The notes: generated by a model from the sequence alone, not told the origin. Counted from the stretch's first letter, positions 1 through 64,000 are shown. The stretch: 64,000 bases of DNA from Polyangiaceae bacterium (GCA_050287085.1 JBNKBE010000014.1:64001-128000); one strand, 5' to 3'. Translations and numbers: made by a program.

Positions 1-3000
1 GATCCGCGCTATGAACTAGCGCGCGACGGCTTGCAACGGCTGCTCGACGAAGAGTCAGTCCGCTACATGGCGGCGGAAACACTTGCCGGAGCCTACGAAG
101 CCGCCGACGAATGGCAACTCTTGCTCGACATCGCCGAGACGCGTCTCAACGCGGAGCCGAATCCGACGTCTCGACAAGCCATCTTGCTGCAGGCCGCCGA
201 GCTATTGGAACAGAAGGCAGACAACAGCCCGGAAGCCCTGAAGTACGTCGAGCGCGCCTTCTCGATACACCCGCTAGCCCAGATCGAGGAGCGGATGGTG
301 TCGCTTGCCGAGAGCACCAACAATTGGGAGACGGCTGTCAGCGGGTACCAGCGCGCGCTACGCCACTGCGACGACCTCGCCCGCACCACCGAGCTATTGT
401 ACGAACAAGGTCGGACGCTCGAGATTCACCTCCGGAGCTACGATGGCGCCCTTGGCGCGTACGTTCGGATTCTGGAGTTGGAACCAGAACACGGCAGGGC
501 GGCTTGTGCGGCAGTGCGCAGCGCCGGTCACCTAGGTCAGTGGTCTAGCGTGGGCTGGGCCATATTGCGCTCGGCAGCTGCGGCCAAAGCCCTGTCACCT
601 GAGCTGCTCGACGAATTCGAACGCTCCGCGGCCCTCCATGACGCATGGGTAGCGGCGCTCGCCGCACTGCGGGAGGCGATTGACATTAGTGCCGACCCCA
701 ACAATACCGCTGGGCTGGAGCCGCTTACTCCGCGCACTTCCCACGACGTTAAGTTCCAGCTTGCAAGGTGGTATGCCGAGCAAGTCTCGGACCCGCTCAA
801 CGCCGAAACGGTGCTAGCAGAGGCGGTCACCGAACACAAATCGGAACCTAGCCTGAGAATGCTGTGCGGCCTTCGCCGACAAGCGCCCGGACGTCCTCTG
901 GTCGCCAGTTTGCTAGAGCTGGCGGAAGTCGTGGACGAGCCCCTGTCGTCGTTCGCTGAAGCCTCGAGAGTGGCACAAGATGTTGTCGCCGATCCCGAGT
1001 TATCAACCCCAATCTTGCATCGAACCCTTGAGCTTGCAGACGCCAAGCTAAGTGAAGGACCCACCGAGGATCTCCAGGCCACCGCTACTTGGTGCGTCCA
1101 ACAACTGGTCGCGGTGTACAGCTCCAGCGAGCGTCACGCTAAAGCACTCGAGGTGCTGGAGCATAGCTCCACCATGAATATCGGAAGCGAACTCCAGCTA
1201 GACTTCCGGCATCAGGCGGCCGAACTCGCAGCTGGACCGCTTGCCAACCCCACACGCGCCATCGCGCTCTGCAAACAAGTGCTCGAACGCGATCCGGCGC
1301 GAAGCAGCACCATTGGTTTGCTGGCTGGACTCTACGAGGCCGAAAATCAGCTACCCGAGTTGTTGGAGCTCCGGCAGCACGAACTGAAGCTGAAACCGTC
1401 CCTAGAGCGACGGCTAGAATTGCGTCTGGACGTGGCGCGCGTTCTGGGAGCGCTCAACAAGCCTCAAGGACAGCAGCTCGAGCGCTTGACCGCCAATCTG
1501 GAAGAAGCTCCCGGACATGAGGCAACACTTGAGGCGCTGAGCGGCCTGTACACGGAGCTCGGGCAGTTTGACAAGCTCTACAAATTGTTGAGCGCGCAGG
1601 CGGAACGACTCGTCGATGCGAAGGATGAGCCCCGCGCTGCCGCGCTATACGCTCGAGCGGGCGAACTCGCTGAGCAAAGTCTCGAAAGTGCCGCCGCAGC
1701 GCTGAAGGCGTACGGTCTATCCGCTGCGCTGGCCCCTTCGGTGGTCGTTTTGGATCGCTTGGCCGCGTTGAATGAAGACCGAGAAGAGTTCCCGACCGCC
1801 GTCAAGTGGCTCGACCAGCGGCTCGAACTCACGCCCAGCGACGATCTCGAAGCTAAACGAACGACGCTTGTTCGGTTGGGCAAGGCGCTAGCCTGCGCAG
1901 GTCACTCCGAGCGAGCCATCTCCGAGCTGAGCCAGGGCCTAGCCAGCGACGAGGCAGCAGAAGAAGTCCGCGAATTGCTCGCGACCCTCCACGAAGAGCG
2001 TCGCCAATGGGCGGAGCTGGCCAACGTACTGGCGTCCGGCGTCCCATTCGCGAAGCATCAGGAGACACGCATGCGGTACCTCACAAGGGCCGCTGAAATC
2101 CGCTGGCACAAGCTGGGCGACGTCGCCGCCGCAAGTCCATTGCTCGCCGATGCGCTGGACCTCGATCCAGACGACAAGCAGCTCAAGCTTGAGCTCGCCG
2201 AGGCCTGGCGTCTAGAAAAGCGTTACGATGAGTCAAAATCGCTGCTCGACGCGCTGCTGACGGAGTTCGGAAGACGCCGGACACCGGAGCGCGCGACTGT
2301 GCACTTTCAGCTTGCGCAGATTGCGCGCGCTCAGAGCCAACTCGACCAGGCGCTGTCGCAACTCGATGCGGCTTCGACGATCCAGCGCAGCGATCCATTG
2401 ATTCTCAAGACTCTGGGCGACGTGGCTCGAGAGAACGGCGAGCTCGACCGCGCGGAACGCGCATACCGCGCCTTGCTGCTCTTGGTCTCCCGCGGCGACG
2501 CGTCCGTCGCCAGTCGTTCCGATATCGGCTCTAGCTCGATATTGTTTGAACTCTACCGCCTCGCAACCGACAAGGATGACACAGAACGAGCGCGGGACCT
2601 GTTGGAATCGGCGCTCGAAGCAGCCGACGAAAACCCCGTGGAAGCTCGTCGCCTGGAAAAGGCCTTGGCTCAGGCCGGCAAGTGGGAGCTGCTACTGGAA
2701 GCCGTGGCGCGGCGGGCGTCCGCAGCGGAGAGCACCGACGAGCAACTGGAAATCGGCAAGCTTAGGGCACGAGCGTTGAAGGAGCTCGGGCGCTATGACG
2801 CGGCCTACACTCTGTGCGCGGACTTGTTGCCGGACGTGCCCGAGGATGAGGAGTTGTTCAACCTGACCTCGGAGTTGGCAACACTCAGTTCGAACACGGA
2901 TATGCTTCGGGCTCTGGTAGCGCGGGTGGCAGCCGCCCAAGAAACGAAGGCCCCAGAACTCGCCTGCCAACTTTGGCTGCAGCTGGGCGCCGCCGTTGAG

Positions 3001-5946
3001 GCTGACGGCGCCATGCAACTCGCTGCCGAGTACTATCAGGCAGCTCAAAGAACGGGGCGGAAACCCAAAGCCAGCTTCGAGGCGCTCGCCCACGTTCTCG
3101 AGACTCTGGGCGACCGTGACGCCTTGATCAGCGCTTTGAATCGGCTGCTCGAAACCGATGAAGGAGCTCTGGGCCAGAAATATGTCGTGGCTGCCCGCTA
3201 TCGGCTCGCAAGCTTGGCCTTGCAGGAACCAAGCCGAGCCGAAGCTGGCGTCCAGTTCTTGGCGGAAGCGCTGCAGGTTGCTCCAGATTGGCAACAGGCC
3301 TATGAGCTACTTGTGAGCTCAGCTGCGTCTGTCCGCGACAGCGAGCTCGCCGCCGAACTCCTGATGCATGCCGCCGAACGATTGGGAAGTCCCGAACACC
3401 AACTGGAGGCCGCCCTCCTGATCGCAAGGACCCCGTTTTCGACCCTTGAGCAGTTGGAAACGGCATGTCGGCACGCGCGCCATCTGGAACGCGGGGATGA
3501 TGAGCTCACCTTATTGGAAGCGGCCGTCGCCCTCGGAAAGCAAGCGGGCGACCGCGGCCAAGCGCGCTGGGCGTTGTCACGCCTGTCCGCGCGCCGAATC
3601 GAACGAGGCGAATACCAACCGGCAGCCTCTTTGCTCGAGGCTTGTGTCGCCGACGCCGAAGGCGACGCGCGCATCGAGTACGCCACTCAGCTGGCCGAGC
3701 TACAGCGCACCCAACTGGGCAGCCCCATGCTAGCGGCGACCACCTATGAGAAGCTTGCCGCTGAGTTTCCGGAAGACCCGCGTGCATGGCAGCCCCTGCT
3801 GCAGATCTATCGAGAGCATGATGCGCGAGAGCCACTCGAAGCTTGTCTAGCGCGAGCCGAAGCACACGTTGTGGACGAGTCCGAGCGACTGCTCCTTCAA
3901 CTCGAGCGTCTGCGCTTGATGATCGAGGGTGGCAACTACGATACCGCCGAGCGTGCCCTGCGAACTTTGATGGCACGCCGTCCGGACAGCGCGGAAGTGG
4001 GTGACCTACTGATCGAGCTCTTGGAGAAGACGGAGCGTCCCGCAGCGATCCGCTCTCTGCTCCAGGAACGACTGGAATACGCCGCCGCCAATCAGCTCGA
4101 TGAGTTGGTTGTAGCGTGCGCATTGCGATTGGGAGCCATGCTCGAGCAAGACAATGACGTCCCCGGCGCCGTCGATGTCTACCGCAACGCACGCAATAGT
4201 GTCAGTGGCGATCGCCTGCTGTTGAGCGCACTGCTACGCCTTGTCCCCGAAGGCGAACAACATGAACGCGCCGACCTGCTGGAAAGCTTGTTGCCCACTG
4301 AAAGCCCAGAGGCGGTCGAGCAGGTTGCGCTGAAGCTCGCCGGGCTGCGCACCGAGTTGAACGACGAAACGGGTATGGAGCGAGCTCTAGAACTGGGGTT
4401 CAAGCTCAACCCAAAGAGCGCTGAATTGCGCGATCGCCTGGAACAATGGTATCTCGACCGCGAGGACTGGTTGCCCCTAGCCGAGCTGATGACGCTGGAC
4501 GCCGAAACGCTCCCTGAATCGGCGGAGGCGCTGCTGCGTTTCCAGCAAGCAGCCCAAATCTACGACGACAAGCTCGGCGATGCCGTATCGGCGGCAAACG
4601 TGCTGAAGCTTGCGTTGAAGCGAGCGCCGACGTCACCGCAGGTGCTCGAGCTATTCGCGCAGTACCAGCTAACAGCGGGAGCCGGCGAACTGGCCCTTGA
4701 TGCCATCACAGACGCCCTCGTACACGATGACATCAGCGACGAGAGCCGCGCACTGCTGCATCACCTACGGGCCGCGGTGCGAGCCCGTTCCGACGAACAC
4801 TCGCTGACAGCGGTAGCTCGCGCCGTGGCGGACCTCGATCGCGCCAGAGAGCTCGGGGGGCAAGAGCTGGACGATGACCTTCAAGCTCTACTGCTGCGCC
4901 AACGAGAGCTTGCCGAAATGGAGGGGAACGCCGACATGGAGCGTGGCCTGGTCGTCCGCCTGGCAGACTTCATGTTGGAGCGAGAGCTTGCCAACGAGGC
5001 TCGGGATGTCTTGGGACACTGGGTCAAGCGTCACGCAGAAGACAAAGAGAGTGCAGTGCGCTGGGCCAAGCTGAGCATGGATCTCAGCCACTGGCACGAT
5101 GCGATGGCCGCATATCGGCTCTTGTTCGGCCTCACGACGGGGGACCAACGACGCGAGGCTGCAATCCACTTTGCCGAGGCCTGTGAACACGCGGGTGTCC
5201 CAATGACGGCGCGGGACATTCTGCTTGAGGCGCGACGAGAGTTTGCGCTCGATACGGAACTCCAGGAGCGGGTGTTTCGTATGTACGACACCGCTGGCGC
5301 CCAGGCGGAGCTCGCCCGAATTCTGCTCGACGAAGCTCAAGAGGCTAGCGATTCCGATGTACGTTACGCCCTCTTTGCCAACGCTGGAGCCCTGCTGTTG
5401 AGAAGCCAAGAGCCGAGCGAACTCGGCGTAGAAGCATTCAAAGAAGCGCTCGCATTGCGAGCGGATGACCATGCCGCCCTCGTGGGCCTCGCCAACTCCT
5501 ACACCAGGGTGGGACAGATCGCCGAAGCATGCTCCTTGCTGGAAGAAGCGATCAAGCTGCATGGCAAGCGTCGCTCGCCGGAGTTATCCGAACTGCAACA
5601 CGCCATGGCCAATGTGGCCGACGCCGCGGGGGACGACGAGGGGCGTTTTGCGTGGCTCGATGCGGCTCTACAAAGCGACCGACGCAACGGCGCGGTAGCG
5701 TCGGAACTGGCCGCCTTCGCCATGGAGCGGGGTGAATACGATGCGGCGCTGCTCGCCCTACAACGCATCGTGGGTATGCGAGAGGACTGCCCCATGAGCC
5801 GCGCAGAGGCCTATTTGCGACAAGGGATGATCGCTCAAGAGCGCGGCGACAAGAAGAAGGCGCTGCTGCTTGCCAAGCGAGCTCTCAGCATGGACGCCGA
5901 CTATGAGCCAGCGGTGCAGTTTCTCGAACAACTTGGTCGCGTGTAG
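1..5946 (+). CDS. Giant tetratricopeptide-repeat protein, 5'-truncated by the window edge; architecture like myxobacterial AgmK-type TPR scaffolds
   Basis: The frame is open from base 1 (DPRYELARDGLQR...) to TAG at 5944-5946. More than 1970 aa of Ala/Leu/Glu-rich helical repeats with TPR signatures (e.g. ALGAYVRILELEPEH, AEAYLRQGMIAQERGDKKKALLLAKRALSMDADYEPA). Confidence 0.85.
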   Translation, partial: DPRYELARDGLQRLLDEESVRYMAAETLAGAYEAADEWQLLLDIAETRLNAEPNPTSRQAILLQAAELLEQKADNSPEALKYVERAFSIHPLAQIEERMVSLAESTNNWETAVSGYQRALRHCDDLARTTELLYEQGRTLEIHLRSYDGALGAYVRILELEPEHGRAACAAVRSAGHLGQWSSVGWAILRSAAAAKALSPELLDEFERSAALHDAWVAALAALREAIDISADPNNTAGLEPLTPRTSHDVKFQLARWYAEQVSDPLNAETVLAEAVTEHKSEPSLRMLCGLRRQAPGRPLVASLLELAEVVDEPLSSFAEASRVAQDVVADPELSTPILHRTLELADAKLSEGPTEDLQATATWCVQQLVAVYSSSERHAKALEVLEHSSTMNIGSELQLDFRHQAAELAAGPLANPTRAIALCKQVLERDPARSSTIGLLAGLYEAENQLPELLELRQHELKLKPSLERRLELRLDVARVLGALNKPQGQQLERLTANLEEAPGHEATLEALSGLYTELGQFDKLYKLLSAQAERLVDAKDEPRAAALYARAGELAEQSLESAAAALKAYGLSAALAPSVVVLDRLAALNEDREEFPTAVKWLDQRLELTPSDDLEAKRTTLVRLGKALACAGHSERAISELSQGLASDEAAEEVRELLATLHEERRQWAELANVLASGVPFAKHQETRMRYLTRAAEIRWHKLGDVAAASPLLADALDLDPDDKQLKLELAEAWRLEKRYDESKSLLDALLTEFGRRRTPERATVHFQLAQIARAQSQLDQALSQLDAASTIQRSDPLILKTLGDVARENGELDRAERAYRALLLLVSRGDASVASRSDIGSSSILFELYRLATDKDDTERARDLLESALEAADENPVEARRLEKALAQAGKWELLLEAVARRASAAESTDEQLEIGKLRARALKELGRYDAAYTLCADLLPDVPEDEELFNLTSELATLSSNTDMLRALVARVAAAQETKAPELACQLWLQLGAAVEADGAMQLAAEYYQAAQRTGRKPKASFEALAHVLETLGDRDALISALNRLLETDEGALGQKYVVAARYRLASLALQEPSRAEAGVQFLAEALQVAPDWQQAYELLVSSAASVRDSELAAELLMHAAERLGSPEHQLEAALLIARTPFSTLEQLETACRHARHLERGDDELTLLEAAVALGKQAGDRGQARWALSRLSARRIERGEYQPAASLLEACVADAEGDARIEYATQLAELQRTQLGSPMLAATTYEKLAAEFPEDPRAWQPLLQIYREHDAREPLEACLARAEAHVVDESERLLLQLERLRLMIEGGNYDTAERALRTLMARRPDSAEVGDLLIELLEKTERPAAIRSLLQERLEYAAANQLDELVVACALRLGAMLEQDNDVPGAVDVYRNARNSVSGDRLLLSALLRLVPEGEQHERADLLESLLPTESPEAVEQVALKLAGLRTELNDETGMERALELGFKLNPKSAELRDRLEQWYLDREDWLPLAELMTLDAETLPESAEALLRFQQAAQIYDDKLGDAVSAANVLKLALKRAPTSPQVLELFAQYQLTAGAGELALDAITDALVHDDISDESRALLHHLRAAVRARSDEHSLTAVARAVADLDRARELGGQELDDDLQALLLRQRELAEMEGNADMERGLVVRLADFMLERELANEARDVLGHWVKRHAEDKESAVRWAKLSMDLSHWHDAMAAYRLLFGLTTGDQRREAAIHFAEACEHAGVPMTARDILLEARREFALDTELQERVFRMYDTAGAQAELARILLDEAQEASDSDVRYALFANAGALLLRSQEPSELGVEAFKEALALRADDHAALVGLANSYTRVGQIAEACSLLEEAIKLHGKRRSPELSELQHAMANVADAAGDDEGRFAWLDAALQSDRRNGAVASELAAFAMERGEYDAALLALQRIVGMREDCPMSRAEAYLRQGMIAQERGDKKKALLLAKRALSMDADYEPAVQFLEQLGRV

Positions 5947-5998
5947 CCACGACTGACGCCAGGGCGTGTCGTTCGTCAACACGTCCTGGCCGAGAGCC

Positions 5999-7063
5999 CT
6001 ACTCTCGCTGTGAAAGAGCCGTCCACACCCTATCGTCGCCCAGCCGTTCTTCCACAGAAACGCCAAATGCCAACTCGAGGGGCGCAAAGAAACTCGGCTC
6101 AGCTACAAACACCTGACTCAACGCGGCCCGAGCCACGGCAACAGCGGCCTCGCTCATCAGTCCGAGCGGGGCGCGAAAGGTGGGCGACAACATGCCAAGT
6201 CCCGCCATTATCGTCTTGACCGGCACCGGATTGCGATAGCGGTCACTCGTCGGAAGCCGCCGCCCATCCGGCAACGTCCGCTCGGCGGCGCTTACGATCG
6301 TCAAGACTTGGAAGAGAGGCAACAGCGCTTGATGAATGTGCTCCGCTTTCTCACTGTTCCCCGCGCTCTGAGCGGAAACCAAGTCACAGAGTGCCCCCGG
6401 AACGATATTGGACATCACGCTGATGACCCCGGAAGCGCCGATTCCAGTGTCCTGCATCATGCGCAACGTGAGCTCATCGTCGCCCGACAGCACAGCGAGC
6501 GTAGGTCCGGCAGCCTCTCGATCGGCCCGCATTCGCTCGAGGTCACCGGTTGCCGACTTGAGTGCAGGCACGCGTTCCGGATACGTCAAATGCAGCAGGG
6601 CTACGTCCGCCGCCGACAAGGCACACCCCGTCCGCCCCGGAATGACGTATGGCACCACGGGAACCTCCGGTACCGCACCCAGCACTCGTTCATAATACTC
6701 GCGTCGCAGCTCAGCGGAGCTCGGACCATTGTAGTAGCAGTCCACCAATAACACGGCATCCGCGCCGCGCGACCACGCGTCGCGAGCACCCGCGATGGCC
6801 TCTTCCGTGCTGTTGCTGCCCGCGCCCGCCATGACGGACGCGCGTCCCCGCGCTCGCCGCACCGACAAGGCCACGGCTGCGCCGTGCTCTTCCCAGCTCA
6901 GGGTGGCGGACTCCCCCGTCGTACCGCAGGGCACCAGCCCCTGGACACCGGCGGCCAGCTGAAACTCGAGGAGCTTGGCAAATGTGGCGGCGTCAAAGCT
7001 CCCGTCCGAGGCAAATGGGGTGACCAGCGCGGTCCAAACACCACTGGGTCTAAACTGTGTCAT
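5999..7063 (-). CDS. dapA: 4-hydroxy-tetrahydrodipicolinate synthase (DapA family)
   Basis: GVWTALVTPF, GLVPCGTTGES, AGAGSNSTEEA, Y-x-IPGRTG, Schiff-base Lys in ALKSATGD, LSGDD, GVISVMSN and NPVPVK motifs. Start moved to ATG 7063 (MTQFRPSG). Confidence 0.9.
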   Translation of the reverse strand: MTQFRPSGVWTALVTPFASDGSFDAATFAKLLEFQLAAGVQGLVPCGTTGESATLSWEEHGAAVALSVRRARGRASVMAGAGSNSTEEAIAGARDAWSRGADAVLLVDCYYNGPSSAELRREYYERVLGAVPEVPVVPYVIPGRTGCALSAADVALLHLTYPERVPALKSATGDLERMRADREAAGPTLAVLSGDDELTLRMMQDTGIGASGVISVMSNIVPGALCDLVSAQSAGNSEKAEHIHQALLPLFQVLTIVSAAERTLPDGRRLPTSDRYRNPVPVKTIMAGLGMLSPTFRAPLGLMSEAAVAVARAALSQVFVAEPSFFAPLELAFGVSVEERLGDDRVWTALSQRE

Positions 7064-7322
7064 CGTCAGATAGCCTTTCGCGAGCCTCGCCAGCTTTGGC
7101 GGCGCGTTCGACCTGTCCAACGCCGGCCCAGGGCGATTGCGAGGCCCCGGGCGGTGATTGGGAGAACGAGCGACGACGCGCTTTCGCTGAATCGGCGCCC
7201 GAAGTACCACAACGGGCCGAAAGTTCAAGCACGACCATGGCGCAGCACCAAGTCGACGAGGGGACGAGCCCAACACCGTTCCCTAGCCCGACGGCTGCTC
7301 GACCCCCGCAGACAAGACCAGC

Positions 7323-9764
7323 CTAGCGTGACGCATGGAGGTGCAAAGGCAACCGGGGCTCACGCTCATCAGGCCGCCCGTAAATGAATCGATAGACACC
7401 GCGACTCGCCAACACGCGTTTGGTGTAGCGCCGCGTCTCGCGAAAGGGGATCAACTCCACCCACAGATCAAAGTCGACATCTGGACGCTCCTGCAGCCAC
7501 CGCTTGGGACGCCCAGGACCGGCGTTGTACCCGGGAACGCCAAGCAGCGGGTTGTCCGGGAAGCGATCGGTGAAGCTGCGAAGCGCTGCGGCACCGAGTT
7601 GAATGTTGACGCTTGGCCGCTTCAGTGCGGCCGCTGACCATGGCAGCTTCTGCTGTCGAGCAAAGTGCTTGGCCGTCGGACGGATAAGCTGCATGAGCCC
7701 ATACGCGTCAGCGTGGCTGACCACCTTGGGATTGAACCCGGACTCCTCTCGCATGACAGCATAGATCAGTGCTTCGTCGAGCTCATGCTTCTCGGCGGCG
7801 CGAGTCACCACGTCGTGATAGGGGCGCGGAAACGCCAGCTCCCATGCCTCGCGCCAAGTCCCGACCGGCCAGCGACCGAGCCAATCGATGAGCCTCCCCC
7901 GAACTAGCTTGTGAGCGCGCTCAGTAGCACCAGCGCGAGCGTAGAGAAGAGCCGCACGCCACAAGTCTTCTGTCTCTTTCCCCGCGTTGCGACCGAACTC
8001 CGCTTCGGCCCAGTCCAATTCCCCGACGCGCAGCAGCGACAGACCGCGCTCGAACGACGCGTCGTCGGGGAGCGGCGAATCCGAGTCAAAAGGATGCAGC
8101 TCATGCTCGGACAGGGCGGCCTGGAGCGACGCAGCTGCACGTTCCGCAGACACCGCGCGAAGTTGCGAATATGCAAGTTGCATGTAGAAGGACAACGGTT
8201 GCTCCCGGACGAGTCGTTCGAACTCATCTAGGCCTCGCTCGACTTCCCCCGTGCTGATCCAGGAGCGGGCCAGAAAGTAGCGTTCGCGCCCCGCATACTC
8301 GTGATCGCGACTGACGTCCGCGCGGCGCGCCTGCTTCTCTACAGTCCCAAGAACTTGCCCCGCAGTCGCCCAATCACCCCGGTCCATGTAGCGCAGCGCG
8401 AGCTGAAAGACCCCATCCAGAACCATGTCACCCTCGGGGTAGACCGACGGGAGTTCTGCTAGTAGCTGCGTGAAACGAGATTCATCGCCTAGCTCGAGAT
8501 ATGAGTCGGCGCGACGAATGCGAGAGTCATCCGCCAAGGAGCTAGCGGGGAAGCGGCGTTCGAGCATCTCGTAGTGACGAACCGCCTCCGCATAGCGCTC
8601 TGCAATCTGCGCATTCTTGCCAGCTAGGAAGAGCACCTTGGGCCCCAACTCGTCATCGCGGCAGCGAGTGGCTGAGGCCGCAAGGACAGTCGCGGCTTCG
8701 GCAAAACGCCGAGTTCCGGCCAAGGCCTTGCCGCGCAGGTAGTGGACCTCACAGGTCGACTCGGAGCCCTGCTGCGCTCCGACATCCCGAAGCAGATCGT
8801 CAGCGGCAGCAAGTGCGTCCTCGTAGTCCGCACCCGATACCAGAGCACGAAGACGCACTAGCTGGTCGGCACGACTCAGAGCCTGGTGCTGGGCAAAGAG
8901 TTTGGGCGGCATGCGAGCCAACACGGTCATTTCCAATTGGGCGGCCCGTTTGCCCAGCTTAGAGCCCGGCGCACGCAGAGCGACTGCACGCAGATGAGCC
9001 AGAGCGCGGGCCAGCACAACCTGCGTGGCCTTGTCTTCCACCCCGTCCGTGCTTTCACTCAGCGAGCCAAGCAGCGCCTCGGCCAGTCTGAGATGAACGC
9101 GAAGATTGATGGAATCTGCGGTGGGCACAGAAAGCAAGCTCTCTAGTTCGCCACGGGCCGCGTCAAAGTGCTCGCTTGCAAGCCACGCCTCGGCAAGCCA
9201 GAGCCGCGCAGTAGGGCCCACTGGACTCGCCACGTCAACCGCCAGCAGCTGCGGTATCGCCCGATCGCGTGCACCAGTCGCTAGCGCGGCTTGCCCCGCG
9301 TAGGTCCGAGCATAGTCTGCGAGCAGCTTCTCCTCAGAAAGGTAGCGCTCGAAGTTGACCAGCGCTTCTCCGTTCTCCCCGGCTAGCAAGTGCAAGCGCC
9401 CGAGCAAGAACTTGGGCTCCGCCGCATCCTGCAGGCCCTGAGCCTTTAGGGCAAGCGCGTACAACCTCGCCGCATCGCTGTACCGGTCCTCAGCAACACA
9501 CTGCCGCACCTCGGCAAAAGCGTCGTCGTCAAGCAGCCCTCGAAAACGAGCCGTGGTGGTCCTCGCGGGCCCCGGACCCGGCGGCGGCTTAGCGGGCGTC
9601 GAGTCCTGCACGAGGGGTCGCGGTAGGCCCCGTGTTTCCGGAGGCGGTTGCGGAGCAGAACAGCCAGTGCCGACGACCCACGCCGCAAGCGACCAAGCCA
9701 CAAGCGACCAAGCCCCAAGGCGAACTGCCGCTCGCTGGCCCCATATCCAGGCGACCGCGCTCAT
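7323..9764 (-). CDS. TPR-containing soluble lytic transglycosylase (Slt70-like), probable lipoprotein
   Basis: C-terminal SLT motifs AVMREESGF, AYGLMQL, NIQLG, YNAGPG, IPFRETRRY; TPR-like helical repeats; N-terminal hydrophobic stretch ending in GTGC. Confidence 0.9.
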   Translation of the reverse strand: MSAVAWIWGQRAAVRLGAWSLVAWSLAAWVVGTGCSAPQPPPETRGLPRPLVQDSTPAKPPPGPGPARTTTARFRGLLDDDAFAEVRQCVAEDRYSDAARLYALALKAQGLQDAAEPKFLLGRLHLLAGENGEALVNFERYLSEEKLLADYARTYAGQAALATGARDRAIPQLLAVDVASPVGPTARLWLAEAWLASEHFDAARGELESLLSVPTADSINLRVHLRLAEALLGSLSESTDGVEDKATQVVLARALAHLRAVALRAPGSKLGKRAAQLEMTVLARMPPKLFAQHQALSRADQLVRLRALVSGADYEDALAAADDLLRDVGAQQGSESTCEVHYLRGKALAGTRRFAEAATVLAASATRCRDDELGPKVLFLAGKNAQIAERYAEAVRHYEMLERRFPASSLADDSRIRRADSYLELGDESRFTQLLAELPSVYPEGDMVLDGVFQLALRYMDRGDWATAGQVLGTVEKQARRADVSRDHEYAGRERYFLARSWISTGEVERGLDEFERLVREQPLSFYMQLAYSQLRAVSAERAAASLQAALSEHELHPFDSDSPLPDDASFERGLSLLRVGELDWAEAEFGRNAGKETEDLWRAALLYARAGATERAHKLVRGRLIDWLGRWPVGTWREAWELAFPRPYHDVVTRAAEKHELDEALIYAVMREESGFNPKVVSHADAYGLMQLIRPTAKHFARQQKLPWSAAALKRPSVNIQLGAAALRSFTDRFPDNPLLGVPGYNAGPGRPKRWLQERPDVDFDLWVELIPFRETRRYTKRVLASRGVYRFIYGRPDEREPRLPLHLHASR

Positions 9765-10222
9765 ATGCGCCTCGCTCGGAAAGCGTCGGCCACTTCTTCC
9801 TCGACTGCAGCTTGTTGCTCGTTGTCAGCCGTGCGACGCGCCCGCGTGTTGTAGTTCGCGACAACGCGATGAGCAGCATGCGCCGCTGCCACCGACGCAT
9901 GCGCCTGCGCGTAGCCTTCACCGCTGACGCGCACCAGAGCCGCCGCGCGCTCACACTCGCCGGAAAGCTGCTGCAGGCGAATCTCTTCCGCTCGCTGAAA
10001 GTGCGCCAGGGCTTGAAGGTCTTCCGCGTTGAGCTCGTCACGTTGAAGTTCACCACGCCGGGCCTCCAACAATTGTCGCTCGGCCTCGCCGCGGAACCGA
10101 CGCGCGGCCTCTTCGGCTGCAATCGCTCTCTCAGCCGCCGCTGCGGCCAAACGCAACTCCTCCTTGGCCGCGGAGAGCTGATGACCCCGCAGTCGCTCCA
10201 GCGCCGAAAGCGACGGCTTCAT
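9761..10222 (-). CDS. Coiled-coil protein, FliJ/SctO(YscO)-like
   Basis: 153 aa, entirely helical; LSALERLR N-terminus and E-rich C-terminal helix (QQAAVEEEVAD) recall FliJ/YscO. ATGA overlap with the SLT gene at 9761-9764. Confidence 0.55.
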   Translation of the reverse strand: MKPSLSALERLRGHQLSAAKEELRLAAAAAERAIAAEEAARRFRGEAERQLLEARRGELQRDELNAEDLQALAHFQRAEEIRLQQLSGECERAAALVRVSGEGYAQAHASVAAAHAAHRVVANYNTRARRTADNEQQAAVEEEVADAFRARRI

Positions 10223-10412
10223 GGCGGTGAGTGTAGCGCGAAGCGCCGCCTAAAAGCGACCATTTGACGATTCTAGCTTGTCTTGCAACGGCTCTGAGGG
10301 CGCAGCTCCAAGCACGGCCACACTGCATCCCCCCAATGGGCCAGGAGAGCACTCTTTTCTCCGCCACGCTCAAGCGAAAACAGCAGGCAGATCGCGGTCT
10401 CGAGCTCGCTCG

Positions 10413-11423
10413 CTAGGGAAGCACAGGCAAGGCTCGGGCGGCACTGAGCTCCGAGGCCGCCCCCACGTTCGCGCCGGCGGCGCAACGCTTGCAAATATCC
10501 AACTCGAACCGGCCTCGAGCCAAGTCTCGCCGCAGTTGACGCAATGACTGCTTGTTCCAAATGTCGCGTAGATGCTCGCTACCAATATTGCCGAAGCTGA
10601 CTGTACTGAAGTAGTCATTGCAGCAGAGGATCACGTTTCCTTGGTGGTCGATGGTCACATTCTCCGCCGGAATACGGCACGACGTCTTGACTTCCAACTT
10701 GTCGTGCTCGACAAGTCCACCGCGATTGGACAGCTCCGTATCAGCGTCGAAACGGCGATAGTCGAGCCGCACCCCCGCCGCGCCATGTTGGCGGCGATGT
10801 TCAAGGACCGCCTCCACTCCGCGAAGCGGCTTGGCGCTGTGCTGAGTGACGAGTAGGCCGTCGAGGCCCGCCCGCACCAGGCTTTGGTAGCGCGCCACGT
10901 CCAGATAGTCCCCGTTGGTGAATACGACGATCTTGGCCAGGGGCAACTTGCCACGGCAGCGCGCAATCCAACTCTCGAGACGCTCATCGAGCAGGGGCTC
11001 ACCGTAAAAGTGGGGACTGATGCGCCCCGCAAAGCGCAGGTCAGCAAGCTGCCCCAGGAGGCGCTCGAATAGGTCATCGCCCATGCGCTGCTCGTTCTTG
11101 AGCAGTCCGCGCTCGTGGTGAGCGTTGGGACAGTAGCTGCAGCGTCGGTTGCACGCGGTCGTCGACTCGACTTCAACTACTTGGAAGAAGTCCGAGGTTC
11201 CGCGCCGCAACAGGTTTTCGGCGCCATAGACGAACTGCTCGGTACGCGTATTCCAAAGCTTGGTCGGACGCAGGCGACGCAGCGTTCGGAGCCACCAGCC
11301 GAGTTCCGGCGCCTCGGCCTCAAGCGGCACAGGTCGACCTCGACGGCCACCTCGCGTTGCCTCGGTCTCGGGAGCTGCGCCCATGGATGGGGAAAGCACT
11401 TCGGGCTCCTGCTGCACAGTCAC
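10413..11423 (-). CDS. Radical SAM protein with C-terminal SPASM/twitch domain
   Basis: CNRRCSYC (CxxxCxxC), YGEPLL, FTNG; C-terminal CRIP...IDHQGNVILCCND...GNI...CKRC. GGAGG RBS upstream of the GTG start. Confidence 0.92.
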   Translation of the reverse strand: MTVQQEPEVLSPSMGAAPETEATRGGRRGRPVPLEAEAPELGWWLRTLRRLRPTKLWNTRTEQFVYGAENLLRRGTSDFFQVVEVESTTACNRRCSYCPNAHHERGLLKNEQRMGDDLFERLLGQLADLRFAGRISPHFYGEPLLDERLESWIARCRGKLPLAKIVVFTNGDYLDVARYQSLVRAGLDGLLVTQHSAKPLRGVEAVLEHRRQHGAAGVRLDYRRFDADTELSNRGGLVEHDKLEVKTSCRIPAENVTIDHQGNVILCCNDYFSTVSFGNIGSEHLRDIWNKQSLRQLRRDLARGRFELDICKRCAAGANVGAASELSAARALPVLP

Positions 11424-11459
11424 TCTTCACCCTCCCTGGACTCAACCGCTGGTGCAACG

Positions 11460-12128
11460 TCAGTCTTGCTCGTCCTTGGGCGGAGTGGCCAAGACGGACG
11501 GCAAGAGGTGGTTCATCTGCTCGCGCTTGACGCGCAGGTATTCCAGCGAATGCTCATTGGGTTGAATCACGAGCGGCAGTCGTCCCACAACACGAACACC
11601 GTGTTCCGCCATCGCCTCCAGCTTCTCTGGGTTGTTGGTGAGCAGTTTCACGCTGGCTACCCCAAGGTCCGCTAGAATGGCAGCGGCCACGCCGTAGCCT
11701 CGCGCGTCCACCGGAAGGTTGAGCTGTTCGTTGGCCTCGATCGTGTTTGCGCCCTGATCTTGAAGCGCATAGGCACGGATCTTGTTGGCCAAGCCAATGC
11801 CCCGGCCTTCCTGCCGCAAGTAGAGAATGCAGCCGCGCTCCTGCGATTGGATGAACCGCTGCGCCTCGAGCAACTGGGCACGACAGTCGCACTTCATCGA
11901 GGAGAAGACCTCCCCGGTAAGGCATTCCGAATGCACACGCACGGGTAGCGCATGCGCCCCCGAAACGTCGCCGCGCACCAGAGCTACATGCTCATTGCTC
12001 AACGAGGGGTGTACACCGGCTTCATTTGAGCGGTACACCAGGAAGCGAAACGTGCCAAACTCGGTGGGCAAGCTCGATTCTGCAAGCCGTTGGACGCCCA
12101 ACATGGGCACTTCTGCTGGCGACGTCAT
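11460..12128 (-). CDS. ribA: GTP cyclohydrolase II
   Basis: VRVHSECLTGEVFSSMKCDC zinc motif, YLRQEGRGIGL, NKIRAYALQD, LLTNNPEK. Stand-alone, with no RibB domain. Start approximate (ATG 12128). Confidence 0.95.
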   Translation of the reverse strand: MTSPAEVPMLGVQRLAESSLPTEFGTFRFLVYRSNEAGVHPSLSNEHVALVRGDVSGAHALPVRVHSECLTGEVFSSMKCDCRAQLLEAQRFIQSQERGCILYLRQEGRGIGLANKIRAYALQDQGANTIEANEQLNLPVDARGYGVAAAILADLGVASVKLLTNNPEKLEAMAEHGVRVVGRLPLVIQPNEHSLEYLRVKREQMNHLLPSVLATPPKDEQD

Positions 12129-12400
12129 CGTCAAATGCATACCACGGCATAGCAAATGCCGGCCGAGACGCTCTAGCCGATGGTGCTCTCAGAGCCAACG
12201 GCGGGCCCAGTGGCCCAATGTAGGTGCGCCATCGCAGACCAGCCGTGGACGAGCCGTGGCCCATGTTCCTGTTCTGACTGGATAATTCTCAGTTCTCCAG
12301 GCTCCGTTGAACGTCATCGCACGCAGCGAATGTAGCCTGTTCCACCTAGCGGCAGCGACCTTTGTGCCAGGAGGGCTTTGTTCTACCTTGCTCGGGCACC

Positions 12401-13180
12401 ATGAAACCTGGTTCACATAAATGTGAAGCCGAACACCACGAGCTCCTCCGCGCGTGGCAAGCGGAGAGATTTGGCGTCCCCGACCGCCATTCGAGCCCCG
12501 AGGACCTCACGGCGCTCTATGAGCCGCTATGCGGCGAGCGCGTGCAACGCCTGGCGCACCTCGGACAAAGCGCAGACGGCTTCATTGCCGGCGCCGACGG
12601 TTGCTCTCGCGGGCTGAGCTCCCTGGAGAACCTCCTGCACCTCCACCGTCTGCGGGCCCTCTTCGACGTCGTTCTCGTCGGCGGCGCTACCGCGCGCACC
12701 GACGACCCTCAACTCACGACTCGGCTCGTATCGGGCCCCAATGCAACTCGCGCTGTGCTCGATCCACTGCTCAAGTGCCCGCCTCACCTTCAGCTCTTCA
12801 ACGGCGAGGCGCCAACGGTGGTGCTCTGCTGCCAAGACGCCCCCAGTCCGCGCCTTCCTGCGTCCGTGAAGCTACTCCGGCTTCGGACACCTTTCTCCCA
12901 GCTCAACGCAGCGGCAACATTCGAGGCCCTGAAGGCCGAAGGGCTCCCCCGGGTCTTTGTAGAGGGGGGCGGAGCTCTGGTTTCACGCGCCTACCGCGAG
13001 GGATGCCTCGACCGCTTACACATCGCGCTTGCGCCCCTATTCATCGGTTCTGGAGTCCCCGGCCTCGCTGTCGGAAGCGTGGACACCTTCCAATCGGCTC
13101 ACCGTCCCCGGAGCCGCCAATTCCAACTCGGCAGCGACGTCCTATTCGACTTCGATCTAAAGAGTCAGCCTGCCACCTAG
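12401..13180 (+). CDS. RibD C-terminal (pyrimidine reductase / DHFR-fold) domain protein without a deaminase domain
   Basis: GQSADGFIA, HRLRALFDVVLVGGATARTDDPQLTTR, VFVEGGG and APLFIGSG motifs; no HAE/PCxxC deaminase motifs. Start ATG 12401 (ORF opens at 12362). Confidence 0.88.
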   Translation: MKPGSHKCEAEHHELLRAWQAERFGVPDRHSSPEDLTALYEPLCGERVQRLAHLGQSADGFIAGADGCSRGLSSLENLLHLHRLRALFDVVLVGGATARTDDPQLTTRLVSGPNATRAVLDPLLKCPPHLQLFNGEAPTVVLCCQDAPSPRLPASVKLLRLRTPFSQLNAAATFEALKAEGLPRVFVEGGGALVSRAYREGCLDRLHIALAPLFIGSGVPGLAVGSVDTFQSAHRPRSRQFQLGSDVLFDFDLKSQPAT

Positions 13181-14137
13181 CTACGAGCCCTCGTCACCTT
13201 CACCCGGCTCGCCATGGCGTATGCGCTCGCCACGCCCCGCCCGGTGCAAGAGCACAAGCAGTCCGGGTAGACTCACGATAAGACCGAATAGACCAAATGT
13301 GACCGACACTGTGAGGCCTTGGGTTGCGTCGGCACCAAGCGCTGAAAACAAGCCGACGGCGGCCGCTTCACGCACCCCCCAACTGCCAATCGCGCTTGGC
13401 AGATTGGACGCCAGCAACAACAACGGCCCAAACCACAACAATTGACGCAAAGATAGAGGCACGTGTGCCGCCTGTGCCGAGATACTCAGCTCGAATAGGA
13501 GAGCCACGGTCAAGAGAATCGAAAGCGAGAGATGGCGAATGAGAACCTCGCCGCGGAGCAAGACCAGCGCCGCTTCACGCCCCCCGCTCACCCTGGCCGC
13601 CAATACAGCGCGATAGCGACGCCGCAACAAGAGCGCTGCTCCAACCGCCACGACTACCGCGAACACAACGAACGCAGCCGCTTGCTGACCCAGGAGCTCC
13701 GGCGGGGCAAGTGGAATGGCGCACGCCGCGGCAAGCAACAGGCCCATCTGTCCCGATACTCGGTCCAAAACCAAGCCCTGGGTAACAGCGCCGAATGCCC
13801 CCCCAGCGCGCACCGACCGCAGCAGGCGAGAGCCGTCACCCACCATTCCGGTCGGAAGGCACTGGTTGAGACTTACCGAAAGCGCATATTCGAGCGTCGC
13901 CGTCTTGAACGCAAGGTCGTGTCCGCAGGTGCGGGCCAAACCGGACCACCGCACCCCAAGGAGCACAAGCGTGCTAGCGTGAACGACGGCATAAGGAAGA
14001 AGCCAGCGAACGTCGAGCCCCATGAGCCGTGCCGCAAGCGCGCGTCCATCGACGAAGTAGAGCGCCGCTACCAACGCCGCACCGAACAATAGCAGATGGC
14101 CCCAACGCGTGGATGGCCACTTGCGCCAACTAGCCAA
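13181..14137 (-). CDS. Lysylphosphatidylglycerol-synthase TM / flippase-like membrane protein (UPF0104 type)
   Basis: About 8 TM segments; RW, NQCLPTGMVGDG, DRVSG and PSAIGSWGVREAAA motifs. Confidence 0.82.
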   Translation of the reverse strand: MASWRKWPSTRWGHLLLFGAALVAALYFVDGRALAARLMGLDVRWLLPYAVVHASTLVLLGVRWSGLARTCGHDLAFKTATLEYALSVSLNQCLPTGMVGDGSRLLRSVRAGGAFGAVTQGLVLDRVSGQMGLLLAAACAIPLAPPELLGQQAAAFVVFAVVVAVGAALLLRRRYRAVLAARVSGGREAALVLLRGEVLIRHLSLSILLTVALLFELSISAQAAHVPLSLRQLLWFGPLLLLASNLPSAIGSWGVREAAAVGLFSALGADATQGLTVSVTFGLFGLIVSLPGLLVLLHRAGRGERIRHGEPGEGDEGS

Positions 14138-14229
14138 GCGTAAGCCTCCGCCCGTTGCTCAAGGCCTCCGACCCAACCTCCCCGCGCCAAGAGCCGGCGA
14201 GCAATCGACGTACGCGTTCAACTGACGCG

Positions 14230-15240
14230 TCATCCATGGCAGTCGCGCCCGCTCTGGTACTCAACGCAACGGACCGAGCGCAGTTCCTTTTCCTCATGCA
14301 GCGCCATCCGCTCGAAATGCTCCGGCAAGCGCTCGAAATCGACCCGCGACGCAACCAGAACGTCGAGCCGTGCGTCGTCCAGCAATCGCAAAGCTAGGTC
14401 CAAACGCTGACCGTAGCTCCAGCCGGGCTTGTTTGGACTTACCGACCCGACTTGGGAGCTCACGATCCGAAGGCGCTGCGAATGAAAAGCGCCACCCAAC
14501 GAAAGCGCCACTGGACTCGCGCCATACCAACTGAGCTCGACGAGAGTACCCCCGGGTCTCAGCAAACCGAGTGCTGTTTCAAGCCCCGCCTCCGTCGCAC
14601 TAGTGTGAAAAACGAAGTCTTGCGCTGTCCATGCCTCTTCTGGCGTTCGAACCCGCGCTCCTAGCTCCGCAAGCCACGCACACGCAGTGGGCTTCGGCTC
14701 GATTACTTGCACCTCTAATGCCAAGGAGCGACAAAGCAATGCGGTAAGCAAGCCCCCAACGCTCCCCGCCCCCACGACCGTAACGCGATCTCCAGCGACG
14801 GGTCGTGCGTCCCAGAGCGCGTTGAGGGCGGTTTCCATATTTGCAGCCAGAGTGGCACGTGCCAGCGGAACCGTGTCCGGCACCGTGCGAACCGCAGCCA
14901 GCGGTACCCAGTAGCGGTCCTGATGCGGATGAAGCACGAAAACGCGCCGGCCAACCTCCTCCTCCGCGCCGGCGATGATAACCCCAGCGCTCGAATACCC
15001 GTACTTGAGCGGCCCCGAAAACGGCCCAGTCTGAAATGGGGCTCGCATGCGCTCATGCTCGATCGCAGGAACCCCTCCCCGATGCACCAACGTCTCGGTA
15101 CCGGGACTGATCCCGCTGAAGTGAGTCTCAACCAAGACCGACCGCCCTTCAGCGCGAGACACTTCGCCCCAGGTCGGCAAGTCCTCGCTCTCCAGTCGGC
15201 CTCGTTCTCCGGGCAAGACCCAATAAGCCGTCGCCTTCAT
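14230..15240 (-). CDS. Zinc-binding-alcohol-dehydrogenase-like (MDR family) oxidoreductase
   Basis: SGISPGTE, KYGYSSAG, LHPHQD, ANMETALNALWD, Rossmann VVGAGSVG, ELSWYG, FHSQRL..SSQVG. ATGA overlap with the upstream gene. Confidence 0.88.
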   Translation of the reverse strand: MKATAYWVLPGERGRLESEDLPTWGEVSRAEGRSVLVETHFSGISPGTETLVHRGGVPAIEHERMRAPFQTGPFSGPLKYGYSSAGVIIAGAEEEVGRRVFVLHPHQDRYWVPLAAVRTVPDTVPLARATLAANMETALNALWDARPVAGDRVTVVGAGSVGGLLTALLCRSLALEVQVIEPKPTACAWLAELGARVRTPEEAWTAQDFVFHTSATEAGLETALGLLRPGGTLVELSWYGASPVALSLGGAFHSQRLRIVSSQVGSVSPNKPGWSYGQRLDLALRLLDDARLDVLVASRVDFERLPEHFERMALHEEKELRSVRCVEYQSGRDCHG

Positions 15241-16934
15241 GGCACACGCTCCTCCGCACGCCCCCGCGAAAAGCCGCGCAGGAACGCCGGCAGAAAGCTC
15301 TCCATGGGCAGATGAGGCGCGGGTTGGCGCGGCGTCAGCCCGTCAGCGTAGCCGCGCTCTCGAAAAGGCACTAGCAGTTCCGGCCGTCGACTGAAGGCAA
15401 AAATCGGAACGGCGTGGGAGCTCCCATGTCCGCTGACTTTGGTCACCGGCTGATGATCCCCAAGCGCTATCACCAGCGCGTCGCTGGCAACGTATTTGAT
15501 GAGGTAGTCGGTGAGCACGCGCAAGTCATAGTTGATCGTAGCTGCATAGGCCTCCGGAGCACGACCCATGTTGGACCAGGTGAGACCCGAAAACTCTCGG
15601 TTTCTGACCCGAGCATAGCTCTCCCCTCGTCCAATCGCATCCCAGTCGGCAAAAAGATGGGGCACGGTAGCCCATGGCCCGTGGCTCGTGATCAGAGCAA
15701 ACTCGGCGAATAGAGGGGGATGCCCTGGTCGCAATTCGGCCCGATGCAGAGCGTCAATGGTGTACTGGTCTGGCAGTTCACCCCATCCGACCACAGGCCC
15801 ACGATAGTCAAACTGCCATCGGTCGTAGAGCTTGTCGAACCCCCAGAACTCCCCTTCCGGCCAGTCCAGACGAGTCCCTGGCATGGCGAATACCGAGCGA
15901 TAGCCAGCCTTTCTAAGCAAGCGCGGTAGGGTTGGCGCATCCGACGCCATGACGAGACGGTAGTCGAAGTCGTTGTCAATTCGGATGCCGGTACCCAGCG
16001 TCAGCTGCGCGCGATGAGAACCAGCCCCATAGGTCGGTGACTCCATGAGGTTGGATACCACGCCGTAGCCCGCGTCCCTCAGACGGTCCAAGCTCTCATT
16101 CAACACCGGAAGATGCGTCGCGTAGAGCTTTTGGTCGTCGTAGGAACAAGCCCCGAAGGACTCGATCAGAAACAGGTATACTGTGGCACCACGAAGCCGA
16201 CTCAGATCGTGCGGCGTCTCGGCGATTTCGCGTTTCGCGGTCTCGATGCGCTGAACTATCTGAGAACGGTAGCCGGCCGCCTGCAACGCGAAGTCCACTT
16301 CGGTCGCAATACGCGGCACAACGCTCGGATTGAGCGCGGCCAGCGCATCGCGAGCGGTCCAGCGTTCCGGCGCCTTGTCGTCCGGCATGCCCCAATAGAC
16401 CGTGGCCGCGAGCGCCAAGAGCAGGCCACGCCGCCCCAGAGTCCGTTGCTGGCTACGAAATGCCTGGCGGGACGCCCAACTCACAAGCGAAACAGCGACG
16501 ACCAACCCCACTACGCTCAGGATCCCAAATAGGACAAAGTCGGACAGAGGCATGGTTTGGTAGAGCAACCGCACCCCTTCTCTCACGAGGTGCAATTCCA
16601 CGGTTGCGTTGAACTGCCGATGAAAGAACTCGCCGACGATACCGTCCGCAATCCGCAACGCGAACGCGAGCAATACGACAATCGCAACCACCGCGTGCAC
16701 CAGCGTCGGAACGCGCTTCCGCAGCAGTGCCACGAGTGCGTAGACAAGTAGTAGCGCAGACGCATCCACCGACGGCAGAGCCGTGCTGGGCTGGAGTTCA
16801 GCGGGGTTGGCGCCCAGGCAGAAGCTAAGCACAGCCCATGAAGCAGCGAGACCGGCGAGCGTTCGTAGCCGATGGGCCCATGCGCCGTCGATGCTTGGAT
16901 ACCGAATACGTAACTTCCGAAGCAGGGAAATCAT
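15237..16934 (-). CDS. Membrane-anchored sulfatase / LTA-synthase-like protein (alkaline phosphatase superfamily)
   Basis: Several N-terminal TM helices, then LFLIESFG, SPTYGAGS, TSHGPW and LGDHQP metal/nucleophile motifs. Confidence 0.8.
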   Translation of the reverse strand: MISLLRKLRIRYPSIDGAWAHRLRTLAGLAASWAVLSFCLGANPAELQPSTALPSVDASALLLVYALVALLRKRVPTLVHAVVAIVVLLAFALRIADGIVGEFFHRQFNATVELHLVREGVRLLYQTMPLSDFVLFGILSVVGLVVAVSLVSWASRQAFRSQQRTLGRRGLLLALAATVYWGMPDDKAPERWTARDALAALNPSVVPRIATEVDFALQAAGYRSQIVQRIETAKREIAETPHDLSRLRGATVYLFLIESFGACSYDDQKLYATHLPVLNESLDRLRDAGYGVVSNLMESPTYGAGSHRAQLTLGTGIRIDNDFDYRLVMASDAPTLPRLLRKAGYRSVFAMPGTRLDWPEGEFWGFDKLYDRWQFDYRGPVVGWGELPDQYTIDALHRAELRPGHPPLFAEFALITSHGPWATVPHLFADWDAIGRGESYARVRNREFSGLTWSNMGRAPEAYAATINYDLRVLTDYLIKYVASDALVIALGDHQPVTKVSGHGSSHAVPIFAFSRRPELLVPFRERGYADGLTPRQPAPHLPMESFLPAFLRGFSRGRAEERVP

Positions 16935-16982
16935 TGTGGTCTCTGCGTTTTCTCAGCTGGCGCTTGACCCAGCTTCCCCGGT

Positions 16983-18059
16983 TTGATTCTGTCCAAGATC
17001 GTGAACCACGAGCCCGATGCGGCACCCAACAAAGAAGCAATCCACGAAACTTCTGTGTCTGCAATGGTAGGGGTCTCGGTGTCAACGCCCGATTCCACGA
17101 AGGGCCGTCCGTCTTGGAGGTCTCGCTTCGTGCAATGGCTGTGGAGCCCAGACGCGATGGCCAAAACCCTCGCCGAGGCCGAACAAAGCCTGGAACCCGT
17201 ACGGCGCCGCCTGCTCTTGGGACAGAACGCGCGCGAACTTGCCGACCGTGCGCTTTCCCCCATTGAGCCTCCGAGGTACGGAATTGCCTACGCCTCGGCT
17301 GCGGAGTTGTATCGCCAAGCCATGTACTGGCTTGCCGTGGCCAGAGATGACCCAGGTCCGCGTTTCGACGCCACTCTATCGGAATTGCTAACCACCCTCG
17401 AGACGCGATCCCTACTGCACAATCCTCCGGCACTGCCGGCGCAGTCTCTCGCCTGTCGCAGTTTCGAAGACTTCGGCCTTCTTGCGCCCGAGGACGCCCG
17501 GGGCGTCGCGCTAGCCCTTCAGAGTGTGAGCAGCAGCTTACAAGTCCACTCCGACGGTCCGTTTCGCAGGTGGCGCATCTGGCGACGACGCGTAGCAAGA
17601 CTCGGATTGGTCGCCGCCGCGCTGGCACTCATTCCGCTCGCGGTCGTCTACGTTCAAGATCGCTACGCGCTCGATCACGACCTCAGCAGAGGGAAAGCCT
17701 GGAAGGCCAGCTCTCGTATCCGTGCCGGCTGCACCCCCCCAGCCCGAGTCTGCGCTGGCTCCGATGACTTCTTCTTCCACACAAGACGCGAGGCCGAACC
17801 CTGGTTCGAAATCGACTTGGGCTCCCCGCAGCGCTTCTCGAGTCTCTACATCGTCAATCGTCGCGATTGCTGCACGGTGCGGGCCATTCCTCTATTTGTT
17901 GAAGCCTGGATAGATGGCCAATGGCGCCAGCTGGCTCGACGCAATGACAAGTTCGATACTTGGCGTCCCACCTTTGCTCCTGTCACGGCGAGCAAGGTTC
18001 GGTTGAGGGTCGGGCGCTGGAGTACGCTGCACTTGGCTGACGTCCGCGTGCTGCCCTAG
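16983..18059 (+). CDS. Single-TM protein with C-terminal discoidin (F5/8 type C) domain
   Basis: TM (LGLVAAALALIPLAVVYV) followed by FFFHT...PWFEIDLG...IVNRRDCC...LHLADVRV. True start may be ATG 17064. Confidence 0.75.
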   Translation: MILSKIVNHEPDAAPNKEAIHETSVSAMVGVSVSTPDSTKGRPSWRSRFVQWLWSPDAMAKTLAEAEQSLEPVRRRLLLGQNARELADRALSPIEPPRYGIAYASAAELYRQAMYWLAVARDDPGPRFDATLSELLTTLETRSLLHNPPALPAQSLACRSFEDFGLLAPEDARGVALALQSVSSSLQVHSDGPFRRWRIWRRRVARLGLVAAALALIPLAVVYVQDRYALDHDLSRGKAWKASSRIRAGCTPPARVCAGSDDFFFHTRREAEPWFEIDLGSPQRFSSLYIVNRRDCCTVRAIPLFVEAWIDGQWRQLARRNDKFDTWRPTFAPVTASKVRLRVGRWSTLHLADVRVLP

Positions 18060-18239
18060 GTGGACGCTTAGAAAGAACGGCGACGGTACGACGGCATCGG
18101 AGGTGAACAACAACATCGCGCCGCTATCGCCTCGCCCTGAACAATTGCGTCACCGCTGCAGGGTGTCAATTCTGCCCTATAGTGCTTGCGCGGCAAGGCG
18201 CCTGGCGGTCCGCACGTAGCGCCCAGTATGCTTGGGCCC

Positions 18240-19130
18240 ATGAGCTCCCTTGAAAACCCGCGTTCGCCGGCACGTCTCATCGCGTTGGGCACCGCCCTCT
18301 ACCTCCTCAGCTGTGGCGGCAACGACGAGAAAGACAGTGCGACGAACGGGGCCGGTACGCCCATTTCCGGAACAGACGATGTGCTGATTGACCCAGGCAG
18401 TGGAAACGGCTCGCCAAAGGGGGACAGCCGCAGCCTCAACCAAGATGGCTGCTCCCCTAATTTCACGGGCATCGTGCGGGACTTTCGCGCCGATCACCCA
18501 GACTTCGAAGCCTTCGCTGCAAACGGCATTGCGCCCGGAATCGTCGAGGAGTCGTTGGGTGCCGATCGCAAGCCAGTATACCGCCAGTCAGGCACGGGCT
18601 ACCGAGACGGCGCTCACTACAACCCGAACGGTCAACAAGTGACCACCAGCCGCGCCAACTTCGATCAGTGGTACCGTACCACCGACGGGGTCAATCAGGA
18701 GTTCGCGTTCATCGTCCCCTTCGAAGCCACAGGCACCGCATTGCACTACAGCAACGCGGCCTTCTTTCCTATCGATGGTCGCGGATTCGGCGATACGAAT
18801 GGTCACAACTACTGGTTCACATTCGAACTGCACACGACCTTCACCTACGAGGGGGGCGAAGTGTTCACCTTCGTGGGCGATGACGATCTGTGGGCGTTCA
18901 TCAACGGCAAACTGGCCGTCGACGTAGGCGGTACTCACGAAAAAGAGTCGGGCACCGTCAATCTTGACAATGAGGCGTCACGACTTGGGCTCGAGGTGGG
19001 CAACACCTACCCACTGGACCTCTTCCACGCCGAGCGTCACACCGTCGACTCGAACTTTCAAGTCGAGACCAACATCGTCTTCAACAACTGCGATCCGATC
19101 TTCACCGACGACGTACAACTCGTTCAGTAA
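18240..19130 (+). CDS. Fibro-slime (PA14-related) domain lipoprotein
   Basis: Lipobox LLSC; VRDFRADHPDFE, FDQWY, FFPIDG, HNYWFTFELH, FVGDDDLWAFING, DVGGTH, FHAERH motifs. Confidence 0.9.
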   Translation: MSSLENPRSPARLIALGTALYLLSCGGNDEKDSATNGAGTPISGTDDVLIDPGSGNGSPKGDSRSLNQDGCSPNFTGIVRDFRADHPDFEAFAANGIAPGIVEESLGADRKPVYRQSGTGYRDGAHYNPNGQQVTTSRANFDQWYRTTDGVNQEFAFIVPFEATGTALHYSNAAFFPIDGRGFGDTNGHNYWFTFELHTTFTYEGGEVFTFVGDDDLWAFINGKLAVDVGGTHEKESGTVNLDNEASRLGLEVGNTYPLDLFHAERHTVDSNFQVETNIVFNNCDPIFTDDVQLVQ

Positions 19131-19133
19131 AGG

Positions 19134-22100
19134 CTATCCGACTTCGGCGGCCCGATCGGAACGCGCGTGCCACTCCTGGATGCTGCGCACCTGAGGCGGA
19201 CCGTCAAGCATAGCCCACGCTTCCAATGCTTCCGTCGCAGCCAAGGCCGCCGCCATGGTCGTGAAGTAGGGCACGTTGGCAAGAAGGGCACTACGCCGGA
19301 TGGCGTAGCTATCGCGAATCGCCTGAGCGCCTTGGCTTGTGTTGACGACCAAGTGAACATTGCCGGACTCAATGGCGTCGACGCAGTGGGGCGAGCCGTC
19401 GCGGACCTTGTTGATTCGCTCGCAAGGAATACGGGCACTGCGCAGTGCTTCCGCTGTGCCACCGGTAGCAACGAGTGTGAAGCCTAGATTGCGCAGCCGG
19501 CGCGCAATAAGGCACGCGTTCGGCTTGTCTTCTACGTTGACGCTGATGAAAGCACGCCCGAGCTTTGGGAGCTTCATACCCGTTGCCAGTAGCGACTTAC
19601 CAAACGCGATGGCGGCGTGGGTACTGATCCCCATGACTTCACCCGTTGAACGCATCTCGGGTCCAAGAATGGTGTCTACCCCAGGAAACTTGGTGAAGGG
19701 GAACACAGACTCTTTGGCGGCGAAGTGGGTCGGTTGCGCTCGGTCGTAGATGCCAAGCTCATCGAGTGTCTTGCCTACCATCAGTTGCGCCGCCACCTTG
19801 GCGAGCGGCAGTCCGATCGCCTTGGAAACGAAGGGAACCGTCCGCGACGCACGAGGATTGACCTCAATCAGATAGACCTCGTTGTCCTTGATCGCAAACT
19901 GAGCGTTCATGAGGCCGACCACACCCAACTCCACGGCGATGTCGCGAGCTTGTTGCTCGATCCGGGCCACGACCTCCGGGGACAATGAGAACGGCGGCAG
20001 AACGCTCGTCGAGTCGCCCGAATGGACTCCCGCTTCCTCCACGTGCTGCATCACCCCCCCGATCACGGCGCGCCGACCGTCCGCAATGCAGTCAACGTCA
20101 ACCTCGACCGCATTCTTGAGAAACTGATCGATGAGCAAGCTGGTGTTTCCGGCCTCCTTTGCCGCCTCAAGCGCCAACTGAGCGTACGCTTCTAGCTCCG
20201 AGCTGTTGTGGCAGACCATCATGGCCCGCCCGCCCAACACGTAGGAGGGTCGTACCAATACCGGAAATCCAATGCTCTCGGCCACGCGGAGGGCATCATC
20301 CAGACCACGCGCAATGCCGGCCTGAGGGCGTTTCAGATCCAGCTTGGTCAAGAGCTCGTCGAAACGTTCGCGATCCTCGGCGCGATCGATCGCATCGGCG
20401 GGTGTGCCAAGCAGCCTTATTCCCCGCTGCTCCAAAGGCACCGCCAACTTGAGAGGCGTCTGTCCACCGAACTGCACCACAACGCCTAGCAACTCACCCG
20501 TTGCGGCTTCTTCCTCACAGATGTTGAGTACGTCTTCGAGTGTGAGAGGCTCGAAGTACAAGCGATCCGAAGTGTCATAGTCGGTAGAAACCGTTTCCGG
20601 ATTGCAGTTGACCATGACCGCTTCAATCCCCAACTCGCGCAGGGCAAAGACTGCATGGCAGCAGCAGTAGTCAAACTCGATCCCTTGACCGATGCGGTTC
20701 GGGCCGCCGCCGAGAATGATCACCTTCCGCCGTGGCGCAATGTCGGACTCTGACTCGGTCTCGTAGGTTGAGTAGAGATAGGGAGTAAGTGCAGGAAACT
20801 CGGCTGCACAAGTATCGACGCGAGCATATACCGCGCTGATGCCGAACGCCTTGCGCGCGGCTCGGATCGCGTCCTCCGTCGACCCGCGAAGGCGCGCAAT
20901 CTGGGCGTCCCCGAATCCCATGCGCTTGACCTCGCGCATGAGCTCCGCGTCTAGTTCTGGAGCATGTTTGATGCTTTGTTCGGCAGCGACAATGCCGGCA
21001 AACTGCGCGACGAACCACGGATCCATTCCGGTGCGCTCGATAATCTGTTGCTCGGTGATACCGAGTCGCAATGCGTCCAACACGTAGAACAATCGTTCCG
21101 CACTGGGAACGGCGATCCTTTCGAGAAGGATCGGACGAAGCTCATCACGCTTTGCCGGAGGCAGACTCGGCTTGGGCCGATACTCCGGAGGGGCTTCGAG
21201 CACCAAGTTGCGCCCCGGTGATGGCTGGTCGTCAAGCTGGCGGTAGTCGATGCGATCGAGCAGCGACATCATGCCGTCCTTGCCGGTTTCGAGCGAACGA
21301 GCCGCTTTCTGAAGCGCCTCCGAAAACGTTCGCCCAATGCTCATGACCTCGCCGACACTCTTCATCTGAGTGCCGAGGCGCGCGTTGCTGCCCGGAAATT
21401 TCTCGAACGCAAAGCGCGGCCACTTCACAACAACGTAGTCTATCGTTGGCTCGAAAGCGGCACTGGTCCCGGTGATGTCGTTCTTCAGCTCATCGAGGGT
21501 GAACCCGACCGCGAGCTTCGCTGCGATCTTGGCGATCGGATAGCCAGTAGCCTTCGATGCCAACGCGCTCGATCGCGACACACGCGGGTTCATCTCGATA
21601 ACGATGATGCGACCGTCCTCCGGATTGACCGCGAACTGCACATTGGACCCCCCGGTTTCTACGCCAATCTCATGCATGACGGCGCGAGCCGCATCGCGAA
21701 GCCGCTGGTATTCGCGGTCGGTCAGCGTCATCGACGGAGCCACCGTAATCGAGTCACCCGTATGAACACCCATCGGGTCGACGTTCTCGATGGTGCACAC
21801 AACGATGAAGTTGTCGGCTCGGTCACGAATGACTTCGAGTTCGTACTCCTTCCAACCGAGCAAGCTTTCCTCAACGAGCACTTCGTGCGTCGGTGACTGG
21901 CTCAGCGCCCACTCCACTTTCTCGTCGAAGTCAGCCGGATCCTCGACGATCGCGCCCCCGGCGCCACCTAGGGTGAAACTCGGACGCAAGATCGCCGGAA
22001 AGCCGGTGGTTTTAACCACCTCGCGAGCTTCTTCGAGCGACCCCGCGTGCCCAGAACGGGCCGATGCCAACCCCGCGCGGTCCATCGCTTGCTTGAATAG

Positions 22101-22490
22101 CTCGCGATCCTCGGCCCGCTTGATGGCGTCGACTTGCGCCCCGAGAAGCTTGACACCATTGCGCGAGAGCGCGCCCGAAGCATGTAGTGCCAGCGCCGCG
22201 TTGAGCGCTGTCTGTCCCCCGAGCGTGGGCAAGAGTGCGTCCGGGCGCTCACGCTCGATAATGGCCTCCAACGTGTCGTGCTCGATGGGTTCGATATACG
22301 TACGCCGAACGAGCTCCGGGTCGGTCATGATGGTGGCCGGATTGCTGTTGACCAGAACAACATCGTAGCCCAACTCGACTAGAGCCTTTGCGCCTTGCGT
22401 CCCAGAGTAATCAAACTCGCAGGCCTGACCAATGACGATCGGTCCAGAGCCGATGAGGAGAATCTTCTTGATGTCGTCGCGTCGCGGCAT
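19134..22490 (-). CDS. carB: Carbamoyl-phosphate synthase large subunit
   Basis: [30 protein letters not shown] start, duplicated ATP-grasp halves ([15 protein letters not shown]), C-terminal MGS domain. Confidence 0.99.
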
Positions 22491-22845
22491 GGCCGGCACC
22501 TACCACACCTGACGGACTAGAAAGACCCCCAAAGCAGCCCCGGACACGCGCCGACCGGCCCTGCGCGAACGACGGGCCGCCGGCGATTCGCTCGCCGGGC
22601 TCCCCGGGGCGAACACGCCTTGCCGACCCCTTGCTATTTCAATACAAGTGCAACTTCGCCGGGGGCTTTCGATAGTCTTGAACCGTCGTATGCTCCCGGA
22701 GGAATGGTCGCTCCGCTCACCCCTGCTCTGAGCGCCGATAGTCCTGTCGGCGTCCATTGTGCCTCGAGTCTACTCCGCCCCGCTCATGCTTCGCCTCCTG
22801 CCTCACTTGCGTGGCTCCTGCCCCCAAGCGCTGGACCACTTCCGA

Positions 22846-23724
22846 ATGCCCCCCCCCGGTGCGACCAAAAACGGCCCGCAGCGGCGCCGGCTCCCAGCAG
22901 CGCTGTGGATGATATGCGCTGCGCTCTCACTGGGCGCTGGATGGTCTCGACCTGCATGGGCGCAAGCCGGTCCGGATGAGTTGGCAAGACGGCACTTTGA
23001 GTCCGGAGCCGCGTACTTCGAGCAGGCCGAATACGATCCGGCCTTGCGAGAGTTCAGGAAGGCCTACGAGCTCTCGGGAAGGCCCCAGATTCTGCGCAAC
23101 ATCTCGGTCGTTGAGGAGCGTCTGGGGCGGCTGGACGTAGCGGTGGAAGCTCTTGACCAGTACTTGGCGGCGGCTCCAGACGACCCCGACATCAAGACCG
23201 TCCGCATTCGGCGCGACAATCTCGCCAAGCGTCTCGAGCAAAAACGTCTCGAGCAAGAACAGGCTGAACTGGAGAAGACCGAGGCGATTGCCGCCGCCCC
23301 GGTGACGACCAGCCCGGTGCCCGCCTCGCCCCCGAGTCCCCCCGCAGAGCTCCCGCCCCCAGAGCCGATGGAGGCCCCTGCCTCACCGCCCGATCCGAGA
23401 AGCTACCAGCCTGCCGCCTATTGGTTGCTGGGCATCGCCGGACTGAGCGCTAGCGGTGCGGTGCTCACCGGCGTTCTAGCCCAAGGGGAACACGACTCAC
23501 TCAGTCGCACGTGCGCCCCCGACTGCGCAGCATCGCAGGTTAGCACAGGGGAACGTCTTGCCCTCGCAAGCACCGCGTTCACTGGAGCAGCTCTGCTTAG
23601 CGCCGGGGTCTCAGTCGTGCTCTTCGCGCTGAGCGACGCCGACGCTAAGAGCCAAGGCAACGTTTCATGGCTGCTCGATTGGTCGCCCAGCGGTGGCTCA
23701 GCTTCTGCCCAATGGTCGTTCTAA
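22846..23724 (+). CDS. Secreted TPR protein with Pro-rich linker and C-terminal hydrophobic segments (myxobacterial type)
   Basis: Signal peptide ending AWAQA; TPR ARRHFESGAAYFEQAEYDPALREFRKAYEL; C-terminal aromatic residue (WSF). Start uncertain (ORF opens at 22759). Confidence 0.75.
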   Translation: MPPPGATKNGPQRRRLPAALWMICAALSLGAGWSRPAWAQAGPDELARRHFESGAAYFEQAEYDPALREFRKAYELSGRPQILRNISVVEERLGRLDVAVEALDQYLAAAPDDPDIKTVRIRRDNLAKRLEQKRLEQEQAELEKTEAIAAAPVTTSPVPASPPSPPAELPPPEPMEAPASPPDPRSYQPAAYWLLGIAGLSASGAVLTGVLAQGEHDSLSRTCAPDCAASQVSTGERLALASTAFTGAALLSAGVSVVLFALSDADAKSQGNVSWLLDWSPSGGSASAQWSF

Positions 23725-25175
23725 TGAGTTCCGCAAGGCGAATCCAAGGCCGGCTGCTTTGCCTCGCACTGTCGCTCCCAGGTTGTTCCTTCGTGCTCGA
23801 CTTCGAGGAGCTAACCCGGGGAGACGACGATGCACCCAACCAGACACCGGATGGGGGCAGTGACAAATGCGGCACGTGCAATGATGGCGACCCATGCACC
23901 GTCGACACGTGCCAAGCCGGCGCTTGTGTGCACAAGCCCATGCTCTGCACGAGTGACGACCCGTGCAGCCAGAGCGTGTGCCGAGCTGGCGCATGTGTAG
24001 CCGAGCCTCGGCTAGGACCGGTCACCCTGGACAGCGAACACATGGTCCAAGTGGGGACTGCCATTAGCAATTCCTTGGTTGCATCCGCTGACCGCGTCTT
24101 TGCTTCCACGTTGGCGACCTTCGACGACAGCGCAGTCGACATCGTCCTTTCCAGCTTCAGCGCAGATCCGGACGGCGTTGATAAGTCCACGCGAATAGCC
24201 GAGGCGCTAGCCGATGGCTATGGGGTTGCGAGTCCGGCGGCCCTTTGGGTGAACGATAACCTGCTCCACGTATACGTGGCCATGTCAGCCACGGATGCGG
24301 ACTCGGAACTGGGCGAGGTCGTGGACGTATCCCTCGACGTCAACCTCGAATTGGCGACCACGAAGGCCACACCGTTGGCAAGTGAGCCGTCGCTATTGCT
24401 GACAAGCTACGCTCACGGTCCGACCGTAGCCGCGCTCCCCAATCATGCACGAATCGTGGCTTGGTACGGTCGCGGCTCCGCCGGCGAGACAGGGCTATTT
24501 GTGACGGCAAACGACGCGCCGATCGACCTGCGCTCCCCGGGTGCACACTTCATTGGAGAAGGCGCCGGGCTTCGAGCGCTCTCTGCACTGGGTACAGAAC
24601 TCGCTCCCGGCGCGGCGTGGATCGACGACGCGGGACAAGTCAAGGTAGCCACGACGCGCTCCGCCACCGAACTCATACCCATGTGCTCCCTGGGCCCCGC
24701 ACCACGCAACCTGCGTGCGATCCGAGTGACCGACACACTCTGGGCGCTTACCTGGACGACCGGCAAACAGAGCCACCCAGCCACAGAAACGAGCTTCGTC
24801 TTTTGCGATGACGACGGCTGCTCCCTCCCCGCGGACTGGAAGGAGTGCAGCGAAACGACCTTCCCTGAGCGCGTCCAAAGCGGCATCGCGGAGCTCGCTA
24901 GCACGACCCTCTTGGCTGAAGCCATCCCCGGGCCGCTCCAGCTGAGCGCCATCGCAAGCGAAGCGGGACTCGGCGTGGCGTTGTTCGACAACCAAACGGG
25001 CGAAGCTGTGGGCCCCGCCCGCGAGCTCGTGGCGGCCGGCGACGCAGCGTTACCCCACAAGCTAGATGTGGTTCTGCTGCCCCACCGCGAGGGGGCAGTC
25101 AGCTGGATAGGAGCCGGCTCAGAAGCGGATGTGTTGCATCTCCAGAAGCTAGCACTCTGTCTACCTGACCCATAG
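23724..25175 (+). CDS. Cys-rich lipoprotein with CNDGDPCTVDTC-type repeats
   Basis: TAATG overlap with the upstream stop; lipobox LPGC; two C-x-(D/S)-x-DPC-x4-C repeats. Confidence 0.75.
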   Translation: MSSARRIQGRLLCLALSLPGCSFVLDFEELTRGDDDAPNQTPDGGSDKCGTCNDGDPCTVDTCQAGACVHKPMLCTSDDPCSQSVCRAGACVAEPRLGPVTLDSEHMVQVGTAISNSLVASADRVFASTLATFDDSAVDIVLSSFSADPDGVDKSTRIAEALADGYGVASPAALWVNDNLLHVYVAMSATDADSELGEVVDVSLDVNLELATTKATPLASEPSLLLTSYAHGPTVAALPNHARIVAWYGRGSAGETGLFVTANDAPIDLRSPGAHFIGEGAGLRALSALGTELAPGAAWIDDAGQVKVATTRSATELIPMCSLGPAPRNLRAIRVTDTLWALTWTTGKQSHPATETSFVFCDDDGCSLPADWKECSETTFPERVQSGIAELASTTLLAEAIPGPLQLSAIASEAGLGVALFDNQTGEAVGPARELVAAGDAALPHKLDVVLLPHREGAVSWIGAGSEADVLHLQKLALCLPDP

Positions 25176-25355
25176 TGAGCTATAAGCCCCGTGGCACACC
25201 GGGCGTTTCGGCAGGCGGAACAACCCGAGCGCTGGCGGGCCACCGCGTGGGACACCGCGGTGAGCGAGCAAGCTCCCTCCCCGCTCCTCCGCTCAAAGCT
25301 TCCCCAAGGCGTCCATGGCTAGACGCGAGTCGGCCAGCAGTCTAGACTACGTGCC

Positions 25356-26147
25356 GTGGTGAGGTTGAGCCATGGTACTTCGACACGTGGCAGGGGCAGA
25401 CTCCGCTGGCGTTGGGGCCGTGATCGGACGCCAAGGGGTGGGCGACTCGGCGGGTGCGCCGCGCGGATGCTCGCGCTCGGGCTCGGGTGGCTGACATGGG
25501 GCGCTGTCACGTCGAGCACCAGCTGGGCGCAAGACGCAGCGGCTCCCGTAGACGAAGTCGTGGAGGAAGGCACCGTTGAAGAATCGGGGGAGGACGACCC
25601 TGAAGCGCCCAATGCAGCGGGGAATGATGTCCCTCAGACAGACGATGAGAACGAAGTGAGCGCTGTGGTCACAACTCCGGACGAAGCGGACGAAGGCCCC
25701 GCCGCGGATGCGGAGCCAAGCGCCGAGTCAACCGTGACCGCGGAGTTGCCCCCACCGGAACACGAAGACCCTGAGCCCAGACGTGCCGCGCCGTGGCTTG
25801 TGGCGATGGAGCGTACTGGGCTCCAACGACAAACGCCGCCCCTCTCAGCTCGGCAACCGCGCACGCCCCCGATGCACACGGCGTCGGTCGGGCAAGTCCC
25901 GTCCGCGGTCCACGTGCCCGCGCCCCAGGCTACGGACGAGGCTCCCCACGAGCTACCGGTAGCAGCTGACCTAAGTCAGCCCACCCGACAAAAAGTGGTC
26001 GCCCTCAGAGAAAGCAGCGCCCGCCGAACGATACCACCAAGCCCGGATGATGGTGCCTGGAACTGGCTATGGCTCCTCGCAGCGACCGCCCTCGGCTGCT
26101 TGGTTCCAGTGGGCATGCTGCTAAGCCGAGCCACGCGCAAGGGCTAG
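25356..26147 (+). CDS. Hypothetical exported acidic/Pro-rich protein with C-terminal membrane anchor
   Basis: Signal-like segment ending SWAQD; D/E-rich disordered region; C-terminal TM followed by a basic tail (RATRKG). True start probably downstream. Confidence 0.55.
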   Translation: MVRLSHGTSTRGRGRLRWRWGRDRTPRGGRLGGCAARMLALGLGWLTWGAVTSSTSWAQDAAAPVDEVVEEGTVEESGEDDPEAPNAAGNDVPQTDDENEVSAVVTTPDEADEGPAADAEPSAESTVTAELPPPEHEDPEPRRAAPWLVAMERTGLQRQTPPLSARQPRTPPMHTASVGQVPSAVHVPAPQATDEAPHELPVAADLSQPTRQKVVALRESSARRTIPPSPDDGAWNWLWLLAATALGCLVPVGMLLSRATRKG

Positions 26148-26170
26148 CAGACCCATCGGCGCTATTCGTC

Positions 26171-26947
26171 TCACCCGACCAAGAAGGAAACGAAGTAGTC
26201 CAGCGCAAAGACGCCCACCGCACTGACCACCACGCTTGTCGTCACAGTGCGACCTACGCCGGGCGCCCCCCCTGACGTCGACATTCCGAACTGACAGGTT
26301 GCGGCTGCAACGACCCAGCCGAATCCGACGCTCTTGAGCAGGCCGTGGACAACGTCGCCCGAACCCAGCTTTCCGCCAACGACACCCTGGAAGAAGATCA
26401 CGGGGTCGACTTCCAACAACACGTCGCCCACGAGCGCCGCGCCGCAAAGCGCCAGAATGTCCGAGAAGACGGTGGACAAGAAGAAGGTGACCACTATCGC
26501 GATAAAGCGAGGCGCCACGAGATAACCCATCGGATCGATCGCCAACGCGCGCAGCCCATCGACCTGCTCGGTCACGACCATGGTGCCTAGCTCCGCTGCG
26601 TTGTTTGCGCCAACACGACCCGACAACATAAGCGCTGTCAGGAGCGGACCAAGCTCGCGGAGCGTGCTGTATCCCGCTGCCCAACCGAGCAGACCTTTTG
26701 CATTGAAGCGTTCCACTATGGGTGCTGCCTGCAGCACCATGATGGCCCCGACGAATAGGGCGGTGAAGGCGACAATAGGCAAGCTGTGCACCCCCATTCG
26801 ATGCATGTTGCGTACCAGCTCGTGGAGATCTACGCGCAGGCGAACAGCCCTGCTAACGACAGCTCCGGTCAGTACCCCCATGCCGCCAACAGTGCCCGCG
26901 AGATTGAGAAAAGCCTCGCCAATACGAGCAGCACTGCTTGCTAACAT
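26171..26947 (-). CDS. mlaE: MlaE-family ABC transporter permease
   Basis: RELGPLLTALMLSGRVGA, AELGTMVVTEQVDGLRALAIDP, GGAPGVGRTVT motifs. Start ATG 26947 (ORF opens at 26989). Confidence 0.92.
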   Translation of the reverse strand: MLASSAARIGEAFLNLAGTVGGMGVLTGAVVSRAVRLRVDLHELVRNMHRMGVHSLPIVAFTALFVGAIMVLQAAPIVERFNAKGLLGWAAGYSTLRELGPLLTALMLSGRVGANNAAELGTMVVTEQVDGLRALAIDPMGYLVAPRFIAIVVTFFLSTVFSDILALCGAALVGDVLLEVDPVIFFQGVVGGKLGSGDVVHGLLKSVGFGWVVAAATCQFGMSTSGGAPGVGRTVTTSVVVSAVGVFALDYFVSFLVG

Positions 26948-27027
26948 GATGACGTGCTCAGCATATCGCGCCGCGTCGACGATAGGCACTCAAAACTCAA
27001 TCTCGTACTGTTCCGTCAGCATCCGTC

Positions 27028-28410
27028 TCAAGGTTCTTTGCATTGTACCGACAATTGCTTCTGCGCTCGGGCCTCGTCGGCCGCCGGCGGCAAGCGTCGA
27101 GGGGGCACCGCTCGCCTCCCGCCCGGAGCCCCGCTGCCCCGCTGAGGAATGCGGTAGGTCTTGCGAGCCATGATCTTGGTTGACCGAAGCCCATTGGCTC
27201 GCTGAATAGCTCGCACCGTCGTGCCGTAGCGTTTGGCCAAACCAATGAGCGTCTCCCCTTTGCGAACTCGATGCTGCACATAGTGTACGGGCGGCTTTAC
27301 GAGGCCACGGCTGAGCAAGGCCTTGTAGGCGAGGCGTCCGCCCTCCTCCGCTCGCGGACTGTAGAATCGCACGTGGAGATGCGTCGCATGGCCCGGCTCA
27401 TGGCGGATGAGGGGCGGCTCCCCCTCTGCGCCGTCGAATATGCTGTGGAGCCACCCCTCAGACTCTCCGTGGCTCGCTGCGTACTCGCGAAGCCAGCCTT
27501 GAACAGTTCGATCGAGCAGGATGAAGCGCACGTCGGTATACACGATCAGCGCCTTGACCAAGTCCCACGTCAATTCGAGGTCCAGGTTCTGTTGGGTGGC
27601 TCGCTGATACCAACCGCTGCCGTCGGAGTAGTAGAAGCCAAGGTCAACATCGCGGCCGCTCTGATGGCTCTTATGCGGCCGCAGCTTGCCTCCGCGCGGA
27701 CCCGAGATGTGCCCCACGGCAAGAGGCGGCGCCTCCGAATGACGACGCCTCACCTCCGCCAGCGCGCGGGTCAGGTATCCGATCGTTTCCTCGGTACCGT
27801 AGGCGTGAGAGGAATCCACTAGCTCCCAGCAAGGACTCGTCGGCAGCCCCACCCCGTTGATCAGCACACCGCCGTTGGGCGGCCCCACGCTCAAGCTCCC
27901 CACCGAGCTCAGATCGTCCCGGATGCGAGCCGCAATCGCGTCGCCGTCGAGCTGCGCCAGCGGATGAGGTCCCCGCGAGGGCGCCAAAGGCCCGCAGAGC
28001 TCCGCGGCAGGCTCGGGAGGGAGCGGCGGTACAGGGCTCGAAGTGCCCCCAATCGGCATCGCAGCGGGCTCAGTAGCCGTCCGGTCGGTCGTGGGTGGAG
28101 CGACCTCTCCGGACGCGTAGGAAATCCTGTCGGAAAACCCAACTTTCGCCGGCGTGGCGGCCTTCGAAGCGCACCCGACCAACCCTAGTACAAGCAGCGC
28201 CCCCCCGAGAGCGGGGTGCAGGCAAGTTTCTAACACATCAGAAAACTTCAAGACGGCCTCGTTGAGAGATTCGCGTTTTGCCGGAAGCAAGTCAAAAAGC
28301 GGCGCTTGTGCCTCCGCGCCCGAGTACAAGTGGGGTCGGACGCAGCACTTGGAAACACGATACGGATAGCCTAGGCCACACAAAAGATGCCAACTGTTCG
28401 CCGGGACCAA
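27028..28410 (-). CDS. Penicillin-insensitive murein endopeptidase (MepA-like) with C-terminal LysM, probable lipoprotein
   Basis: HKSHQSGRDVD and HATHLHVR zinc-peptidase motifs; LysM HRVRKGETLIGLAKRYGTTVRAIQRANGL; lipobox LVGC. True start likely downstream of 28410. Confidence 0.88.
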   Translation of the reverse strand: MVPANSWHLLCGLGYPYRVSKCCVRPHLYSGAEAQAPLFDLLPAKRESLNEAVLKFSDVLETCLHPALGGALLVLGLVGCASKAATPAKVGFSDRISYASGEVAPPTTDRTATEPAAMPIGGTSSPVPPLPPEPAAELCGPLAPSRGPHPLAQLDGDAIAARIRDDLSSVGSLSVGPPNGGVLINGVGLPTSPCWELVDSSHAYGTEETIGYLTRALAEVRRRHSEAPPLAVGHISGPRGGKLRPHKSHQSGRDVDLGFYYSDGSGWYQRATQQNLDLELTWDLVKALIVYTDVRFILLDRTVQGWLREYAASHGESEGWLHSIFDGAEGEPPLIRHEPGHATHLHVRFYSPRAEEGGRLAYKALLSRGLVKPPVHYVQHRVRKGETLIGLAKRYGTTVRAIQRANGLRSTKIMARKTYRIPQRGSGAPGGRRAVPPRRLPPAADEARAQKQLSVQCKEP

Positions 28411-28494
28411 CTTCAGTCAGCAATAGTGTCCCGAAAAAGCGACGAGGGCCCGGACCGTATCGCGGGCCGTGATGAGGTTGAAGGGTAGAGCGCA

Positions 28495-30090
28495 ATGACG
28501 ACTAGTGAAGAGAATCCCCAGGCAAGAGGCCCAGCGGGAGTTTTGCACAGCAAGAATCCCGGCAGCGACCCTTTCCAGGCTGCGGCCGAGGCGCGAGGCT
28601 CGACACATGCACCGTTTCGTTCGCAGCTACGCGATCCCCGGCACAGACTCGCTTCGGAGTTATTCGCGGAAGCATTCACAACGGATGCACGCATGGCAAG
28701 GGGATTGCTCGCGCTCGTGCCACTCCGGCACCTCATGGAGGCTCTTGCAGAACGCGAGGATCTGCGCGTGCGCTTGTTGGTGGAGGCGACGGGTACGCAT
28801 CCGAGGATCGCGGCGAGGAAATCTAGCGCTTCGGCCTCCGAAGATCTGCAGCTGGCGCTGGATGAAGGCACAGCGCGACCTGAACGCCTCGTGTCCCTGC
28901 TGAACGCCGACGAGTGGGCCAGCGTGCTCGGCATTGCCAGACTCTGGAACTTGATGGCAAGTGAAGGCGGCTGGCTTCGCCCCAAAGAAGAGAACGACGC
29001 TTTGGAGCGGGCCCGACATGTGGTCGACAAGGCGGTGCAGCTAGGGTTGCTCGATCGACGCGACATCGCCCTCGGCCTTCCCCTGTCGGAGGTAACGGCA
29101 CGGCTCAACAGTCATCAGATGCGAAATGCGCTGCAGGCGGCCCTCACTGACGGCCGCGCAGGCATGCCCTTCACCGTCGAGCGCCTGTGTGACGTCGCGG
29201 GCTACGATGCGCTTGCCGCCAACCTGTCAGCCAGAGTGCTATGGGAGACGGTCATCGAAGCGCGCCTTGCCCCGACAGCCTCCCCAGCAGCCTCCCCGGT
29301 ACGCGCAAAAGCCACTCCGACGGCCACGTTGGGTGGGGGGAACCCAGGCAACGCGGCGGCCCCAAAGCCCGAGCTCGCAGCGGCCCCGGCACGGCCCGCA
29401 GCCACAACGATATTCGGCCACCCCTTGGCCCCCCCGGGCGTGGCCGAGGACGACGCGGACTCCGATCTGGCCCCCCCGACGCCGAGGCGTCCCCCTGTCA
29501 AGCCTCATCCGGCCCCGCCGGCCCCGCCAGCCCCATCGCTACCGCCTCCCGCTTTGGCGCGAACCCAGTCCGAGCTGCTCGATGACTCCCTCGACGATAG
29601 CCTCATCGAGGTCGACAGTCCGACACCGGAACCCGCGGCTCGCCACCGCCCACCACCCCCACCGTCCCGTCGCCCTTCTATTGTCCCCAGCTCACCTCCG
29701 CGAGAACTCGCAGCGGTCTGTGAACGACTCGGTGCTCTGGGCCGCCTGCCGCGCAATGCTCTCCAAATGCCAGTGTCGCTGCTGACGGCGATCGAAGGAA
29801 TGTATAGCAAGCTCATGGTCACCGAAGATGCGGCGGACCAACTGGCTGCCATGCAGCAAGCCTTTCCCAACGAAGTGTTTCAGAAGGAAGCCATGTTGGA
29901 ACTGCTCAAGCTGCACGACCCGAATATCATCAACAACAATCCGAGCATTGCTGACGAAAGCGCCGACTCCCTCGCCATTCGCCTGCTAACCGAGGAACGT
30001 CAACGCTCGCGAGCGGCTGCCCCTCGAGCGTCGATGGCCGTGCCGAAGGCGCCGAGCAACACCCTAGCGTCCGCGCACCGAGCCTCTTGA
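28495..30090 (+). CDS. Hypothetical protein: helical N- and C-terminal domains joined by a Pro-rich linker
   Basis: 531-aa ORF with ATG start and GC-rich third codon positions; no family recognised. Confidence 0.7.
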   Translation: MTTSEENPQARGPAGVLHSKNPGSDPFQAAAEARGSTHAPFRSQLRDPRHRLASELFAEAFTTDARMARGLLALVPLRHLMEALAEREDLRVRLLVEATGTHPRIAARKSSASASEDLQLALDEGTARPERLVSLLNADEWASVLGIARLWNLMASEGGWLRPKEENDALERARHVVDKAVQLGLLDRRDIALGLPLSEVTARLNSHQMRNALQAALTDGRAGMPFTVERLCDVAGYDALAANLSARVLWETVIEARLAPTASPAASPVRAKATPTATLGGGNPGNAAAPKPELAAAPARPAATTIFGHPLAPPGVAEDDADSDLAPPTPRRPPVKPHPAPPAPPAPSLPPPALARTQSELLDDSLDDSLIEVDSPTPEPAARHRPPPPPSRRPSIVPSSPPRELAAVCERLGALGRLPRNALQMPVSLLTAIEGMYSKLMVTEDAADQLAAMQQAFPNEVFQKEAMLELLKLHDPNIINNNPSIADESADSLAIRLLTEERQRSRAAAPRASMAVPKAPSNTLASAHRAS

Positions 30091-30187
30091 TCGGCAAACC
30101 ATGTTCAGCAAACCACCGTTCGCTCGCGTTCGGTCGGTGATTTTTGCGCTAGGCGCATTCCGTACTTTCGTGAGATCGGTATCTACA

Positions 30188-30898
30188 ATGACATTGCCAC
30201 ACAAAGCCGCAACAGGCCGTGCAAGCCGTCACGCCGCGGGCCTCCGCCGGGCTCGCATCGCAGTTGCGTATTCAAGCCTGCACTCGTCAATCCGCGCACG
30301 AAACGCTGTGCTTTGCGCGGCTGCGATGGCCGCTAGCGCGTGCGCCGGAGAGCTGGTGGAGCAGGACACGGAGTCCGGGACGGGCTCAGCCTACGCGAAC
30401 ATCAACTACTGGCAAGACGCGCGCAAACCCAATGCTCTGGGGGCGCCCGCCCACCCAGAGGCGACCCGCCTAGACGGCAGCCGCTTTGAGGGAGCTCCGG
30501 TCGGTGCGGCTGGAGCTAACGGCACGGGTACACCTGCCGCAGGCCAGTGCGGCGACATTCCCGCGGAATGTCAGGGAGAAGCCCCCCTGGCCCTACTGGC
30601 TTCCGCCGCCTGCGGGGGGGCTGCCTGTCATGGTAGCCCAGGAACCATGGGCGCTTTCGTCGATCTCGGCTACGACCAGGTCGATCTCGTTCAGCGACTC
30701 GCCATGACCATGGGAACAGGTATGTGTGCCACCTTCCCGTTGGTGGACGCCAGCAACCCAGCCGACAGTCTCCTGCTACAAAAGATCGACGGGCGCGTTC
30801 CGTGCGGCTCCGCCATGCCCATAGGGCGAACCCTGTCGGACGCGCAAATCAGTTGCCTCAAAGCTTGGGTCCTCCAAGAGGTCGGAGCTTGCCTGTGA
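30188..30898 (+). CDS. Lipoprotein with putative atypical c-type cytochrome domain (CX4CH)
   Basis: Lipobox-like ASAC; CGGAACHG; SLLLQKI...CGSAMP...LSDAQISCLKAWV resembles a cytochrome c C-terminal helix. Start uncertain. Confidence 0.6.
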   Translation: MTLPHKAATGRASRHAAGLRRARIAVAYSSLHSSIRARNAVLCAAAMAASACAGELVEQDTESGTGSAYANINYWQDARKPNALGAPAHPEATRLDGSRFEGAPVGAAGANGTGTPAAGQCGDIPAECQGEAPLALLASAACGGAACHGSPGTMGAFVDLGYDQVDLVQRLAMTMGTGMCATFPLVDASNPADSLLLQKIDGRVPCGSAMPIGRTLSDAQISCLKAWVLQEVGACL

Positions 30899-32280
30899 CG
30901 CCTCGTATCGTTTTCCCTGCTGTCCTGCTGACCGCCATGGCGTCATGGCTCGTGCCGGGGATGGCTTACTCACAGCCAACCGCCACCGACGCCGTCATCG
31001 AGGAAACCGAGGACGCGCCGCCCGCCGGGGCCAATGCGTTGCTGCTACTGCCTCTCAAGGGCCCGCGAGGCCAGACGATCGGTGGCGAGGTGCGCAAAGC
31101 GCTAGCCAAGGCCGACGTCCTACTCGCGCCTCCGAAGTTCGAAGGCAAGTCCGAGTTCGGCGACGCCCCGGAGGCCTACGTCGAGTTCGCCCGGCAAACG
31201 GGCCTGCGAGGTTATGTTCAGGGTCAGGTCGTTCTTAAGAAGTATAAGTGGATTCTACAGCTTCAGGTTCGCTCCGCACACGATGGCGTGGTTGTGAGCG
31301 AAACCACTCTCGAGAGCAAGTCCCTCCCGGGCATCTTACGAGAAATCCGGAAACAAGGAGCGGAGCAGCTTGCACCCCTGATCGCAAAGACTCAGGTCGT
31401 GCCCAAGGCGGAAGCGGTTCCGGTGATGGACAATACGCCACCGCCCGCACCCGAGGCGGTGCATACATCGGCGCCCTCGCCGCTCGAAGCTCGAGCAGGC
31501 GCGGCCTTCGTCGTCCGGAACTTCAGCTACAGCGACCCGGTGGCAGACTCCTATGAGTACGCCCTGGTACCACACTCCAACGTCGGGCTCCCCATGCCGG
31601 TCCTGCAAGTCCGCTGGTTTCCGGGCGCCCACTTCACGGATGACCTATGGGCCCATATTGGCCTGGACTTGGCGTTTCGCCGTAGTCTTTTCGGCAACAC
31701 ACTGATCCTTGGTGACTCCTTCGCCACCACATTTCAGGAAATTCTCTATGGCCTACGTGGCCGCGTCCCCCTCGGTGAGCACGAGCTTGGTGTGGGACTG
31801 GGTCTGGGAACTCAGTCGCTGACGGTTGAAGGGGACAATGGACGCCCGCCCGACATGGCAGCTGCTCAAGAAAGCGACCCCGGCATTCTTCCCGACGTCA
31901 CCTACTACGTGCTCCGCGTGGGGCTAGACGCGCGCATCGTGGTCGAAGATTGGTTGTATCTCTACCCGTCGCTCTACGTGCGCACGGCCAGCCTTTCCAA
32001 CGACCCCGGCCAGATCGCAGAGGGGCGTTGGTTTCCCCACGCCAGCGCGGACGGCTTTGAGCTCAGCGCAGCTGCCGGCATGAACGTCACCGAAGAACTG
32101 GAGCTGATTGCCGGACTCGAATGGCGGCAATACGGATTCGACATGAACGTCCGACAGGACGAAGTGTTCACCAATAGCAGCGGGCAGCAGCTGAACCAGG
32201 CCGTAGCTGGCGGCGCCACAGATCGCTACATCGGAGGCTTCGCGACGCTCCGATACGTGCTGCCCTCTCAGCTCAAGTAG
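30895..32280 (+). CDS. Secreted protein with probable C-terminal outer-membrane beta-barrel
   Basis: GTGA overlap with the upstream stop; signal peptide; C-terminal half has alternating aromatic/Gly beta-strands, ending ...GGFATLRYVLP. Confidence 0.65.
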   Translation: MTPRIVFPAVLLTAMASWLVPGMAYSQPTATDAVIEETEDAPPAGANALLLLPLKGPRGQTIGGEVRKALAKADVLLAPPKFEGKSEFGDAPEAYVEFARQTGLRGYVQGQVVLKKYKWILQLQVRSAHDGVVVSETTLESKSLPGILREIRKQGAEQLAPLIAKTQVVPKAEAVPVMDNTPPPAPEAVHTSAPSPLEARAGAAFVVRNFSYSDPVADSYEYALVPHSNVGLPMPVLQVRWFPGAHFTDDLWAHIGLDLAFRRSLFGNTLILGDSFATTFQEILYGLRGRVPLGEHELGVGLGLGTQSLTVEGDNGRPPDMAAAQESDPGILPDVTYYVLRVGLDARIVVEDWLYLYPSLYVRTASLSNDPGQIAEGRWFPHASADGFELSAAAGMNVTEELELIAGLEWRQYGFDMNVRQDEVFTNSSGQQLNQAVAGGATDRYIGGFATLRYVLPSQLK

Positions 32281-32300
32281 TCGTTAGTTCTCGTTCGACC

Positions 32301-32339
32301 CTGGCTTGAGAGATTCGAGAGTATCCTCTCTCAAGCCAG
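32301..32339. terminator. Perfect 13-bp inverted repeat between convergent genes (likely bidirectional terminator)
   Basis: CTGGCTTGAGAGA (32301-32313) / TCTCTCAAGCCAG (32327-32339), 13-nt loop; no clear U-tract. Confidence 0.6.
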
Positions 32340-32346
32340 CAGGCCC

Positions 32347-33195
32347 TTAGGACGAGAGGGCGGCGCTGAGCTTGGCTTCGACGCCGGCAAGAGTCTCCCG
32401 GATCTGGTGCAAGGTTTGAAGCACCCGCCGCGCCTCGCCTTCGTTCACCGCTCGCAGCTGGCGATCAGAAGAGACATCGCAGGCGAGCAGTGCCAAGCCA
32501 TCCATGCGCTCCACGATCCGATTCGGGGGCAATGCGCCGTCTTCATGAGCGGCAAGACGCAGCTCAGCCACCACCTTCTGGAGCTTGCGTCGCGTCCAAC
32601 GCTCAGCTTCAGTGCTCCGCAGCAAGCGGAATTGATCAGCGGAAGGCAAACCCAGGACCACGCTGACATGCCCCACTCCGACGTGCACGTAGTCACACAA
32701 CTCGGGGAAGCGCAGCGCCAACTCATAGATGGCCACCGCGCGCCAAAGCGAGGATGAGCTCATCGCAAGCTCCGGATGGCTGGCTAGCTTTCGGAATGAA
32801 CTACATTTCTTACCGCGTGCTTTGAGCAAGCGGACATCGCTGCGGAACAAGTAGCGAAATATGATCTCCCCGGCCTCTAGAGCGGCCTGCAGCGAGTTGC
32901 CAGCAACATGAGTTAGGGCCATCGCAGCGAGGCCCAGTTCATGCGCATCAGGTTCGATCTGTGCCGGAGAAGGCTGGGCATATCGCGGCGGAGCGCCGGG
33001 TCCCCATGGAGGCGTGACCAGGTAGGGCTGTGAGGGATGGGCTCCGTACACGCCCCCCGGGTAGTGGGCAGGCCAAGGCCCGGCAGAAGCGGGTTGGTAA
33101 GCTGGGTAATCCGTACGAGAGCTCGGCCGCGTCACCTCCTGGTTCGCCACCGGCGGCCCGTAGTACCCGTTGTAGTGGCTGGTTGAATGGTCCAT
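32347..33195 (-). CDS. Hypothetical protein: Tyr/Pro/Gly-rich N-terminus and a helical, possibly DNA-binding domain (DUF1016 N-terminal-like)
   Basis: SFRKLASHPELAMSSSSLWRAV...GHVSVVL...EAERWTRRKLQ pattern. Start ATG 33195, preceded by GGAG. Confidence 0.55.
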   Translation of the reverse strand: MDHSTSHYNGYYGPPVANQEVTRPSSRTDYPAYQPASAGPWPAHYPGGVYGAHPSQPYLVTPPWGPGAPPRYAQPSPAQIEPDAHELGLAAMALTHVAGNSLQAALEAGEIIFRYLFRSDVRLLKARGKKCSSFRKLASHPELAMSSSSLWRAVAIYELALRFPELCDYVHVGVGHVSVVLGLPSADQFRLLRSTEAERWTRRKLQKVVAELRLAAHEDGALPPNRIVERMDGLALLACDVSSDRQLRAVNEGEARRVLQTLHQIRETLAGVEAKLSAALSS

Positions 33196-33274
33196 GGTCG
33201 TTGCTCCCCGGTATCTTGCGTTGATTACGTGACCCAAAACTGCTGAAGACAATCCAGCTGGCCTGAACCTGAAC

Positions 33275-33290
33275 TGCAAAGGGCATGCCA
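33275..33290 (-). promoter_or_regulatory. Sigma-54 (-24/-12) promoter for the 33195 gene
   Basis: Minus strand reads TGGCATG-CCCT-TTGCA, matching TGGCACG-N4-TTGCW with one mismatch, about 80 bp upstream of the ATG. Confidence 0.65.
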
Positions 33291-33523
33291 CCTCCGGATG
33301 AGCCTGTTCGCCAGCTTAACCACTCGCAACAAACAATCCGACTGACGCCGTGGTGCCACAGTGTGCCAGTGTCGGTCGAGGATGACCGACTCCGCCCGCG
33401 CACCGTTCGTTGCCGGAAGGGCTGTCCCCAATCCTGAAATGCGCTCCCCCCACAGCTCTGTGCCAACTATGTGAAATCGCGTGGGCGGCGCGGCGGCACG
33501 GAAATCGCTTCGTAGCCAACTCG

Positions 33524-33985
33524 ATGACCAAGGAGCAAGCGGAAGACCTCATCGCCTCGATTCAAAGCACCGGCTCAAGTCGTGTCATCATCGTCAGAAG
33601 CCGACAGGCGCTGAAGCGCTTCGTGACGACGGCGCTCGAGGCGATGGAGGAGGGACGCGTGGGAACCTCGGCGCAAGGTCCGATTGATTGGCAGCAACTC
33701 GAAATGAACGCGCGGCAAGTGGACTGCGGCAAAGTGGGTGAAGCCCTGCGAGCATTGGAGCTCATGAGCGCCCTTTCCCCCCAAGCTGGCGCCCCGGATA
33801 GCGCCGCACCGCAGGAAATTAAGAGCGCAGTACGCGCACTCACGGGACTACTCCTTCGCGTCTACATCGAAGGACACGATCGCAACGGCGGCGGAGAACT
33901 CCAGGGGATACGGGATGCGCTCGAACGTTTGGCACCGGGTGCCAGCCTCGCGCTACTCGCTCCATCCGACGCCCCGCTGAACTAG
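33524..33985 (+). CDS. Hypothetical helical protein
   Basis: ORF fills the intergenic gap; ATG 33524 chosen (ORF opens at 33410). Confidence 0.6.
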   Translation: MTKEQAEDLIASIQSTGSSRVIIVRSRQALKRFVTTALEAMEEGRVGTSAQGPIDWQQLEMNARQVDCGKVGEALRALELMSALSPQAGAPDSAAPQEIKSAVRALTGLLLRVYIEGHDRNGGGELQGIRDALERLAPGASLALLAPSDAPLN

Positions 33986-34063
33986 GCACTGCGGCTCCAG
34001 GGACAGCCCAAGGCCCGCGGGGACCTCGTAGGAGGTGGCTCCCAGTGGCGGAGGGCGTGGGGG

Positions 34064-35548
34064 TTAGGCGTCCTCCGAAACGGCCTCCCGCGCGGCCTCA
34101 ACCCGGTTTCGCCCTCCGTGTTTGGCCGCGTACAGCGCGGCGTCGGCCCGTTGAAGCAACGCGCTCGCGCTCTCGCCAGCATGTGGTTCTCGCGTGGCCA
34201 CCCCAAAACTGGCCGTCACTTGCAGACGATTGCCCTCGTGCACGATGAAGCCGCGTTCGATCGAGCTTCTCATTCGCTCAGCTACCTGCAGCGCCCCCTC
34301 TTGGCCGGTATTCGGGAGAAGCACAGCGAACTCTTCTCCGCCGAAGCGTGCCACGAGATCACTGCGACGGGCGGAGCTGACCAGAACATCAGCGACCCGT
34401 TGCAGCACCCGATCTCCGAGATCGTGCCCGTAGCTGTCGTTGAAGCGCTTGAAATGATCGACGTCCAGCAGCACAAAGGTAAACGGCTGCTTATCTCGCT
34501 GACACTTCGCAATGTCCCGCTGCAGCACCATTTCCAACAGGCGACGGTTCGCAAGACGCGTCAGCGGATCGGTGGTCGCCAAGTGCTCAAGCTCTCGATT
34601 GAGCTGCCCAAGTCGCTCTGCCAGAGCGTCTTTTTCCGCGATGACTCGGCGCAAGGCCATCACCGTATGCGCGTACTGTTCGTTGAGCTCCACCAAACGC
34701 TCGTTGGCCTGCTGCCGCAGCTCAGCCAAACTGAGTTGCGGTCCCAAGTCGCGCTCGAAGACGGACGCGAGCTTGCGCGTTTCTTCGGGCAGAAGCTCGG
34801 CGATGTGCTTGACGAATTCCGCTTCGACCCCGAGAGCGCCGGCCAAGTCGCATAGCTCGGTCTCGCCCGAGGCCAGTCCACCTACTTCAAACATCGCCGC
34901 GATTTTCTCCGCCCCCCAAGCGACCTTCGCATGCGGGCCCGCGGGGGGCGGCGTGGTGTCGTGATGCCGCCCAATCGCCTCAACGAACGTGCGCGGCAGA
35001 TGGTACGCACGCGCCAAAGCCGCCCCCAACTCCGGATGCGGGCGGCGCCCCATCGCGCGCTCATGCACGACCCGGTGGGCACTCGGCGAGGAAACGAATG
35101 ACAACGAATTACTCTCCTTATCGCCCACCGCCAACCCGACTTCAAGCAGCAGCCCGATGGTGAAGCACTCGCTATCTTCTCCGGGCGCGAGCCGCTCCGC
35201 CAACATGCGGGCGGCCGCCGCGCGACGCAGACTCTGAGCCAGGAATGCCGCCCCTGCCTCGCCACTCGGAGTTAGGTCGCTGACAACGAAGCTCAGGGCA
35301 ACATTGGCCAGACCGCGAACGCCCAACATGTTGGCGGCACGGTCCAGATCAGAGACCTCGACGGTGGCCGCCGAGCCGCCGCTGTTGACCAAGCGGAGCA
35401 CCCTGGCCGCAAAGGCGGCATCGGCACGAACCAGATCCACCAGTTCCGCAGGCGACGCGTCGCGCCTGCCTCCGGCCTGCAGAATCGCCGTCGCGGCGGG
35501 TGAGGAGGGTTCTAAATTCGCAAGCTCAGGGGGGGCTAGGTGAGACAC
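34064..35548 (-). CDS. HDOD-coiled-coil-GGDEF diguanylate cyclase
   Basis: HDOD-like DAAFAARVLRLVNS; TDPLTRLANRR, DVDHFKRFNDSYGH, RxxD I-site (RRSD), ARFGGEEF, ADAALYAAKHGGRNRV. Start approximate. Confidence 0.93.
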   Translation of the reverse strand: MSHLAPPELANLEPSSPAATAILQAGGRRDASPAELVDLVRADAAFAARVLRLVNSGGSAATVEVSDLDRAANMLGVRGLANVALSFVVSDLTPSGEAGAAFLAQSLRRAAAARMLAERLAPGEDSECFTIGLLLEVGLAVGDKESNSLSFVSSPSAHRVVHERAMGRRPHPELGAALARAYHLPRTFVEAIGRHHDTTPPPAGPHAKVAWGAEKIAAMFEVGGLASGETELCDLAGALGVEAEFVKHIAELLPEETRKLASVFERDLGPQLSLAELRQQANERLVELNEQYAHTVMALRRVIAEKDALAERLGQLNRELEHLATTDPLTRLANRRLLEMVLQRDIAKCQRDKQPFTFVLLDVDHFKRFNDSYGHDLGDRVLQRVADVLVSSARRSDLVARFGGEEFAVLLPNTGQEGALQVAERMRSSIERGFIVHEGNRLQVTASFGVATREPHAGESASALLQRADAALYAAKHGGRNRVEAAREAVSEDA

Positions 35549-35655
35549 TCTCCAGCAAATAACGCCCCAATTGGCACAATATTGATGCGCAGACCCCAAC
35601 GAAGCCCACATTTTTGGTCCGCGTTCGGGATCGATTGGCTATATCGTTTCAGCTC

Positions 35656-36336
35656 ATGGGGTATTGTCCACAATGTGGGGCTGAAAACCCGGTCTCGCAC
35701 CGGGCGTGTACGTCGTGTGGCACGCTGCTACAGACGGGGCTCACTCCGGGGGCCTTCGCCACCGACGCGCCACAGCGGCTGGATAGTCCGTTTGTTGGGC
35801 AGGCGCCCCCCGCTGTCGAGCTATTGGGGACTTCACCGACCCCCCACTCCGGATTTGCGCCGCCTGGAACAAGCGCCATGCAGTCCGCCCCCGCGGAAAG
35901 AGTGGAAGACTCGGGCGAGGCGCGCCCGAGACGCGTGACCGATCCGACCCTCGGCGAAGGGGGTGTGGCGGCCACGATTGCGTCCGCACAGCCCCACTCG
36001 AGCGGCGGACGCCTCATCGGATTCCTCGTGTCTTATGATGTGACGCCGCAGGGCGGTTTCCATTGCCTCTACTCCGGCACGCTACGCGTGGGTCGCAAAG
36101 ACGCAGCCCCGATGCTCGACGTGGCTATCGAACACCCAACCGTGTCATCGAATCACGCGCTATTCTACTTCGACTCCTCGCGCCACATAGCTCAAGTCGA
36201 AGACACGGGCTCGGCCAACGGGACCCTGCTCAACGATGCCCCTATTGCTGGCACGGGTCGACGCGAACTCAGGGACGGCGATCGCATTCGCTTCGGCGCG
36301 TACAAGGCGATTGTGAAACTGGTTGAGCGTCCCTAG
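35656..36336 (+). CDS. Zinc-ribbon + FHA domain protein
   Basis: CPQCG...CTSCG at the N-terminus; FHA motifs VGRKD, VSSNHA, DTGSANGT, LRDGDRIRFG. Confidence 0.9.
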   Translation: MGYCPQCGAENPVSHRACTSCGTLLQTGLTPGAFATDAPQRLDSPFVGQAPPAVELLGTSPTPHSGFAPPGTSAMQSAPAERVEDSGEARPRRVTDPTLGEGGVAATIASAQPHSSGGRLIGFLVSYDVTPQGGFHCLYSGTLRVGRKDAAPMLDVAIEHPTVSSNHALFYFDSSRHIAQVEDTGSANGTLLNDAPIAGTGRRELRDGDRIRFGAYKAIVKLVERP

Positions 36337-37021
36337 CCGGCGCCCGAGCACGCCGCAGGCACCCTCGCACCTCGCCACTCCGTTCACCGCCGCCGCCTTC
36401 ACTACTGCAAAAAGGGACACTCACTTGCCCAAGGCTCCCAAGAACTCCTGGACTCAACTCTATGAGCGCTTCGGCGAAGCCGAGAAGCACCGGGAAGAAC
36501 TGTTGCGACGACGCGACGAAGAACGCGAAGCACTGCGCGAGTTCGAAGAGTGGTGTCAGCGGGCCGTCAAGGCCTTGTTTGAGGACCTATTCCAGGCCGC
36601 TGAGAGGCACTCTGATGAGCTCCAGAAGCGCACGGGACAGCGTCTCCAGGTGGAGTATCCAGCAGGCTCACCGGTGGTCGCTTCGCGCACGGGTCCCGAG
36701 ATCCGCTTTCTCCGTCTTGGCCTGTCCGAGGCTCAGCTCCACATCTACTCGAGCCACGCGCGCGGAGGCTTGACCCATATCCATCTGCTCCCGAGCCGCA
36801 CCGTAAGCCTCAAGGAGAACCACCGATTGGTGAGCGCTCCCGGAGCTTTTCTCGTACGTGTGGGTCACGATGGCTATGAGCTCCGGCACCTTCGCGGTGA
36901 TCCAGAGGGCGAGGCTGGCGCGCCGATGACGCTAGACACGCTCGTATTTCGCGCGTTCGACCTGCTCTTAAGCGCCTGGATCGAGGCGGAAACGGAGTGG
37001 GATGGCCTCGCGGCTCCCTAG
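36323..37021 (+). CDS. Hypothetical protein
   Basis: 232-aa ORF overlapping the FHA gene stop; N-terminal coiled coil. Confidence 0.65.
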   Translation: MSVPSRRPSTPQAPSHLATPFTAAAFTTAKRDTHLPKAPKNSWTQLYERFGEAEKHREELLRRRDEEREALREFEEWCQRAVKALFEDLFQAAERHSDELQKRTGQRLQVEYPAGSPVVASRTGPEIRFLRLGLSEAQLHIYSSHARGGLTHIHLLPSRTVSLKENHRLVSAPGAFLVRVGHDGYELRHLRGDPEGEAGAPMTLDTLVFRAFDLLLSAWIEAETEWDGLAAP

Positions 37022-37848
37022 TCTGCGCTGGGGCGCTCGAGACTGATACGGCCAAGCCGCCCCGCTCGCAGCTCATTGATCAGCAGCTCGGCGGCCTTGA
37101 CCAGGTCGGGTCCGACCCCTCGCGTGATACAGCCGCGCCGTTCAGCGATATCGGCGAGAACGCTGTCCGGATTCGACTCCGAAAGCTCGATACCGTAACG
37201 CGACGACAGCGCCGCTGGGTATTGGTGGCGTAGGAGCTCCACTACAAAGCGCCCCAACTCGACCGAGTCGAGAACGGCGTCGCGAATCGCGCCCGACGCG
37301 GCGAGACGAAACGCAGCCCCTTCATCATCGAATTTCGGCCATAAGACGCCAGGCGTATCCACCAACGCGAGCCCTTCCACCAGTTCCGTGCGTTGTTCAT
37401 TGCGGGTCACAGCAGGTTGGTCGCGCACGAGTGCTTGGCGACGTCCAAGCAGCAAGTTGAACAATGTCGACTTGCCGACGTTGGGAATGCCGGCAATCAT
37501 CACCCGCACCGGAAACCCCGGTTTTCCACGCGCAGGGACCAGTCGTTTGCAGGCGGCAATCAGGCCGCGTCGACTCTTCGGCTCCGTCGCCGTAAGCGCC
37601 AGCACCGTATGGTTGTCACCGGATAGCTCGGCATTCCAGGCCGCCGTCACCACGGGATCGGCCAGATCCGGTTTCGTTAGAACGCGGAGACAAGGCTTAC
37701 CGCGGCAGATCTCCGCCAACATCGGATTCTGACTCGACCAGGGCAGTCGCGCATCCAAGACTTCAAGCACCATGTCGCTCTTGCGGACGCGCTCTTTGAG
37801 CTGCCGCCGAGCTTTGTTCATATGCCCGGGAAACCAATTGATCGGCAC
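37018..37848 (-). CDS. rbgA: Ribosome biogenesis GTPase RbgA/YlqF
   Basis: INWFPGHM, EVLDARLP, TKPDL (G4), GIPNVGKST (G1), DTPGVLWPK (G3): circularly permuted GTPase. Confidence 0.95.
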   Translation of the reverse strand: MPINWFPGHMNKARRQLKERVRKSDMVLEVLDARLPWSSQNPMLAEICRGKPCLRVLTKPDLADPVVTAAWNAELSGDNHTVLALTATEPKSRRGLIAACKRLVPARGKPGFPVRVMIAGIPNVGKSTLFNLLLGRRQALVRDQPAVTRNEQRTELVEGLALVDTPGVLWPKFDDEGAAFRLAASGAIRDAVLDSVELGRFVVELLRHQYPAALSSRYGIELSESNPDSVLADIAERRGCITRGVGPDLVKAAELLINELRAGRLGRISLERPSAD

Positions 37849-37954
37849 TGGTAGGGTGTCGCCCAATTCGCCGCCGAACGCAACGCAGGTAGCAAATACT
37901 CCTGCGCCGCTCCCAATTCTGAGGGCACTCGCCCAGCGAACGGCCGTGTCGTTC

Positions 37955-38530
37955 TCAGTGTACGGCCGGTCGCAGCGGCAAAGTCGCAACGATTCTGGCT
38001 TCGGCAGAAAGCAGTTCTTCGGCGCGAGATTTCACCTCTTCAGCCGCGAAATAACGTCGCGCTAGGCGAAAAAACAAGGCGTGGTGCCGCGCCTCGGCAC
38101 GCGTTACTTCCAGGTAGGTTTCCTTGAGCGACCCTTCAGGCAAAGCCTCGGTGACCATGCTGAGTCGTTCACAACCACGCGCCTCAACGATGCCAGGAAT
38201 GATCAGTCGGTCCAGGAACGCCTGCTCGCGATCCCCCGCCCTAACCATGCGTCGAAGCTCATTGACGTAGCTGTCCTTCTCATCGCTGGGAAGCACCAAT
38301 CTCCGCTCAGCCACAAGGCGGTACATGATGTGGAAGTGCTCGAGTTCCTCTCGCGCAAACGCGATCAGATCGTCCAGGATTTCTCCGCGGTCCGGGTACT
38401 TAGCAACAAGGCTCATCCCCATCGCGGAAGCCTTTCGCTCGCAGAGCGTGTGATCGAGCATGAAGGCGTCAAAGTCGCCAAGAACGACCTCAAGCCAAGC
38501 CTTGGGCGTATCCGAATGCAGATCAAACAC
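37955..38530 (-). CDS. miaE: tRNA-(ms2io6A37)-hydroxylase (di-iron carboxylate)
   Basis: DHTLCERKAS, AREELEHF, DRL...IVEARGCER, EARHH motifs. Start GTG 38530. Confidence 0.9.
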   Translation of the reverse strand: MFDLHSDTPKAWLEVVLGDFDAFMLDHTLCERKASAMGMSLVAKYPDRGEILDDLIAFAREELEHFHIMYRLVAERRLVLPSDEKDSYVNELRRMVRAGDREQAFLDRLIIPGIVEARGCERLSMVTEALPEGSLKETYLEVTRAEARHHALFFRLARRYFAAEEVKSRAEELLSAEARIVATLPLRPAVH

Positions 38531-38534
38531 TAGC

Positions 38535-38957
38535 TCAAGCCCCTTCCCCGAGCACCGTGACGAGCAAGGTGCGGGCGTGCGCCCGGGAGCGATGCTCCCA
38601 TAGATACAACCCTTGCCAAGTACCCAACTGCAAGCGCCCCTCAACGACCGGAATCGTCTCACTGGTCTTGGTGAGCGCGGAGCGAACATGTGCGGGCATA
38701 TCATCCGGGCCCTCATCATCGTGGGACCATCGCCGCGACTCCGGCACCAGGTCTGAGAAGAAGGCCTCCAAGTCATCGAGAACCCGAGGGTCCGCGTTCT
38801 CCTGAATAAGCAGGCTGGCCGAGGTGTGACTGACGAAGACACAACACAGCCCGGAACGCACGGACGACGCCGAAACGATGCCTTGCACCTCCTGCGTCAC
38901 GTTGAGCAGACGTTTTCCTCGAGTGTTGATCTGAATGCTGTGCTGTACAACTGTCAC
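38535..38957 (-). CDS. yjbQ: YjbQ / UPF0047 family protein
   Basis: HTSASLLIQENADPRV, HDDEGPDDMPAH, LGTWQGLYLWEHR. Confidence 0.93.
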   Translation of the reverse strand: MTVVQHSIQINTRGKRLLNVTQEVQGIVSASSVRSGLCCVFVSHTSASLLIQENADPRVLDDLEAFFSDLVPESRRWSHDDEGPDDMPAHVRSALTKTSETIPVVEGRLQLGTWQGLYLWEHRSRAHARTLLVTVLGEGA

Positions 38958-39160
38958 TCACGACTCCCAATGTGGGCCTTGCCAATGCCAAACGACCGCT
39001 TCCGTTCACCGGTTTGCAAGCCGCCTCCGCAGCGCCAGGCGGCGGTCCGGTGGATAGAAAACGTCGGCGTGCGGAGCAGCTCCATTTTTCAACGGCGCTG
39101 CGATGAACCCCGTATCATCCTGTGACGGCTCCGTTTCGGATCCGCTCTTAGGCGATCGAC

Positions 39161-40222
39161 GTGCCCACATCCAGGACAGAGACCGAAATGCCGTGCCCGG
39201 AGCTGGCCCCACCCGAGTCGCCCCCGACTGGTAGGCCAATTCAACGCCCGGCCTCCGCGGAACCCCCGCCCCTGACAGGCCCGCCCTCGAGCGAGCCGAG
39301 TCCGCGCAGCTTGCCTCCCAACTGGAACTGGCTGGAGACCTGGGCATTCCGCTATTTCGGACGCGGCCCGCGGCGCCGCGCGCTGCGCACCATCGTGATG
39401 AATCTCTGGGGACATCACGGTCTCGAATTGGCCAGTGCCATGGCCTTCGACCTCTTTCTCGCACTCATTCCCTTGCTGGCCCTCGCGGGGTGGGTGCTTT
39501 CGTTGGTGCTCAAGGGCGACGCCGAAACGATGCATCAACTCTCCGTGCTGCTGGACCTCACCCCTACGGACGTCCAGAACGTGGTCAACCAGCACGCGGA
39601 GCGCTTCTTTGGCAGTACCTTGGCTCCCGTCGCGTTTGCGGGAGCACTGTGGCTTGGCTCGGGCGCTTTCGCTACCGTCATGGCCGCTTTCCAACGCACA
39701 GTCCCAGCGCGCGAGCGCCCTTGGTGGTTGCGTCGCACGATCGCAATCGTCTGTGTCCTGGTCATGCTGGCCGCCATCAGCGTGGGTTCTTGGTTCGCGG
39801 TGCAATTGGGTGGCGTCCCCGCAGCCTTGCTCGAGCGCTTTCCGGACGTCTTGGAGGTCTCCGCCAGCGACTACGTCGGGTTTCTCGTGACGGGTGGAGC
39901 CCTGACGGCACTCGTGGCCTTGTTCTTCCGCATCGGCGTCAGTCGGGACGTACCTAGGCGGGTGATCTGGCCCGGTACCCTGCTGGCGGTTGGTATTGGC
40001 GGAAGCGCATCCTACGCCCTGAGTCTGTATGTGAGCCGGCTTGCTCGCTACGCGTTCTACTACGGCAGCCTCGCGGCGGTGGCCGTTCTGCTCGCATGGC
40101 TCTGGATCTGCAGTTTCGCGCTCCTTCTAGGAGCAGAGCTCAACGCCTACCTCGAAGAAAAGGATCTTCCACCAGAAAGCCGCCCCCCGCGCCCCGCAGC
40201 CCTCGCGGAAACAGAAACCTAG
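39161..40222 (+). CDS. YihY/virulence factor BrkB family membrane protein
   Basis: ASAMAFDLFLALIP, multiple TMs, YGSLAAVAVLLAWLW...LLGAELNA. Confidence 0.9.
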   Translation: MPTSRTETEMPCPELAPPESPPTGRPIQRPASAEPPPLTGPPSSEPSPRSLPPNWNWLETWAFRYFGRGPRRRALRTIVMNLWGHHGLELASAMAFDLFLALIPLLALAGWVLSLVLKGDAETMHQLSVLLDLTPTDVQNVVNQHAERFFGSTLAPVAFAGALWLGSGAFATVMAAFQRTVPARERPWWLRRTIAIVCVLVMLAAISVGSWFAVQLGGVPAALLERFPDVLEVSASDYVGFLVTGGALTALVALFFRIGVSRDVPRRVIWPGTLLAVGIGGSASYALSLYVSRLARYAFYYGSLAAVAVLLAWLWICSFALLLGAELNAYLEEKDLPPESRPPRPAALAETET

Positions 40223-40386
40223 GGCCCGCGGAAGGGAAGTCCGTCGCGAGCCGGTCGAGCTCGCCGCGAGGCGGGCGCGTGAGGAGCGCTCACCGCAGAG
40301 CTACTGGAGTAGCTCAAGAAGCACAGTGACGATCCCCCCGCCACGGCAAGAGCCGGCGCAGTAGGGCTTTCCCATTCGCGGGCCCT
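40221..40386. mobile_element. MITE/REP-like element, copy 1 (~166 bp)
   Basis: Imperfect terminal inverted repeats AGGGCCCGCGGAAGGGAAGTCC ... GGGCTTTCCCATTCGCGGGCCCT; internal hairpin GAGCTAC-TGGA-GTAGCTC; second copy at 41854-42028. Confidence 0.7.
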
Positions 40387-40426
40387 TAGCTCGCTAGCTG
40401 CTACGCCGCGGACTGCGGCAGACGCC

Positions 40427-41569
40427 CTACTGCACAAGCGTCAAGCACAGACCCCAAGATTCAGGAAAAACAGGATTGCTTACGCAACTTTCTCCCTCCG
40501 CGCACTCAGACGCATTCTCGGCGCGCAGCTCTGATGCGGCAGCAACCTTGCACAGACGATGACAAGTCTGTGAGCCTTCGGAGCAAATGTGTCCCGGCGC
40601 GCAGGGACAAGGTTCATCCTGCTCACCACTCCCCAGCGGCATCACGCACCCGGTAGCTCCCGTTTCATCTACGACGGTGCAGGTTCTGCCGATCGGACAG
40701 CTGCAATCAGCACCCGCTGGACACGGGAAGGGTTCGCCCAGATCACAGGTTTCTTTGGCGACGCAAACCGGTACGAGGGGTGGCTCGACCTCACTCATAT
40801 CACCCAGGCGCAGGGGCTGTTGGGTGCAGAATTGTCCCGCTTCGCAACTGCCAGCGCAACAGAACGGCCGGCATTGGCTGACCCCTTCCAGGCCCACGCA
40901 ACCAAGCCCTGGCGCGCAGTCCCGGGAGCCCGTGCAGGGCGCGCCCGTCAGGCCTCGCCCGGTTGGTTCACAGGCGGTGGCGAAGTGCAGTTCGCCCCCC
41001 ACTTGCTCCGGAACCACGCGACAAGCGCGCTCGTTGAGCGGCTGGGACGCGTCCTGAGTTAGCGGCGGTCCAGCATCGACTACTGGAGCGTCCGAATCAG
41101 GCCCTGCATCCTCAGAAATCCCAGCGTCATTCTCCTTGCCAGTCAGCCGCTGAAAGGCCGCAGTCCGCATCTCCGCAGCATGCTCGGGCGCGGGCTCTTC
41201 CTCTACGTCGGGCCGACAGGCAAGAGCATCATCGAGAGCACAGCTTCCCGCGCACAGTCCAGCCCAAGTCCCACCGTCGTTTGAGTCGTCCCCACCGGAC
41301 TGCATGGCCCCCTGAAACATGCCCGCGTCCGGATGGGATGATGGCCCCAGCGGCTCGTCGTCCCCGTCCTCGCGCAGCTCATCTACGGCCGCATCGAGAC
41401 AGTTGACGCCAGTGCAGTCATAAGCCCTCTCCGACTTCCCCTGCGAAACACTACAAGCCGCCGCGGTTGATAACCCGGCGCATACTACCAACACGCGACG
41501 GCCCAAAGATGCCGCAGAGCAACGCCTCTGCAGGGACATCCCGATCCGCGCCAAGAACAGATCCGTCAT
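40427..41569 (-). CDS. Cys-rich lipoprotein (myxobacterial type)
   Basis: Lipobox-like AAAC; DAG-rich linkers; about 30 Cys in C-x-x-G-x-x-C repeats. Confidence 0.78.
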   Translation of the reverse strand: MTDLFLARIGMSLQRRCSAASLGRRVLVVCAGLSTAAACSVSQGKSERAYDCTGVNCLDAAVDELREDGDDEPLGPSSHPDAGMFQGAMQSGGDDSNDGGTWAGLCAGSCALDDALACRPDVEEEPAPEHAAEMRTAAFQRLTGKENDAGISEDAGPDSDAPVVDAGPPLTQDASQPLNERACRVVPEQVGGELHFATACEPTGRGLTGAPCTGSRDCAPGLGCVGLEGVSQCRPFCCAGSCEAGQFCTQQPLRLGDMSEVEPPLVPVCVAKETCDLGEPFPCPAGADCSCPIGRTCTVVDETGATGCVMPLGSGEQDEPCPCAPGHICSEGSQTCHRLCKVAAASELRAENASECAEGESCVSNPVFPESWGLCLTLVQ

Positions 41570-41606
41570 TTAAGTCACGCTAAGAAAAAGGCCCGAGCGG
41601 GCGTGA

Positions 41607-41691
41607 TAAGACTAGCGACCCTAGTAAGAAGCGACCCTAGTAAGAAGCGACCCTACCAAGACTAGCGGTCCCAATAAAACAGCGGCCCTGA
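41607..41691. repeat. Five degenerate 16-18-bp direct repeats (TAAGA[CT]AGCGACCCTAG)
   Basis: TAAGACTAGCGACCCTAG / TAAGAAGCGACCCTAG / TAAGAAGCGACCCTAC / CAAGACTAGCGGTCCCAA / TAAAACAGCGGCCCTGA, head-to-tail with no spacers. Confidence 0.85.
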
Positions 41692-41853
41692 TGGGCATGC
41701 CGCAACAAGCAAAAAGAAATGAGGCGCCTCGAGTCACTGGCCCCGTCACGGAGCATCGCGAACCCAAGGTAGACTCATCCTAGCATCCGGCGTGACCCGA
41801 TGCCGCTGCCCGCCGGCGCGGCTGGAGCCTATCCGCCCGCACGGTAATTGATT

Positions 41854-42028
41854 GGGGCCCGCGGATGGGAAAGTCTGTCGCGAGCCAATCGAGACTGCCG
41901 CGAGGTGGGCGCGTGCGATCGAGCACCGCAGAGCTACTGGAGTTGCTCGAGGAGCACAGCGACGAGCCCGCCCCGCCGCAGCAAGAAGTGCCGGCCGGCG
42001 GAGTATGACTTTCCCATCAGCGCGCCCT
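41854..42028. mobile_element. MITE/REP-like element, copy 2 (~175 bp)
   Basis: 22-bp TIRs GGGGCCCGCGGATGGGAAAGTC ... GACTTTCCCATCAGCGCGCCCT (3 mismatches); 42-bp core 41924-41965 matches 40291-40332 at 38/42. Confidence 0.7.
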
Positions 42029-42071
42029 TGCTACGACAGCGATGTCGCGGCGCTCGACTCAGGGGCTCCTA

Positions 42072-44249
42072 CTACTTCAGCAAAATGCTCGCTACCGCGT
42101 GATTGTGCTCCTGATCGAACACGCGTACGGCCACCAACGCGGGGCGACTGAACCCCAAGGACGACAACGAGATCGCGAACTCCTCGCGGGCTTCGTCGAA
42201 AATGCCATCCGTTGGCGCGAGCGGAATCCACTGCTCGGATCCGGCGACTGAAACCTCAACTCTTGCGATCGGACCAAGACCATCGGTCACCGTCCCCACG
42301 AGACGGTTTCCCTCGATCACAAGTCGTTCCACGCGGGGCGCGGTATTGTCGACTACCACGACGTGACTGACCAGAGCGTCGCGTTTCACTTGCTCTGGTG
42401 GATTGGACAGTTCGTCACTTGCTTCTACACGCACGCGATAACGGCCCTCAGGGAGCGACGCCGTATTCCATTGGTAACGGGTCTTCGTCAACCGCTCGCT
42501 GGGCTCCAACATATCAATCCACGTCGCTGTCCCAATCAGCTGATACGCCAAGCGATAGCGCAGCACATCTTTGTCGGGATTGTCGACGTTCCACGTCACC
42601 TCGACCTCGTCCCCTTCCCCAACCGATACTGGCCCCCCGGAAGTACGCACCTTGCCATCCGGTTCGTGAAAGGTCTCTTCGCCCGCAGTTTGGACTGACA
42701 TGTCCGTCACCGTCGCCCGCAAGTTGTCCGTCACGTACGCAGCCGAGACCTCTTTGAGCGATGCACGGGGCTCGAGGAGTCTGGCGCGCAACTGTAGGTA
42801 GCGCCCTTTGGGAGCGACCAGCTTGCCCGGCTCGGCCAGCGGCGCCGACCAGGTACTCCACGTATCGTCGGGCTCCGCGGTATTCCCACTGCGTCCCTGG
42901 AGCTCAACGCGTCCCTCGCCCACCCAATCGACACTCCCAAATTGCGCAGGGCGCGTCAGATCCAGAGCGGCACTAGTCCAGGTTGCGCCGATTCCTGCGC
43001 TGCTCTTGGCGGTGTGTACGACAAGCGGATCGGAAGCGATCACCAACTGCTCCCCGGCTCCCAATAGGATCGCGCTCAGCTGACGCTGCGGCACCTCAGC
43101 CACCAAGACCGAGTTTCTATTGGCGGTGACAGTATAGAGTTGCCCCCCCACACCGGTCCCGATGTATGGCCGGTCGCGTGCATCCAGCGCTAAGCTGACG
43201 TAGTGATGGCTGCTGTCGCTCAGCAGCTGCTCAAATGTCCCGTCGGTATTGAAGCGGTACAGCAGACCACTGCCCGATGCCTGCGAGTTTGACCCGGCCG
43301 ACGCAGTCGACTTCTTGCTGTCGCCGGAGAACTTTCGTGCCTTGATCTCGTTGGCAACGGCGTAGACCACACCGGACTTTGCCACGGCGATGGCACGCAC
43401 TTCGGTCACGCCGAAATCATATATGACGCGCGCCCTCCCCGGCCCGCTCACCTCGTAGAGGCGAGCCTTGTCGGCGGTCCCCGCATAGACCTTCCCACCG
43501 GCAAGCGCGAGGCTCATGATGTGCTCCTCGGGCGCGTCGAAATAGACTTGCGCCTTGCCGTCTCGAGTGACTCTAAACAGCTTACCATTCGGTCCGGTCG
43601 CGACGAAGAGCGATTGAGTCGCGGCGTCAAAGGCCAGCGCCAGAATGTGATCGGCCCCCTCCAACTCGGCAAACGGTTCGAACTTATTGCCCGCAAGGCG
43701 CAGCACTGTCGAGCCAGGAACCGCGCCGGCAAAAATGGCCCCATCAAACCCGGGCTCGACCGACGTGAGACTGATGGCATCGGCCTTGGCCACCACCTTG
43801 GCAACCCCGTTCTTATATTCGAGCAGCTTTGCCTCGTTGCCGGTAGCCAGCAACGTACTTCCGTCGGGACGGCGAAGGGCGTCCCAGACGAACTCGGCCT
43901 CTGCGATTGGAGCTTCCGACAACGTCAGCCCCGCCCGAACCGTGCCACTTGCATCGATGGCGGTGCCGTCCAACTTGCCCCCTTCGAAATCGTCCGCCGT
44001 GCGCAGCGCGACGCGCTGGGTCCCCACCGCGAAAACCGGCAGCGCCCCCAACAAAGCAGCGAGCGTACCCGCCACACACGTCGCGCGACGCAGCGGACCC
44101 CTCCGCAAGCATCCGCTCGTGCTTCGTTGAGGGGAGCGCAAGCTCACAGATGCGCCTACACGGGTGAACACAGCTCTCAACAACACGGCAACCTGATGCT
44201 GCAGGTCGCGATGTGGGCGATGAACCAAGGGGGCAATACGGTCTTTCAA
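42072..44249 (-). CDS. Secreted beta-propeller protein with C-terminal Ig/fibronectin-like domains
   Basis: Signal peptide ending LPVFA; repeated (L/Y)-x-x-T-G-x-x-G-x-L blades; C-terminal WNTASLPEGRYRVRVEASD...VVVDNTAP. True start probably near 44108. Confidence 0.75.
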   Translation of the reverse strand: MKDRIAPLVHRPHRDLQHQVAVLLRAVFTRVGASVSLRSPQRSTSGCLRRGPLRRATCVAGTLAALLGALPVFAVGTQRVALRTADDFEGGKLDGTAIDASGTVRAGLTLSEAPIAEAEFVWDALRRPDGSTLLATGNEAKLLEYKNGVAKVVAKADAISLTSVEPGFDGAIFAGAVPGSTVLRLAGNKFEPFAELEGADHILALAFDAATQSLFVATGPNGKLFRVTRDGKAQVYFDAPEEHIMSLALAGGKVYAGTADKARLYEVSGPGRARVIYDFGVTEVRAIAVAKSGVVYAVANEIKARKFSGDSKKSTASAGSNSQASGSGLLYRFNTDGTFEQLLSDSSHHYVSLALDARDRPYIGTGVGGQLYTVTANRNSVLVAEVPQRQLSAILLGAGEQLVIASDPLVVHTAKSSAGIGATWTSAALDLTRPAQFGSVDWVGEGRVELQGRSGNTAEPDDTWSTWSAPLAEPGKLVAPKGRYLQLRARLLEPRASLKEVSAAYVTDNLRATVTDMSVQTAGEETFHEPDGKVRTSGGPVSVGEGDEVEVTWNVDNPDKDVLRYRLAYQLIGTATWIDMLEPSERLTKTRYQWNTASLPEGRYRVRVEASDELSNPPEQVKRDALVSHVVVVDNTAPRVERLVIEGNRLVGTVTDGLGPIARVEVSVAGSEQWIPLAPTDGIFDEAREEFAISLSSLGFSRPALVAVRVFDQEHNHAVASILLK

Positions 44250-44449
44250 GGTGGATTTCCCGCGGAATTAGCGCTCAGAAGAGCGCTGCGTTGCTTTACG
44301 AATTCTGAATCGGTGAGAGCTCGGGATACTCGAGCTCTTCATTCTGACTTTGGAAACAATGGGAGGACACAGGACCCACAGCTAGCGCTCCGGCAGCGCA
44401 CGAGGCGCGGCCGAGTCGGCAAGACGTCCCACGAGACGTGGCCGTCCAT

Positions 44450-46414
44450 CTAGTCCTGCACTGCCTTTACCTGCATGAGAAGAGTCTCTTTGCCGATCAT
44501 GTAGCGGCCGAGGTCTTCGGAATGGTGCCCCCAAGAGCTAACACGACTGGGCTCGATCGAGTTCGAAGTGGAATTGAACGCGTCCACCACGCCACTCGGG
44601 AGATTGTGCGCGACGTGCCCGCGAAATGCGACGCCCGCGCCGACTTCATACGAAACGACAACCGCCTGCGGGGGATAGTGCGGATTGCGGAAGCCATCTA
44701 CGAGCTCCGTGAGTGACTCCGGTGGGGCCTTCTCACGAGCTACTGCGTACCCAGGCTCGATCTGCAACTTGACGCTCTTCCCTGCCAAGTGCTTGGGCAC
44801 TTGGAACGTCACCGTCCGCAGCACCGGCTCGCCTTCATAGGGCAACAAGGTAAGCCGCACGCGAGCCCGCTCCCCCGGCTCGACCTCGGGCGTCAACAGC
44901 TCCGCGCCACGCAGACGCAATAGGTCGCGCCGATATTCGAAGTTCACTCGAACGTCGACGCGCTCGACAAAAGCTGGCTCCCAGGGATTGGAGAAGACGC
45001 TCCCGATCGCATCAACGAGCCCCGAACGCGAGAACTCTCGCTCATCCGGCGTGCCGCCAACCGAAACGCCGAAGTCGTCGATCAAGAGCTCGCGCTGTCC
45101 TTGGATCTTCACTCGGCTCTCAGCCCGCCAAGTCACGTCTTGCCGTTCTGCCGCAGTTGTTTGGAGCGCATTGCCAAGAGCCACTGCAATCAACGAGGGA
45201 GTCGTGAACTTCTCGTGCGCGAGCTCGAAATTCCAGTGCGTGTCGGGAGCGCCAGGCACTCCTTCGATCGCAACGGTCACGGGAATGATCGGCGCCTTCG
45301 CAGTCTGAGATACAACGATCGAAGCCTGCCGATCGTTGACCATGGCCCCCATGCTGCGCACCGGCATTCCCAACTTGAAGGAGCGCGCTTGACTCGCGAG
45401 AAACCAGAGCACACGCCCAACGGCAGTAGGCATCGCAGTCACGCCCGCATTCATCATTGGATGCCCGAACGCAACCAGTCGGTCGCCTTCGACTCGCGTC
45501 ACAGTACCGAGCCCCATCGCGCTCATGTCGCCCCGCACCAACTGAACGCCAACAGCACCGCCATCGACGAATCGGGTCGGAGCATCGGCCTCGGGCGCGC
45601 CAGCGCCGCCGCCCGCGAGGGGAACGAGACCCAATGGCGCCAGGAGATCGCCCGCAAACTCGATGCTGCCCGCGGCCATTCCCCCCATGAGCAAGGGGGT
45701 GCTAACCGGCGTGAGACCCGGCAACGCGGCCCCCCCCGCCTTCTGATGAGCTGCAGCCAGCTGATCGCGATGCTCCAGCAAGTTGTAGGTGCCAGCCGTC
45801 CCGCGATAACGATTGCTAGCCTGATGGGTTTCACCGCGTGTCGAGGTGGCCGAGTGGGGCACGTGCCGCGGCATCGTCAGAGGCCAGCCGTTGATGAAGT
45901 CAGGCAGGGGGCGCTCGAGATCGTCGAGCATATTGCGAATAGGAGTAACGCCCGCAACCGGCTCAGCACCAAACGTCCAGCCGTAAGCGTAAGCGCCGAT
46001 CATCTTGCCATCGATGTAGATTGGGCTGCCGCTCATACCTGCGACGACCTTGGCGACCTCCAAACGGGGATGCTCGGTCTTCACCAGAATTAGGTCTTGG
46101 CGCGGACGGAAGTTGCGAAGCACATCGATGACTTCGACCTCGAAGCGCGATGGTTCGGTTCCCTCGAATACGGTGAGCCCGTAGCCCTTCATGCCCGGCT
46201 TGATCGCGGCAGCTGAAAGCACGTCTCTCCGATTTGCCCGGCCCTCAGCGCCCGCGGCCAGCGGCAGCGCAGCCAACAACCCCAACAGCACAGCACACTG
46301 AGTGAGGTGAGAGTGGATGAGCGCCCGCGGCGAACGCGCTAGCCTCCAGGCCTTGTGAACAGCCCGCCCAAGGGTACGGCGCGCAGAAACCGACGACGAA
46401 GTGGTATCAATCAC
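44450..46414 (-). CDS. SpoIVB peptidase S55 domain protein (secreted serine protease)
   Basis: GMKGYGLTVFEG, VAGMSGSPIYIDGKMIGA, GLGTVT...AFGHP; signal peptide. Confidence 0.88.
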   Translation of the reverse strand: MIDTTSSSVSARRTLGRAVHKAWRLARSPRALIHSHLTQCAVLLGLLAALPLAAGAEGRANRRDVLSAAAIKPGMKGYGLTVFEGTEPSRFEVEVIDVLRNFRPRQDLILVKTEHPRLEVAKVVAGMSGSPIYIDGKMIGAYAYGWTFGAEPVAGVTPIRNMLDDLERPLPDFINGWPLTMPRHVPHSATSTRGETHQASNRYRGTAGTYNLLEHRDQLAAAHQKAGGAALPGLTPVSTPLLMGGMAAGSIEFAGDLLAPLGLVPLAGGGAGAPEADAPTRFVDGGAVGVQLVRGDMSAMGLGTVTRVEGDRLVAFGHPMMNAGVTAMPTAVGRVLWFLASQARSFKLGMPVRSMGAMVNDRQASIVVSQTAKAPIIPVTVAIEGVPGAPDTHWNFELAHEKFTTPSLIAVALGNALQTTAAERQDVTWRAESRVKIQGQRELLIDDFGVSVGGTPDEREFSRSGLVDAIGSVFSNPWEPAFVERVDVRVNFEYRRDLLRLRGAELLTPEVEPGERARVRLTLLPYEGEPVLRTVTFQVPKHLAGKSVKLQIEPGYAVAREKAPPESLTELVDGFRNPHYPPQAVVVSYEVGAGVAFRGHVAHNLPSGVVDAFNSTSNSIEPSRVSSWGHHSEDLGRYMIGKETLLMQVKAVQD

Positions 46415-46510
46415 AGACCCGCCAGTCTAACACCGCGATCTGACTAGACTATCGATTTCGACTGTCCTAGGAGTCGTTTGCTGCCTTTGGCTCCGTGCTT
46501 CCCTCAAGAC

Positions 46511-46765
46511 GTGACCGACGCGCCCCTATCTCATCTGTTGCAGGCCGGTGGCCTGGTTGTCAGCAGCGCCCTCGGGTTCTGCTTGCACCTAAGCGTCGTA
46601 CTGTACCTGTGGCAGTCACCCACCACGCGAGCGAAAGGGCTACTGCTCTTGCTGCCCCCCACGGCATTGGCCGCTCCCCTGTGGGCGTTCCGCGCCGGCC
46701 TCCGATTCCGAGCGCTTCTCTGGGTGCTTTGTGCCGTTGTCTACGGTTGGCTCGCCTTGTCGTAA
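46511..46765 (+). CDS. Small membrane protein (about 3 TM)
   Basis: Hydrophobic ORF filling the gap between divergent and convergent neighbours. Confidence 0.5.
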   Translation: MTDAPLSHLLQAGGLVVSSALGFCLHLSVVLYLWQSPTTRAKGLLLLLPPTALAAPLWAFRAGLRFRALLWVLCAVVYGWLALS

Positions 46766-46771
46766 CGCGAC

Positions 46772-47695
46772 TCAATCCGGATGGCGATAGGGGCGCTCAA
46801 TCGTCCGCGGCTCAAGCCTGCTGAATCCTTCTTCCACGAAGCGTTCTCGCACCTTCAGCGCCAGCCGCCGCTGCCCACGAACCGGGATCGCGAGGGCATA
46901 GACCGTACAGGTCTCAGGGTAAGCTGGGTAGGCGGCCCATGCGAGAGCAAAGTCTCCGGCTCCGAAACCGTAGTCGATATAGGCCTCCGCGGTGTGAATC
47001 AGGACCTCCGAGTCCTTCCAAGGGCGGTAGAGCGCGCTGACCTCGCTCATTTCCAGGCCGAACGGGGCGGCGTGTGGAAACGCCCAGTCCTCGATCTGCT
47101 CCATGCAGTCTTCCACGGTAGCCCTTCGTTCCCGCTCCAAGGCTTGTACGAAGACAACGTTCAGCGCATCGAGGTCGTCACCGTACTTGAAGCCCGTGAA
47201 GTGATCCAACAGCCAGTAGCGAACTCGCTTCCAGCGGCCCGTGTCCGTCAGTGGCACAAACAGCTGCTCGTCACGATCGGGGCTCTTGCCCCAGGAGTGG
47301 GTGAGCAGACGCCGGAGAGCCCGCGCGTGGGGGTCCCCAGGCTCAGCAGCCACGTCGGTCGCGGCAGTCCGACCCAGGTTGTGCAACCCCTCCGACCCGC
47401 CAGGCCCTAGGCGCGGCAGGCCCTCCACGTGCGCGGGCCTCCCCACCACAGGGCTCTCCTGCTCAGCACCGACTGCGGGGCGTTGCCGACCACAAGCGCT
47501 CAGCCCAACTAGGAGGCCGAGGCCACCAGCAAGAAGCGCGTCTTTCGCTGCGGGACGGACCACATCGGAGTTGTACGGCGCGCCGCGCGGAAAGCTCTGT
47601 CCGGGGGGCGTCGCAGACCCATAAGGAACACCAGCCGCGCTCCGCTCTTGGCGCCACCATCGCAGTCGTACTGCAACAAACACGTGGTACTGCAT
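46772..47695 (-). CDS. Hypothetical lipoprotein
   Basis: Lipobox LSAC after a hydrophobic stretch; true start likely near 47563. Confidence 0.65.
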   Translation of the reverse strand: MQYHVFVAVRLRWWRQERSAAGVPYGSATPPGQSFPRGAPYNSDVVRPAAKDALLAGGLGLLVGLSACGRQRPAVGAEQESPVVGRPAHVEGLPRLGPGGSEGLHNLGRTAATDVAAEPGDPHARALRRLLTHSWGKSPDRDEQLFVPLTDTGRWKRVRYWLLDHFTGFKYGDDLDALNVVFVQALERERRATVEDCMEQIEDWAFPHAAPFGLEMSEVSALYRPWKDSEVLIHTAEAYIDYGFGAGDFALAWAAYPAYPETCTVYALAIPVRGQRRLALKVRERFVEEGFSRLEPRTIERPYRHPD

Positions 47696-47720
47696 TGGGC
47701 TGCGCTCGACCCCGCCCCCC

Positions 47721-48845
47721 CTAAAGCGTCACTGCTTTCAGCGTGATGTCGGCGTCTCGGGTCAGGCCCAACCCGAGTTCTGCCGCCGTCTGAACGTAGG
47801 TTGGCGCACGCCCCACCGACTCCCAAGTGGGTAAACCTCGTTCCCGACGAATCGACGATATGACCTGAGTCCCAATCGTATCCAGTGCCACAGGATCTGT
47901 AGCCGCGTAGACGGAGCCGTGAAGCGTGCGGCAAGCGGGATCTTTGTCGAGCGGTCCTTTGTCGAAGATGACTTTGAAGGCGTCCACAATATGCAGACGA
48001 ACGCGACTCTGCAGCACCGGATGAACGTACAGGACCGGTATCTGAGGGTCGCAACGATGAGCATGATGCTTTTCCGGGTTAACAATTTGACCGTGCGTCA
48101 TGTTCTTCAGGGCACCCGTGAACCCGCAAATGGAGTGATCCTTCATCATGGTCAGATCGATGATCGCCGTCGCGTCCGTCACCTGTCGAACGAAACGGGT
48201 CTTTGTCCTATTGAAGGCAGCCACTTCCGGCATACGGACGTCGCGATTGGCGTGGGCGCTTGCTATCACGCCCTCGGGCAGCTCCAAGCCCGGCCGATTG
48301 ACACGAGTCCCCGCCAGGAAGTTCGGAAATTGCTCGAAGACGGTGATGTGTTGAGCGGCGACGCCCAGCTCCAGCAGCCCCCGCACCAAAGGGAGGACCA
48401 GCTCCGCGTTGAAGGCCACCGTGGCGCCGGTCTGCCCAGAAATGCCGTTGATCTTCAGCGCTACTCTGTCCTCCGGATGCACAAAGTGCCGCAGCGAAGA
48501 CACAAGCGACGTCTCCCCCGTTAGTGCCACCATCACAGACTCGAGGAATCGATTTGCAATCTCCGATTTGGGCCACAACTCGTTGGGCTGCATCAACGCC
48601 CGCAGGTCGCCCGCTTTGGTCACCTTAGCAACCCGTCCCGGCAGCTTCAAAGGACGGAAAGCCGCCGGGGGTGCGGCTATCCACGGGGCCAAAAACGCAT
48701 CGGGATCAAAAGCGAGCACGTCGCGATGGGCCGCAGAAAACGCCGCCGAGCACAACCCCGCGGTCGCCAGCCCTAAGAAGTCACGTCGCGGCAGCCCCGC
48801 GGCGACGCGCTGATCCACAACCGACACCCTCGTTCCGCAGGTCAT
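47721..48845 (-). CDS. DUF362 domain protein with Tat signal
   Basis: PRRDFL twin-arginine motif; VALKIN, KDHSICGFTGALKNM, DPVALD motifs. Confidence 0.85.
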   Translation of the reverse strand: MTCGTRVSVVDQRVAAGLPRRDFLGLATAGLCSAAFSAAHRDVLAFDPDAFLAPWIAAPPAAFRPLKLPGRVAKVTKAGDLRALMQPNELWPKSEIANRFLESVMVALTGETSLVSSLRHFVHPEDRVALKINGISGQTGATVAFNAELVLPLVRGLLELGVAAQHITVFEQFPNFLAGTRVNRPGLELPEGVIASAHANRDVRMPEVAAFNRTKTRFVRQVTDATAIIDLTMMKDHSICGFTGALKNMTHGQIVNPEKHHAHRCDPQIPVLYVHPVLQSRVRLHIVDAFKVIFDKGPLDKDPACRTLHGSVYAATDPVALDTIGTQVISSIRRERGLPTWESVGRAPTYVQTAAELGLGLTRDADITLKAVTL

Positions 48846-49131
48846 CGCTTCGGTGCCCGCATGCTAGGGGGTTGGGCCACCAGGGTCGAGTACTTCCGCA
48901 TCGGCGCAGCGTACGGGGTGGTCCCGGCTTCGCAAGCCCCAAAGGCGTAGAGGGCACAACAATTGGCGACCATGCGGCGAACGCGGCACGGTCAGCGGCT
49001 CCCCGAGCGCCCAGCGCAGACAAGAAGCGGAGGCGAAGACGGCACGTCCCTCGCAATAGCGGTGCGGTGAAGGCTGATGTCGGCCCTCACTCATTCAACA
49101 AGTACGCACCTCAAGAAAGGACATAAACAAC

Positions 49132-49371
49132 ATGGAAAACAACAAGATGAAGATTGCCTACGTCGTGACCGAGCGCAATGGACGCAGCTTCTGGAACCGC
49201 TGCGGGGTCGCTTTCGTCAACGGCGATGGCTCGCTCAACGTCAAGCTCGAATCGATCCCCGTCAGTGGTGAGCTGCAGATTCGCGACTACGTCCCGCGCG
49301 AAGATGCCGTCCCGCCAATTCGGAACACCTACGGCCACAATGAGCCCTTCCTGGCAGAGGCTGCTGGTTAA
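49132..49371 (+). CDS. Small conserved-looking beta-rich hypothetical protein
   Basis: Strong RBS AAGAAAGGA; FWNRCGVAFVNGDGSLNVKLESIPVSGELQIR motif; 3 bp upstream of comEA. Confidence 0.8.
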   Translation: MENNKMKIAYVVTERNGRSFWNRCGVAFVNGDGSLNVKLESIPVSGELQIRDYVPREDAVPPIRNTYGHNEPFLAEAAG

Positions 49372-49374
49372 GCC

Positions 49375-50085
49375 ATGACACAACAGGCTCCAGTCCCCGA
49401 CCGTGCGGACACCTCGCCGGTGCCCAAGCCGGTTTCGGAATATGCGCAGATATGGAAGCCTCTGGTGCTCCGGGGGCTGGGGCTCGTGGTCGGAGCGTTC
49501 AGCCTCACCGCGGTTGGCTTGCTGAATGCGAGCGACGCAGGCACCGCTCTCGAGTCAGTTCAGACAAACCTGACCACCGCTGGCTGGGTTAGCGCCTCGA
49601 GCACTGCCCCACCGCGACCGAGCGCGTCGCCGGAGGCAACCGCAAACGCTATGGTAGCGACGCCCGCCTCGTCCGTTGGAGGCGACACGCCACGAAGGTC
49701 GCCGTGTGACCCCGCGACATCGGAGGGGGCGGCGCGAACCCCCACCGACTCCACAGGCACGACGCGACCGGACGAGTCTCGCAACTCGGAGGGCTCCGTC
49801 ACCGGCGCTCCGCCAACTGTAGGCATTACCGTCGACGGCAAAGTCGTACTCAACGTGGCCAGCGCCGAAGAGCTGACGCGACTTCCGGGCGTGGGGTTCA
49901 AACGAGCGACTCGCATCGTTCAACTGAGGTCGCGCCTGAAGCGCTTCCGCCACATCAGCGACTTGCTGCGCATCCGTGGGATCGGCCCAAAGAGTCTCGC
50001 CAAGATGAAACCGCACCTCATACTCGAGCCGCCACCGCAGCCCGCTGCCACCCCGGCTGACCCAACCCCGCCCACTTCCGGCTGA
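49375..50085 (+). CDS. comEA: ComEA family helix-hairpin-helix DNA-binding protein
   Basis: N-terminal TM, low-complexity linker, LNVASAEELTRLPGVG...DLLRIRGIGPKSLAKM. Confidence 0.85.
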   Translation: MTQQAPVPDRADTSPVPKPVSEYAQIWKPLVLRGLGLVVGAFSLTAVGLLNASDAGTALESVQTNLTTAGWVSASSTAPPRPSASPEATANAMVATPASSVGGDTPRRSPCDPATSEGAARTPTDSTGTTRPDESRNSEGSVTGAPPTVGITVDGKVVLNVASAEELTRLPGVGFKRATRIVQLRSRLKRFRHISDLLRIRGIGPKSLAKMKPHLILEPPPQPAATPADPTPPTSG

Positions 50086-50152
50086 GGCTTTTTGCCCGCC
50101 GATGCCAATTGTCACTCGCCCTCACACCCGTTTGTGAGTTACTTCGAGCGAT

Positions 50153-51412
50153 GTGAGTCGCAGTTTCTACGCGTTCATTGCCACCCAGTTGCTCGGTGCC
50201 TTCAACGACAATCTGTTCAAGCAGCTAATCCTCTTCCTAGCGGCAAGTATTCTCTTTCCGGGCGTCGATAAGCAAGGCCTGGCGTTTGCAGTATTCGCCC
50301 TTCCATTCGTGCTCTTCAGCGGGCTCGCCGGAGACCTGAGCGAGCGATATAGCAAACAGAAGATCATGGTGGCCATGAAGTGGCTCGAAATCGTGATCAT
50401 GCTGCTGGGGGCGGTGGCTCTCCAATCGAAGGATTGGAACCTGATGCTGCTGGTACTGTTCGTAATGGGCGCACAGTCGGCGTTTTTCGGTCCCGCCAAG
50501 TACGGTGCGATTCCGGAAATGGTCAAACCGAAGGACCTCATCCGTGCCAACGGCGCGGTAACGATGACGACGTTCATTGCGGTGCTTGCTGGTGGGGCCT
50601 TGGCAGGACCACTGCTCGACCGGATCGGCGACCGTCTGTGGCTGAGCGGCGTCGCGTGCATCGGGCTCGCGGTATTGGGTACGTTCACTGCCTCGCGCAT
50701 TCAGCCGCTATCGGCAACCCGGCCGAACCACGTGGTAGCCACTAGCATCAGTCCACTGACCTGGCCGGCGGCGCTATTTTCAGGCCTCGCCTCGACGATT
50801 CGCAGGCTCTCGCGACGCCAGGGGTTGATGAGTATCGTCTTGCTGAACTCCCTGTACTACTTCAACGCGGGCGTCTTCAATCAAGCGGTTGTCGGCATGG
50901 GTGCCCCCGAGCTTCTCGACATCGGCGCTGGCAATCAGAAGCAACTTTCGGCCATTCTAGCGACACTATCGGTCTCGGTGGCAGTGGGTGCAGTCCTGAC
51001 GCCAGCACTGGCAAAACGCATTGCACCTGGCCGTTTGGTGATCGGGGGGGCGCTCCTCATGGCGCTAGCTCAAGGCTTGATGAATCTGGTGGCCACGGTC
51101 GTCACGAAAGACGCGGGCGCACTGCTGCTGATGCATCTGTGTGCTGCGACAACGGGGTTATTTGGCGCGGTGGTCGTTGTTCCCCTCGCGTCCTATCTGC
51201 AGTTCGCCCCGGAACCGGGCATGCGAGGCATGACGTTCGGGGTTACCAATTTCTTCAACTTCCTCTGCCTATTCCTCGCGGGGCTCTTCTACTTGGTGTT
51301 GCGAGGCATGTTGGGCATCAGCCCCGCGATCGTACAAAGCGCAAGCGCCGTGTTCCTCATCGCAGGACTCGGCGCGTGGCGCCGTCGTATCAGCGCCATC
51401 AACTTTGCTTGA
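50153..51412 (+). CDS. MFS transporter (LplT/Aas-associated type)
   Basis: TQLLGAFNDNLFK, LPFVLFSGLAG, QSAFFGPAKYGAIPE; about 12 TM. Confidence 0.88.
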   Translation: MSRSFYAFIATQLLGAFNDNLFKQLILFLAASILFPGVDKQGLAFAVFALPFVLFSGLAGDLSERYSKQKIMVAMKWLEIVIMLLGAVALQSKDWNLMLLVLFVMGAQSAFFGPAKYGAIPEMVKPKDLIRANGAVTMTTFIAVLAGGALAGPLLDRIGDRLWLSGVACIGLAVLGTFTASRIQPLSATRPNHVVATSISPLTWPAALFSGLASTIRRLSRRQGLMSIVLLNSLYYFNAGVFNQAVVGMGAPELLDIGAGNQKQLSAILATLSVSVAVGAVLTPALAKRIAPGRLVIGGALLMALAQGLMNLVATVVTKDAGALLLMHLCAATTGLFGAVVVVPLASYLQFAPEPGMRGMTFGVTNFFNFLCLFLAGLFYLVLRGMLGISPAIVQSASAVFLIAGLGAWRRRISAINFA

Positions 51413-51482
51413 GCCCCTGCGCGTCTGAAAAAGCGCCTTCGAGGCTCAAGCCGTTCTCCGTTTGACGGGCGTCGATGTGCGC

Positions 51483-51533
51483 GCTGCGCCGTGCTTGCCG
51501 CTGCGCCGCGCTCGCCGCTGCGCCGTGCTTGCG
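51483..51533. repeat. 3 x 17-bp tandem repeat between convergent genes
   Basis: GCTGCGCCGTGCTTGCC / GCTGCGCCGCGCTCGCC / GCTGCGCCGTGCTTGCG. Confidence 0.8.
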
Positions 51534-51543
51534 CCTGGGAAGC

Positions 51544-52809
51544 TCAATCTCGCAAGATCAGTTGATCCCGCTCTGGCCCCACAGAAACGAAGCGAATGGG
51601 ACACCCGATGAGCTCTTCGATGCGAAGAACGTACGCCTGTGCTTCGCTCGGCAGCGCGGCAAAGTCTCGACAAGCCGTAATGTCGGCGTCCCAACCCGGC
51701 ATCGCTTCATAAACCGGCTCGGCACGCTGGAGCTCGCTCGTAAGCGGAAACGTCGTCGCTTCCGTCTCGCCCACGCGATACGCGTGACAGATCTTCAACT
51801 CGCGTCGCCCGGACAAGCTGTCCAGTTTCGTGAGTGCCACCTCTGTGGCGCCTTGGACTTGTACGCCGTAACGTGACGCCACCGCATCAAAGTGCCCGAT
51901 CGAGCGCGGGCGCCCCGTCGTCGCGCCGTATTCCTGGGCCGTCTCACGAAGATCGCTCGCTTCGCTTTCGTCCATACGCGCAACAAAAGGTCCTTCACCA
52001 ACACAGGTAGAAAACGCCTTCATCACACCCACGACGCGATCAACACCGTGTCCGAACAAGCCTGCGCCGATAGGCGCAAACTCGGCGAGACAACACGACG
52101 ATGTCGTGTAGGGGTAGATGCCGTAGTGGATGTCGCGCAGGGCGCCCAGCTGAGCCTCCAGCAGGATATCCTTGCCCTCGCGTGCCGCCGAAGTGAGCAG
52201 CTGCGTCGTGTTGGTGATTCGATTTCCGATACGCGCCAGCTGCTCTCGAGCCCAAGCCGCCGTTTCTTCGACGCTCACCGCTGGCTGGCCATAGATGTTG
52301 ACGATACGAAGATTGGCCCATTCGACAGCAGCCGCCACGGCCGCCTCAGGATCGCGCACGAGCTCACCCAGCAGCACCCCCTTCTTCAGGTAGAAGTCGC
52401 CATAGGCGGGCGCTATTCCGTTTTTGGTCGAACCGTATTTGCGATCCGCAAGGCGCGCTTCTTCGAGGCTATCAAGCTGCTTGTGATAGGGAAAGCAGAC
52501 CGTGGCTCGCTCGGAAACGACGAGGTTTTCGGTGCTCACGCCCCTCGCCTCCAACTCCTCCAACTCGGCGGCTAGACCCGCCAAGTCGATGACCACGCCT
52601 GGACCGAGCACGTTCAGCACGTCCTTGCGAAAGATCCCCGAGGGCACCAAGTGCAACGCGAACTTGCCCGCCTCATTGACAACGGTGTGTCCGGCGTTGT
52701 TGCCCCCCTGGTAGCGAACGACCACCGAGGCGTGGCGACTGAGGTAGTCCACCATCCGACCTTTGCCCTCGTCACCCCAGTTCACTCCACACACGACTGT
52801 CACTGACAT
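51544..52809 (-). CDS. purA: Adenylosuccinate synthetase
   Basis: WGDEGKG, RYQGGNNAGHT, LHLVPSG, YGIYPYTTSS, EYGATTGRPR, SVGPER; AGGAG RBS. Confidence 0.98.
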   Translation of the reverse strand: MSVTVVCGVNWGDEGKGRMVDYLSRHASVVVRYQGGNNAGHTVVNEAGKFALHLVPSGIFRKDVLNVLGPGVVIDLAGLAAELEELEARGVSTENLVVSERATVCFPYHKQLDSLEEARLADRKYGSTKNGIAPAYGDFYLKKGVLLGELVRDPEAAVAAAVEWANLRIVNIYGQPAVSVEETAAWAREQLARIGNRITNTTQLLTSAAREGKDILLEAQLGALRDIHYGIYPYTTSSCCLAEFAPIGAGLFGHGVDRVVGVMKAFSTCVGEGPFVARMDESEASDLRETAQEYGATTGRPRSIGHFDAVASRYGVQVQGATEVALTKLDSLSGRRELKICHAYRVGETEATTFPLTSELQRAEPVYEAMPGWDADITACRDFAALPSEAQAYVLRIEELIGCPIRFVSVGPERDQLILRD

Positions 52810-53284
52810 GGTATTAAGCTCCTAGCATCGCCCAGCCGGTTCACTGGCCGGGCACAAACGGCGCGGACGCTATCACGGGGCCACCTGGGCTGGGCGGATA
52901 AACAACCGCTTCTCCTCGCCACCCGGCCCGTGCGCCCGTCGCTCTCGCAAGCGGTCAGCCGCCCATCCACCCAACGGCGCGGTTGCGGCGTAGTCTGCGT
53001 GCGGTCTCAGGGCGCACAGTGACACTGAATTCGAACGGTGCGCCGGTTATGCCCACGCATACCTGATGCAACAAGGCTATCGGGACGCTCCGCTAGCACC
53101 ATCCATGAGACAAGGTAGAGCCCGCTGCCCCCCTGGGAGCGCGCCACTTCGGGTCAACCCCAACAATCTCCACCTGACGACTTGTTCTGAAATTCGTCCA
53201 ATGCTCCTATGGGAAAGGCCTGGAAATGCCGTAATGCATGCGCGCACTGCGGCTTCCGTTCTAGACTCGCAAATAGATAGACCA

Positions 53285-54175
53285 ATGGACCGCGTCGACA
53301 CCCCTCCTGATCTCGAGCATCTTCTCGCGCTTGGGCTCGAGCACTACGGACGACGAGAGATCGCAGAAGCCATCACTTGTTGGCGCCGAGTTCTCGCTAT
53401 CGATCCAACCCATGCCGGAGCGCGTGACTACCTGGAAGCCGCCGGCGCGGACCCTGAACGGGGCATCCCCTCGGGGACACGCCACGCAGGTCAGGTAATT
53501 CATATCGAAACGGCTAGGGCACAACGGGGAGAAGGCAACGATGGCAAACGTGGTCGAGCCGTCGATGCCCCGGAGAGATCCGTGCATCCGGATGGTCCTG
53601 CGGCGCAGCGCGAGCTCGAGCAGTTGCTTGCGAACCGTAGGTTCGAGGAGGCCCTCACGCATCTGTACGCGGCCCGCAGCCGCCACCCGAATACGGCGTC
53701 CATTTCGCGAGGGATCCGGCTGGTCCGGGAAAAGCTGATCTCGATGTACGCTCAGAAGCTCGGAAGCCTCGATGTAGTGCCGCGCCGTACCGCGCGTGCC
53801 GCAGCCGAGGTCGACTGCGACTCGCTGCAGGTGCTTCCTCTTGTCGATGGCATTTCCTCATTTGAGGATATTCTTGCATCTTGTACATTGGGGCGCTGGG
53901 CCGCGCTCCGAACGCTCTGCCAGCTCCGGGAGCGCGGCGCCCTCACCTGTGCACCCGAGATACGCCCCATGCCTGCGCTGGTCCCCGCGAGTTCCAGACG
54001 GCCGAGCACCCCGCCGAACGACTACGAAGTCCGATTTCAAGCCGCAACGCGCGCATACTTAGCGCGCGACTACGACCTGGCCGTACGCCTATTTGAAGAA
54101 TGCGTCGCCATGAACCCTGCAGATACGCGAGCGCGGTATAACCTGCAGGCGTTGCAACGCCGCAAGAGGAGCTGA
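53285..54175 (+). CDS. TPR protein with central winged-helix-like domain
   Basis: N- and C-terminal TPRs (AITCWRRVLAIDP; AVRLFEECVAMNP); VLPLVDGISSFEDIL...LCQLRERGAL resembles the wHTH of DUF4388-type proteins. Start ATG 53285 (ORF opens at 53066). Confidence 0.75.
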   Translation: MDRVDTPPDLEHLLALGLEHYGRREIAEAITCWRRVLAIDPTHAGARDYLEAAGADPERGIPSGTRHAGQVIHIETARAQRGEGNDGKRGRAVDAPERSVHPDGPAAQRELEQLLANRRFEEALTHLYAARSRHPNTASISRGIRLVREKLISMYAQKLGSLDVVPRRTARAAAEVDCDSLQVLPLVDGISSFEDILASCTLGRWAALRTLCQLRERGALTCAPEIRPMPALVPASSRRPSTPPNDYEVRFQAATRAYLARDYDLAVRLFEECVAMNPADTRARYNLQALQRRKRS

Positions 54176-54981
54176 TGAAGGTACTTGCTGTTGTCAGTCA
54201 GAAGGGGGGCGTCGGGAAGACGACGCTTGCCCTAAACGTCGCGTATGCGTTGGCCAACCGTGGACTTCGAACAATCCTGATGGATACCGATCCCCAGGGT
54301 GCTGTCGGGTTATCCTTGGACAACATTTCCGCCTCCGAAGGGACCGTCGGCTGTATCCTACGCAGCGCACCGCCGCGAGCCGCGCTGCTGACCACGCGGC
54401 TACCGGAGCTGAGCATTCTTCCCTTTGGCAATGCGACCCCCGGAGAGGCGGCGAAGTTTCATAGCCAAGTCGAGGACGGGGGGGCGCTCACGCAACTGGT
54501 CGCGAGCGTCGCTGACAAGGCGGATGTCGTGATCATCGATACCCCGTCCGGTCTTTCAGGCAGTACGCTCGGTGCCCTGCGAACGGCTGACAGCGCGATA
54601 TCGCCGCTGCAGGCCGAACCGCTTGCGATGCGCAGCCTTCCTCAGCTGCTTGGAACCATTGCGGAACTACGGGAGAGCGGTCACCGTATTGAGTTGGTTG
54701 GTCTGGTGCTCAGCATGCTTCAGCAGCGCCAAGAGTCTTCTCTCTCTGTGGCCGAAGAGGCGTGGAAGCGACTACCGGGCGACCTTGTGTTGGAAACGAC
54801 GCTGCCACGCGATCCAAGCGTGCTCGACGCCAGCGCACTAGGACTGCCGCTGGGGCTCGTGAGCCGTCTGCGCCCCCCGCCCATCGCTCTGGTTTTCGAA
54901 CAGTTGGCCCTCGAATTGATACCGCGCCTGGAGCTTGCTCCGAACGGTGCTGAGGAGGCCCCAGTTGGCCTTTTTGCCTGA
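54175..54981 (+). CDS. ParA/MinD family ATPase (orphan, no parB)
   Basis: Deviant Walker A SQKGGVGKTT, DTDPQG, Walker B VIIDTP, PLQAEPLA; TGATG coupling to the upstream gene. Confidence 0.95.
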   Translation: MKVLAVVSQKGGVGKTTLALNVAYALANRGLRTILMDTDPQGAVGLSLDNISASEGTVGCILRSAPPRAALLTTRLPELSILPFGNATPGEAAKFHSQVEDGGALTQLVASVADKADVVIIDTPSGLSGSTLGALRTADSAISPLQAEPLAMRSLPQLLGTIAELRESGHRIELVGLVLSMLQQRQESSLSVAEEAWKRLPGDLVLETTLPRDPSVLDASALGLPLGLVSRLRPPPIALVFEQLALELIPRLELAPNGAEEAPVGLFA

Positions 54982-55540
54982 CGATCCCACTCTTAAACGG
55001 GTTCTCCAGCGGCTTCGCGCGCCAGCCGGCCCTGGCAAGCCACCTCGCTCCAGGGCCGACGACGAGGGCAACGCCCCGGAAGTTGCTCTCTCCCGCTCCG
55101 TGAGCGACACGCCTCCGTCGGCACAAGTGGCTCCCCCTCCCTCCCTCTTTCCGTTGGCTGACCTTTCGGCGCGTTTGGAGTCCGCAAGCAGTATGGAAGG
55201 ACGCCTGTCCGTGGTGGCGGAATGGCTGGAACAGAGCACCGACGCCAACGCAGCGTTCATCGCGGACGCCGAGGGACTGCCGCTGACCGAAACACGCGCG
55301 ACCGACCAAGTGGTGGCAGCGGCGGGAGCTGTACGCGAGGCCTTGGCTGGACTGCGGTCGATGATCCCTGATGCCGGTGCTGGCGTTATTCGCATGGAAT
55401 TGGGCGACGGAAACAAACTGGAACTATGCGAGTTCCGCTCCCCCTTGGGCACCCTATTTGTTGGACTGATCGGGGCCAGACGGAACCTCGATGAATGGCA
55501 GACCTGGTTAGGTCGAGCCTTCTCGCTCGCCGTCGGCTGA
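54965..55540 (+). CDS. Roadblock/LC7-like domain protein with Pro-rich N-terminus
   Basis: AAFIADAEGLPL hairpin typical of Roadblock folds; GAGGAGG RBS before TTG 54965; overlaps the parA stop. Confidence 0.6.
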   Translation: MAFLPDDPTLKRVLQRLRAPAGPGKPPRSRADDEGNAPEVALSRSVSDTPPSAQVAPPPSLFPLADLSARLESASSMEGRLSVVAEWLEQSTDANAAFIADAEGLPLTETRATDQVVAAAGAVREALAGLRSMIPDAGAGVIRMELGDGNKLELCEFRSPLGTLFVGLIGARRNLDEWQTWLGRAFSLAVG

Positions 55541-55541
55541 C

Positions 55542-56156
55542 GTGAGCGAGCGGAACACTGGAGGAGAAGTGACTGTAAGCAGTGAAGCAGTATTGCACCA
55601 AGCCCTTGAGGCCGTGCCATCTTTGAAGGCGGTCTTCGTAACGGCGATGCCCGACTGTCTGCTCTTCCTTTCCTGGGAGCGAGACGGACAAGGCACAGCG
55701 GCAGAGGACATCGCAGCGTATTTTGGTGATTTGATCCGAGCCAATCGTCAGGGCCTCAAAGCTCTGGGCACCTGGTCGGAAGAGATGCACGTCACCATCG
55801 AGGCCGACCAAGCACTCGTCGTCTTGCGCGAGCTCGGAACGGATTTCGTCGTAAGCTTCGTATTCGATCGCGCCTCTCCCCTCGGTATGATCCGACTGAA
55901 TGTGAGGCAGCTGGTGACGTTGATGCATAGCCACCTGCCCAAGGTCGAAGCAACAGAACGTCCGCGAGCCATCCGAGTGATCGAGTTCCTTCTGCGCTAC
56001 GCACCTGACCCTCACATGGCGCTGCAGCGTGTCGCGCTCAGAACCGGAGTCGAGTTGGAACGACTGGAACGCCCAGAAGGCCTTGAAAGCGACGAAACCT
56101 CACTGATCGAGCAGGCGACCTGCGACATTCTGGGACTAGAGAGCCTAGGGCTGTAA
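55542..56156 (+). CDS. Roadblock/LC7-like domain protein with C-terminal helical domain
   Basis: alpha-beta-beta-alpha-beta-beta-beta-alpha pattern ending FVVSFVFDRASPLGMIRLNVRQL; starts 1 bp after the previous stop. Confidence 0.7.
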   Translation: MSERNTGGEVTVSSEAVLHQALEAVPSLKAVFVTAMPDCLLFLSWERDGQGTAAEDIAAYFGDLIRANRQGLKALGTWSEEMHVTIEADQALVVLRELGTDFVVSFVFDRASPLGMIRLNVRQLVTLMHSHLPKVEATERPRAIRVIEFLLRYAPDPHMALQRVALRTGVELERLERPEGLESDETSLIEQATCDILGLESLGL

Positions 56157-56166
56157 GGGAGAAATC

Positions 56167-57432
56167 ATGGACGCACTGGAGCTCGGTCCGCTTCGACGCT
56201 ATCTCCTCGAACAAGAGTTGATGTTCTTGGCAGGGCAACCCGCAACCTACCACTGTCACCACTACAATCTCTTCCTCGATCAAACCATCGACGATGCCCT
56301 CGGCGTGGCAGACGCGACTCGACTCAAGACTCGGGCAGCGCGGGAAGCCACTTACCCCCTCATCGCAAACGCCTGTGAGCATGTGGGTGCCTCCACGCCG
56401 GCGGAGCGAACGCAAGTGGCCACTGAGCTATTTCGACTGATGGGGCACGGCCGACTCGATGTGCTAGCCGGCCACGATCAGGGGTCGGCCAAAGGCGCGT
56501 TTCTTCATTACAGCCATTCCTGGAATGAGAAATACGGCGCTAGCGTCCGGCGTCGCCACCCCGCTGACGCTTTCGCAAGCGGATTTATCTGCGCAGCTTC
56601 TGAGGTCGCCGAGGGACTGCCTTGCGGAACTCTGTGGGCTACCGAGGAGCGCTGTGCGGCTCTCAAAGAGCCCAATTGCTCGTTTGAACTCACGCGGGAT
56701 CCAGAGCCGGAAGCGGCGCGTATCCACGTGGGAGAGGCCGAGACACAGAGCGTTGTTGGCCCCGCCGGCGACGGCGTCGGCGAAGACGTGATTCAGCCGA
56801 TCGTAGCGGGCCTGAAGGCCTTCACCGCCACGGTCAGCGGCGACGCGCGCGGACTCATTCCCGCGTTCGGCGTGTTCGCAGCGATGCAGATGACGGGCTA
56901 CTACAACCGCATCAGCTACGATGCTGTGGAAGAGGTGGCAAGAAGGTCTCCCGCATCGGTGCCGGTACTCGAATCGCTGCTGAGGGAATCCGGTCACGTC
57001 TGCGTCTATCATACCTTCGGCGGGGTACTGCTGAGCCCTGAATGGGAGTCTCTCGTGGGGCCTCCTCAGGGTTCGCCACAGGACATCGTGGTCTGGTGCA
57101 TGGCCATTGCGCGAGGCTTCGGTTTCGGGCGCTGGCAACTTGCTGAGTTCGAAGAGAACAGGCGGCTCGTATTGCGGACCTCGTCGTCCTACGAGTCCGT
57201 CTACTATCGAACGCGACACGGGCTTGCTCAACGCCCCGTTGAGTACCTGTGGCAGGGAGCAGCGGTGGCTACAGCGCAGCTCGCGCATAGCGTATCATGG
57301 AAGGACAATCCAACCTTGAACGCCGAAAGCTACCAAGAGCTGTTCAAGCGCGGCATCAAGTGGAAGGCGGAACAGACCCAGGCGATAACAGCAGGGGACC
57401 CCGTCAGCGAAATTGTCGTAACGCGCGTTTGA
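56167..57432 (+). CDS. Tandem V4R (4-vinyl reductase)-like domain protein
   Basis: Two related halves (MGHGRL / FGFGRW; ADAFASG / VEYLWQG); first half ends EERC-x7-CSF; N-terminal YHCHHYN; GGGAG RBS. Confidence 0.72.
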   Translation: MDALELGPLRRYLLEQELMFLAGQPATYHCHHYNLFLDQTIDDALGVADATRLKTRAAREATYPLIANACEHVGASTPAERTQVATELFRLMGHGRLDVLAGHDQGSAKGAFLHYSHSWNEKYGASVRRRHPADAFASGFICAASEVAEGLPCGTLWATEERCAALKEPNCSFELTRDPEPEAARIHVGEAETQSVVGPAGDGVGEDVIQPIVAGLKAFTATVSGDARGLIPAFGVFAAMQMTGYYNRISYDAVEEVARRSPASVPVLESLLRESGHVCVYHTFGGVLLSPEWESLVGPPQGSPQDIVVWCMAIARGFGFGRWQLAEFEENRRLVLRTSSSYESVYYRTRHGLAQRPVEYLWQGAAVATAQLAHSVSWKDNPTLNAESYQELFKRGIKWKAEQTQAITAGDPVSEIVVTRV

Positions 57433-57448
57433 ACTGAGCGACACCGCC

Positions 57449-57811
57449 ATGGACGCTAGGTCACCCGGAGATAGCGACGACACCGACGTCCCGGACGACA
57501 CCTGCGTCGCTTTTCGACTGGGGCGAAGTTGCTATCGGGCGCTGAGCTGGGAGGCTCATCTCCCAGTGCTGGCGCCGGAGTCGCTCACCACGGCGCTCCG
57601 GCTCGCGGGGTTTGCTCCCGTGCAAGCCCCCGCTTTCGGTGACAAGCTCCTGCAGTTCGAGACCGAAGCCGGGCACCGTCTGTTGTGGGTGCCCGCCAGC
57701 GGGCGCTGCCAGCTGCGCTTGTCGTATCTTACGCTTCCCCCAGACCGTGAGGCGGTAGCCAGGCAACTCGGTCAACGCCTGGGCCAAGTCATTGCCGAAG
57801 CGTCAGCGTAG
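57449..57811 (+). CDS. Small hypothetical protein, last gene of the ParA/Roadblock/V4R operon
   Basis: ATG 16 bp after the V4R gene stop, same strand. Confidence 0.55.
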   Translation: MDARSPGDSDDTDVPDDTCVAFRLGRSCYRALSWEAHLPVLAPESLTTALRLAGFAPVQAPAFGDKLLQFETEAGHRLLWVPASGRCQLRLSYLTLPPDREAVARQLGQRLGQVIAEASA

Positions 57812-57832
57812 TCCCGTTAGCGCCCCCTTGAT

Positions 57833-58570
57833 TCACTGAGCCTGCGCATCATTCGGCAGGGGTTTGAGCGCATCGCCGCTGTCCTGCTCGCCCCCCTCCC
57901 CTGACGGCCGCTCTGGGGACGGCCCAGCAGAGGGCACCGCGAGAGGTGTTGACCCCGCGGCGGCAGGCCCCTGAAGCTCGACCGCTGGAGCAGGATGCTC
58001 AGACCAAGGCGACGGCGGCGATAACAAGCCCGAGGCGATATCCCTTGGGGGCTCCGTCGGGCCCAGCCCAGGCCAAGGTGCAAGCAGCGTGGGTTGCTCG
58101 ATCGAGGGCTCGCTCACCTCGCGTCGCGGCACTGAGCCCTCCGAACGGTGCGCCGCACTGTGTTCAGCTATAAGCAGCAAGCGACGCACGTGCACGCGGT
58201 ATTCGTCCTGGGAGATGTCACCGTTGCCCAACGCCTCACAGAGATGAAAGAACGCTACCTCCAGTCGATAGCCGACGGTCGGAGCTTCGCCGCCCGAGTC
58301 ACCCTGTCCCCGGAGAAGCGGTACACTCAGAGCACCGGTACACGTTCTGACGCCCCGGCGCCCCGAACGAACCACCGTCACATGCCCCGCCGTTTCGTTG
58401 ACGTAGACACCGTAGTGGTCAACACGAAAGGTCGGAGTCTGCGGATGACAAGCGCTGACTAGCCCAACAGCCAGACAACCAAGGACCTTGCCACCAAGGC
58501 TCCCTCGATCGCAGCCTCTCCAGAAACGGGTCTGAAACGCGGAAAGCATGTGCTTCTGTGTTAGATACAA
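57833..58570 (-). CDS. Hypothetical lipoprotein with Pro-rich tail
   Basis: Lipobox VSAC; start uncertain. Confidence 0.55.
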   Translation of the reverse strand: MYLTQKHMLSAFQTRFWRGCDRGSLGGKVLGCLAVGLVSACHPQTPTFRVDHYGVYVNETAGHVTVVRSGRRGVRTCTGALSVPLLRGQGDSGGEAPTVGYRLEVAFFHLCEALGNGDISQDEYRVHVRRLLLIAEHSAAHRSEGSVPRREVSEPSIEQPTLLAPWPGLGPTEPPRDIASGLLSPPSPWSEHPAPAVELQGPAAAGSTPLAVPSAGPSPERPSGEGGEQDSGDALKPLPNDAQAQ

Positions 58571-58610
58571 TGGCTCTGACCAGGCTTGCAGACCAGCGGC
58601 TTAGGGTCCC

Positions 58611-58655
58611 CACCGTCCGCAAGCTCACCGTCCGCAAGCTCACCGTCCGCTGGCT
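58611..58655. repeat. About 3 x 15-bp tandem repeat, intergenic
   Basis: CACCGTCCGCAAGCT x2 plus CACCGTCCGCTGGCT. Confidence 0.8.
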
Positions 58656-58988
58656 TCATACCAGAGAGCTGCACCGGCAACGCTGGTCTTTTCCCTACCC
58701 GGGGTTTGTGCTGCAACCCACTTCCTTGACCCATGGGACGCAAGGCTAGCCCGCGCCCAGCGCGCGCGCCAGTACGGGTCTGTTGTGGGGTCCATTTCAC
58801 CAGGGCGCAAGGGTGCCCCGGTCAGGCGACCCATCGCGCCCCGTGCAACCCAAGCCCAAAGACCGTGGAGTGTGTCGGGTGATGCCGGCTCGAAACACAT
58901 CGGCCTGGGATTCCAGCCGCATCCGAGAGCCGGCCCCCACATCACGAGGGTTGACGGCCCTCGGCAAACGTCAGGTACCCTGCACGCG

Positions 58989-61634
58989 ATGAAAGGCATT
59001 CCAGAGCAACTTCGCAATGATGTTCGGGTCCTGGGGTCACTGCTCGGCGACATTCTCAAGGAGCAAGCAAGCCTCACGATCTTCGAGCGGGTCGAGCAGG
59101 TGCGCGCTCTCGCAAAGCGGGCCCGTGATGGCGACACTCGGGCCGCGGAAACCTTGGCGGGAACGCTTTCCGCTCTGCCCATCTCTGAAGCCCTTCCCGT
59201 GGCTCGCGCGTTTTCCCTATTCCTCACTCTGGCCAACATCGCCGAGGCCCACCACGGTCTGAGGGCGCCGGAGGCCGGTGATGCCGACGGTTCTTTCGCC
59301 CACGACGCCGACAAGACCTTCGCCGCGATGCTGGCCAACGGCGTCAGCGCCGATGAACTGCACGACACCGTATCTAGGCTCAACGTCGAGCTCGTGCTCA
59401 CAGCCCACCCAACCCAAGTGGTACGCCGCACTCTGCTGCGCAAGTACAACGTGCTCGCGGATCTGCTTGCTGAGCGAGACTCGCGACAGGATCCGTGGCT
59501 TGCGGTAGACGAACAAGACGAAGCCCTGGAACGAGAGATCACTTCGATCTGGGACACGGACGAAGTGATGCGCAAGAAGCCAACACCCGTGGACGAGGCG
59601 CGAGGTGGACTTGCCGTTCTCGAGCAAGTGGTGTGGCATGCACTGCCTGTCTGGATGCGCCGTCTAGACACTTCGCTTCGTACCCACACCGGACGCGGGT
59701 TGCCGCTCGAAAGTGCCCCGGTACGCTTCGGCTCGTGGATGGGTGGCGATCGTGATGGCAACCCCAACGTTTCGCCTGAAACGACACTCCGAGCGTCATG
59801 GCTCGGTCGCTGGATGGCAGCCGACCTTTTTTACAAGGAGATCAATGCGCTGCGCGACGAGCTCTCGACCCGAGCCTGCAGCGCGGAACTGCGAGCGCTG
59901 GTCGGTGATAGCAACGAGCCGTATCGCGACCTGCTTCGCGACGTACGGCAGCGCTTGCGCAACACGCGCGAGAGGATGCAGCGCCTGCTCGACGGCAAGA
60001 AGCCCGACGACGAGCCCTACTACGCCAAGGAAGCCGAACTCCGAGATCAGTTGCTGCTTTGCTACCATTCCTTGTGCAGCGTTGGCCAGGAGGTGGTGGC
60101 CCGCGGTCGCTTGCTCGACGCACTGCGGAGACTGTCTTGCTTTGGACTGACTATGGTACGTCTTGATCTCCGTCAGGAAAGTACCCGACACACGGAAGCT
60201 ATCGCTTGCATCACCCAGCACCTGGGCTTGGGTGACTACTCGCAGTGGGACGAAGCCAAACGACAAGAGTTTCTCGTGGCCGAGCTCGAGAATCGGCGCC
60301 CGCTCATCCCCTGGGATCTGCAAGCACCAGCAAGCGTGGTGGATGTGCTCGATACCTTCAGGGTAGCCAAAGAGATCGGCCCCGACGCTCTCGGCGCGTA
60401 CGTCATTTCGATGGCCCGCCAGCCCTCCGACGTGTTGGCCGTCGAGCTTCTACAGAAAGCGGTCGGCAACACCACCCCCCAGCGAGTGGCCCCACTATTT
60501 GAGACCGTGGATGATCTCGATAGCGCGGCCAGTACTATGCGACAGCTGTACAGCATTCCTTGGTACCGCCGCCGGATTGGCGGTTCACAGGAGATCATGA
60601 TTGGATACTCCGACTCCGCGAAGGACGGGGGGCGACTGGCCGCCAATTGGGCTTTGTACCAAGCCCAGGAAGAGGTGGTAGCGGTGTGCGAGGAGTTCAA
60701 CATTCACCCAACCCTCTTTCACGGCCGAGGTGGAACGGTCGCGCGAGGCGGAGGCCCGACGCATCTTGCCATTCAGTCGCAACCAGCCGGCTCGATCAAG
60801 GGCACGTTGCGAGTTACTGAACAAGGCGAAATGATCCAAGCCAAGTTCGGCAACCCACGGGTCACGGTGCGCACCTTGGAAACATACGTCGCTGCGACCG
60901 TCGAAGCGACGTTGGCACCTCCTCGGAAGCCAGAACCCGCGTGGCGCGCGCGCATGGAAGTGCTCGCCGATACGTCGTGCGATGCCTACCGCGCCGTCGT
61001 CCGTGAGGAGCCTCGCTTCGTCGAGTACTTTCGCCAGGTAACGCCCGAAGTGGAGCTCGGCTCCTTGAACATCGGCAGCCGCCCGGCCCGCCGCCGAAAG
61101 AGCGGTGGCATCGAGACATTGCGCGCGATTCCGTGGATCTTCGCCTGGACGCAGAATCGCCTCTGCTTGCCCTCGTGGCTGGGTGTAGGCGACGCGTTGG
61201 GACAGGCTATCGCTGACGGACATCTCGATGAGCTGCAGCAGATGCGACAGCACTGGCCGTTCTTCCGTTCCACTCTGGACTTGATCGAGATGGTCGTTGC
61301 CAAGGCGGATCCGAGCCCTTCGGTCTTCTACGATCGCACTTTGGTACGAGAAGAACTGCGTCCCTTTGGGGACGAGCTACGCGGCAAGCTGGGGGCAACC
61401 GTGAGCGCCGTGCTCAAAGTCACGGGGCATACCGAACTGCTCGAAGACTACGGGGTGGGCACTCATGGTCTTCGACTTCGCGACCGATACATGGACCCCC
61501 TCAACGTATTGCAGGCGGAGTTGCTACGACGTCTCCGTGCGCAGCCCGAAGACAGCCCACCAGATCCGAAACTGTGGGAGGCGTTTGTGGTGACGGTCAA
61601 TGGCGTCGCCGCAGGCATGCGCAACACGGGCTGA
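58989..61634 (+). CDS. ppc: Phosphoenolpyruvate carboxylase
   Basis: LTAHPT, SWMGGDRDGNP, MIGYSDSAKDGG, FHGRGGTVARGGGP, LRAIPW, C-terminal GMRNTG. Start ATG 58989. Confidence 0.98.
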   Translation: MKGIPEQLRNDVRVLGSLLGDILKEQASLTIFERVEQVRALAKRARDGDTRAAETLAGTLSALPISEALPVARAFSLFLTLANIAEAHHGLRAPEAGDADGSFAHDADKTFAAMLANGVSADELHDTVSRLNVELVLTAHPTQVVRRTLLRKYNVLADLLAERDSRQDPWLAVDEQDEALEREITSIWDTDEVMRKKPTPVDEARGGLAVLEQVVWHALPVWMRRLDTSLRTHTGRGLPLESAPVRFGSWMGGDRDGNPNVSPETTLRASWLGRWMAADLFYKEINALRDELSTRACSAELRALVGDSNEPYRDLLRDVRQRLRNTRERMQRLLDGKKPDDEPYYAKEAELRDQLLLCYHSLCSVGQEVVARGRLLDALRRLSCFGLTMVRLDLRQESTRHTEAIACITQHLGLGDYSQWDEAKRQEFLVAELENRRPLIPWDLQAPASVVDVLDTFRVAKEIGPDALGAYVISMARQPSDVLAVELLQKAVGNTTPQRVAPLFETVDDLDSAASTMRQLYSIPWYRRRIGGSQEIMIGYSDSAKDGGRLAANWALYQAQEEVVAVCEEFNIHPTLFHGRGGTVARGGGPTHLAIQSQPAGSIKGTLRVTEQGEMIQAKFGNPRVTVRTLETYVAATVEATLAPPRKPEPAWRARMEVLADTSCDAYRAVVREEPRFVEYFRQVTPEVELGSLNIGSRPARRRKSGGIETLRAIPWIFAWTQNRLCLPSWLGVGDALGQAIADGHLDELQQMRQHWPFFRSTLDLIEMVVAKADPSPSVFYDRTLVREELRPFGDELRGKLGATVSAVLKVTGHTELLEDYGVGTHGLRLRDRYMDPLNVLQAELLRRLRAQPEDSPPDPKLWEAFVVTVNGVAAGMRNTG

Positions 61635-61734
61635 GGTCGCGCGGCCCTCGCCGGACACCAGCCTGCGGCAAGTGGGGCTGGTTCCGGTGGTGCGCGAGCG
61701 CCTCCGCCGTCAGAGCCACCGGGCTGCTCCCAGG

Positions 61735-62367
61735 TCAGTCCGCAGATGTCGCGACTACTGCGCGCAAGCTGTCAATGATGGGCGAAAGGACTGCGCGCCG
61801 AAGCTTGTACAGACTTCGATTGGCGATCAACACGCTGGAAATGTCGCAGATGGTTTCGACCACCTCGAGCTTGTTCTCCCGAAGGGTGGAGCCAGTTTCC
61901 ACGATGTCGACAATGACATCGGAAAGACCGACCAAAGGGGCGAGTTCAACCGAGCCCTGAATGAAGATCACTTCTGACTGCACCCCTTTGCGCGCGAAGT
62001 GTTCAGTCGCAATGCGGGGATACTTTGTCGCAATGCGAGGCAGATCCGGAACGGCTCTTCCCTCCGGTGCGGCTACCACCATCCGACACTTACCGATCCC
62101 CAAGTCGACCGGTTGATACAGACTGTAGCCCCGTTCACCCAAGGTATCGCGGCCGCTGATTCCAAGCTCTGCGGCCCCGTACTCGACATACGTTGGGACG
62201 TCATCGGGCTTCAGCATCAAAAAGCGCAAACGACCATCGCGGCTCTCGCGAACTAGATTGCGGTCATCGCTCAGCAGACACTCACAGTCGAGGCCAGCTC
62301 GAGACAGGAGCGGCACTAGTACCTTGTTGATACGCCCCTTGGGCACGGCAATCGTAACGGGTTTCAT
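61735..62367 (-). CDS. hisG: ATP phosphoribosyltransferase, short form
   Basis: [37 protein letters not shown]; 210 aa with no regulatory domain. Confidence 0.96.
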
Positions 62368-63635
62368 GGCGTGGCCTCATGCAACTGAATGCGCTCGACG
62401 CGAGCGCCAGCGCCTGACAACTTGAGCTCTATTCGCTCGTAGCCGCGGTCGAGATGATAGACGCGACGCACCACAGTCTCCCCCTCTGCCACCAACCCGG
62501 CGATCACGAGCGATGCGCTGGCGCGCAGGTCCGTAGCCATCACGCTTGCGCCCTCAAGCGGAAACCCGCCGTCCACCAACGCCACGTTCTTGCGGGTATC
62601 GATATGAGCACCCATGCGCCGCAGCTCCGGTACATGCATGAAACGGTTCTCAAAGATCGTCTCCGTCAGAACCGCCCGACCTTGCGCCGCACAGGCCATC
62701 GCCATGAATTGCGCCTGCATGTCGGTCGGAAATCCTGGATGCGGTGCAGTCGTCACGTCCACAGCGCGAAGTGGCCCCTCGCGCACAACACGCGTATCGT
62801 TGCCTTCGGCTTCGACCACGAGCCCGGCTTCTCGCAGCTTGAGTACAACCGGTTCGAGATCGGCCAAGGGTGCGTTCTTCAGCAAGACATTCCCCCCCGC
62901 GGCCCCGACCGCCGTCATAAAGGTCCCAGCTTCGATGCGATCGGCGATCACCGCGTGATCGTAGCCGGCGAGCTCTGAGCGCCCTTCGATCTCGATCACG
63001 GTGCTGCCGGCGCCGCGAATGACAGCGCCCATCTTGGTCAACACGGTCGCCAGTTCACGTATCTCCGGCTCCCGAGCGCAGTTGACCAAAGTGGTCTTCC
63101 CTTCGGCCAGGCAAGCCGCCATCATCAGGTTCTCCGTGCCCCCCACCGTCGGCAGATCGAAAGCGTATTCAGCTCCCCGAAGGCGCTTGGCGGTGGCTGT
63201 GATGTAGCCATGCTCAACGCTGATCGAAGCCCCCAAAGCCTGCAATCCCTTGAGATGTAGGTCGACGGGGCGCGCGCCAATCGCGCACCCCCCGGGAAGG
63301 CTCACTTTCGCGGTGCCGTAGCGCGCCAGCAAGGGGCCCAGCACCAGCACGCTCGCCCGCATCTGGCGTACCAGTTCATAAGGAGCTTCCGGACGGACCG
63401 TGCCCGCTACGGGACGAGACTCGACCCGCGGACAATCCACAGAGACCTCACGCCCCAAAAAGCGAAGCAACGCTGACGTCGTCTGGATATCGCGCAGCGC
63501 TGGCACGTTGGTCAGTCGGCAGCCGTCATCGCTAAGCAGCATCGCACATAGGATCGGCAGCGCGGCGTTCTTGGCGCCGCCCACGGGAATGGTGCCGCGC
63601 AGCGCCGGGCCGCCGATCACTCGAATTGCGTCCAT
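62364..63635 (-). CDS. murA: UDP-N-acetylglucosamine 1-carboxyvinyltransferase
   Basis: [30 protein letters not shown] (active-site Cys), [21 protein letters not shown] overlap with hisG. Confidence 0.98.
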
Positions 63636-63897
63636 GGCCGCACGCATATCAGATCGACCGCTGGCGCCCAAAGGAATGAACGGACGAGCTCGACCTGTTG
63701 AATCGGGTCCCCGATGGCTCGGCGGGAGGCGCCAGGATCCTCGGCCGGTCGCTCAACGCCCCCCCGCCGGCCTCGAAGTCGCTGGCTCAATACCCGAGTT
63801 CGGAGCTAGACCCAAGAGCATGCGGCAGGCGGCGTGGAGTCACGAGAGCAAAGGCGTGCCGCCTCCCGGGGGCGCGAAGCGGCGCCCCCACGAGCCA

Positions 63898-64000
63898 ATG
63901 CGAGCCTCGGCCCAGACCTCGGGCCGCCGGTGCAAGCGTGCCCGCGTCGCCGTTGCCCGCGTCGCAGTCGCCCTCATCGTCGTGGCCCGCGTCGCACTCG
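63898..64000 (+). CDS. Possible 5' end of a secreted protein, truncated by the window edge
   Basis: ATG 63898 opens MRASAQTSGRRCKRARVAVARVAVALIVVARVAL, a basic then hydrophobic segment built from 15-bp repeats. Confidence 0.3.
   Translation, partial: MRASAQTSGRRCKRARVAVARVAVALIVVARVAL

Follow-up and report, generated by a model that had tools for sequence, protein, structure and literature searches.

A ParA, Roadblock and tandem V4R operon from a Polyangiaceae bacterium as a candidate sensor-gated ParA switch

What a ParA-family ATPase does beside Roadblock and V4R proteins, with neither parB nor a small GTPase gene in the same operon, is the question raised by six co-oriented genes of a Polyangiaceae bacterium. 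They occupy positions 53285-57811 of a window of 64,000 nucleotides (GCA_050287085.1, JBNKBE010000014.1:64001-128000), the whole stretch of DNA analysed here. The first-pass annotation had read them as a ligand-sensing module in which ParA either takes the place of a small GTPase or positions a Roadblock/V4R complex. The reading preferred here is that the operon is a sensor-gated ParA switch, to which we would give about an even chance of being right.

The six open ORFs, all on the + strand, are gene 1 (53285..54175, 296 aa), the ParA-family ATPase (54175..54981, 268 aa), rb1 (54965..55540, 191 aa), rb2 (55569..56156, 195 aa), a tandem V4R sensor-fold protein (56167..57432, 421 aa) and, after the V4R gene, orf6 (57449..57811, 120 aa). 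The annotated TGATG coupling of gene 1 and ParA at 54173-54177, the 17-bp overlap of ParA with rb1 and the 10-bp and 16-bp gaps downstream were found to be exact. The 1-bp gap given between rb1 and rb2, from a start at 55542, was not retained: the rb2 start is most likely GTG 55569, so that the gap is 28 bp. This codon has GGAGGAG upstream and gives the 195-aa protein, and rb2 homologues measure 191-195 aa in 112/119 cases. The start of rb1 may be TTG 54965 or GTG 54947, the latter yielding 197 aa. No sigma-70 promoter was matched in the operon analysis, and terminators showed no excess.

The order parA-rb1-rb2-V4R-orf6 was intact at 54/63 V4R-selected loci with enough DNA, which is conservation far beyond chance; like all surveyed loci, these were hand-picked with near-duplicates included, and kin are not independent. 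The composition and order expected by the annotation are thus conserved in other genomes, and homologous operons do not regularly carry an MglA-type GTPase. Neither MglA nor ParB was found at 80 V4R-selected loci, in agreement with the absence of both noted for the window operon; ParB was also missing from the ParA clade loci, while the control L289 was matched. An rb1-like gene directly follows 48 of the 52 unfused ParAs sampled regardless of V4R, and 16/19 in a second-phylum sample. Judged by gene content, ParA and rb1 make up the constant core, and the sensor module consists of rb2 together with the tandem V4R protein and orf6.

At other loci of the clade, the sensor is exchanged. The first sample of 59 hand-picked loci, with sensor identities checked with Pfam, contained ODP at 19, globin at 6, protoglobin at 4 and V4R at 15, and the second sample (n = 19) contained ODP at 8, H-NOX at 1, protoglobin at 1 and V4R at 3. 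At locus L291, H-NOX occupies exactly the slot of the V4R gene, and one sister operon with a swapped sensor lies in the window genome itself. Sister operons usually include a PATAN (DUF4388) protein. In type B, seen at no fewer than seven loci, ParA, rb1 and PATAN occur with no recognisable sensor. As expected of an input module, V4R and orf6 are also found after PAS hybrid histidine kinases with no Roadblock gene (L076, L085 and L092). PATAN is fused to the clade ParA at 7 loci (DUF4388 matched in 3/4 scanned), all without rb1, and ParA is missing from 10/66 V4R loci, so both links are dispensable. The six genes are not a fixed unit, as the gene 1 slot varies and the sensor end can do without ParA.

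Gene 1 encodes TPRs at both termini and a central helical region that is wHTH-like by motif only. The TPR half of the annotated TPR/wHTH assignment is borne out by matches in 29/34 homologues, but the wHTH half found no match in Pfam or PDB. A gene-1-type protein is present at 39/63 V4R-selected loci, and DUF4388 was found in equivalent genes. The slot varies in domain content: at other loci it holds REC-DUF4388 (PATAN), TPR or kinase fusions.

A modelled link from ParA to the module runs through rb1, which comprises a predicted docking helix, a low-complexity Pro/Ser/Ala linker and a divergent, probable Roadblock domain. The conserved N-terminal motif and helix (54965..55018) have hydrophobic residues at positions 16, 19, 20 and 23 in 98, 91, 84 and 89 of 99 sequences, and all four positions are encoded beyond the ParA stop. 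One relative phase is common to 102 of 103 ParA/rb1 pairs, and an ATG lies 20-40 nt inside the ParA end in 98/103, against about 7% by chance. In the complex model, this helix docks on ParA with a score of 0.71 (best of three controls, 0.03), past a mark reached by 116/157 solved and 2/215 mismatched pairs, counts that apply only roughly to ParA-rb1. The runs share at least 75% of contacts with a partner pLDDT of 66-68, and the rb1 residues in contact, L10, L16, V19, L20, R22 and L23, are the conserved ones. At the ParA-less loci L062 and L091, the rb1 Roadblock domain is kept and the N-terminal motif is absent. As modelled, the docking would follow the usual partner mode of ParA/MinD proteins rather than MglB-style GAP binding. 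The annotated ligand-sensing module with a ParA switch is kept, with the modelled contact placed on the rb1 helix and not on an MglB-type Roadblock face.

Partner peptides of ParA/MinD proteins are described as positively charged (PMC10241942), while the rb1 helix is for the most part hydrophobic and contains a conserved Asp; its position 22 is Lys/Arg in just 46/99. The pass in the docking run may stem from resemblance to MinD-MinE or ParA-partner complexes already solved.

The ATPase was annotated as an intact ParA/MinD protein, and this was upheld: it matches Pfam AAA_31 at 7.5e-29, the signature Lys10 and Walker A Lys15 are each kept in 97/99 clade members and Asp39 in 99/99, and D122 is invariant. 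In a careful tree of 48 rows, with long-branch rows removed and MinD, PomZ, ParC, PpfA and McdA rows absent, the clade stands apart from ParB-linked ParAs with support of 100/98, the bootstraps being not fully settled; a first quick tree that included long-branch rows gave 90. When metagenomes were scanned with the ParA alignment, most matches were ordinary ParAs (28-37% identity), and these served as outgroup only. Clade ParAs occur in 95/251 genomes of one family and 16/401 of a second phylum. The PriB1 markers of Li et al. 2026 are mixed, with Gln41 (sensor-1) in 51/54 and Ser8, not Asn, before Walker A in 51/54. The window ParA scores far under the NCBIfam MinD cut-off. A BcsQ/BcsD role in cellulose synthesis was also considered and rejected (BcsQ under cut-off, BcsD fold Z 9.0, scanned neighbours without cellulose synthase).

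The surface on which this ParA would act was approached through its DNA- and membrane-binding features. The four TtSoj DNA-binding positions R182/R194/R208/R211 are Lys/Arg in 57, 6, 93 and 1 of 99 clade members, and from the alignment the window ParA lacks two of the four, so that the patch seems partly lost. DNA binding depends on an Arg in M. xanthus ParA (R238) and in B. subtilis Soj (R218); the equivalent position is Lys/Arg in 1/99 and its neighbour is Asp in 73/99, which weakens the nucleoid form of the annotated proposal that ParA positions the complex. Since two positions and a further basic stretch at 230-233 are retained, DNA binding by ParA is still conceivable. The C-terminal tail is acidic (median net charge -3), ends P-x-x-hydrophobic, has Pro within its last 8 residues in 86/99 and shows a low hydrophobic moment; by charge, Pro and hydrophobic moment, no amphipathic membrane helix of the MinCDE/FlhG type was detected in the 99 clade ParAs.

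These features bear on cargo positioning, in which an orphan ParA would space or segregate a Roadblock-V4R-orf6 complex with rb1 as adaptor, as ParC, PpfA and McdA do, and the sensor would not control ParA. Orphan ParAs often lie in the operon of their cargo and use an N-terminal partner peptide, as in the rb1 model (PMC10241942), the closest solved relatives of the window ParA are Soj-type, R185 and R212 are largely kept, and the sensor module also occurs in the absence of ParA. However, the nearly lost Arg with its adjacent Asp, a median net charge of -7 in clade ParAs and the missing membrane tail argue against it, and a two-gene unit of globin and PATAN-ParA has no bulky cargo to position. 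We consider cargo positioning possible but unlikely, and the sensor-gated switch is kept as the preferred reading.

Of the two annotated Roadblock proteins, rb2 is secure, and rb1 is only probable, with weak profile matches. The AF2 model of rb2 has a Roadblock domain at about residues 1-127 (Z 13.2 to MglB, rmsd 2.9, 122 aligned) and a small C-terminal helical domain at 133-190; the protein is highly conserved (66% mean column identity), its second helix especially so. The probable Roadblock domain of rb1 is poorly conserved. Its Robl_LC7 match in the window has E=0.21, its 62 homologues matched LAMTOR5 in 6 cases and Robl_LC7 in 2, and hhalign of rb1 against rb2 gave E=0.02. A candidate free copy of the rb2 C-terminal domain precedes V4R at locus L031 (weak match, E=0.14), suggesting that this domain may occur free before V4R genes.

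Strict displacement of the GTPase, as proposed in the first-pass annotation and by Li, Burroughs and Aravind 2026, would have the helical face of rb1/rb2 act on ParA as MglB acts on MglA, with the N-terminal helix as a tether only. The 80 loci without MglA and the conserved second helix of rb2 fit this, the preprint interprets neighbourhoods of this kind as a replacement of MglA by ParA (bioRxiv 10.64898/2026.10.19.760177), and the modelled helix could be a second contact. Nevertheless, rb2 is retained at the ParA-less loci L052, L077, L081 and L090, and also at L100, a short contig whose genome was searched and gave no clade-level ParA, so the conserved rb2 surface need not face ParA. The poor conservation of the rb1 Roadblock domain and the presence of MglA, MglB, ParA and rb1 together at L258 also count against displacement, which appears improbable beside the sensor-gated switch.

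The presumed sensor is a double-V4R protein, as annotated. In its model (pLDDT 96), the N-half (residues 1-186) has a PoxR/MopR-type sensor fold (Z 14.9, rmsd 3.6, 180 aligned), with MopR/PoxR/DmpR as the best fold matches. The C-half is backed by the repeated order of secondary structure and by the split homologue L033, which has a V4R match in both halves, although hhalign profile comparison of the two halves gave no match. The 421-aa model consists of sensor-type halves only, with no AAA+ or DNA-binding domain. A zinc site at D134, E160, C163 and C171 of the N-half is probable, with ligands assigned by spacing against DmpR and D134 located where the first Cys is expected; E160, C163 and C171 are kept in 101/101, as are H29, C30, H32, H114 and C279. 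H94 (96/101) and W119 (101/101) are candidates for a phenol-holding His/Trp pair. The fold resembles H-NOX (Z up to 8.4), and the window protein has no HNOB family match. Aromatics or lipids are the usual ligands of V4R domains. Homologues came from an alignment-based GTDB scan; a single-protein scan found nothing.

The accompanying orf6 was found at 73/76 loci and its family comprises 291 clusters at 50% identity. R86, R90 and R100 are invariant, and C28 and W34 nearly so. It has no Pfam or PDB match and matches only unnamed clusters in the Atlas, leaving its fold unassigned; a search for longer or fused forms returned none, which is weak evidence.

In another reading, an MglA from elsewhere in the genome would be under the control of the Roadblock pair and the V4R protein, in the way of MglC, RomY or a TRAPP-like V4R/longin platform, with ParA only localising them. 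The window genome has two MglA genes elsewhere, L258 links MglA with ParA, V4R/Bet3 and Roadblock/longin GTPase platforms exist in eukaryotes and Asgard archaea (PMC10933270), and the V4R protein compares with TRAPPC3 at Z 8.8-9.6. Yet it is nearer the MopR/PoxR sensor type than Bet3, and MglA adjoins ParA at 1/59 ParA-selected and 0/80 V4R loci, which makes this quite improbable. An immunity or conflict role, suggested by the patchy spread of the V4R protein (14/61 relatives) and by predicted immunity systems with ParA and V4R, wHTH or profilin-longin-like domains (Li et al. 2026, bioRxiv 10.64898/2026.10.19.760177), is most improbable, because the operon has no effector domain, neither a ParA-V4R fusion nor an asparaginase turned up, PADLOC gave two weak partial ParA matches only, the mean column identity of the proteins (62-66%) speaks of conservation and not of fast evolution, and the genes alongside encode gas sensors and two-component proteins.

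In the sensor-gated switch, the rb1 N-terminal helix would bind ATP-bound ParA, rb1 and rb2 would pair as a Roadblock heterodimer, and rb2 would hold the V4R protein and orf6, possibly by means of its C-terminal helical domain. The ligand or redox state of V4R would set the amount of rb1 helix offered to ParA and, with it, the lifetime of the ParA ATP-dimer. With its patch for DNA binding much reduced and the membrane helix absent, ParA would act on a protein partner, the TPR/PATAN product of gene 1, instead of surfing the nucleoid. The output may be motility or polarity, given that cyanobacterial PATAN domains bind the pilus motor. Direct sensing of O2, NO or redox state by the V4R protein is plausible at somewhat less than an even chance. 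More tentatively, these operons could represent a distinct signalling class, in which a ParA clade off DNA and membranes is read out by PATAN/TPR proteins and driven by interchangeable gas/redox sensors through a Roadblock adaptor, with V4R as a new His/Cys metal-based sensor of O2, NO or redox state.

If true, this would be an aerotaxis-like route for gliding or twitching bacteria without chemoreceptors or a small GTPase, and a possible overlooked path from gas or redox cues to cell behaviour. The V4R/H-NOX/ODP/globin swap points to O2 or NO control in surface-motile bacteria and supplies two as yet uncharacterised protein families with a specific hypothesis about their ligand. In addition, rb1 attachment is reduced to a short helix and is directly testable, and Roadblock proteins as ParA partners would offer one answer both for MglB-like genes without a GTPase, of which 328/749 lack an adjacent one (PMC4316618), and for partnerless ParAs.

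The annotation knew of no characterised system of this composition. This holds for the literature searched, where no ParA-Roadblock-V4R system was described, except that possible displacement of MglA by ParA next to MglB is already mentioned briefly in a 2026 preprint (bioRxiv 10.64898/2026.10.19.760177); the figures and supplements of that preprint, and the supplements of PMC4316618, may list such neighbourhoods. There, as here, ParA lies beside MglB-like genes in the place of MglA and is read as a switch, and those ParAs probably belong to the window clade or a relative. The two sentences given to the subject name none of the V4R, ODP, globin and H-NOX sensors found in the present operons, and they mention neither a docking helix nor loss of the DNA patch. 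With MglA/MglB(/MglC/RomY) systems (PMC9481161, PMC4316618), the operon family shares the Roadblock fold, a mostly myxobacterial distribution and PATAN neighbours, which have also been noted next to MglA/MglB; unlike them, it has no GTPase, its Roadblock proteins have a predicted docking helix and a helical C-domain, and its sensors are dedicated.

As in ParA-ParB, MinD-MinE, McdA-McdB and ParC/PpfA (PMC10241942), an intact ParA is directly followed by its putative partner gene, and the N-terminal helix of the partner is modelled on the ParA dimer with the remainder free for cargo. The clade differs from ParABS in having no adjacent ParB, and from the peptide-partner systems as described there in its probable Roadblock partner, its hydrophobic rather than basic peptide, an ATPase without two of the four Soj DNA positions or a membrane helix, and its sensor neighbours. 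Like the TRAPP core (PMC2253512) and Asgard TRAPPC3/Roadblock proteins (PMC10933270), it combines in one gene set an NTPase with two pairs, one of the V4R/Bet3 fold and one of the Roadblock/longin type, but with ParA instead of Rab and a V4R protein nearer the bacterial sensor type. Compared with the phenol sensors DmpR/MopR/PoxR (PMC7264223), at 12-16% identity, the V4R protein has no AAA+ or DNA-binding domain, carries extra invariant His/Cys and has a C-half without the Cys pair; it shares with them the fold, the intertwined pair, here in one chain, and the probable Glu/Cys/Cys zinc ligands of the N-half.

All six genes reported at 53285..57811 (+ strand) by the first-pass annotation were present, open and co-oriented in an ORF check of the window. 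The junctions matched as well, while the start of rb2, the second Roadblock-type gene after parA, had to be moved to GTG 55569. The operon lies next to a divergent adenylosuccinate synthetase gene upstream. Downstream, a convergent 245-aa ORF (57833-58570, - strand) with a weak DUF6415 match (E=0.027) falls outside the conserved operon. The operon is real and uncharacterised.

Scanning GTDB with a V4R alignment gave 146 loci, from which the best 80 were kept; the nearest of these are labelled Polyangiaceae and other Myxococcota MAGs. Within these best 80 of 146, loci with at least 2.9 kb upstream carried parA in 56/66, rb1 (the first Roadblock-type gene) in 58/66 and rb2 in 62/66, and orf6 came next after the V4R gene in 73/76. 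Gene order proved conserved, with the five-gene core complete in 54/63 loci and a gene-1-type protein nearby in 39/63. MglA, searched with a profile of five MglAs found in this analysis, and ParB, searched with one query, gave zero matches in these V4R loci, with controls matched, in line with the proposed lack of parB and small GTPase. The V4R protein is patchily distributed (14/61 relatives). ParA was absent from ten V4R loci, some of which retain rb2-V4R-orf6, and in three ParA-less loci V4R-orf6 stands behind a PAS hybrid histidine kinase; the sensor end therefore behaves as a separable input module.

Some loci deserve separate mention. In L076, L085, L092 and the more distant L034, L036 and L035, the tandem V4R gene, accompanied by orf6 or another small ORF, is next to a PAS histidine kinase or PAS-STAS gene, and all six lack ParA and Roadblock. 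L081 and L100, labelled Methylococcaceae/Methyloprofundus, contain rb2-V4R-orf6, and clade-level ParA was not found in these possibly incomplete genomes. L028 and L029 are identical matches on two contigs of one genome, possibly an assembly duplicate. In L084 a frameshift interrupts the V4R gene close to its end, and L094 has the gene in split form.

Since selection on V4R was to be avoided, a ParA-alignment search was also performed, scoring only 6-10 candidates per genome. Matches at E<=1e-55 were found in 95/251 family and 19/401 phylum genomes. From 151 rows listed, 59 loci were hand-picked over the score range and fetched; a ParB-linked ParA of the source genome served as the control. An rb1-like gene follows 48 of the 52 unfused ParAs, the four misses being L263, L275 (next gene judged rb1-like by eye), L277 and L287 (placed by the tree outside the clade). 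The remaining 7/59 ParAs are N-terminally extended, with DUF4388 (PATAN) matched in 3/4 scanned. In a second phylum 16/401 genomes matched, and rb1 came next in 16/19 loci read. Judged by sequence, ParA plus rb1 is the constant core. A 48-row tree, with rough bootstraps and rows without MinD, PomZ, ParC or McdA, set the clade apart from ParB-linked ParAs (support 100/98).

The coupling of the two genes was followed in 103 ParA/rb1 pairs, some near-duplicates, kept after removing odd lengths and masked rows. A single relative phase occurs in 102/103, and an ATG lies 20-40 nt inside the ParA end in 98/103. This overlap does not explain the rb1 hydrophobic helix positions because they lie beyond the ParA stop, and the rb1 motif is retained without gene overlap in L086 and L087. 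The ParA tail (window 54955-54978) ends in P-x-x-hydrophobic clade-wide, even in fusions with no overlapping rb1 gene; the ending is therefore selected in its own right.

The sensor varies around this core. Among the 59 ParA-selected loci we counted 19 ODP, 6 globin, 4 protoglobin and 15 V4R genes (10 ODP, 6 globin and 3 protoglobin confirmed by Pfam), and the second sample of 19 loci held eight ODP, one protoglobin, three V4R and one H-NOX; both samples are hand-picked and related, and the counts indicate recurrence, not frequency. The H-NOX locus, L291, reads ParA, rb1, PATAN-Roadblock, H-NOX (HNOB 2.7e-26), the same order as in the window with H-NOX occupying the V4R slot. PMC7319448 describes ODP, second-hand, as sensing oxygen and iron and as having been recruited to signalling. 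All 6 globin genes precede a fused ParA, and this globin/PATAN-ParA group forms a well-supported subclade. L267, L269, L270, L272, L273 and L274 are two-gene units of a single-domain globin and a PATAN-ParA fusion, with no Roadblock; L271 has the same fusion type without globin. At least seven loci showed no recognisable sensor. L239-L241 and L243-L246 present two TPR/PATAN genes along with ParA and rb1, and they also encode a conserved 125-aa protein with only weak likeness to Roadblock; no sensor was seen in them.

A sister operon of the same ParA clade occurs in the source genome on contig C15 (G000:C15 about 86800-91400, - strand; L039:6838-11357), containing a PAS histidine kinase, Roadblock, REC-DUF4388, same-clade ParA, rb1-like gene and ODP di-iron sensor. 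ParA-rb1 is preceded at L290:4967-9459 and L299:4865-8876 by two single V4R-like genes together with a class-V aminotransferase of cysteine desulfurase type, a hint that V4R may be linked to sulfur or Fe-S chemistry.

The 421-aa V4R protein was modelled confidently (pLDDT 96), with the MopR, PoxR and DmpR sensor domains as top matches, followed by archaeal V4R, TRAPPC3, BcsD and H-NOX. Glu160, Cys163 and Cys171 of its N-half, kept in 101/101 homologues, resemble the DmpR zinc site as far as that is described in the source, and additional His and Cys residues are invariant. The orf6 product is a compact family with no Pfam or PDB match. TPRs are present in the gene 1 product. For PATAN domains in Synechocystis, membrane localisation and pilus motor binding are stated in bioRxiv 2021.06.11.447907.

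The complex of ParA dimer, ATP, Mg and rb1 residues 1-40 was modelled with a docking score of 0.71 (runs 0.71, 0.71, 0.60; best control 0.03), above a mark benchmarked at 116/157 solved and 2/215 mismatched pairs, counts that apply only roughly here. Contact agreement between runs was >=75%, with partner pLDDT of 66-68. Conserved rb1 residues are predicted to contact ParA 149-174 and 191-204, plus residue 221 of the second copy. This surface is close to where MinE binds MinD, and likeness to solved complexes may therefore account for part of the pass. Partners of ParA/MinD bind via an N-terminal peptide, according to a passage of PMC10241942, and the model supports this mode for rb1.

The ATPase was confirmed as the intact ParA initially proposed, with Soj-type proteins as nearest solved relatives. 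At the four basic DNA positions of Soj named in the relevant passage of PMC6393308, read from alignment to T. thermophilus Soj, Lys/Arg was found in 57, 6, 93 and 1 of 99 clade members. The fourth corresponds to R238 of M. xanthus, with the offset in numbering deduced from chain 8ray; according to PMC5703909, substituting R238 abolishes association with the chromosome. Clade tails are acidic and proline-broken, with no membrane helix. Nucleoid binding by this ParA is therefore doubtful, although it could still occur with R185 and R212 in place and Arg kept at 230-233. Plain cargo positioning by ParA is the leading alternative, and a rather improbable one.

The claim of two Roadblock proteins holds for rb2, which combines a Roadblock domain and an extra helical C-domain (AF2, mean pLDDT 80.5; Z 13.2 vs MglB). 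It is softened for rb1, in which a low-complexity linker joins the short conserved N-terminus to a divergent C-domain; this domain is of probable Roadblock fold, with weak Roadblock/LAMTOR5 matches. By analogy with MglB, GAP action upon ParA through the Roadblock face could be envisaged; we consider it unlikely.

The source genome has a lone gene 1 paralogue, two MglA genes (one adjoining MglB) and another ParA-like gene that lacks a ParB, listed together at G000:C4:57544-58278, C7:87446-88600, C20:12692-13852 and C6:161584-162924. L258:5010-8989 encodes, in one run, Roadblock, MglA and a protein with a DnaA-type ATPase domain, together with clade ParA, rb1 and a gene that looks V4R-like by eye, being one locus with MglA and MglB alongside ParA and rb1. 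Regulation of MglA in trans, with MglA genes in the genome and zero matches in the V4R loci, is quite improbable, and an immunity system highly so.

A sensor-gated ParA switch is the best reading, with an even chance of being correct. Built on the observed gene content, folds and residue patterns, it would relay the state of the V4R protein via the rb2/rb1 Roadblock pair, ending at the rb1 helix sitting on ParA, a contact taken from the model; the other contacts, the ligand and the output are what we infer, and the TPR/PATAN protein would be the partner for localisation and output.

The initial claim that no such system has been characterised stands in that no description was found in the literature searched, and is tempered by a related preprint (Li, Burroughs and Aravind, bioRxiv 10.64898/2026.10.19.760177), a passage of which has certain ParAs taking the place of MglA in systems of the MglA-MglB type, so the concept is already in print. 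Those ParAs are probably this clade or a relative. Sensor swap, docking helix and lost DNA patch are absent from the accessible preprint text, figure panel and supplements aside. That the operon family is a distinct signalling class is possible, though less likely than not; it shares the ParA-plus-partner scheme with known ParA/MinD partner systems.
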